This document shows positions 1 to 42,759 of a stretch of 42,759 nt of DNA, piece by piece. The translations under genes and the position numbers were made by a program. The notes beneath the pieces were generated by a model that saw only the letters and a list, made by a program, of their open reading frames with translations, was not told where the DNA came from and ran no database searches. Each line of letters begins with the position of its first letter. The first letter of the stretch is position 1. The DNA is from an uncultured Gammaproteobacteria bacterium. GTDB taxonomy: Bacteria > Patescibacteriota > Patescibacteriia > SG8-24. The stretch covers positions 208,534-251,292 of the forward strand of contig CAZBFO010000003.1 of NCBI GenBank assembly GCA_964491475.1, written 5' to 3'.

Positions 1-60
1 GACCGCCCGGTCTACTGCCGCGACTGCAACCGCAACCGCCGCCAGTCCTTCGGCCGCTAA
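1..60 (+). CDS. 3' end of a small zinc-ribbon protein (CxxC-x17-CxxC type), partial
   Basis: Frame 1 reads DRPVYCRDCNRNRRQSFGR-stop. RPVYCxxC is the second CxxC of this family, and a terminator follows. Confidence 0.7.
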   Translation, partial: DRPVYCRDCNRNRRQSFGR

Positions 61-79
61 ACCCGGCACGAAGAGAAAG

Positions 80-101
80 AACTCCCGCCAGGGAGTTTTT
101 T
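80..101 (+). terminator. Intrinsic terminator
   Basis: AACTCCC-GCCA-GGGAGTT stem followed by a T run, 20 nt after the stop at 60. Confidence 0.75.
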
Positions 102-196
102 CGTTGGCGCATTGACGGAAGGCCGCAGACGGGCAAAGGTGGCAGCAACGTCCTTTTTCATTCATCGATTGCGCTTGTCGCAAAGGGAGCTTCACG

Positions 197-904
197 ATGT
201 GCTGGAACGGATACGCTTCTGCCGGCATGGCCGCAGCCGGTTTCGTCGGCGCGGCCTGGTCCCGACGCAAGGGGCACGAGCCGCTGCGCTGGCTGCCGCT
301 GGTCTACTTCAGCCTGATGGAATCGTTGCAGGCCGTGACCTACGCGGTCATCGGCGATTGCGGCGGTCAGGCCAACACGCTGCTCACGCGGCTGTCGTAT
401 TTTCACATCGCCTTCCAGCCGTTCTTCATCAACCTGTTCGGCCTGTCATGGCTGCCGCGGGCGGAACGCAACTCGTGGAAGGTCCGTTGGATCATCTGGC
501 CGGCGTGCGTCATTTCGGCACTGCTCTTCGTGGTCCGCTTCGCCCTGCCGGCATGGCCGCAGGCTTGCGATCCGGCGATACAGCCGCTATGTGGCACCGA
601 CACCTGCTCGTATCACGGCGAGTGGCACATCGCCTGGAGGTTGGCCCTTAGCGGTCTCGACAGCAGGTACGTCGGCTACTTTGCCGTGGCCTTCGGCGGT
701 CCGCTGCTTTACCGGTCGTGGCGCTGGTCGCTGTATCACTTCCTGTGCGGCCCGGCGCTGATGATGGTGCTTACCAGCGACAAGAACGAGCGTCCTGCCA
801 TCTGGTGCCTGCTGTCGATCGCCTTCCTGATCGCCACGCACGTAGGGCCGGTGGAACGTTGGATGACGGTGAGGCCGCGCGCCGCCCGCGCCGCGAACGC
901 TTAA
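197..904 (+). CDS. Multi-pass membrane protein, DUF5765-like
   Basis: MCW start, YFSLMESLQA, HIAFQPFFIN, HIAW and WCLLS motifs; several hydrophobic segments; SD-like AAGGGAG upstream. Confidence 0.65.
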   Translation: MCWNGYASAGMAAAGFVGAAWSRRKGHEPLRWLPLVYFSLMESLQAVTYAVIGDCGGQANTLLTRLSYFHIAFQPFFINLFGLSWLPRAERNSWKVRWIIWPACVISALLFVVRFALPAWPQACDPAIQPLCGTDTCSYHGEWHIAWRLALSGLDSRYVGYFAVAFGGPLLYRSWRWSLYHFLCGPALMMVLTSDKNERPAIWCLLSIAFLIATHVGPVERWMTVRPRAARAANA

Positions 905-910
905 CCGCAA

Positions 911-938
911 CGGCCGCCTTTCGTGGGCGGCCGCTTTT
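911..938 (+). terminator. Intrinsic terminator
   Basis: CGGCCGCC / GGCGGCCG stem plus TTTT right after the stop at 904. Confidence 0.65.
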
Positions 939-1012
939 ATTTGCGAGGGTTGCCGGAACGGCCCGTTTGGCCTACGCTTCCGTTCTTCGCACTTTCGAAA
1001 CGAGGAAAAGAA

Positions 1013-1615
1013 ATGACCAAGCTCATCTGCATCGCCGGCGGCTCCGGTTCCGGCAAGTCTACGCTGGCCGAAGCTTTGGCGGAACGACTCGGTGCCGGTC
1101 GCGCCTCCGTTCTGGCGCTCGACGATTTTCAGAAGACCAAGGAAGAGGTGCCGCTTGCCGCGCCGTCGCTGCGACGCAACTACGACCATCCTTCCGCGGT
1201 GGACTTCCGCGGGTACGTCGAGACGCTCACTGCCCTGAAGGAGGGCAGGGACGTGACGGTGCGCCGGCGTCGCAAGACCAAGTCGATGGAGGCAGGCGTG
1301 GAAAACGGCGATCTCGTGCCCGTTGCGGCGCGCGAGTTCGTCCTGGCGGAAGGGTATCTGGCTTTGCACGACCGCGACGCCTGCGCCCTGTACGATGCGG
1401 CCATCTTCCTGCGCGCCTCGCGCGAGACGCGCGTGGGCAGGCGAAGATGGGTCAAGGACCGTGAGTACGTCGAAGAGGTGCTGCTGCCCATGCACGATTG
1501 CTTCGTGGAACCATCGGCGGAGCGCGCTTCGCTGACCATCGACATCGACGACCTGTCGCCGAGCGAGGTGTGCGCCTTCGCGCTGGCCCACGTCGGCATG
1601 AAGTGCGGCGCATGA
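1013..1615 (+). CDS. udk: Uridine/cytidine kinase family P-loop kinase
   Basis: ICIAGGSGSGKST Walker A, LALDDFQK, NYDHPSAVD, VLAEG and AAIFL motifs; SD GAGGA before ATG 1013. Confidence 0.75.
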   Translation: MTKLICIAGGSGSGKSTLAEALAERLGAGRASVLALDDFQKTKEEVPLAAPSLRRNYDHPSAVDFRGYVETLTALKEGRDVTVRRRRKTKSMEAGVENGDLVPVAAREFVLAEGYLALHDRDACALYDAAIFLRASRETRVGRRRWVKDREYVEEVLLPMHDCFVEPSAERASLTIDIDDLSPSEVCAFALAHVGMKCGA

Positions 1616-1657
1616 ACGCAAACGGCCCGATTGCTCGGACCGTTTTTTTCTTGCTTG

Positions 1658-2071
1658 TCAGGCTATGCCTTGGAGCCGCTCCAGGCGCGTGATACGCACG
1701 TCATGTTTCGCCAGGTCCGCTTTTGTGGCCAGCTGCTCGTGCATATAGGTGTCCATGCCTGCCAGCGTTTCCACGATGCCTTCTTGCGAGAGCTTCAGGT
1801 CGGTGACGTCCGTTTTAAGCACGGAGACGTCGCTCTTGAGGGTGGCGACGTCGCTCTTGAGCACGGAGACGTCGCTCTTGAGCGTCGAGACGTCTTTTTT
1901 GAGCCCAGCCATATCGGACTTCAGACCGCCGATGTCGGCATTCATGCCGGTTACTTTGGCGTCGAGCGCGTCAAACTTGCGGTTGAGGCTGACATCAACG
2001 GCCTTGATTTCGCCGCTCAACCGGTTGCCCAGCTCCGTGATCATTCCGATGATTTTCTGCTCGCCCTTCAT
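1658..2071 (-). CDS. Coiled-coil protein with heptad repeats (LKSDVxx)n
   Basis: ORF track 137 aa; heptads DVSTLKS/DVSVLKS/DVATLKS/DVSVLKT; extended -10 TGCTATAGT upstream. Confidence 0.75.
   Translation of the reverse strand: MKGEQKIIGMITELGNRLSGEIKAVDVSLNRKFDALDAKVTGMNADIGGLKSDMAGLKKDVSTLKSDVSVLKSDVATLKSDVSVLKTDVTDLKLSQEGIVETLAGMDTYMHEQLATKADLAKHDVRITRLERLQGIA
1819..1902. repeat. 21-bp tandem repeat (4 imperfect copies) inside a CDS
   Basis: GCACGGAGACGTCGCTCTTGA / GGGTGGCGACGTCGCTCTTGA / GCACGGAGACGTCGCTCTTGA / GCGTCGAGACGTCTTTTTTGA, with no spacers. Confidence 0.9.
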
Positions 2072-2162
2072 AGTACGGGTGGACTATAGCATGAGTGAAA
2101 GCGGCGGCCAATGAACCAGAGCGTCCTTTTTTCGTCAAACGCGACCAGGTTTTTGGCGGTGC

Positions 2163-2585
2163 TTATCCTTTCACGTCGACGTTGAAGCGGTACATGCCCA
2201 TGCTGCAGGTGCCTTGCAGCGTACCGGGTTGCAGTGCGCCGACGGCCACGTCGGTGGCTCCGCTCGAGGGCAGCGTCTTGCTGATGCCGAGACTGGGGAT
2301 GCGTATGCCCGCGGTGCAATCGAAGGTGCCGTCCGTCTGGAAGCGCAGCACCGTCGGTATGCCCGCTTTGGCCGAGCTGTTCTCGGGACGATAGCCGCCC
2401 TTGGCGTTGATGGTGACGATCTGCGTGCCGTCGACGACAGTCACGTTGGATCCTCCGGCGGGCGCTGCGGCGCTGGACGGTGCCGAACGCGTGACGAGCA
2501 ATCCTATGAGCAACCCGAATGCGAGCATGCCCACGAATCCGCCGATGAGCAATCCGCCGCCGTTGCCGTTTTCCGTTTTCTTCAT
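2163..2585 (-). CDS. Membrane-anchored cupredoxin-domain protein
   Basis: N-terminal TM helix, GGYRP, FDCTAG and GTCSMGMY (CxMGM) motifs; last gene of the cop operon. Confidence 0.8.
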   Translation of the reverse strand: MKKTENGNGGGLLIGGFVGMLAFGLLIGLLVTRSAPSSAAAPAGGSNVTVVDGTQIVTINAKGGYRPENSSAKAGIPTVLRFQTDGTFDCTAGIRIPSLGISKTLPSSGATDVAVGALQPGTLQGTCSMGMYRFNVDVKG

Positions 2586-2598
2586 ATGTGAGATGGGG

Positions 2599-3624
2599 TT
2601 AGAGGGAGAAGAACGGGGGGACGTATCCCGCCGCGACCAGGCTGTTCATTAGGTTGAATAGCGCGAAGACGATGACGATGATGCCTGCGGTCTTGAAGAA
2701 CACGCCTTTCTTCGGACTGTTCTCCACGCTGAAGGAGCTGAAGCTGATGAGCGACAGCACCGGCAGCGTGCCTAGTGCGAATGCAAACATCGTCAGTCCG
2801 CCCTTGGTGAAGCTCCCTACCGACAGCGTATACAGCTGCATCGACTGCGTGAAGCCGCAGGGGAGGAAGAAGGTGGCGATGCCGACCAGCGCAGGCGTCA
2901 GCACGTGCGTGAACTCGGCGGTGCCGACGGCGCGGCGTGCCAGCCGCTTGGGCATCGAGAGCTGGAGCTTGCCGCTCCATGCGAACACGTCCAGAAGGTT
3001 GACGCCCATGATCAGCATGACGATGCCGATGATGATGCCCAGCGCGAGCGTGGCGGTCGCGGACATTCGGAACACCGAGCCGAGCACGCCGATGACGCCG
3101 CCGAGGACGAAGAACGAAGCCAACCGTCCGGCATGGAACAGCATCTGCGGACGCACGCGGTCGCCGGTCTTGGCGAAGGTGGCGGACATGGCCAGCAGCA
3201 GGCCGCCGACCACCGCCATGCAGGTGGACAGGGAGGCGATGACGCCGACGACGAACGCGGTGCCGTAGGTGACGTTGCCGCCGGAGACGAGATTGACCAG
3301 GCCGGCCTTTTGCAAGGCGACGAAGGCCAGAAGGAACAGCGCGGCGATCGGCGCAGCGTAGGCGAATTCGGTCCAGTTCGCCTGATGCTTCGGCCTGTCG
3401 ATGGACAGCGAGTAGCCCCTCGGCAAGAGGACCTTGGTCAGTTCCTCGGCGATTTCCGCGACGGACTTGGTGCCGAAGTCGCCGCTGACCTCGACCGTGC
3501 GCGTGACGAGGCTCGACTTGGCGTTGGTGACGTTCGGCAGGTCAGTCAGTTCGCTTTCGGTCATCAGAATGCAGGCATGGCAGTGCATGCCTTTCACGTA
3601 GAAGGTGTGGTTTTGCGATGGCAT
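2599..3624 (-). CDS. HMA domain plus DsbD_2/TauE-SafE-like membrane protein
   Basis: GMHCHAC metal-binding loop, then STCMAVVGG, FHAGRLASF, FFLPCGFTQ and FALGTLP motifs. Confidence 0.8.
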   Translation of the reverse strand: MPSQNHTFYVKGMHCHACILMTESELTDLPNVTNAKSSLVTRTVEVSGDFGTKSVAEIAEELTKVLLPRGYSLSIDRPKHQANWTEFAYAAPIAALFLLAFVALQKAGLVNLVSGGNVTYGTAFVVGVIASLSTCMAVVGGLLLAMSATFAKTGDRVRPQMLFHAGRLASFFVLGGVIGVLGSVFRMSATATLALGIIIGIVMLIMGVNLLDVFAWSGKLQLSMPKRLARRAVGTAEFTHVLTPALVGIATFFLPCGFTQSMQLYTLSVGSFTKGGLTMFAFALGTLPVLSLISFSSFSVENSPKKGVFFKTAGIIVIVFALFNLMNSLVAAGYVPPFFSL

Positions 3625-3628
3625 ACGG

Positions 3629-5911
3629 TCAGAGCTTCTTGGTTTTCAGGCGCAGCGAGTTGCCGACGACCGAGACGGAGGACAGCGCCATGGCCATGCC
3701 CGCGAACACCGGATTCAACAGCCAGCCGAACAACGGGAAGAACAGGCCGGCGGCCAGCGGAATGCCGGCGACGTTGTAGAAGAACGCCCAGAACAGGTTC
3801 TGCTTGATGCCGCGCATGGTCAGCTTGGAAAGCCGCACGGCCTTGGCGATCTTGGAGATGTCGCCGTGCAGCAAGGTGATGCCGGCGGATTCGATGGCTA
3901 CGTCGGTGCCGGTGGCCATGGCGATGCCGACGTCCGCTTGGGCCAGCGCGGGTGCGTCGTTGACGCCGTCACCGGCCATGGCGACGACGTGACCCGCGGC
4001 CTGCAGTTCCTTGATCTTCTGCAGCTTGCCTTCAGGCAGCACTTCGGCCACGACTTCGTCGATGCCGGCCTGCTTGGCGATGAACGCGGCGGTGTTGCGG
4101 TTGTCGCCGGTCAGCATGACGACCTTGATGCCGAGCTTGTGGAGCTGGGCGACAGACGTGACCGCTTCGGGTTTGAGCGCGTCAGCGACCATGAAGATGC
4201 CGAGCAGCTTGCCGTCGGCGGCGAGCAGCACCGGCGTCTTGCCTTCGGATGCTTCGCGTTCGAGCGCCGCCGCGTCGAGCGATTCCACCAGCGGCGCGAT
4301 GAACGCGGCGCTGCCGGCAAAGTACTCCTTGCCTTCAACCATTCCCTTCAGGCCGCGGCCCTTCACCGCCTCGAAGGCGGATACTGCGGGAAGCGTCAGC
4401 CCCTTCTCGGCGGCGCGCGCAGTAATGGCGTGCGCGATGGGATGTTCGGATTTCTTTTCGAGCGCGGCGAGCAGCGCCGTGATTTCGTCGTCACCCTTTT
4501 GCGACAGGTTACGCACCGAAACCAGCTCCGGTTTTCCTTTGGTCACCGTGCCGGTCTTGTCGACCAGCAGCACGTCAGCCTTGTGGAGCTTCTCCAGCGT
4601 GGCGGCGTCCTTGATGAGGATGCCTTCCTTGGCGCCCTTGCCCACGCCCACGATGATGGCGGTCGGCGTGGCCAGGCCGAGCGCGCACGGGCAGGCGATG
4701 ACCAGCACGCCGACGAACGAAGTCAGGCCGTACGACAGCGCACGCGAGAATCCGAGCGGACCGTTGCCGAACAGCAGCCATGCCGCCAGCGTGACGAAGG
4801 CGATGACCAGCACCGTCGGCACGAACACCGACGAAATCTTGTCCGCCAGCGCCTGAATCGGCGCTCGGCTGCCTTGGGCTTCTTCGACCATGGCGATGAT
4901 CCGCGCCAGCATGGTTTCCGCACCGACCTTGGTGGCGCGGAAGGTGAACGAGCCGTCGGTGTTCATGGTGCCCGAGACGACGGCATCGCCCGCGGCCTTC
5001 TTCACGGGCATGGGTTCGCCGGTCACCACGGATTCGTCGACGTATGAGGAGCCGTCCGCGACGACTCCGTCCACGGGAATGCGACCGGCCGGTTTCACGA
5101 CCACGACGTCACCCTTCACGACCTGATTCACGGCGATCTCGACTTCTTTGCCGTCGCGAATCACCAGCGCAGTCTTGGCCTGAAGGTTCAGCAGCTTCTC
5201 GATGGCGTCGCCGGTCTTCTGCTTGGAAGCGCTTTCCAGATATTTGCCGAGCGCGATGAAGGCGATGACCACGATGGTCACGTCATAGTAGGTGTGCTCG
5301 ACGTTCAGGTACGGGCGCAGCGAATCTTCGAAGGCCGTGACGACGAAGCTGTAGAGGTACGCCGCCGAAGTGCCGATGCCGATGAGCGTGTCCATGTTGG
5401 CCTTGCCGTAGCGCAGGAAGCGGTAGAACCCAAGCAAGTACGGCTGCCCGACCACGAACAGCGCGTAGGTGGCGAAAAGCGGCAGGAGGTGATGGAAGAA
5501 CTCCTTCCAGAACGCAGTCATCTCCGGCAGTGCGCCGAACTGGATCGCGGCGTCCCAGGCCATCAGGAAGACGCTGACGGCGGCCAGAGGAAGGATGGAG
5601 AGCACCTTGGTGCGCATGGCCGCCAGCTCGGCGAGTTTTTCCTTTTTGGATTGTCCGATGCCGGTGTGCATGGAGTGGTCCTCCATCGTCATCGGCTCGG
5701 GCATCAGCAGCGAGTAGCCGAGCGGTTCAATCAGCTTGGAGAGCTTTTCGGGATTCGTCTTGGCGGGATCGAAGGACACTTTGGCCGCCTCGGTGCCGTA
5801 GTTGACCTCGGCGGAGTGGACGCCCTCGGCTTTCTTGAACGTCTTTTCGATGATGCCCGCGCACGAGGCGCAGTGCATGCCTTTGATTTTGTATGTGGTT
5901 GGGGTGGGCAT
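3629..5911 (-). CDS. copA: Cu(I)-exporting P1B-type ATPase
   Basis: GMHCASC HMA domain, TGE, CPC, DKTGT phosphorylation site, HP, GDGVNDAPAL, YN and MAxSS. The start could alternatively be 5920 or 5932. Confidence 0.93.
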   Translation of the reverse strand: MPTPTTYKIKGMHCASCAGIIEKTFKKAEGVHSAEVNYGTEAAKVSFDPAKTNPEKLSKLIEPLGYSLLMPEPMTMEDHSMHTGIGQSKKEKLAELAAMRTKVLSILPLAAVSVFLMAWDAAIQFGALPEMTAFWKEFFHHLLPLFATYALFVVGQPYLLGFYRFLRYGKANMDTLIGIGTSAAYLYSFVVTAFEDSLRPYLNVEHTYYDVTIVVIAFIALGKYLESASKQKTGDAIEKLLNLQAKTALVIRDGKEVEIAVNQVVKGDVVVVKPAGRIPVDGVVADGSSYVDESVVTGEPMPVKKAAGDAVVSGTMNTDGSFTFRATKVGAETMLARIIAMVEEAQGSRAPIQALADKISSVFVPTVLVIAFVTLAAWLLFGNGPLGFSRALSYGLTSFVGVLVIACPCALGLATPTAIIVGVGKGAKEGILIKDAATLEKLHKADVLLVDKTGTVTKGKPELVSVRNLSQKGDDEITALLAALEKKSEHPIAHAITARAAEKGLTLPAVSAFEAVKGRGLKGMVEGKEYFAGSAAFIAPLVESLDAAALEREASEGKTPVLLAADGKLLGIFMVADALKPEAVTSVAQLHKLGIKVVMLTGDNRNTAAFIAKQAGIDEVVAEVLPEGKLQKIKELQAAGHVVAMAGDGVNDAPALAQADVGIAMATGTDVAIESAGITLLHGDISKIAKAVRLSKLTMRGIKQNLFWAFFYNVAGIPLAAGLFFPLFGWLLNPVFAGMAMALSSVSVVGNSLRLKTKKL

Positions 5912-5932
5912 AACAGTCATTTCCGTAATCAA

Positions 5933-5974
5933 AAACCAAACGTAAGACCGAATAGTCGGTCCGACGTTTGGTTT
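5933..5974 (-). promoter_or_regulatory. Long hairpin (possible terminator/attenuator) between the upstream small ORF and copA
   Basis: AAACCAAACGT..GACCGA-loop-TCGGTC..ACGTTTGGTTT. On the minus strand the stem ends in GGTTTTT. Confidence 0.55.
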
Positions 5975-6359
5975 AATTCCGCAGGATGACCGTGGCGATG
6001 CTTTGATGCCTGAACGCCTTCCCTATGCCTTCGCGCCAGCGGTCGGTTTGCGCCATCGCGGCGGCGACAGGGAGAATCGTCGCACCCAGGAACGCGCCGA
6101 GGAAAGCGGCGATAACCAGTATGACCGAGGCAAGCGGCACCGGCAGCACCGCTCCGGAGAGCGCGCTGGCCGAGGAGATGCAATGATTGATGCAGCCCAA
6201 GTCACCCGGGGCCGAATCGCTCATCGGCGCGCAGTGCATGCCGACGCAGCCGTCGCCCATATCGGACATCATCTGCATGCCGAAAAGCGAAAGCCCCGCA
6301 AACGTGGCGGTCAGCAGGCCGAAGGCGGCGAGCAGGAATGTAGCGATCAAGCGGCGCAT
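5973..6359 (-). CDS. Small Met/Cys/His-rich membrane protein preceding copA
   Basis: Hydrophobic N-terminus, MQMMSDMGDGCVGMHC..CINHC segment, second hydrophobic helix; extended -10 TGCTACCGT at 6369-6377. Confidence 0.65.
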   Translation of the reverse strand: MRRLIATFLLAAFGLLTATFAGLSLFGMQMMSDMGDGCVGMHCAPMSDSAPGDLGCINHCISSASALSGAVLPVPLASVILVIAAFLGAFLGATILPVAAAMAQTDRWREGIGKAFRHQSIATVILRN

Positions 6360-6415
6360 ATCGCTTCAACGGTAGCACCGGCGTGCGCGTGTGGCAATCC
6401 TCCCTCCTGTGCATC

Positions 6416-6444
6416 AAAAAATCCCGCCTGATGGCGGGATTTTT
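6416..6444. terminator. Intrinsic terminator after ahpC
   Basis: AAAAAATCCCGCC-TGAT-GGCGGGATTTTT. Confidence 0.85.
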
Positions 6445-6450
6445 CTTCGC

Positions 6451-7065
6451 TTACGCCTTGCCGAGCGTCTTGTCGCCCTCTTCCCATTCGACGGGGCAGA
6501 GGTCGCCGCTTTGGACGGCCTTCAGCACGCGGAGCGTCTCCTTGACCGAGCGGCCGACAGAGCCGGCGGACACGATGATGTACTTCACGACGCCTTCCGG
6601 GTCGATGACGTAGAGGCCGCGACCGGCGGAACCGTCGTCATTGAGCACGCCGTAGGCGCGAGCGATTTCCAGTGTGGTGTCGGCGATGATCGGGTAGCTG
6701 ACTTCAGGAAGATCGCGCTCGAACCAGTTCTTATGGCTCCACTCGGAGTCGGTCGAAGCGGCGATGACTTCGCAGTTCAGCGCCTTGAAGTCAGCCTCGT
6801 GCTTGGCAAAGCCCTTGATCTCCGTGGGGCAGATGAAGGTGAAATCGCGGGGGTAGAAGAAGAACACCACCCACTTGCCGAGGTAGTCGCCCAGGCTGAC
6901 GTGGGTGAAGCCGTCCTTGTCGCCCTTGCCCTTCTGGTAGGCCATGGCGTTGCGGAACGCCGGGGCGCGCTTGTTGATCTTCACTTCGAACGAAGAGCCG
7001 CTGTCGCTGCCGCAGCTTCCGCCTCCGCAACCGCCGCCTCCGCACATACCGTCTCCACAGCTCAT
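6451..7065 (-). CDS. ahpC: 2-Cys peroxiredoxin with Cys/Gly-rich N-terminal extension
   Basis: YPRDFTFICPTEI (peroxidatic Cys), GDLCPVEW (resolving Cys) and IIDP-like VIDPEG motifs. Confidence 0.9.
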   Translation of the reverse strand: MSCGDGMCGGGGCGGGSCGSDSGSSFEVKINKRAPAFRNAMAYQKGKGDKDGFTHVSLGDYLGKWVVFFFYPRDFTFICPTEIKGFAKHEADFKALNCEVIAASTDSEWSHKNWFERDLPEVSYPIIADTTLEIARAYGVLNDDGSAGRGLYVIDPEGVVKYIIVSAGSVGRSVKETLRVLKAVQSGDLCPVEWEEGDKTLGKA

Positions 7066-7188
7066 ATAAGGTAAGGTAAAAATGATGATTGATACGAACG
7101 TATGGACAGGTTATCCTTAGATACCGGGAGCGTCAACCGTTCATCGGTCGAGAATCTCGATTTTTCAACGCTTTTCACGCATTAGGCT

Positions 7189-8829
7189 ATGACTGCCGCA
7201 GAACTGCTGGTTCGTTCGCTCGAAAACGAAGGGGTGACTCATGTTTTTGGAGTCCCTGGCGAGGAAAACTTGGACTTTTTGGCGGCGCTAGAAGGGTCGA
7301 AGATTCGATTCGTGGTGACGCGGCACGAGCAGGCAGCAGGCTTCATGGCGGCGACGCTGGGGCGCCTCACCGGCAACGTCGGCGTGTGCCTTTCGACGCT
7401 CGGTCCCGGCGCGATGAACTTCACCACTGCGGCGGCGTACGCGCAGCTTGGCGGCATGCCGATGCTGATGATCACTGGGCAGAAGCCCATCCGCAAGAGC
7501 AAGCAGGGACAGTTTCAGATCGTCGACACCGTCGAGACGATGCGTCCGCTCACCAAGTACGCCAAGCAGATCGTTTCCGCCGCGACGGTGCCCAGCATCG
7601 TGCGCGAAGCCTTCCGCATGGCCGAAGAGGAGCGACCGGGCGCGGTGCATCTTGAGCTACCCGAAGATGTCGCCGCCGACGAGGCGACGGGGGAGCCGTT
7701 CGCCGTTTCCGCGCCGCGCAGGCCGGTGGCGGACGAGAAGGCCGTCGTCGCGGCGGCGGCGATGATTGAAACGGCGAAGCATCCGTTGCTGCTGGTCGGA
7801 GCAGGCGCCAACCGCAAGCTCACTTCAAAGATGCTGGCTGCGTTCGTAGAGAAGACCGGTATCCCGTTCTTCAACACGCAGCTGGGCAAGGGCGTCATCG
7901 ACGAGCGGCACGCGCTGTTCATGGGAACGGCCGCGCTTTCCGACAACGACTACCTGCACTGCGCCATCGCCAAGGCCGACCTGATCATCAACGTGGGGCA
8001 CGACGTGGTGGAGAAGCCGCCGTTCATCATGCACCACGGCGGCACGCACGTCATTCACGTCAACTTCACTTCGGCCCGTGTCGACGAGATTTATTTTCCG
8101 CAACTCGAAGCGGTCGGCGACATCGCCAACACCATCTGGCGTTTGTCCGAACGCGTGCAGTCGCAGAAGACTTGGGACTTCGCTTACTTCAACCGCATCA
8201 AGGAGCAGCTCGACAAGCACATGGGAGAACATGCCGACGATGCGCGGTTTCCGCTCGCGCCGCAACGCGTGGTCGCCGACGTCCGCAAGGCCCTGCCTAA
8301 TGACGGCGTGCTGACGCTGGACAACGGCATGTACAAGCTGTGGTTCGCCCGAAACTACCGAGCGTATGCGCCGAACACCTTGCTGCTCGACAACGCTCTC
8401 GCCACCATGGGCGCTGGCCTGCCCTCGGCCATCGCCGCCAAGATGGCCAATCCCGAAAAGCGCGTCATCTCGGTCTGCGGCGACGGCGGCTTCATGATGA
8501 ACTCGCAGGAGCTGGAAACGGCGGTGCGCCTCGGTCTGGATTTGGTGGTGGTCATCCTGAACGACAGCGGCTTCGGCATGATCAAGTGGAAGCAGCAGGC
8601 GTCGGGGTTCAACAACTTCGGTCTCGACTTCACCAATCCGGATTTCGTGAAATACGCCGAGGCCTACGGCGCTCATGGGCATCGTGTCACGTCTGCGGAG
8701 GATTTCGGCGCGACTCTTTCGCGCGTGCTAAACGAAAAAGGCGTGCACCTGATCGACGTGCCGATCGACTACTCCGAGAACGACCGCGTCTTCACTAAGG
8801 AGCTCAAGGAGAAGACCTGCGCGCTGTAG
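7189..8829 (+). CDS. ThDP-dependent enzyme, acetolactate synthase-like (possibly 2-oxoglutarate decarboxylase clade)
   Basis: FGVPGEEN, TRHEQAAGFMA, TLGPG and GDGGFMMN(x)nLNDSG ThDP-binding motif. Confidence 0.88.
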   Translation: MTAAELLVRSLENEGVTHVFGVPGEENLDFLAALEGSKIRFVVTRHEQAAGFMAATLGRLTGNVGVCLSTLGPGAMNFTTAAAYAQLGGMPMLMITGQKPIRKSKQGQFQIVDTVETMRPLTKYAKQIVSAATVPSIVREAFRMAEEERPGAVHLELPEDVAADEATGEPFAVSAPRRPVADEKAVVAAAAMIETAKHPLLLVGAGANRKLTSKMLAAFVEKTGIPFFNTQLGKGVIDERHALFMGTAALSDNDYLHCAIAKADLIINVGHDVVEKPPFIMHHGGTHVIHVNFTSARVDEIYFPQLEAVGDIANTIWRLSERVQSQKTWDFAYFNRIKEQLDKHMGEHADDARFPLAPQRVVADVRKALPNDGVLTLDNGMYKLWFARNYRAYAPNTLLLDNALATMGAGLPSAIAAKMANPEKRVISVCGDGGFMMNSQELETAVRLGLDLVVVILNDSGFGMIKWKQQASGFNNFGLDFTNPDFVKYAEAYGAHGHRVTSAEDFGATLSRVLNEKGVHLIDVPIDYSENDRVFTKELKEKTCAL

Positions 8830-8909
8830 CCGCGGGCAGCCTGTACAAATTCGAGGTTTTTTGCCACCCTGACCCCGCGTTCGCTCATTCCGAACCGGGA
8901 GAAAACATC

Positions 8910-16339: not shown

Positions 16340-17011
16340 TCATTTGCCGTCGCGCTTGGGGGCCATGGTGCCGAGCACCCAGTCCGCCAAAGGGACGGTG
16401 ACGTTGAAGTTGTGGCGCTGCATCAGCTTGGGATCGTGATGCCGCGCATGGTGCCGCGACAGCTTGCGCAGCAGCGGCAGCCGGCGGATCGGGTGCCTGA
16501 CCGGCAGATGATACGACAGGTGCGACAGCTCGTAGGCGAGCACGTACGACGCCTGCGTGACCACCGACAGCAGTCCGACGTCCGAACCCAGGACCAGGGC
16601 GAACAGGCTGCACATGGCCATCGACGCCAGCACGGCGCCGAGGATGCCGGCGGAGGGCACCAGCACGAAGGCCAGCTCGCGCCAGTCCTTCAGCGCCATG
16701 GAGTCCTCGCGGTACAGCTTGTGATGCATGACCGTATGCTTCTCGTACAGGACGCGCACCGGCCAGTGCTTGCGATGCATGAGGTGCTTGTGCACGAACC
16801 ACTCGAAGAAGTTCGCGACGACGAGATTGCCGAGGATGACGGCGAAACCGATGAGTCCCGGCCAGTGCAGGCGCCAGGAAGCGCCGGCGATGGCCACGGC
16901 GCAGATGCCGGTGGTCCCGGCCAGGTGGCCGAACGGCAGATACCAGGGGGGCAGCGCGGCCAACCATTTGGCGCGAAGCCGTTCCACGAACGGTTCTTGC
17001 TGTGGTTCCAT
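16340..17011 (-). CDS. Fatty acid hydroxylase/sterol desaturase family membrane di-iron protein
   Basis: EWFVHKHLMH, HTVMHH, YELSHLSYH, HHARHH and NFNVT..DWVLGT His boxes. Confidence 0.82.
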   Translation of the reverse strand: MEPQQEPFVERLRAKWLAALPPWYLPFGHLAGTTGICAVAIAGASWRLHWPGLIGFAVILGNLVVANFFEWFVHKHLMHRKHWPVRVLYEKHTVMHHKLYREDSMALKDWRELAFVLVPSAGILGAVLASMAMCSLFALVLGSDVGLLSVVTQASYVLAYELSHLSYHLPVRHPIRRLPLLRKLSRHHARHHDPKLMQRHNFNVTVPLADWVLGTMAPKRDGK

Positions 17012-17132
17012 GACGAACCCTCGGTGGGAAATGCGGAAAGAACGGACTGCAGTCAGCATAAGCGGCTTTTGGCCGTGCTGTCAATCGTTGCCTCGCCTTT
17101 CGCTAAGCAGGGAATCGCGCTATCCTTTGGGC

Positions 17133-17753
17133 ATGAAAAAGACTTCGCATCATCGAAAAAACCGCCTGGTGTGCAGCGAGCCGGCCATGCTGCCGACTCG
17201 TGAAGGCATCTGGAAGACCGTCGCCTTTTACGATGCCGCCGCCAAGAAAGACGGCCAGACGCATTTGGTACTGACCATGGGCGACGTGGCGGGCGCCAGG
17301 AACCTGCCGGTCCGGGTGCAATCCGAATGCCTCACCAGCGAAGTGTTCGGGTCGCTCCGATGCGACTGCGACGACCAGCTGCACCTGGCCATGCGCGCCA
17401 TTCGCAAGGCAGGCAAGGGCGCGCTCATCTACCTGCGCCAGGAAGGCCGCGGCATCGGCATCTTCAACAAGATCCGCGCCTACCATCTGCAGGACCACGG
17501 CTTCGATACCGTCGAGGCCAACCGGCAGCTGGGCCTGCCGGACGATTCGCGCGAGTACTGCGCCGCCGCGGCCATCCTGCGCAAGCTCGGCGTGGAATCG
17601 ATTCGCCTCATGACCAACAATCCCGCCAAGGTCGCCGGCCTCAAGAGCGAGGGGATCGTCGTGGCCGGCAAGCTGCCGTTGCGCGCCAAGCCCGGAAAGT
17701 ACAACCGCGCATACCTCAAGACCAAGCGCGACAAGATGAAGCACGACCTGTAA
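17133..17753 (+). CDS. ribA: GTP cyclohydrolase II
   Basis: VRVQSECLTSEVFGSLRCDCDDQL, YLRQEGRGIGIFNKIRAY, RLMTNNPAK and YLKTKRDKMKH motifs. Confidence 0.93.
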   Translation: MKKTSHHRKNRLVCSEPAMLPTREGIWKTVAFYDAAAKKDGQTHLVLTMGDVAGARNLPVRVQSECLTSEVFGSLRCDCDDQLHLAMRAIRKAGKGALIYLRQEGRGIGIFNKIRAYHLQDHGFDTVEANRQLGLPDDSREYCAAAAILRKLGVESIRLMTNNPAKVAGLKSEGIVVAGKLPLRAKPGKYNRAYLKTKRDKMKHDL

Positions 17754-17787
17754 AAGAAAAAAGCCTCCGCGAACAGCGGGGGCTTTC
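17754..17787. terminator. Bidirectional terminator between ribA and the GNAT gene
   Basis: A tract plus AAGCCTCCGC-GAACA-GCGGGGGCTT plus TCT. Confidence 0.65.
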
Positions 17788-17791
17788 TGAT

Positions 17792-18133
17792 TCAGGCGAA
17801 GTCGATGCGGAACTCCTTGCCGTGGTCGGCGAAGCCGAGCTTGACGTAGAGCGCATGGATCCAATCGCGTTCGTATCGGCTGGTGGCAACCAGCTTGTAG
17901 CAGCCGCGCCTTTTGGCCTCGTCGATGACGCGCCGGACCAGCGCCTCGCCGAATCCTCGGCCGCGCCACAGGTCGTCTACGAAGACGTCTTCCATGAAGC
18001 CGAACGGCTGCACGTGAAGGTCGTTGCGGAGCAGGTAGAGGTAGGCGCGACCCGCCTCACTGCCGTTCGGCAGGCGCAGCGAGACGCGGACGCCCTCGGC
18101 GTGCACGGTCGACGAAACGAGGGAGTGGCTCAT
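17792..18133 (-). CDS. GNAT family N-acetyltransferase
   Basis: MEDVFVDDLWRGRGFGEALV (AcCoA motif A) and LYVKLGF; ATGA overlap with the upstream gene. Confidence 0.85.
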   Translation of the reverse strand: MSHSLVSSTVHAEGVRVSLRLPNGSEAGRAYLYLLRNDLHVQPFGFMEDVFVDDLWRGRGFGEALVRRVIDEAKRRGCYKLVATSRYERDWIHALYVKLGFADHGKEFRIDFA

Positions 18134-18717
18134 CGCACCACCAGGCACCATTCTCCGCGCTTGCGGTCGGTGCCGGCGACGGGGATAACGTGCGGCAGCA
18201 GCTCCGCCAGGGGCGCGAGCTGCTTCGCGCGGTCCGCCGCGCCGCTGGCGATCAGCGCCACGCGCATGCGCAGCACCGCGTTGAGCATGTCCGACGGGCA
18301 GAACTTCCGCGGTTGCGCCATCGTCGCTTCGAGCGCGGCGACCAGCCGGCCTCCGCAGGTGCGCTCGTAGGCCCGCTCGAAGTTCGTGTCCATCAGGATG
18401 CCCCGGTCGCAGGAGTCGCCGTAGGCGGCGACCGTAAGGTCGTCGAGCCGCGTGACGTCGCCCGCGCAGGGATTTTCGTCCGTCTGCATCGCGGCATGGA
18501 AGAACCAGCAGCGGCTCACCGGAATCTTGAAGGCCGTCCACATGGCGCTGCCGAAGCTGCTGACGCTCAATGCCGTCGGCGGCTTGAGCGGGTAGCCGTG
18601 ACGCGTGTCGAGCTGAATGAACGTCGTCAGCGTTTCGACGGCGCGCTGGGCCGTTCGATCGGTAACGCCGCGTTTCATGAGGTAGTCGTGCAATGCGAGA
18701 TGGTCTGGTACGAGCAT
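18130..18717 (-). CDS. Hypothetical protein
   Basis: Coherent ORF, translationally coupled to the GNAT gene through an ATGA overlap. The start is uncertain (18717 or 18813). Confidence 0.55.
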   Translation of the reverse strand: MLVPDHLALHDYLMKRGVTDRTAQRAVETLTTFIQLDTRHGYPLKPPTALSVSSFGSAMWTAFKIPVSRCWFFHAAMQTDENPCAGDVTRLDDLTVAAYGDSCDRGILMDTNFERAYERTCGGRLVAALEATMAQPRKFCPSDMLNAVLRMRVALIASGAADRAKQLAPLAELLPHVIPVAGTDRKRGEWCLVVR

Positions 18718-18897
18718 GTCTTGCCTTTCTTGCCGCTGGCGATGGGGAAGCAAGGAACGGACGGCATCGGTCACGGGTGCCGCATCGGCACAGTGAAGGG
18801 CAAAACTGGCCAAAAGTCAAGAAGGTTCCGAAGAGGCTGACTCTGCTTTTTTACCTTATATAAGCCTTTTTTTGATGGCTGAACTCGCCTGTCAGGG

Positions 18898-18926
18898 TTG
18901 ACAAAACCCCGTTTTTGTGGTAGATT
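18898..18926 (+). promoter_or_regulatory. Near-consensus sigma70 promoter
   Basis: TTGACA-17 nt-TAGATT with extended TG at 18918. Confidence 0.75.
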
Positions 18927-18985
18927 TTCACGTTCCCATGCATTGGTGCTTGGGATGCTCGTTCAATGAATACAGGAGGAAATCG

Positions 18986-19918
18986 ATGACAAAGCATACG
19001 CTCGGCGTGACTGCGGCTCCCGTCTCCGAACGGATCGAGTCTTCCCGCAAGCCGGTCAGTTCCGGCCACTACAGGATCGTCGACGGCATCGACATGACCG
19101 GCGTATACCCGCCGGTGACCATCGCCGACAAGAGGATATCGTCGGGCAACATCCCGGCGGTCCTCGATCCGGCGCTGGCCAGCAAGCGGACGCTGATCGG
19201 CCTCGAAGCCGCCACGCTGCCGGCGCTTCCGGCAGTCACCGTCGAAGCAGGGCCCGGCACCGTGCAGGTGCCGACGCGCTTCTCGAAACCGCCGTCCCGG
19301 AAGCAGACGGTGCTGGGGCTCGACATCAGCAACGAGCTTGCCGAGCTGCAGAAGCGGCGCGGGGAAGAATCGCAACGCCAAAAGGCGCTGCAGGACTTCC
19401 TCGCCAAGCTCGAGGCACAGCCCTTCGTGCAGCGGAGGGCGGACGAAAACACTGCCAAGACCGTCGCTGCTGTCGTCGTCGGGTTCGACCCGAAGCGTCG
19501 CCGGCACTGCGTCGACGTCGTCTCGGTCGAGAAGGTGCTGCATCACATGATGGAGTCCTCGCTGCCCCACAGCGTCGTCAGGGGCATCATGGGCGCCGTC
19601 AGGGAGCAGTTCGACATGGTCGAGCGCGGCGTGGTCGAAATCGTCCACGCGGCGAACGACAGCCAGACGGTGCTTCCCGCCGACGTCTGCGATCGCCTCA
19701 AGGCCGTCGCTGCCAAGATGGCGGAGTCGCTCGACTTCGAGACGAAGCTGCTGGTCGACGCGTCGACCGCGGTCATCTCGTACCGGGCGGCCGCGGTGCA
19801 GCAGGCCAAGGCCATCCTGGACGGCAAGGGCACGGAAGGCATGTGGTCGCTGTTCGAGCGCGGATGGATTCCGCTGGGCATCGGCCGCGACAACAGCTTC
19901 CGGGTCATCGTGAAGTAG
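18986..19918 (+). CDS. Hypothetical protein (low-complexity N-half, helical C-half)
   Basis: SD AGGAGGA, own promoter and own terminator (GGGAGAGGC/GCCTCTCCC near 19931-19957). Confidence 0.7.
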   Translation: MTKHTLGVTAAPVSERIESSRKPVSSGHYRIVDGIDMTGVYPPVTIADKRISSGNIPAVLDPALASKRTLIGLEAATLPALPAVTVEAGPGTVQVPTRFSKPPSRKQTVLGLDISNELAELQKRRGEESQRQKALQDFLAKLEAQPFVQRRADENTAKTVAAVVVGFDPKRRRHCVDVVSVEKVLHHMMESSLPHSVVRGIMGAVREQFDMVERGVVEIVHAANDSQTVLPADVCDRLKAVAAKMAESLDFETKLLVDASTAVISYRAAAVQQAKAILDGKGTEGMWSLFERGWIPLGIGRDNSFRVIVK

Positions 19919-19983
19919 CTCCTTCTTCGGGGGAGAGGCATCATGCCTCTCCCTTTTCTTTTGCCGTGGTATGCTCAAGACGT

Positions 19984-20559
19984 ATGTTCCTGCAGTTCGT
20001 CCAAGTCTTTTTCGCCATCTTCGGCGTGATGGATCCCGTCGGCAACGTGCCGACGTTCCTTTCGCTGACCGCCAAGCTGGAACGGCCGGCGCAACAGAAG
20101 ATGGCCGCGTCCGCCGTGTTGCGCGCCGGCGTCATCTTGGTCGTGTTCGTCTTTCTGGGCAGCGCCATCCTGAACGCCTTTCAGATTTCCATCGAGAGCT
20201 TCCGCATCGCCGGCGGCCTCATCCTGTGCATCCTCGGCCTGCAGATACTTTTCGGGCAGGAACAGGAAGCGGGCGAAGGCGAAAAAGGGGACATCAGCGT
20301 GGTGCCGCTGGCCACGCCGCTGATCGCCGGACCGGGCACCATCACCTCCTCGGTGATCTTGGTGAAGGAGTACGGCTACCTGCTGGTGCTTGCGGCGGTG
20401 TTCGTGAACCTGGTGCTGACACGGCTGCTCTTCAAGTACGCCTACCTGGTGCTGAAGCTGCTCGGCAAGAAGGGCGCGCAGGCCTTCGCCAAGGTGATGG
20501 GCCTGATCATCGTGGCCATCGGCGTGGAGTTCATCCGCAACGCGCTTGGGGCAAAGTGA
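19984..20559 (+). CDS. MarC family integral membrane protein
   Basis: MDPVGNVPTFLSLT, ISIESFRIAGGLIL, VVPLATPLIAGPGTIT and KVMGLIIVAIGVE motifs. Confidence 0.9.
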   Translation: MFLQFVQVFFAIFGVMDPVGNVPTFLSLTAKLERPAQQKMAASAVLRAGVILVVFVFLGSAILNAFQISIESFRIAGGLILCILGLQILFGQEQEAGEGEKGDISVVPLATPLIAGPGTITSSVILVKEYGYLLVLAAVFVNLVLTRLLFKYAYLVLKLLGKKGAQAFAKVMGLIIVAIGVEFIRNALGAK

Positions 20560-20594
20560 AACGCAAAAAAATCCGGCGCAGGGCCGGATCTTTC

Positions 20595-21425
20595 TTATCC
20601 CGCGACGATCTCCTTGCAGGTGTCGATGAGGCTCTTGGTGCGGTCGATCGGAATGCCCGTCGTCTCGGCCAGCGCCGCAGGCCGCTTGGCGGCCATCTCG
20701 CGGCAGAGCATGATGTTCTTTTTGGCCAGCTTTTCCATCTCCCAGTCCTTCATGTGCTCCATGACGGTGATGGGATAGAGCGCGGCGTGGTCGACCATGC
20801 GGGCCAGCGACTCCGACGGCTCGCTCCAGCCGATCAGCTTCATTCCCTTGCAGACGCCGAACTGGTGGGCGCTTTCCGAGAACCTGCCGTTGGTGACGAT
20901 CCAGCCTTCGTGGAAGAACGGCGTCTTGGGGTTGGTTTTCGAGCCTTCGCGCAGGTCGATCAGGCGCGCCCAGGTGGACATGACGTCCTTGAGCGTTACG
21001 GTGTCGTCGAAGCGGTTGCGGAACTTGGCTTCGATCATGATGGTGCGGCTCTTGGTCTTGGCGACCACGTCGATCTCGTGGCGCACGCACAGGCCGATGA
21101 GATCGTCCCTCGGCACTTCGGCGTCGTATTCGTACGCCTTGAGGATGGAGGCGACGTATTTTTCGAACTTGAAGCCGGCCGGGCCCAGGCGGAGCAGGCC
21201 CGAGCGCAGGTTATAGCGGTGGGCGATGCATCTGTTCTCCTTGTGCAGCTCCTTGCGCACAAGCGCGTACACTTCCTGCGTGGTCATGCCGGCCTTGATG
21301 CCGCCGGTCACTTTCTGCACCACGTGGGAGATCAGCTGGTCCTTGGCGCCGATGCGCTTGAGGGTCTCGACGATTTTTTCGGGGCGGAAGGGGACCTTCT
21401 CGCCGTTCGCTTTGATGATGGTCAT
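20595..21425 (-). CDS. ATP-cone domain plus Mrr-like PD-(D/E)xK restriction endonuclease domain
   Basis: IIKANGEKVPFRPEKI..TL ATP cone; GFKFEKYVASIL, HEIDVVA, IEAKFRN and IVTNGRFS nuclease motifs. Confidence 0.82.
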   Translation of the reverse strand: MTIIKANGEKVPFRPEKIVETLKRIGAKDQLISHVVQKVTGGIKAGMTTQEVYALVRKELHKENRCIAHRYNLRSGLLRLGPAGFKFEKYVASILKAYEYDAEVPRDDLIGLCVRHEIDVVAKTKSRTIMIEAKFRNRFDDTVTLKDVMSTWARLIDLREGSKTNPKTPFFHEGWIVTNGRFSESAHQFGVCKGMKLIGWSEPSESLARMVDHAALYPITVMEHMKDWEMEKLAKKNIMLCREMAAKRPAALAETTGIPIDRTKSLIDTCKEIVAG

Positions 21426-21511
21426 AGGCAGGCGGCTCAATGATAACAGATTGGCCGGCCGCGCGCATCCGTTGTGCCGCCGGGCTTTTTTTGTCATCCT
21501 AGTGAGGAACT

Positions 21512-23011
21512 ATGTCGGCAGCCCCGCGGATTTCCGAAGAGGCACGGCAGCGTCTTGAGGCCATCGCCAAAGACGCCCGTTTTGCGACCGTGCTCAAGGT
21601 GGTCGGCGGCATTTCCGGTGCCGAGGCGTACTTGGTTGGCGGCGCGGTGCGCGACGCGGTCATCGGGCGCGGCGACGCGCAGGACCTGGACGTGGTGGTG
21701 CGCGGCGCGTCGCTGGAGGCGCTTTCTGACGCCTTGGCCGAGCGCGGATCGGTAAACATGGTCGGAAAGTCGTTCGGCGTGCTCAAGTTCCGGCTGGAAG
21801 GCGCAGCGGGCGACGTGGACATCGCCTGGCCCCGCACCGAGCGCGCCGGCATGAGCGGCGGCTACCGCGACTTCGCGGTGCAGTCCGATCCCGAGCTGCC
21901 GATCGATCGCGACCTGGAGCGACGCGACTTCACCGTGAACGCCATCGCCTGGCGTCCGGCCGACGGCGCGGTCGTCGATCCGTTCGGCGGCTTGGCCGAC
22001 ATCGAGGCCGGCGTGCTGCGCGCGGTCGGCGACGCGCACGCGAGGTTCGTGGAGGATCATTCGCGCATGCTGCGCGGCATGCGCTTCGCCTGCCAGCTCG
22101 GCTTCGACATCGAGGCAGTGACGTGGCAGTCCATTTGCGCCCGCATGCCGCACATCGACGACCTGCGCGACGGCGAGAACGGCAAGGAGCGAGTGGTGCC
22201 GTACGAGACGGTCGCCAAGGAACTGGTGAAAGCCGTGGATGCGGATCCCGCGCGGGCCGCGCACCTGTTCTTCGAGAGCGGCGCGTTGCTGCGTTTCATT
22301 CCGGAACTTGCGCCGCTGTCATCCTGCGAGCAGTCGCCGCAGCATCATTCGGAGGGGAATGTCTGGATTCACACGCTGCTGGCGCTGTCCAAGCTGCACG
22401 GGCCGGAATTCGCGGAGCTTTTTCCCGGCGAGCGTCCGACTGCCGAGACCGCCATCGCCGTGCTGCTGCACGACGTGGCCAAGCCGGAAACCGCCGCGCG
22501 CAGGGGAGACCAGATCACTTTCTACGGTCACGACGAGCGCGGTGCCGAAGTGGCGCGGGCGGTGGCGCGGCGTTTGCGCTTGCCGAGCGCGGGCATCGAC
22601 GCCGACCGTCTCGCCTGGCTGGTGCGGATGCACCTGTTCCCGAACCTGGTCGACCTGGCCACGGTGCGTCGCACCACCTTGGAGAAGCATTTCCTGCACG
22701 ACGTCATCGCCGGCCGATCGCTGCTGCACCTGGCTTGCGCCGACGCGCTGTCCGCCGTGCGTCCCGACGGCAGCACCGACCTGGGTACGCTGCGCGCCTT
22801 GCTGGACGCGCTCAAGGACATCGGCAGCAGGCGCCAGCCGGACGGCAGGCCCATGTTGAGCGGCGGCGAGGTCATGAGCGCGCTGCATCTTTCGCCGGGC
22901 CCGCAGGTCGGCTCCATCCTCGACATGCTCAAGGAGGCGCAGTTGCGCGGCGAGGTGACCAGCGAGGAGCAGGCGCGCGAGTTCATCCTGGCGCAGCACG
23001 CAAAGGAATGA
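21512..23011 (+). CDS. cca: CCA tRNA nucleotidyltransferase / poly(A) polymerase family with HD domain
   Basis: YLVGGAVRD, DLDVV, DLERRDFTVNA, EDHSRMLRG, HHSEGNVWIH, LLHDVAK and MH motifs. Confidence 0.88.
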   Translation: MSAAPRISEEARQRLEAIAKDARFATVLKVVGGISGAEAYLVGGAVRDAVIGRGDAQDLDVVVRGASLEALSDALAERGSVNMVGKSFGVLKFRLEGAAGDVDIAWPRTERAGMSGGYRDFAVQSDPELPIDRDLERRDFTVNAIAWRPADGAVVDPFGGLADIEAGVLRAVGDAHARFVEDHSRMLRGMRFACQLGFDIEAVTWQSICARMPHIDDLRDGENGKERVVPYETVAKELVKAVDADPARAAHLFFESGALLRFIPELAPLSSCEQSPQHHSEGNVWIHTLLALSKLHGPEFAELFPGERPTAETAIAVLLHDVAKPETAARRGDQITFYGHDERGAEVARAVARRLRLPSAGIDADRLAWLVRMHLFPNLVDLATVRRTTLEKHFLHDVIAGRSLLHLACADALSAVRPDGSTDLGTLRALLDALKDIGSRRQPDGRPMLSGGEVMSALHLSPGPQVGSILDMLKEAQLRGEVTSEEQAREFILAQHAKE

Positions 23012-23040
23012 AAAAGCGGGCGCCTCGAAGCCCGCTTTTC
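23012..23040. terminator. Bidirectional terminator
   Basis: AAAAGCGGGC-loop-GCCCGCTTTT between convergent genes. Confidence 0.8.
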
Positions 23041-23041
23041 G

Positions 23042-23413
23042 CTACTTCTTTTTCGCCTTCTTGCCTGCCGGCTTTTTGGCCGGCTTGGTTTTCTTGGGCT
23101 TCCGCATCATCGCCTGCACTTCCTTCCAGCTGCCCTTCAGTTCCTTGGCCAGGTCTTTCAGTTCGTCTTCGGTCAGCGCCTTCACGCCGCGGTACTCGGC
23201 CACGGTGGTGTCGACGATGCTGCCGTACGCCTCCTTGGTGAGCGAACCGAGTTTCTTGGCGTGCTTGCCGACTTTGGTCTTGATGCGCTCGGCCGCGGCG
23301 GTCACTTCCTTTGCGCTGATGTCGCGGTCCTTCATCTCGTTGATCAGGGCGGCGACGGCGCCGAGCACCGCCCCAAGGGCCAGGCCTTTCACCAGCAATT
23401 TTTTAGCACCCAT
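23042..23413 (-). CDS. YtxH-like small protein (N-terminal hydrophobic helix, Lys-rich tail)
   Basis: GLALGAVLGAVAALI followed by an amphipathic region and a KKTKPAKKPAGKKAKKK tail. Confidence 0.6.
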   Translation of the reverse strand: MGAKKLLVKGLALGAVLGAVAALINEMKDRDISAKEVTAAAERIKTKVGKHAKKLGSLTKEAYGSIVDTTVAEYRGVKALTEDELKDLAKELKGSWKEVQAMMRKPKKTKPAKKPAGKKAKKK

Positions 23414-23531
23414 AGGTGGAGTGTTACGGTTGATGAGTTCGTGCTGCCGCAAGTATACCACTCCTTTTGACGAAGAGGCATTTGGGGGTTAGTCTGGCTT
23501 TGCCTTTTGGCGCAACGCAAGGAGCTACCCG

Positions 23532-24239
23532 ATGAGGCATCGTATCGTCCTTTTCTCCGTCGCGGCCGCCGCGCTTGCGGGCGCGCTGCATTCGCCGCGC
23601 GCAGGGGCGCAGGCGCCGGACGCGGAAGCGCAAACGGCCGAGGCAGTCGCAAAACCGCCCGTGCAGCTGCGCGGTTCGCCCACGTCGCTCGCATACGAGA
23701 ACCAGGTGGCCGACAAGTGGCACCTGCAGCGTTACAAGAACGCCGACGAGCTCCGTGCCGCCGAGAGCGCCGGTCAGCTGGTGCCGATCCGGTCGCACGG
23801 CAGCGTCACCGTCGCCGAAGACATCGGCGACCTCGACACGGCGAACGCAGAGGCCTACCGCTACGCTCGTCCATGGGTCGCCTGGTTCCTCGACGATCTC
23901 GCCGCGGATCCCAGCTTTCCAAAGGGGGCGACCTTCAAGGTCACCTCGCTGGTACGTTCCGAGGTGTACCAGCGGCGGCTGCTCAAGACTTCGCTGACCG
24001 CCGCCAGCGGTTCCACGCCCAGCCGCCGTTCCTCGCACCTCACCGGTTCCACCGTCGACATCACCACCAAGGAGATGCCGGAGCCGCTCAAGGCCTGGAT
24101 GCGCAAGGCGCTGCTCAACCTGGAGCGTGCGGGCCTGGTGCAGGCGACCGAAGAGCAGTACGGCTCGCTCTGTTTCCACGTGATGGTCTTTCCGAACTAC
24201 CAGAAGGGGACCGTGCCCTGCGCGGTCGCCTGCCATTGA
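23532..24239 (+). CDS. Secreted DUF5715-like / peptidase M15-fold protein
   Basis: Signal peptide; VTSLVRS..YQ, SSHLTGSTVDI and EE..CFHVMV (H-x6-D...H Zn set); SD AAGGAG. Confidence 0.72.
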   Translation: MRHRIVLFSVAAAALAGALHSPRAGAQAPDAEAQTAEAVAKPPVQLRGSPTSLAYENQVADKWHLQRYKNADELRAAESAGQLVPIRSHGSVTVAEDIGDLDTANAEAYRYARPWVAWFLDDLAADPSFPKGATFKVTSLVRSEVYQRRLLKTSLTAASGSTPSRRSSHLTGSTVDITTKEMPEPLKAWMRKALLNLERAGLVQATEEQYGSLCFHVMVFPNYQKGTVPCAVACH

Positions 24240-24388
24240 GAGGCTTGGTCCGGCATCATGTCGGACTTTTTTATTCGCGGGGAATCGCGTCGGGGCGCGA
24301 AATGTCGCGGCCGGCCGGTGTTGACAGAGGCCTATTTTTTTGCAAGGGTCTCCGGGTTCACGCGCACCGCGGAACGAGGAGTTCCTTC

Positions 24389-24757
24389 ATGAAGAACCGC
24401 CGTTTTTTGCCGCTGCTGGCGGACCTCTGTTTTATTTTCGCCATCCTCGTCGGCCATTACGCTTTGCCGGCGTATGCGCAGGACGCCCCCTACAGGGCGC
24501 TCATTCAGCAGCTGCGTGACAAGGACGATGCGGACAGGGCGCGTTGGCTGCAAGAGGGCAGGAAGGCCGGGTACTGCGTTTGCGGCGACAGCAACTGCAA
24601 AATGTGCAAGGTCGTCGCGAGGAGGGTTTGGGTACGACCTGACGCCGCAGCCGTTTTGGCCATCGATCTTGGGTTGGCCTGCACGGCGCTTCTCTTCGCA
24701 CTGGGTTGCCTCGCCGCTTATTTCGGCTTTCGGAGAAAAAAGGTTTCCGGTGCGTGA
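24389..24757 (+). CDS. Small membrane protein with a CxCx4CxxC motif
   Basis: SD GAGGAG; two hydrophobic segments flank GYCVCGDSNCKMCK; terminator GAGGCCC/GGGCCTC follows. Confidence 0.55.
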   Translation: MKNRRFLPLLADLCFIFAILVGHYALPAYAQDAPYRALIQQLRDKDDADRARWLQEGRKAGYCVCGDSNCKMCKVVARRVWVRPDAAAVLAIDLGLACTALLFALGCLAAYFGFRRKKVSGA

Positions 24758-24801
24758 TGCACGAGGCCCTATTGGGCCTCTTTTATTTATCCACAGCTGG
24801 T

Positions 24802-24829
24802 TTGACGCACAAGCCGCCCCTGCTATCCT
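24802..24829 (+). promoter_or_regulatory. thr operon promoter
   Basis: TTGACG-16 nt-TATCCT with extended TG (24821-24822). Confidence 0.7.
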
Positions 24830-24835
24830 GAAACC

Positions 24836-24895
24836 ATGTCTCGCATCGTTCGCACCACTACCACGACTACCACGACCACGCGCAAGGCGGGGTAG
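24836..24895 (+). CDS. thrL: Threonine attenuator leader peptide MSRIVRTTTTTTTTTRKAG
   Basis: ATG 24836, nine consecutive Thr codons (ACC/ACT/ACG mix, 24854-24880), TAG at 24893-24895, directly upstream of aspartate kinase. Confidence 0.88.
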   Translation: MSRIVRTTTTTTTTTRKAG

Positions 24896-24951
24896 GTTGG
24901 CGTGCGAGCGCACACGAGCCGATGAACCCCGCCCGGAAGCGGGGCATTTTT
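24886..24951 (+). promoter_or_regulatory. Attenuator: antiterminator (24886-24893 with 24926-24933) versus terminator (24927-24944 plus U tract)
   Basis: GGCGGGGT is the exact complement of ACCCCGCC, which alternatively forms CCCCGC-CCGGAA-GCGGGG followed by CATTTTT. Confidence 0.82.
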
Positions 24952-24962
24952 ATAAGCAGACT

Positions 24963-26429
24963 ATGATTGTCATGAAGTTCGGCGGCAGTTCGGTGGGAAC
25001 GCCGGAGGCGTTAGGACAAGTGGTCGGACTGGCGGAACGCTTTCGCGAAACCAACCCCGTGCTGGTGGTGTCGGCGCTGCAGGGCGTCACTGACGCGTTG
25101 CTCGGCTTGGCTGCCGCGGCCATCGACGGCCGAGCCGTCACGGTAAGCACCGGCATCGACGCGCTGCGCGAGCGGCATCAGGCCATGATCGACTCCTGTG
25201 CGGGCGCGAACGCTCCGGAGTGCAAGGCGCATGTCGATGCGCTGATCGGCGAGCTGGCCAAGGTGCTTGCCGCCATCAACGGCACGCACGCGCGCGTAGA
25301 ACGGGCATACGACGAGATCGTCTCATTCGGCGAGAGGCTGTCCGCGCCGATCGTCGCGGCGGCGCTGGCGGCCAAAGGCATTCCGTCGCGGGCAGTCGAC
25401 GCCCGCGAGCTGATCGTCACCGACGACCGCTTCGGTTCGGCCAACGTCTGGTTCGCACGGACCGACGAGCGCATCTCCGCCGTGCTCACGCCGATGGTCG
25501 AGGAGGGGACGGTGCCGGTGGTCACGGGTTTCATCGGCGCTACGGACGAAGGCGCCACCACCACGCTGGGTCGCGGCGGCTCCGACTACAGCGTGGCCAT
25601 CGTGGCCGGCGCGCTGGCCGCGGACGAGATATGGATATGGAAGGAAGTCGACGGCGTGCTGACGGCCGATCCGCGCGTGGTGCAGGAGGCGGCGCTGCTC
25701 TCGGCCATCAGCTACGACGAAGCCGCCGAGCTGTCGCACTTTGGCGCCAAGGTGCTCCACCCCAAGACCATGATTCCTGCCGTTGACAAGAAGATTCCGG
25801 TGCGAATGCGCAACACCTTCCGTCCCGATGCGCCCGGCACGGTCATCGGCGAACGCAGCGCGCCGACGCAGTCCGGCGTGAAGGCGGTGACGGCGGTCAA
25901 GAAGCTGTCGATGGTCACGGTAGAAGGCAAAGGCATGTCCGGCATGGCCGGGTTCGCGGCGCACGTCTTCGGCGTGGCCGGACGGCACGGCATAAACATC
26001 GTGATGTTCTGCCAGTCGTCGTCCGAGCAGAACATCTGCCTGATCAGCGATGCCAAGGACGGACGGCGGTTCAAGGAAGCGCTGGAACGCGAACTGGCCG
26101 ACGAAGTGTCGCAGCGCCTGGTCGACACCATCTCCGTAGTAGAGGACGTGGCGGCCGTGGCGGTGGTAGGCGAGGGGATGCGCGGCGTTCCCGGCGTGGC
26201 CGCGCGGCTGTTCCGCGCCGTCGCTTCGGTCGGCGTGAACGTGCTGGCCATCGCGCAAGGCTCGTCGGAGCGCAGCGTGTCGTTCATCATCGCGGAATCG
26301 AGCGCCGACGACATCGTCCGCGCGGTGCACGCCTCTTTCGCCTTGCACCTTCCCGTCACTGAAAAAACGGCCGCGGTCTCCGCGTCTGGCGGCAAGAAGG
26401 CCGCGTGGCCGGTCGACGAGGCCGCATAA
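24963..26429 (+). CDS. Aspartate kinase with two ACT domains (ThrA N-terminal half)
   Basis: MKFGGSSVG, VVSALQGVT, SFGERLS, TTLGRGGSDYS, EVDGVLTADPR and HFGAKVLHP motifs; ACT with QSSSEQNI and QGSSERSV. Confidence 0.92.
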   Translation: MIVMKFGGSSVGTPEALGQVVGLAERFRETNPVLVVSALQGVTDALLGLAAAAIDGRAVTVSTGIDALRERHQAMIDSCAGANAPECKAHVDALIGELAKVLAAINGTHARVERAYDEIVSFGERLSAPIVAAALAAKGIPSRAVDARELIVTDDRFGSANVWFARTDERISAVLTPMVEEGTVPVVTGFIGATDEGATTTLGRGGSDYSVAIVAGALAADEIWIWKEVDGVLTADPRVVQEAALLSAISYDEAAELSHFGAKVLHPKTMIPAVDKKIPVRMRNTFRPDAPGTVIGERSAPTQSGVKAVTAVKKLSMVTVEGKGMSGMAGFAAHVFGVAGRHGINIVMFCQSSSEQNICLISDAKDGRRFKEALERELADEVSQRLVDTISVVEDVAAVAVVGEGMRGVPGVAARLFRAVASVGVNVLAIAQGSSERSVSFIIAESSADDIVRAVHASFALHLPVTEKTAAVSASGGKKAAWPVDEAA

Positions 26430-26442
26430 TTACCCGAATCAC

Positions 26443-27609
26443 ATGACATTCACCAAGAAGGAATTCGTTTCGCCAGGCGTCGCCTTGGCCGAACCGACGG
26501 CTGCCAAGGAGCTGACCGTCGTGCCCATCGCGCTGGTAGGAAAGGGGAACGTCGGCCGCGCTTTCCTGCGCCAGTTGGTCGCCGCGCATCCGACGTTTCT
26601 GCGGCGCGGAGTGGACTTGCGCGTCACGGCGGTCGTCGGCCGGACGGGCATGGTGTCCGCGTCGGAAGGCGTCGATCTCGCGGCACTTTCGGAAATCGCC
26701 GAGGGCGGCGTGACGGGCGCCCGGGCGAGCGCCGGCTCACTCGGCTGGGAACGCGTCACCTCGGCCATCGCCGAGGCGTCGTCGCGCGGCCAGGTGGTCG
26801 TGGACGCCACGGCGGAAGACAACGCCGACGCGCACGCGGCCTGGCTGGAGCGCGGCTGGAGCGTGGTCACGGCGAACAAACACCCGCTGACGTCGTCGTT
26901 GGCGCAGTATGACGCCATGACCGAAGCTCGTCGCAACGGTCGCGCACAGTATCGTTACGAGGCAACGGCGGGGGCGGGATTGCCGGTCATTGCCGCCCTG
27001 CTCGACATGCTGGCGACCGGCGACGAGATTCTCGAAATCAGCGGCGCGGTCTCGGGGACTCTCGGCTACCTGTGCTCGGCCTGCGAGGAAGGCCTGCCGT
27101 TCGCGCAGGCCGTGGCCGAAGCAAAGCGCCTCGGCTTCACCGAGCCTGACCCGAGACAGGACTTGTCCGGTGCTGACGTGGCGCGCAAGGCGCTGATCCT
27201 CGCGCGGCTCATGGGCGTGCGTCAGGAGCTTGCCGACATCAGGACCGAAAGCCTGGTTCCGGAAGCGCTGGCGGACGTCGACGCCGCCGCCTTCATGAGC
27301 GGGCTGGCCGCACACGGCGAAGAGATTGATCGCCGCTTCCGTGATGCTGTCGGTCGCGGCAAAGCGCTGCGATATGCCCTGACGGTTCGCCCCGACGGCA
27401 TCAGCGTCGGGCTCGAGGAGTTCCCGGTCGGTGTCGGGCTGGGCAGCCTCAAGGGTCCGGAAAACATGTTCGTCATCCGCACGCGCCGCTACGACGCCAA
27501 TCCGCTCATCATCCGCGGGCCCGGCGCGGGCGCGGAAGTCACGGCTGCCGGAGTATTCAGCGACGTGCTCCGCACCATTCCGGGGGAGACGCCGCGCGAT
27601 CGCATCTAA
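26443..27609 (+). CDS. hom: Homoserine dehydrogenase (ThrA/MetL-type C-terminal half)
   Basis: GKGNVG Rossmann, VTANK, YEATAGAGLP, SGTLGYL, TEPDPRQDLSGADVARK and GPGAGAEVTAAGV motifs. Confidence 0.92.
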   Translation: MTFTKKEFVSPGVALAEPTAAKELTVVPIALVGKGNVGRAFLRQLVAAHPTFLRRGVDLRVTAVVGRTGMVSASEGVDLAALSEIAEGGVTGARASAGSLGWERVTSAIAEASSRGQVVVDATAEDNADAHAAWLERGWSVVTANKHPLTSSLAQYDAMTEARRNGRAQYRYEATAGAGLPVIAALLDMLATGDEILEISGAVSGTLGYLCSACEEGLPFAQAVAEAKRLGFTEPDPRQDLSGADVARKALILARLMGVRQELADIRTESLVPEALADVDAAAFMSGLAAHGEEIDRRFRDAVGRGKALRYALTVRPDGISVGLEEFPVGVGLGSLKGPENMFVIRTRRYDANPLIIRGPGAGAEVTAAGVFSDVLRTIPGETPRDRI

Positions 27610-27621
27610 CGCCGTCATTTT

Positions 27622-28677
27622 ATGGAAAAACGCATCTGCAAAATCGGCGTCCTCGGCGCCACCGGCACCGTCGGCCAGCGCATGATCACGCTGCTCGACA
27701 ATCATCCTTGGTTCACCGTCACCGCCCTGGCCGCTTCCGAAAACTCCGCGGGGAAAACGTACGCGGAAGCCTGCGCCTGGCAGCTCGATACGCCCATGCC
27801 CGCGTGGGCGGCAAAGATGACCGTCGCCAAGTGCGAGCCCGGTCTCGACTGCGATTTGGTGCTGTCCGGTTTGGACAACGCCGTCGCCGGTGACATCGAG
27901 TCGGCCTTCGCCACCGCGGGCTATGCCGTCGTGTCCAACGCCAAGAACCACCGTATGGAGGCCGACGTGCCGCTGGTGATTCCCGAAGTGAATCCGGACC
28001 ATCTCGCGGTGATCGACAAGCAGCGCAAGAACCGCGGCTGGAGCAAGGGGTTCATCGTCACCAATCCCAACTGCTCCACCGTCGGTTTGGTCTGTGCGCT
28101 CAAGCCGCTGGTGGCCGCGTTCGGCGTCAGCAAGGTCGCCGTCACCACCATGCAGGCCATCTCCGGCGCGGGCTATCCCGGCGTGCCGTCGCTCGACATC
28201 CTCGACAACGTCATTCCCTACATCGGCGGCGAGGAAGAAAAGATGCAGACGGAAACGCAGAAGCTGCTCGGCAGCTTCGACGGCAGTGCCTTCGCGCCGT
28301 CGCCGACGGTGGTGTCCGCGCAGTGCAACCGCGTGCACGTCCGTGACGGGCATCTCGAATGCGTGTCGGTCGAGCTGTCGCAGGCCGCGACTGCCGAACA
28401 GATCGTTTCTGCCTGGCGATCGTTCGTTCCCGAGGTCGCCTCGCTCAATCTTCCCAGCCTGCCGGTGCCGTTCATCAACTACCACGAAGCCGCCAACCGC
28501 CCGCAGCCGCGCCGCGACCGCGAGGCCGGACGCGGCATGACCATCAGCGTCGGCCGCCTGCGCGAGTGCCCCATTCTCGGCTGGAAGTTCGTGGTGCTCT
28601 CGCACAACACCGTCCGCGGCGCCGCCGGCGCGGCAGTCGCCGACGCCGAGCTGCTGGTCGCCAAAGGCATGCTCTGA
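27622..28677 (+). CDS. asd: Aspartate-semialdehyde dehydrogenase (archaeal/eukaryotic-like type)
   Basis: GVLGATGTVGQR, VPLVIPEVN, NPNCST, QAISGAGY, EEEK, CNRVHVRDGH and HNTVRGAAG motifs. Confidence 0.94.
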   Translation: MEKRICKIGVLGATGTVGQRMITLLDNHPWFTVTALAASENSAGKTYAEACAWQLDTPMPAWAAKMTVAKCEPGLDCDLVLSGLDNAVAGDIESAFATAGYAVVSNAKNHRMEADVPLVIPEVNPDHLAVIDKQRKNRGWSKGFIVTNPNCSTVGLVCALKPLVAAFGVSKVAVTTMQAISGAGYPGVPSLDILDNVIPYIGGEEEKMQTETQKLLGSFDGSAFAPSPTVVSAQCNRVHVRDGHLECVSVELSQAATAEQIVSAWRSFVPEVASLNLPSLPVPFINYHEAANRPQPRRDREAGRGMTISVGRLRECPILGWKFVVLSHNTVRGAAGAAVADAELLVAKGML

Positions 28678-28680
28678 CCT

Positions 28681-28998
28681 ATGGCCACGCAAAAACTGTT
28701 CATCTACGGCACGCTCAAGGACCGCGACGTCGGCAAGGCGCTGTTCGGCGGCCAACCGCACGGCACGCCCGACACTCTCGACGGCTTCGTCAAAACCACG
28801 ACCGACATCCACGGCGTCCAGTACCCCAACATCGCGTCGCAAGTCGGCAGCGCCGTAGAAGGCGAAGTCATCGAAGTGACCGAAGAAACCCTCAAGCACG
28901 TCGACGCCTACGAAACCGACGCCTACGACCGCCGCATGATGACGCTCAAAAGCGGCACGCAAGCCTGGGCCTACATCGCAGAGAGTGATTCACGGTAA
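28681..28998 (+). CDS. Gamma-glutamylcyclotransferase (AIG2-like) family protein
   Basis: LFIYGTLK, YPNI, VEGEV, VDAYE..Y and AWAY motifs. Confidence 0.85.
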   Translation: MATQKLFIYGTLKDRDVGKALFGGQPHGTPDTLDGFVKTTTDIHGVQYPNIASQVGSAVEGEVIEVTEETLKHVDAYETDAYDRRMMTLKSGTQAWAYIAESDSR

Positions 28999-29051
28999 CC
29001 CGAGGCACAAAACGCCTCGGTAAAATCCCGGCTTTCCCCAAGCAGGTACGC

Positions 29052-29146
29052 GGGGGTGGCAGGGGTGGGGGACCCCGACAGCGCGCAGGGCCGCCGCAGC
29101 GGACCGAGCACTGTCGGGGGTGACCCCTGACAGGCCCAGCGCACCC
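29052..29146. other. GC-rich nested palindromic intergenic element
   Basis: CAGGGGT(29060-66)/ACCCCTG(29123-29) encloses CCCCGACAG(29073-81)/CTGTCGGGG(29111-19). Confidence 0.55.
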
Positions 29147-29245
29147 TCTTAGCAAACCGGACAGCGCCGGAACCTTTTTGACACCGCATCCCAATAATGC
29201 GACGCTCTGCCCAGTCGTTCTTTTCGCTTACCCGAGGAGTCACCA

Positions 29246-30544
29246 ATGAGCACTACGCGGCTCTACTGCATCGTCTGCCGCACGTCCTATCCTCTGGACG
29301 GCCAGCGGATGCGTTGCGATTGCGGCGGCCTGATGGACGTCGTTCACGACTTCTGGCACTTCAACCGCTTCGGACCCGAACCGCTGAAGCGCCTGTTCGA
29401 ACATCGTCGGCAATCGCCGTCGTGCTCGGCGGACCGCAGCGGCGTCTGGCGCTTTCGCGAGCTGATCGTCCCGGACCTGGCCCTGCACGAGCTGGTCACG
29501 CGCGGCGAGGGTAACACGCGGCTGTACGACGCGTCCGTCTGCCGCCGAGCCAATGCCTGGATGGACACGACTGACGTCTCCTTCAAGCACGAGGGCGAGA
29601 ACCCCACCGGTTCGTTCAAGGACCGCGGCATGACCGTGGCGGTGAGCTGGGCCAAGAAGCACGGCGCCAAGACCGTCGTCTGCGCTTCGACCGGCAACAC
29701 CTCGGCTTCCGTCGCCTCGTACGCGGCGTTGGCCGGACTCAAGGCCGTCATCCTCATCTCCGAACAGGGGACTGCCGCCGGCAAGATCGCGCAGTCGCTG
29801 GCTTACGGCGCCAAGGCCCTGATGATCCGCGGCGACTTCGACCAGGCGCTCAAGCTGGTGCTCGAAGCTCGGGAGAAGCTCGGGCTGGCGGTGATGAACT
29901 CGGTCAATCCCGTCCGTCTCGAAGGACAGAAGACCATCATCTGGGAAACGCTGGAGCAGCTCGGCTGGCAGGCGCCCGACTGGTTCGTGGTTCCCGGCGG
30001 CAACCTCGGCAACGCCGCCGCCTTCGGCAAGGCGCTGCGCGAGGCGGTCGACCTGGGTCTCATCAAGACCATGCCGCGCTTGGCGGTCGTGCAGGCCGAA
30101 GGTGCCAATCCGCTGGTACAGGCCTCGCTCTGCCAGTGGAAGATGACCGCGGTGAAGGCCGCGACCATCGCCACGGCCATCAAGATCGGCGACCCGGTCA
30201 ATTTTCCCAAGGCCGTCCGATCCCTCAAACAGACCGACGGCGTCGTCACCGACGTCACCGATCAGGAGATCATGGATGCCAAGGCCGTGCTCGACGGCGA
30301 CGGCGTCGGGGCGGAGCCGGCCTCCTGCGCCACGGTCGCCGGCATTCGCAAGCTGCGGGTGCACGGCGTCATCGGCAGGGAGCAGAAAACCGTGGCGGTG
30401 CTTACGGGCCACGTGCTCAAGGATCCCGACGCCACCATCGGCTACCATCGTCGCACGCTGACCGGCATTGCGCCCTCACGCCCGAACTCCCCGACGGTCA
30501 TCGACCCGACGCTCCAAGACCTGGAAAAGGCGCTCGCGCCGTGA
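29246..30544 (+). CDS. thrC: Threonine synthase (fold type II, N-terminal CxxC...CxC)
   Basis: KHEGENPTGSFKDRG (PLP Lys), CASTGNTSAS, NSVNP.RLEGQKT, VPGGNLGN and TGHVLKD motifs; SD GAGGAG. Confidence 0.92.
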   Translation: MSTTRLYCIVCRTSYPLDGQRMRCDCGGLMDVVHDFWHFNRFGPEPLKRLFEHRRQSPSCSADRSGVWRFRELIVPDLALHELVTRGEGNTRLYDASVCRRANAWMDTTDVSFKHEGENPTGSFKDRGMTVAVSWAKKHGAKTVVCASTGNTSASVASYAALAGLKAVILISEQGTAAGKIAQSLAYGAKALMIRGDFDQALKLVLEAREKLGLAVMNSVNPVRLEGQKTIIWETLEQLGWQAPDWFVVPGGNLGNAAAFGKALREAVDLGLIKTMPRLAVVQAEGANPLVQASLCQWKMTAVKAATIATAIKIGDPVNFPKAVRSLKQTDGVVTDVTDQEIMDAKAVLDGDGVGAEPASCATVAGIRKLRVHGVIGREQKTVAVLTGHVLKDPDATIGYHRRTLTGIAPSRPNSPTVIDPTLQDLEKALAP

Positions 30545-30551
30545 ACTCGTC

Positions 30552-30577
30552 CCTCCTCGCGCAGGAGGGATTTTTGC
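30552..30577 (+). terminator. Intrinsic terminator after thrC
   Basis: TCCCTCCT-CGCGC-AGGAGGGA plus TTTTT. Confidence 0.75.
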
Positions 30578-30603
30578 ATGAAAAAACTCCGCGTGCGGCG
30601 GAG

Positions 30604-31068
30604 TCAATCGTCGAAGTCGTCGGGGTCCGGATCGTCTGCCTGCGCGTGGAGCAGCAGGGCCATCTCGGTGTGCAGGCGCTTGGCCTGCGCCGGCGTCATG
30701 TGCCGCATGACGAGCCCCTCGAGGCGCTGCACTTCGCGTTCCTCTTCGTCGTCGGTGAGCGCTTCGGGCCGCTTTTCCATCAGGATATGCAGGCATTCGT
30801 GCACGAACGTGGAGAGGACGTCGAAGCGGTAGTCCACGAAGATGACGTGCCTGGTGGTATCGATGCAGCCGACCGCATTCCAAAGGAAGCCGTCGCTGCT
30901 CAATTCCTGTCCCACGTGCGCGGACGCCCAGACGTTATGGCGCATCTTGGCGTATTGCAGTCTCCACTGCCGGGAGCGGCACAGGGCATAGATACGCCGT
31001 AACAGCCGGTACTGCAACCGGCGTTCACGCCGGTCGCTTCGGCGTTTCCTCGGTTGCTTGGGCTCCAT
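30604..31068 (-). CDS. Hypothetical protein with HExxH zincin motif
   Basis: Arg-rich N-terminus; LSTFVHECLHILME and downstream EEEREV; acidic tail. Confidence 0.62.
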   Translation of the reverse strand: MEPKQPRKRRSDRRERRLQYRLLRRIYALCRSRQWRLQYAKMRHNVWASAHVGQELSSDGFLWNAVGCIDTTRHVIFVDYRFDVLSTFVHECLHILMEKRPEALTDDEEEREVQRLEGLVMRHMTPAQAKRLHTEMALLLHAQADDPDPDDFDD

Positions 31069-31200
31069 GGGGGCCTTTCGTTTCGGCAAAAGAACCTTTG
31101 CTAAGCTGTAGCAGAGGCATTGCGTTGCCGCAAACGGGCGGTCTGGACCGTAACTCGGCTGCGACTGTATACTTGTGGACAAGACTTCATCAACGCCCAC

Positions 31201-31521
31201 ATGCACGATGATCACGTTGATGCCGCCACGGCGAAGCTGTACCTCAAGGACGTCGATCCCTTGTGGCGCGCTTTTTGGTTTCACATGCACCTGATGGCCA
31301 AGAACCTCAAGGAGTTCGGCGAGGGACTGGGGACCATCAGCGACGAGGTCTTCGCCTACCACTGCGGCGGCGAGAAGAACGACATCGCCCGCTGGGTGCG
31401 CGAGGTCATCGGCGACGTCGAATTGGCGCGCGAGCTCGACAAGGTCAAAAGCCAGGGAGAGGCCGCCAGGCTGGTGCGCGAGCGGGTCGCCATGCTCGAG
31501 AGGCGGGCGCAACAGGGCTGA
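31201..31521 (+). CDS. DUF5752-like small protein
   Basis: AFWF..AKNLKEF, ISDEVFAYH, KNDIARWVREVIGDVELA pattern. Confidence 0.65.
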   Translation: MHDDHVDAATAKLYLKDVDPLWRAFWFHMHLMAKNLKEFGEGLGTISDEVFAYHCGGEKNDIARWVREVIGDVELARELDKVKSQGEAARLVRERVAMLERRAQQG

Positions 31522-31581
31522 CTCCGTTCCGTCGCGAAATAACTTTTGCTACAGTAACAGCGCTTGCACTTAACCTCGATT

Positions 31582-31758
31582 ATGGAGAAGAACGACCACG
31601 CCACGACGATCACCTGCAACGTCTGCGAGCACGAGCACGCCGAGGACGGCACCTGCCAGTGCGGCTGCGAAGTCGAACAGCAGCTCGGACAATTCTGCTG
31701 GAGCTGCGGCCATGCCGAGCACATCGAGCGCGCCTGCAAGTGCGGCTGCGAAGGATAA
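31582..31758 (+). CDS. Small Cys/His-rich metal-binding protein (metallothionein-like)
   Basis: 58 aa with two CxxC-x-H..H-x4-CxCxC modules; extended -10 TGCTACAGT at 31547-31555. Confidence 0.68.
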   Translation: MEKNDHATTITCNVCEHEHAEDGTCQCGCEVEQQLGQFCWSCGHAEHIERACKCGCEG

Positions 31759-31769
31759 CCACACCGCTT

Positions 31770-32345
31770 ATGGGAAAAGAAGTCGTCTTGGACATCGAAA
31801 CCTCCAACAGTTTCGCCGACGTCGGCAAATACGACCCGTCGCTCCTCAAGGTCTCGCTGGTCGGCCTCTACGATTACGCCACCGATCAATACGCCCATTA
31901 CATGGAAGCGGACCTGCCCAAGCTGTGGCGGGTGCTCGAGGGCGCCGACCGCATCATCGGCTACAACCTGTTCGGCTTTGACTATCAGGTGCTGAACACG
32001 TATTATCGCGGCGACCTCTCCAAGTTCCCCACGCTAGACATCATGCTGGCGGTCTCCGAGAAGATCGGCTTCCGCATCAAGCTCGACGACGTCGCCCACG
32101 GCTCGTTGGGCACGGGCAAGTCGGGCAACGGCCTGCAGGCCATCGAGTTTTTCCGTCGGGGCGAAATCGACAAGCTGCGCGACTACTGCCTGCAGGACGT
32201 TAAGGTCACCAAGGAAGTCTACGAGTTCGGGCTCGCCAACCGCCAGGTGAAGTACAAGGACCGCGCCGGCCGCCTGGTCGAGGTCCCCGTGGACTTCAAC
32301 ATGAAGGGGGAGAAGAAGCCCGTGCCGCTGACGCTGCCGCTATAA
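31770..32345 (+). CDS. RNase H-like (DEDD, YprB-like) 3'-5' exonuclease domain protein
   Basis: VLDIET, IGYNLFGFD, LDDVA and YCLQDVKVT motifs. Confidence 0.85.
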   Translation: MGKEVVLDIETSNSFADVGKYDPSLLKVSLVGLYDYATDQYAHYMEADLPKLWRVLEGADRIIGYNLFGFDYQVLNTYYRGDLSKFPTLDIMLAVSEKIGFRIKLDDVAHGSLGTGKSGNGLQAIEFFRRGEIDKLRDYCLQDVKVTKEVYEFGLANRQVKYKDRAGRLVEVPVDFNMKGEKKPVPLTLPL

Positions 32346-32351
32346 GAGCAA

Positions 32352-32969
32352 ATGCCCATGTCTGCCCGCCGGAGTATCATTTTGATCGGCGGAGCGCCGA
32401 CGGTCGGCAAGTCGATTGTCGCGCGTCTGTTGTCGGATCATCTCGGAATGCCGTGGATTTCCACGGATCACATCCGCGACGTGATGCGGCTGGTCTCGAG
32501 CACGAAGACCGAGCCGAACGTTTTTAATTCCGAAGGTTATTCCGCCGAACGCTTCCTGACCGAGTTCAGCGCCGAGCAGATCGCCGAGATGGAGCGCGTC
32601 CAGGGAGAGGAGACCTGGAAGGGCGTGAAGCAGTTCATCGACAACAACCACCACTGGAGGGACGGTTTCATCGTCGAGGGGGTGGGCATGCTCCCGCACT
32701 TGGTCGCCAGGGATTTCGGCGGCGACCCGGGCATCAGGACGGCGTTCCTGGTGGACGACGCGCCGGAGCGCATCCGGGACATCGTCTTTAATCGCGGGCT
32801 TTGGGACGATGCCGATCGCTACCCCGATCACCTCAAGGAAAAGGAAGTCCAGTGGGTCCTGCTGTTCAGCAAAATGATCCGAAGCGAGGCCCAAAAATAC
32901 GGGTTTCCGCTGGTGGAAGTGCGTAAGAGCAAGTCTGATTTGAATGCGGTGCTGGCGGTGCTGGAATAG
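32352..32969 (+). CDS. P-loop kinase (2-phosphoglycerate kinase-like/AAA_33)
   Basis: ILIGGAPTVGKS, ISTDHIRD and FIVEG motifs. The start could be 32358. Confidence 0.72.
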   Translation: MPMSARRSIILIGGAPTVGKSIVARLLSDHLGMPWISTDHIRDVMRLVSSTKTEPNVFNSEGYSAERFLTEFSAEQIAEMERVQGEETWKGVKQFIDNNHHWRDGFIVEGVGMLPHLVARDFGGDPGIRTAFLVDDAPERIRDIVFNRGLWDDADRYPDHLKEKEVQWVLLFSKMIRSEAQKYGFPLVEVRKSKSDLNAVLAVLE

Positions 32970-33014
32970 CACCGCTTTTTGCACACAAAAGTTATCCCCA
33001 GCCAAACATAACTG

Positions 33015-33063
33015 CCACAACATCTTGTGGTATGCTGCGTGTAACAGCCACTATATCTAGTTT
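33015..33063 (+). promoter_or_regulatory. Tandem NrdR boxes upstream of nrdJ
   Basis: CCACAACATCTTGTGG (33015-30) and CCACTATATCTAGTTT (33048-63) match the acaCwAtATaTwGtgt consensus; starts are 33 bp apart. Confidence 0.75.
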
Positions 33064-33157
33064 TCTCTTGATTCCTTTCGTCGATTGAAGGAAGGCCGCT
33101 GCGGGTATATAAAATGAGTCGGAACGCCGTCGCTTTTGTCACCTTCTTTAACGTGCT

Positions 33158-36466
<3,309 letters not shown>

Positions 36467-36531
36467 CTGCCATCGCGGCGAGTCCCTGGCCTGACTATGA
36501 TTCACTTAACGCAAAGGGGGTGATCGTATCT

Positions 36532-36565
36532 GCGAAACCCGGTCCTTGATGGGGCCGGGTTTTGC
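36532..36565 (+). terminator. Intrinsic terminator after nrdJ
   Basis: AAACCCGGTCC / GGGGCCGGGTTT stem. Confidence 0.65.
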
Positions 36566-36662
36566 GTTCGGACGCACGCGAATTATCCACCATTGCAAAT
36601 CGGGAAGTCACGGTGTATCCTGCATCGTCGTCGGAACTTCGACATCCTGCAGGGAGAAGCAC

Positions 36663-37040
36663 ATGTCCCGCACGCTCAAGATCCTTTTGCTCGACAAGTA
36701 CGCCGACGGCGTACCTGACTTGGCCGACCGCGGCATCGCCGTTCAGGTCACGCACGAGCGCGACTGGAACAAGAACGTCTACGAGGCGCCCCGGAACGTG
36801 ATCGAGAAGATCGAGCAGCTGACGATGCTCTCGAACTTCGACCTCGTCGTGGTGGGCAACAACCTCGGCTCGGGCGTCCTCAAGGCGATGGCCGTGCATC
36901 GGCGATTGCGCCATCGCACCGTGGTGGTCTGGAACGACGACGATTTCAAGGGCAAGGAAGCCTACGAAAAGCTCGGCCTGTGCCGTTTCATGCCGCGCCA
37001 AAAGCTGCGCGACTATATCGTCACCCTCGTCACCAACTGA
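36663..37040 (+). CDS. Hypothetical protein, receiver-like alpha/beta pattern
   Basis: KILLLD, FDLVVVGNNL and TVVVWN strands; SD-like AGGGAG; terminator ACCTGCGG/CCGCAGGT follows. Confidence 0.55.
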   Translation: MSRTLKILLLDKYADGVPDLADRGIAVQVTHERDWNKNVYEAPRNVIEKIEQLTMLSNFDLVVVGNNLGSGVLKAMAVHRRLRHRTVVVWNDDDFKGKEAYEKLGLCRFMPRQKLRDYIVTLVTN

Positions 37041-37202
37041 CCGTCGTGGCACCTGCGGGCTTCCGCAGGTTTTTCTTTTGAGAACTACCATTTGTAGTGT
37101 TATACTTGCGGCCGAGTGCGGTCCCCTGTGGAAAAGTGGAGAGGCTTCTTCCTGATGCGGCCAAGCCGCGCGTTTTTCACATTATCGCGTCGCCACGACG
37201 TT

Positions 37203-38528
37203 ATGTCCGACCAATCAAACGCCTTTCCAAAGCGCTATCTCGTCGTCGTGCTGCTCGCTTCGGCGGTCGTCAGCACGCTTTTCGGTTTCGGCGCCGGCCT
37301 CGTTGCCGGCGACTCGGTCCTGCGCGACCAGGTCCTGTCCGCGCTCTCGCTGGGTCCGGCCACGGGCTGGTACGGCAAATCGCCCGCGTCAAAAATGCCC
37401 GGCAAGCCTGTCGAGCCGAAGTCGCCGGACGCGCCGTTCATGAGCGACGAGGACCGGCGCGTCGCCGTGGTCGAGAAGGTCTCGCCGGCGGTCGTCTCCA
37501 TCATCATTTCCAAGAACGTGCCGGTGTACGAGCAGTACTACGTCAATCCGTTCCAGAACGGCGGCGACTCGGGCGGCAACGGCTTCTTCCAGCAGTTCTT
37601 CGGCAACAACCCCGCCTTCCAGGTGCCGCAGCAGCGGCAGAAGGGGACGGAAAAGCGCGAGGTCGGCGCCGGCAGCGGCTTCCTGGTTTCGGCCGACGGC
37701 TACATCGTGACTAATCGTCATGTGGTCACCGACGAGACCGCCGAGTACACCGTCATCACCCAGGACAAGACCAAGTACGCCGCCAAGGTGCTTGCCCGCG
37801 ACCCCGTCAACGACATCGCAGTGATCAAGATCGAGAAGAAGGACGATAAGGACTTCCCCTTCGTGGAGTTCGGCGACTCATCGCAGCTCAAGGTGGGGCA
37901 GAGCGTGCTGGCCATCGGCTACGCGTTGGGACAGTTCAGCAACACCGTCTCCAACGGCATCGTGGCCGGGCTGCAGCGCCGCATTCAGGCGGGCGACGGC
38001 ATGAACTCTTCCGAGGACCTGTATGACGTCATCCAGACCGACGCGGCCATCAATCCGGGCAATTCCGGCGGACCGCTGCTCGACATGCACGGCAGGGCCA
38101 TCGGCGTGAACGTGGCCATCGTGCAGGGATCGCAGAACATCGGCTTCGCGCTGCCGGGCAACGAGGTCAAGCGCGCCGTCGATGCCGTGCGCAAGGGCGG
38201 CAAGATTTCCCGCGCATTCCTGGGCGTGCGCTACGTGGTCATCAGCAAGGATCTGAAGGACAAGAACCAGCTGCCGGTAGACTATGGTGCGCTTGTGGCT
38301 CGCGGCCAGGACCAGTCCGAGCTGGCGGTGATGCCCGGTTCGCCTGCTGACCTCGCCGGCATCGTCGAGAACGACATCATCCTGGAAGTGGACGGCGCCA
38401 AATTGAGCGAGGACCTGCCGCTCGCCGCCGCCATGAGCAAATACGGCGTCGGCGACAAGGTCAAGCTGAAAGTGCTGCACAAAGGGCAGGAAAAAATCAT
38501 CGAGGTGACGCTGACCGAACGGAAGTAG
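37203..38528 (+). CDS. htrA: HtrA/DegP-family serine protease (TM anchor, trypsin domain, one PDZ)
   Basis: GSGF..TNRHVV, NDIAVIK, IQTDAAINPGNSGGPL and AFLGV..PGSPADLAG motifs. Confidence 0.93.
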   Translation: MSDQSNAFPKRYLVVVLLASAVVSTLFGFGAGLVAGDSVLRDQVLSALSLGPATGWYGKSPASKMPGKPVEPKSPDAPFMSDEDRRVAVVEKVSPAVVSIIISKNVPVYEQYYVNPFQNGGDSGGNGFFQQFFGNNPAFQVPQQRQKGTEKREVGAGSGFLVSADGYIVTNRHVVTDETAEYTVITQDKTKYAAKVLARDPVNDIAVIKIEKKDDKDFPFVEFGDSSQLKVGQSVLAIGYALGQFSNTVSNGIVAGLQRRIQAGDGMNSSEDLYDVIQTDAAINPGNSGGPLLDMHGRAIGVNVAIVQGSQNIGFALPGNEVKRAVDAVRKGGKISRAFLGVRYVVISKDLKDKNQLPVDYGALVARGQDQSELAVMPGSPADLAGIVENDIILEVDGAKLSEDLPLAAAMSKYGVGDKVKLKVLHKGQEKIIEVTLTERK

Positions 38529-38548
38529 GTCGCGCCGACACGTAAGAA

Positions 38549-38579
38549 AAAACCGTCTCGCGTTCTGCGAGACGGTTTT
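38549..38579. terminator. Bidirectional terminator
   Basis: AAAACCGTCTCGC-GTTCT-GCGAGACGGTTTT between convergent genes. Confidence 0.85.
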
Positions 38580-38583
38580 GGTT

Positions 38584-39033
38584 TCAGGCGCCGAGGAAGC
38601 GGCGCAAGAGGCGCTGAAGGGCGCCCGGCATGGGCTGGGGAGGCTCGTACGGCGTGGGCGGCAGCTTGGCTTCGCGTTCCGGAGAACAGTAGGCCCAGCT
38701 TTTGAGCGCGTCGTAGATGGCTTCCTTCGGCAGCGAGATGTGCCAGAAGGCCGCGTGGGCGATGTCGACGGCTTCGCCGACAGGCCTGCCCGTCAGGTGC
38801 GCGACGATGATTCCGGCCAGCTCTTCGTCGGTGGCGGCGCTGGTGTCGTCGTCGACGCTGCACTTGGCTTCGACGATGATGCCGTCCCGCACGCGCACCT
38901 GTATGGCCGCGCGGAACGTCCAGAAGTACTCCGAATGGTAGTAGGCCGAGCCGACTTCGCGGTCCAGGGGGTCGAGCCATTCGCCGCCCGTCTGCGGCGG
39001 CCGTATCCACATTGCCAGTTCTTCCCTGTGCAT
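38584..39033 (-). CDS. Hypothetical protein resembling an IscU/SufU/NifU_N fold without Cys ligands
   Basis: SD AGGAG; AIQVRVRDGIIVEAKC..LTGRPVGEAVDI..AIYDALK pattern. Confidence 0.5.
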   Translation of the reverse strand: MHREELAMWIRPPQTGGEWLDPLDREVGSAYYHSEYFWTFRAAIQVRVRDGIIVEAKCSVDDDTSAATDEELAGIIVAHLTGRPVGEAVDIAHAAFWHISLPKEAIYDALKSWAYCSPEREAKLPPTPYEPPQPMPGALQRLLRRFLGA

Positions 39034-39107
39034 GCGTTCTCCTTGTTGGTCTGTTGATGCTTGAAAAGGTCGAAAGGAAAACCCGCCGGCAAGGCGGGTT
39101 GCGGTCT

Positions 39108-39566
39108 TCAGACGGCTGCGGCGCGGCCGACGCGGCCGTGGTTGTTCATGTCCCAGGCCGAGACGTTCTCGACGCTGACCGTCAGGAACGTGGCTCGGGG
39201 CGTGGTCACGACGGTGTCGTTGAAGCGACGGATGCCTTTCGTCGTCAGCACGCACTGGAAGGCGTACAGCCTGCCGCTGTCGTCGGCGACGACCGTGAAA
39301 CCCGCATCGAGAGTAAACGGGATCGGTACCTTGCCGGGCAGGGTCTGCGGCAGCATCACGGTGACCATTCCCTGTCCGGAGCCGAGGGCGATGGCGGCGC
39401 GGATGGCGTCGTCAGTCTCCTCGTCGAACGAGATCGGCGTGCCGTCGTACAGCGGTTCGGGGCACGGGTAGTTGGACCAGGCTCGCTCGGGGATCACGGG
39501 CGCTCCCTTGGCGATCAGCACTCCGACCGTGGCGCGGGTTGCCGGTGAAAGGTGCAGAAATCGCAT
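39108..39566 (-). CDS. Hypothetical protein
   Basis: Strong SD AAGGAGG; coherent ORF upstream of the IscU-like gene. Confidence 0.6.
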   Translation of the reverse strand: MRFLHLSPATRATVGVLIAKGAPVIPERAWSNYPCPEPLYDGTPISFDEETDDAIRAAIALGSGQGMVTVMLPQTLPGKVPIPFTLDAGFTVVADDSGRLYAFQCVLTTKGIRRFNDTVVTTPRATFLTVSVENVSAWDMNNHGRVGRAAAV

Positions 39567-39709
39567 CGTTTGCCTCCTTGGTTGTTCGCGGTTTGCCCGA
39601 AGGTTTCGGCGACGAACCGTGCAGATTGTCACGGGTTGCCCTTTTTGTCAATATGGGGTAAGGCTCTCGCAAAGTTCCTTCGCTACTCCAGCAGTTTTCA
39701 GGAGCAGTC

Positions 39710-40135
39710 ATGGCAGACGACAGCAAACCCCCGGCGGCCCCGCCCAAGACGGAAGTGCCGCCGGAGAAGAAGCCGATCGAGAATCCGCAGGTCGACGTCA
39801 GGGTCAAGCCCGCGACCAAGGGCGATCGCGATTACGCCGACAAGGTCAAACGCAACCTCAAGTCCGACGTCGAGAAGACCATCAAGCAGAACGAGGGCGA
39901 CGGAGCCCGCAGGCAGCTCGACGCCGCCAAGAAGACCGTCAAGGAAGCCGGCAAGCAGGTCGATCCCGCCAAGGTCAAGGAGATTTCCGTCAACGTCGAC
40001 GGCAAGGTCGGCAAGACCAACGTCGGCGACGAGACCATCGTCAAGCCGGGACCGCCGCCCGCACCGGCACCCGAAGGCCCTCCTCCGTCTCCGGCGCCGG
40101 CGCCCAAGAAGGACGACGGCAAGACCAAAAAGTGA
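39710..40135 (+). CDS. Lys/Pro-rich small protein
   Basis: SD AGGAG; strongly C/G-ending codons; Pro-rich termini; hairpin CCTCCG/CGGAGG follows. Confidence 0.7.
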   Translation: MADDSKPPAAPPKTEVPPEKKPIENPQVDVRVKPATKGDRDYADKVKRNLKSDVEKTIKQNEGDGARRQLDAAKKTVKEAGKQVDPAKVKEISVNVDGKVGKTNVGDETIVKPGPPPAPAPEGPPPSPAPAPKKDDGKTKK

Positions 40136-40207
40136 TCTTTGCCTCCGGCGCTTCGGAGGTTTTCTTTTTTCCATAAAAAATCCCCCGACGGCCGTCGGGG
40201 GAAGAGG

Positions 40208-40975
40208 TCAGGCCAGCACGTTGCCGGGCGGTGCCTCTGGCGATTGAGGTCCGAGCTTGATTTCCGGTTCGCCGTGAGGGCTGCGCATGATCGAGTACTC
40301 GTCGTACGTGAAGGGCAGCTTTAAGGCGCGGCCGAGGATGATCGATGCGACCTTTCTCGAATCCATGAACGTCGAGGTGTCGCGGCCGGTGCCGGCCCAG
40401 AAGTGCGGGTTGTTCATGCCGCCGGGATGCACCAGCGTCACCTTCGATCCGGGCAGCTCGCGCACCAGCTCGCGCGCGAACTGGCGCACGAAGTGGGACT
40501 TCGCCGCGCAGAGCGCCGCATAGACCGACTCGCCGTCGCGCACCCGCCACGCGGAGGTGGATGACACCACCACCAGATGATACGGGCGTCCGGGCTTGTC
40601 TGCCAGCGGCCGCACCTGCTTGAGCATCCGGTGCAGGATGGCCAGGTTGCAGACCAGGCCGGTGAAGTGCACCGCCGTCAGCTCGTGGATTTTTTCCTCC
40701 GGGATGTCGGTCAGCGCGCCTTCGGCGAACGTGCCGGCGGTCCAGAAGACGTGGGTGATGTCCTCCCAACCGGTCGGGCGGCCGAACAGCCGCTCGATGC
40801 CGTCGGGCTTGGACACGTCGACGCTGCACAGCGTCGCGCCGTACAGGTCCTTGTCCATCGGCGCGTCGCCGACGTCGCGTGCGCAAACGATGACCTGGTG
40901 CCTGGAAGCCAGCGCCTTTTTGGCGATGGCGCGGCCCAGTCCTTTGGTGCCGCCGATGATCAAAGAGCGTGCCAT
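40208..40975 (-). CDS. Short-chain dehydrogenase/reductase (SDR) family, atypical
   Basis: IIGGTKGLGRAIA, FWTAG, VVSSTSA and VHPGGM motifs; active-site region YAALCAAK. Confidence 0.8.
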   Translation of the reverse strand: MARSLIIGGTKGLGRAIAKKALASRHQVIVCARDVGDAPMDKDLYGATLCSVDVSKPDGIERLFGRPTGWEDITHVFWTAGTFAEGALTDIPEEKIHELTAVHFTGLVCNLAILHRMLKQVRPLADKPGRPYHLVVVSSTSAWRVRDGESVYAALCAAKSHFVRQFARELVRELPGSKVTLVHPGGMNNPHFWAGTGRDTSTFMDSRKVASIILGRALKLPFTYDEYSIMRSPHGEPEIKLGPQSPEAPPGNVLA

Positions 40976-41011
40976 GCAGCCTCCTGCGTGCGGTTGATCG
41001 GTGCGGCTAGG

Positions 41012-42682
41012 CTAGCAGCTTTTCGAACCCGGGTCAACGCCGCGGTTTCGTTCCGGATTTGCGATGAGGTACTTCGTCATGTACGTCCCTTCGAGTTCGT
41101 AGCCGAGCTTGCGGTAGTACTCGCGAACTCCGACGCCGGAGATGACCGCCAGTTTTCCGTATCCGGCAGCTGCGGCGACGCGCTCGGCTTCGGCCATCAG
41201 CTTGCGGCCGAGACCCTTGTGCTGGCTGGCGTCGGGGTTGCGCCCGTCGATGGGGACCAGGTGGCCGTAGGTGTGCAGCTCGCGCACGAACGCCGCGCTG
41301 CGGATCTCGGGCATCGTTTCCCAGACTTCCCCGGTTTCGCCGCGCGGTACCTTGGGCGGCAGGCGCAGGCGGCAAAAGGCGAAGACGGCGCGGCGTCGCG
41401 CGTCCTCAAAACTCATGAAGTGTTCCTCCCCGCCGGAGGCGACGTAGATGTCATCAAAAAAGTTCGGCGCTTCCTTCATCAGCGACGGGTCGGTTTGCGC
41501 CGCGCGACCGATCTCGCGGCAGCGCAAGCAGACGCAGCGCAGGCCGCGCTTGGCCATTTCTTCCTGCACGGCCTGGCGCAGGTTGGTGACGGCGTTGCCG
41601 GCGACGATCGAAGTCGACGGAATGTCGCGGATGAGGCGCGAGATGCGGCAGTATCGCGGCACGGCGGTCTTGGCGGCGATGAGCATTTCGGTCAGCTCGG
41701 CGTCCGGGTAGGGGACGTAGCGTCCGTCCTGCCACCACTGATGCAGCTCCGCAAGCTCGACCGTCACGCACGGATACACCTTGATCATGTCCGGACGGAA
41801 GTCGGGATCGGAAAAAATCTCGCGCAGCTCGGCCAGGTCGGAAGCCGGCGTCGCTCCCGGGAGCTGCGGCATCATGTGGAAGTCGGTCTTGTAGCCGGAG
41901 TCCTTGAGCAGCGCTGCCGCCCGCCTCACCGAGGCGACGTCGTGGCCGCGCTTGGTCAGGTCGAGGATGCGGTCATCGACGGACTGCACGCCGAGTTCCA
42001 CGCGGGTGCAGCCGAGCGCGCGCAGACGCAAAATTTCCTTCGGGGTAATCCAGTCGGGTCGCGTTTCCAAAGTGATGCCGATGACGCGGTGGCCGGCGGT
42101 CTCGTTGACCTGCTGCGCTTCGGCCAGAGAGACGGTGCGTTCGCGGCCGACGGCGGCAAAGTGGTTGCAGGCGTCGAAGCAGCGCTTGATGAACCACTGC
42201 TGGTACTCCCAAGCGTAGGCCGACCAGGTGCCGCCCTTGACGATGAGCTCGATCTTGTCTGCCGCGTGGCCGTTGCGCGTCAACGCGGTCAGCCGCTGCG
42301 TCACTTGCTTCCAAGGGTCGAAGCGGTTCATCAGCGCGCGCATCGCCGCCGGTTCGTTCGACAGGTAGCTTTTGGGCATGATGGCCTCGGTGGGGCAGTA
42401 GACGCATTTGCCCGGGCAGGCGTACGGCTTGGTCAGTACCGTGACGACGGCCACTCCGGAAAGCGAACGCACGCCGCGGCGGGTGAGCACCTTGTCCAGC
42501 GCGGCGCTGGCGGCGGCGGGGTCCGCGGAAACGGCCTTGGCGTATGCCTTGCGCAGCTCCGCGGTCGAAGGCATCGGCATGCCTGCCTCGGAGGCGATTT
42601 TCCGCTTATATTCCAAAAACTCGTCCTTGGTTTGGACGCCGCGGCGCAGAGATGCTTGAATGATGGCATCGGAAATGCCCAT
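41012..42682 (-). CDS. elp3: Elp3-type radical SAM/KAT tRNA wobble-uridine modification enzyme
   Basis: CPGKCVYCP, ETRPD, RVELGVQS, FVRELHTYG, QHKGLG and ISGVGVREYYRKLGY motifs. Confidence 0.92.
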   Translation of the reverse strand: MGISDAIIQASLRRGVQTKDEFLEYKRKIASEAGMPMPSTAELRKAYAKAVSADPAAASAALDKVLTRRGVRSLSGVAVVTVLTKPYACPGKCVYCPTEAIMPKSYLSNEPAAMRALMNRFDPWKQVTQRLTALTRNGHAADKIELIVKGGTWSAYAWEYQQWFIKRCFDACNHFAAVGRERTVSLAEAQQVNETAGHRVIGITLETRPDWITPKEILRLRALGCTRVELGVQSVDDRILDLTKRGHDVASVRRAAALLKDSGYKTDFHMMPQLPGATPASDLAELREIFSDPDFRPDMIKVYPCVTVELAELHQWWQDGRYVPYPDAELTEMLIAAKTAVPRYCRISRLIRDIPSTSIVAGNAVTNLRQAVQEEMAKRGLRCVCLRCREIGRAAQTDPSLMKEAPNFFDDIYVASGGEEHFMSFEDARRRAVFAFCRLRLPPKVPRGETGEVWETMPEIRSAAFVRELHTYGHLVPIDGRNPDASQHKGLGRKLMAEAERVAAAAGYGKLAVISGVGVREYYRKLGYELEGTYMTKYLIANPERNRGVDPGSKSC

Positions 42683-42684
42683 GT

Positions 42685-42759
42685 ATGCGAAAGGAAATTG
42701 CCGATCAGCTGCTGGCAAAGGTGCGCGACGATTACGAGACGATCGCCGAAGATTTTTCG
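42685..42759 (+). CDS. 5' end of a probable Trm9/ALKBH8-like SAM-dependent methyltransferase (partial, not in ORF track)
   Basis: Open frame MRKEIADQLLAKVRDDYETIAEDFS running off the window. Y-x2-IA-x2-FS is the N-terminal motif of Trm9-like enzymes. Confidence 0.55.
   Translation, partial: MRKEIADQLLAKVRDDYETIAEDFS

Follow-up and report, generated by a model that had tools for sequence, protein, structure and literature searches.

A candidate ribosome-mediated attenuator with nine tandem Thr codons upstream of a split thrA in a Patescibacteria-like bacterium

The DNA immediately upstream of an aspartate kinase gene carries what we read, from its anatomy, its conservation in relatives and the structure modelling of its transcript, as a classical ribosome-mediated transcription attenuator. 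It would sense charged tRNA-Thr and control a Thr operon that probably includes thrC, and we assign this reading a probability of roughly 85%. The element lies in a window of 42,759 nucleotides (the whole stretch of DNA analysed here) and spans 24802-24962, from the -35 hexamer of a promoter-like site to the base before the aspartate kinase ATG (24963). In the order of events that we infer, transcription would start at the leader ATG or no more than a few bases away, and a ribosome would translate the 19-codon leader. When Thr-tRNA is scarce, that ribosome would stall in the nine Thr codons and region 1 would be kept off region 2 (GGCGGGGT), which, being free, would pair with the newly made ACCCCGCC; no terminator stem would then form and RNA polymerase would read into the operon. 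When Thr-tRNA is plentiful, the ribosome at the TAG would cover region 2, the CCCCGC/GCGGGG stem with its T run would form, and transcription would be expected to end at about 24951. Untranslated RNA would also terminate, because region 1 pairs with region 2. The coordinates of all these features, together with those of the downstream genes and the leader peptides of the relatives, are collected in Table 1.

Table 1. Features of the putative attenuator and its operon in the window, and leader peptides at the equivalent place in ten related loci
Feature	Position	Strand	Description and basis
TTATCCACA box	24787-24795	+	Conserved; matches the DnaA-box consensus exactly and precedes the -35 hexamer by 6 nt
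Terminator of upstream DUF5715 gene	24763-24780		Terminator scan
Promoter-like site	24802-24829	+	-35 TTGACG (24802-24807), 16-nt spacer, extended -10 TGcTATCCT (24821-24829); consensus scan
Leader peptide ORF	24836-24895	+	MSRIVRTTTTTTTTTRKAG*, 19 codons including 9 Thr; sequence read directly
Region 1	24847-24880	+	Thr codons plus 24847-24853; inverted repeat 24847-24862 / 24895-24910 and minimum-free-energy folds
Regulatory Thr codons	24854-24880	+	Nine consecutive; ACC x4, ACG x3, ACT x2
Region 2, antiterminator 5' arm	24886-24893	+	GGCGGGGT; last leader codons plus the T of the TAG stop
Region 3	24926-24933	+	ACCCCGCC; common to antiterminator and terminator, contains the terminator 5' arm
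Intrinsic terminator	24927-24951	+	CCCCGC-CCGGAA-GCGGGG (24927-24944), CA, TTTTT (24947-24951); terminator scan
Aspartate kinase (ThrA-N-like, ACT domains)	24963-26429	+	Matches NCBIfam models for aspartate kinase and, at 459 bits, the bifunctional ThrA model over positions 1-460
Homoserine dehydrogenase (ThrA-C-like)	26443-27609	+	Matches the bifunctional aspartate kinase / homoserine dehydrogenase I model over positions 464-813 (332 bits)
Aspartate-semialdehyde dehydrogenase (asd), archaeal/eukaryotic type	27622-28677	+	NF006416, 496 bits; TIGR00978, 438 bits
GGACT-family (gamma-glutamyl cyclotransferase-like) gene	28681-28998	+	Pfam PF06094, E = 2e-16
Threonine synthase (thrC)	29246-30544	+	TIGR00260, 249 bits, cutoff 167
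Leader peptide L161			MSRIARITTTTTTTTRKAG
Leader peptide L162			MSRVTCVTTTTTTTTRNAG
Leader peptide L165			MAFVSVSTTTTTTTTRKAG
Leader peptide L169			MAFVTVSTTTTTTTTRRAG
Leader peptide L167			MVLATVTTTTTSTTRKAG
Leader peptide L168			MVLATLTTTTTSTTPKAG
Leader peptide L170			MATAFVTTTTTTTTTTTCSAG
Leader peptide L172			MRNHLTVTTTTTTTTPKAG
Leader peptide L175			MKFALATTATTTTTSP
Leader peptide L176			MRASRGTMTTTSTSTPPAGSMSRA (shortened form MRASRGTMTTTSTSTPPAG..)

The leader reads ATG TCT CGC ATC GTT CGC ACC ACT ACC ACG ACT ACC ACG ACC ACG CGC AAG GCG GGG TAG, and the nine consecutive Thr codons of three kinds described in an earlier note on this DNA are therefore confirmed by the sequence itself. 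Across all six frames of the 42.8-kb window, this is the longest run of a single residue, if the Val run that is its reverse complement is set aside; from the AC dinucleotide frequency, about 3e-7 runs of this kind would be expected by chance. The variety of the codons had been taken as a sign of selection on the amino acid rather than of slippage. Alone, that argument does not hold, since Tandem Repeats Finder reports a weak 9-nt periodicity inside the run (CACGACTAC, 2.7 copies, score 41), so that three codon kinds by themselves cannot exclude the duplication of a three-codon unit; it is restored by the relatives, which retain the run with different synonymous codons and thereby rule out slippage or a microsatellite as its sole origin. 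The element was also said to be unannotated, in agreement with the gene calls of the relatives, which have no ORF at the leader in 8/10 contigs. The sole call at the leader in L170 is a 61-aa ORF (4673-4858) that contains the leader and ends at its stop codon, and a 63-aa ORF in L172 (2731-2922) overlaps the leader in another frame.

The comparison rests on 11 sequences, namely the window and ten distinct loci (L161, L162, L165, L169, L167, L168, L170, L172, L175 and L176) whose aspartate kinases are 86-59% identical to that of the window; these homologues came from a protein search and were located one by one. A short ORF with 6-12 Thr codons stands at the equivalent place in all ten. Within the run the AC of each codon is almost invariant, and the third base varies (C, G, T) and follows the Thr codon usage of the genome. 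The N-terminal residues of the leader are not conserved, the relatives beginning MAFV, MVLA, MATA, MRNH, MKFA or MRAS. Ile codons are found in the window (one) and in L161 (two), the other nine leaders having none; because they are not conserved, the leader is predicted to sense Thr only, and the earlier proposal of a Thr-only attenuator stands in silico. The 11 sequences were used to build a covariance model, which scores each of them at 76-125 bits and gives no significant match in 160 loci whose kinases are more distant members of the same family. When genome and metagenome contig collections were scanned with the aspartate kinase, the generic N-terminal motif MIVMKFGG dominated the results; the relatives obtained were all of <=49% identity, and none of them carries a leader of the window type. 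The leader is also absent from L171, a syntenic MAG of Ca. Uhrbacteria with a kinase 59% identical to that of the window, in which 57 nt separate the DUF5715 gene from the kinase.

Upstream of the leader, the pattern TTGAC-N16/17-TGnTAnnCT is kept in 10/11 sequences, with a spacer that varies in sequence. The DUF5715 gene that precedes it in the window ends at 24757 and has its own terminator, so that the second one (24927-24951) sits within a transcription unit; hairpins with T runs are used at gene ends in this genome, both at 24763-24780 and after thrC. The TTATCCACA box has its sole exact copy in the window at this place, and TTATCCACA or TTATCCCCA occurs at the equivalent place in L161-L169, again as the sole exact copy in each locus. 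It may be an operator or activator site, and as a conserved, DnaA-box-like candidate operator it may add a second layer of control. The leader ATG begins 6 nt after the -10 hexamer in the window, and this distance is 6-8 nt in 9/11 sequences and 13-15 nt in L170 and L172. None of the 11 has a Shine-Dalgarno sequence at the leader ATG, and other genes of the window do have one (GAGGAG for thrC, AAGGAG for the DUF5715 gene). From this closeness to the -10 hexamer and the lack of a Shine-Dalgarno sequence, it is probable that translation of the leader begins on an mRNA that is leaderless or nearly so, a status that is deduced only from the spacing between the -10 hexamer and the ATG; the leader would consequently depend on leaderless or short-leader initiation.

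The perfect pairing that the earlier note had claimed between the end of the leader and the terminator arm is seen over 8 nt (GGCGGGGT with ACCCCGCC, 100% complementary), and the terminator itself is where it had been placed, with a stem of 6 bp (CCCCGC, 24927-24932; GCGGGG, 24939-24944), a 6-nt loop and a hairpin dG of -11.3 kcal/mol; GGCCCCGT is a designed variant of region 2. All 11 sequences have a GC-rich hairpin with T-rich sequence after it, L176 having only four T's, and the T tracts are interrupted in several relatives (TCCTTTCTTT). The earlier note had suggested covariation in related genomes as a check, which came out clearly for one of the two helices. In a model-fitted alignment of the 11 sequences, 97% of the terminator cells are paired, compared with 36-53% in slid registers, and three of its six pairs show compensatory changes, a count reached by 0/500 shuffles. 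The antiterminator is paired in 92% of cells (41-59% in slid registers), but its covariation is weak, with one compensatory cell that 139/500 shuffles equal, as region 2 hardly varies and doubles as coding sequence. In an unbiased duplex search over the whole upstream transcript, region 3 paired best with the GCGGGG segment in 11/11 sequences, and matched extensions of both arms are found in L176 (CCGGCGGGGT / ACCCCGCCGG), L172 (AGGCGGGG / CCCCGCCU) and L175 (GCGGGGCUGG / CAGCCCGC). Counted from the leader stop codon, region 2 falls at -9 to +12 in 10/11 sequences and at -25 to -12 in L176, whose leader ORF continues.

Folding of the alternative structures, the other check that had been suggested, revealed the predicted switch at the end of the Thr run. 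The window transcript, taken as far as the last base of region 4, was folded while the bases from -15 to +12 of the A-site nucleotide were masked as the footprint of a ribosome. The probability of the terminator was ~0 with the A site on any of codons 1-14 and 1.0 with the A site anywhere from the last Thr codon through the stop codon, so that the change from antiterminator to terminator falls at the end of the run; with 3' footprint edges from +8 to +16 it shifts by <=1 codon. In ribosome-free RNA of the window this probability was 0.99, the Thr codons being base-paired to region 2 and to the stretch that follows it, as region 1 also is in the minimum-free-energy folds. L170 and L172 switch at the end of the Thr run too, and their ribosome-free equilibrium folds lack the terminator (P = 0.01); termination of untranslated RNA is thus not general. 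In four relatives with terminator stems of 9-11 bp (L165, L169, L168 and L176), the terminator is favoured at equilibrium whatever the position of the ribosome. Equilibrium folding alone was accordingly rejected as a sufficient model, and in these four the mechanism would need kinetic, co-transcriptional pre-emption. Given that failure, an approximation with truncated transcripts was added. When the transcripts are cut before region 4, region 3 goes from being paired upstream to being free at the end of the Thr run in 11/11 sequences, which in these simulations is the behaviour that a kinetic attenuation model needs.

Those same long-stemmed relatives are part of the case for another way in which the leader could act. 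Stalling might work through translation-coupled polarity, that is, by Rho-dependent termination or by coupling between the translation of the leader and that of the kinase, instead of through an intrinsic switch, a route reported for the leaderless polycysteine uORFs of mycobacteria. The stems that do not switch are very stable, the T tracts of several relatives are weak and interrupted, the aspartate kinase start has no obvious Shine-Dalgarno sequence, and the leader looks leaderless, like the cysteine attenuators of mycobacteria (10.1101/834739). Neither Rho nor coupling, however, requires a GC hairpin with T-rich sequence that is kept with compensatory changes in 11/11 sequences, or a region 2 held at the stop codon in 10/11 and 12-25 nt upstream of it in L176, and the hairpin leaves the start region of the kinase uncovered; we therefore regard polarity as unlikely.

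An intrinsic switch of the attenuator type is likewise preferred over two explanations in which the stalling of a ribosome plays no part. The ORF could be untranslated or irrelevant, its ACN repeats a matter of chance, beside a constitutive partial terminator or a switch that binds a protein, a tRNA or a metabolite; the want of a Shine-Dalgarno sequence and the 9-nt periodicity of the run would fit this, but a conservation periodicity of 3 nt, the conserved ATG and the in-frame stop beside region 2 indicate a translated frame, the N-terminal sequence varies freely where the Thr codons do not, and covariance models of T-boxes and riboswitches found no match even at E <= 10, all of which makes it very unlikely. 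Slightly less credible still is that the peptide is functional in itself, either as a small Thr-rich protein or as a leader peptide acting in trans, with the hairpin as the terminator of its own gene. Trans-acting leader peptides do exist, peTrpL in Sinorhizobium being one (PMC7298713). Against such a role, the peptide is not conserved outside the Thr run, its C-terminal 'AG' is explained by RNA pairing, and if the promoter served the 19-codon gene alone, the Thr operon that begins 12 nt downstream would have none.

The first gene that the attenuator would regulate is the aspartate kinase, whose ATG stands 12 nt after the T run of the terminator and whose homologues carry Pfam AA_kinase and ACT domains. 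The bifunctional ThrA model is matched in its N-terminal half by the kinase and in its C-terminal half by the homoserine dehydrogenase, so that the two represent a split thrA. The GGACT-family gene is conserved inside the operon, being present in L163, L165, L167 and L170. The 247-nt spacer before thrC gave no Rfam match, and thrC may have a promoter of its own there. A search of the window with the ThrB protein of L167 found no homoserine kinase (thrB) or remnant of one, and in several relatives a thrB of the GHMP-kinase type adjoins thrC. The absence of thrB from the window and a lineage assignment that is only plausible both weaken the claim that the organism makes Thr autonomously. Of the feedback-regulated amino-acid biosynthesis in the candidate phyla radiation (CPR) that the earlier note had envisaged, what stands is the set of Thr-pathway genes downstream of the element; a complete pathway is not evident in the window.

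The assignment to the CPR itself is plausible, though not proven, from the named relatives of the neighbouring CCA-adding enzyme, which is syntenic in all the relatives. Its best named matches are to Ca. Parcubacteria (62%), Ca. Uhrbacteria (54%, 56%, 46% and 42%), 'Patescibacteria group' (55%, 55%, 50% and 49%) and Parcubacteria SG8_24 (47%), and Nitrospirota appear only at ~47%. Two syntenic MAGs from soil are labelled Binatia and Eisenbacteria, labels that look doubtful because the gene order is shared. The G+C content of the window (60-67%) is unusual for the CPR, although not unknown. These tiny, poorly known bacteria are generally portrayed as auxotrophs with little regulation. In the literature on attenuators and leader peptides in Patescibacteria we found no paper describing leader-peptide attenuation, and a search on Thr-pathway genes in the CPR returned nothing relevant.

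As a mechanism, leader-peptide attenuation is in the textbooks, and Proteobacteria have known Thr leaders. New here are the host, represented by a set of uncultured genomes in which the element is conserved, and the family, and the element does not reach the threshold of any curated RNA family. Should it work as predicted, it would follow that these organisms carry out at least some of the aspartate-family pathway and adjust it to the charging of Thr-tRNA, that their ribosomes trail RNA polymerase closely enough for attenuation, and that they can initiate translation on mRNAs that are leaderless or nearly so. We would go further only tentatively, with somewhat less than even confidence, in suggesting a family of leaderless, Thr-only attenuators specific to Uhrbacteria-like Patescibacteria that arose independently of the proteobacterial thrL. 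Were this so, the family would offer direct evidence, from sequence, that some members of the CPR couple translation to transcription and feedback-regulate their own Thr synthesis. The covariance model of the 11 sequences can be used to annotate the element in metagenomes.

Among the closest known systems is enterobacterial thrL, which the earlier note had named as the model. The two share a short leader ORF with Thr codons upstream of a ThrA-type aspartate kinase / homoserine dehydrogenase, and in both the end of that ORF (GCGGG) supplies the 5' arm of an antiterminator whose competitor is a GC-rich terminator with its U tract. That much of the claimed likeness, the architecture, is borne out, but membership of the family is not. 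At gathering thresholds Rfam finds nothing in the window; Thr_leader (RF00506) scores 23.7 bits where its threshold is 55, with E = 0.032 on 501 nt, and has no match at the leader in eight relatives. It was the only relevant near-significant Rfam match (E <= 10), and it aligns over its full length with equivalent helices. A match to the same model in L170 (3497-3586) was taken as chance, as it lies at the end of the CCA-enzyme gene and not at the leader. As RF00506 describes, the leader of the window stands immediately upstream of a thrA-type kinase and dehydrogenase (459 and 332 bits); unlike the leaders described there, which are rich in both Thr and Ile, it has no conserved Ile codons. Further differences from thrL are the probably leaderless start, where thrL is led by a Shine-Dalgarno sequence, the division of thrA into two genes in an operon that also holds asd and a GGACT-family gene, and a host that is Patescibacteria-like and not proteobacterial. 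Two resemblances between the peptides had been drawn that do not survive the comparison. The 'MxRI' start is coincidental, because the N-terminal residues are not conserved and those of the relatives differ, and the recurrent '-AG*' ending reflects a constraint on the RNA element GCGGGG (region 2), not on the peptide. The attenuator is thus predicted to work like thrL while lying outside the Rfam thrL family, and homology with thrL is not evident.

With the wider class of trpL, hisL, leuL, pheL and ilvL, the element shares the logic of four regions, in which region 1 holds the regulatory codons and the 2:3 and 3:4 helices exclude each other; a ribosome at the stop codon masks region 2, and the switch is predicted at the end of the codon run. 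What defines the class is found here as well, namely tandem codons for the end product in a short ORF between a promoter-like site and the first structural gene, an intrinsic terminator between that ORF and the gene, and, in silico, an antiterminator that excludes the terminator and has its 5' arm masked by a ribosome at the end of the leader. It differs from these leaders in the amino acid sensed and has no sequence relationship to them. Leaderless polycysteine uORFs of mycobacteria are described as attenuators that respond to cysteine and act on the expression of operons (Canestrari et al., bioRxiv 10.1101/834739). Like them, the present leader is a short ORF whose tandem codons specify the amino acid of its operon, and it too would begin where the transcript starts. 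It is unlike them in that the window would sense Thr and has an evident pair of intrinsic terminator and antiterminator, and its probable leaderless status is deduced only from the spacing between the -10 hexamer and the ATG. Thr-rich short ORFs also stand directly upstream of aspartate kinases of the same family in two Caldilineaceae (L017 and L025) and one Cyclobacteriaceae (L020). In both Caldilineaceae a strong terminator follows the ORF, part of which resembles the terminator 3' arm, as in the window; in L020 the Thr-rich ORF is all that was seen and the fold is weak. These three leaders have no sequence similarity to that of the window, and our covariance model gives L017 16 bits (E = 0.09). 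They look like independent inventions, which suggests that Thr attenuators upstream of ThrA-type kinases arose several times.

The aspartate kinase and homoserine dehydrogenase genes of the window are separate neighbours, overlapping in several relatives, and constitute a split thrA: against the bifunctional ThrA model, each of the two gives a match to one half that is better than its match to monofunctional homoserine dehydrogenase models. Further along the thr operon, a gene of the GGACT family (gamma-glutamyl cyclotransferase-like) is kept between asd and thrB/thrC in the window, L163, L165, L167 and L170, although it plays no evident part in making Thr. The stretch before thrC occupies the place held by thrB in relatives, and neither a thrB remnant nor an Rfam match was found in it, nor any thrB elsewhere in the window. 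Across the 42.8 kb of the window, nothing in Rfam, tRNA and rRNA included, scored at threshold, and a large number of ORFs either lack Pfam matches or hit DUF families alone (DUF5765, DUF5715).

The syntenic locus L171 (Ca. Uhrbacteria MAG GCA_016205965.1) has the gene order of the window (CCA enzyme, small ORF, DUF5715, aspartate kinase, homoserine dehydrogenase, asd), with a spacer of only 57 nt and neither a leader ORF nor an attenuator in it, which means that gain or loss of the attenuator took place within the lineage. Other Thr-rich short ORFs lie directly 5' of ThrA-type aspartate kinases at L017, L025 and L020. Both Caldilineaceae loci (L017, L025) carry a strong terminator 3' of this ORF, part of which resembles the terminator 3' arm, and all three ORFs have the appearance of Thr attenuators of independent origin, in Chloroflexota and Bacteroidota.

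Coordinates of features in the window and in loci compared with it
Feature	Locus	Position	Remark
TTATCCACA box	window	24787-24795	identical to DnaA-box consensus
TTATCCACA box	L161	2039-2047	
TTATCCACA box	L162	3824-3832	
TTATCCACA box	L165	3809-3817	
TTATCCACA box	L169	2114-2122	
TTATCCCCA form of box	L167	4823-4831	
TTATCCCCA form of box	L168	4819-4827	
Paired TTATCCACA boxes	L170	4707-4742	TTATCCACACCGGGG...CCCCGGTGTGGATAA
Split thrA	window	24963-27609	
GGACT-family gene	window	28681-28998	
Intergenic stretch before thrC	window	28999-29245	247 nt, G-rich, structured, promoter-like TTGACA
Sites 5' of ribonucleotide reductase gene	window	32992-33000, about 33048-33062	
Class II ribonucleotide reductase gene	window	33158-36466	
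Spacer	L171	4944-5001	
Thr-rich ORF MTTTTTMGNRWAMRAQ..	L017	3649-3720	Caldilineaceae MAG
Thr-rich ORF MTTGTTMTTQCWAMRAQ..	L025	3812-3892	Caldilineaceae MAG
Thr-rich ORF MTLITLSCTPTTTTGITRA	L020	3863-3922	Cyclobacteriaceae MAG

The box 5' of the thr promoter occurs in no other exact copy, either in the window or in any one of the relative loci. It may serve as an operator or as a site for an activator, with DnaA as a possible binder. The -35 element lies 6 nt downstream of it in the window and in L161, L162, L165, L167 and L168, and 9 nt downstream in L169. At L170, two boxes form both arms of a perfect hairpin, which sits between the thr promoter and the upstream gene.

A TTATCCCCA box also precedes the class II ribonucleotide reductase gene of the window, followed on its 3' side by an extended -10-like TGGTATGCT and by CCACTATATCTAGT, which resembles an NrdR box; in other bacteria, cases of nrd genes under the control of DnaA and NrdR are known.
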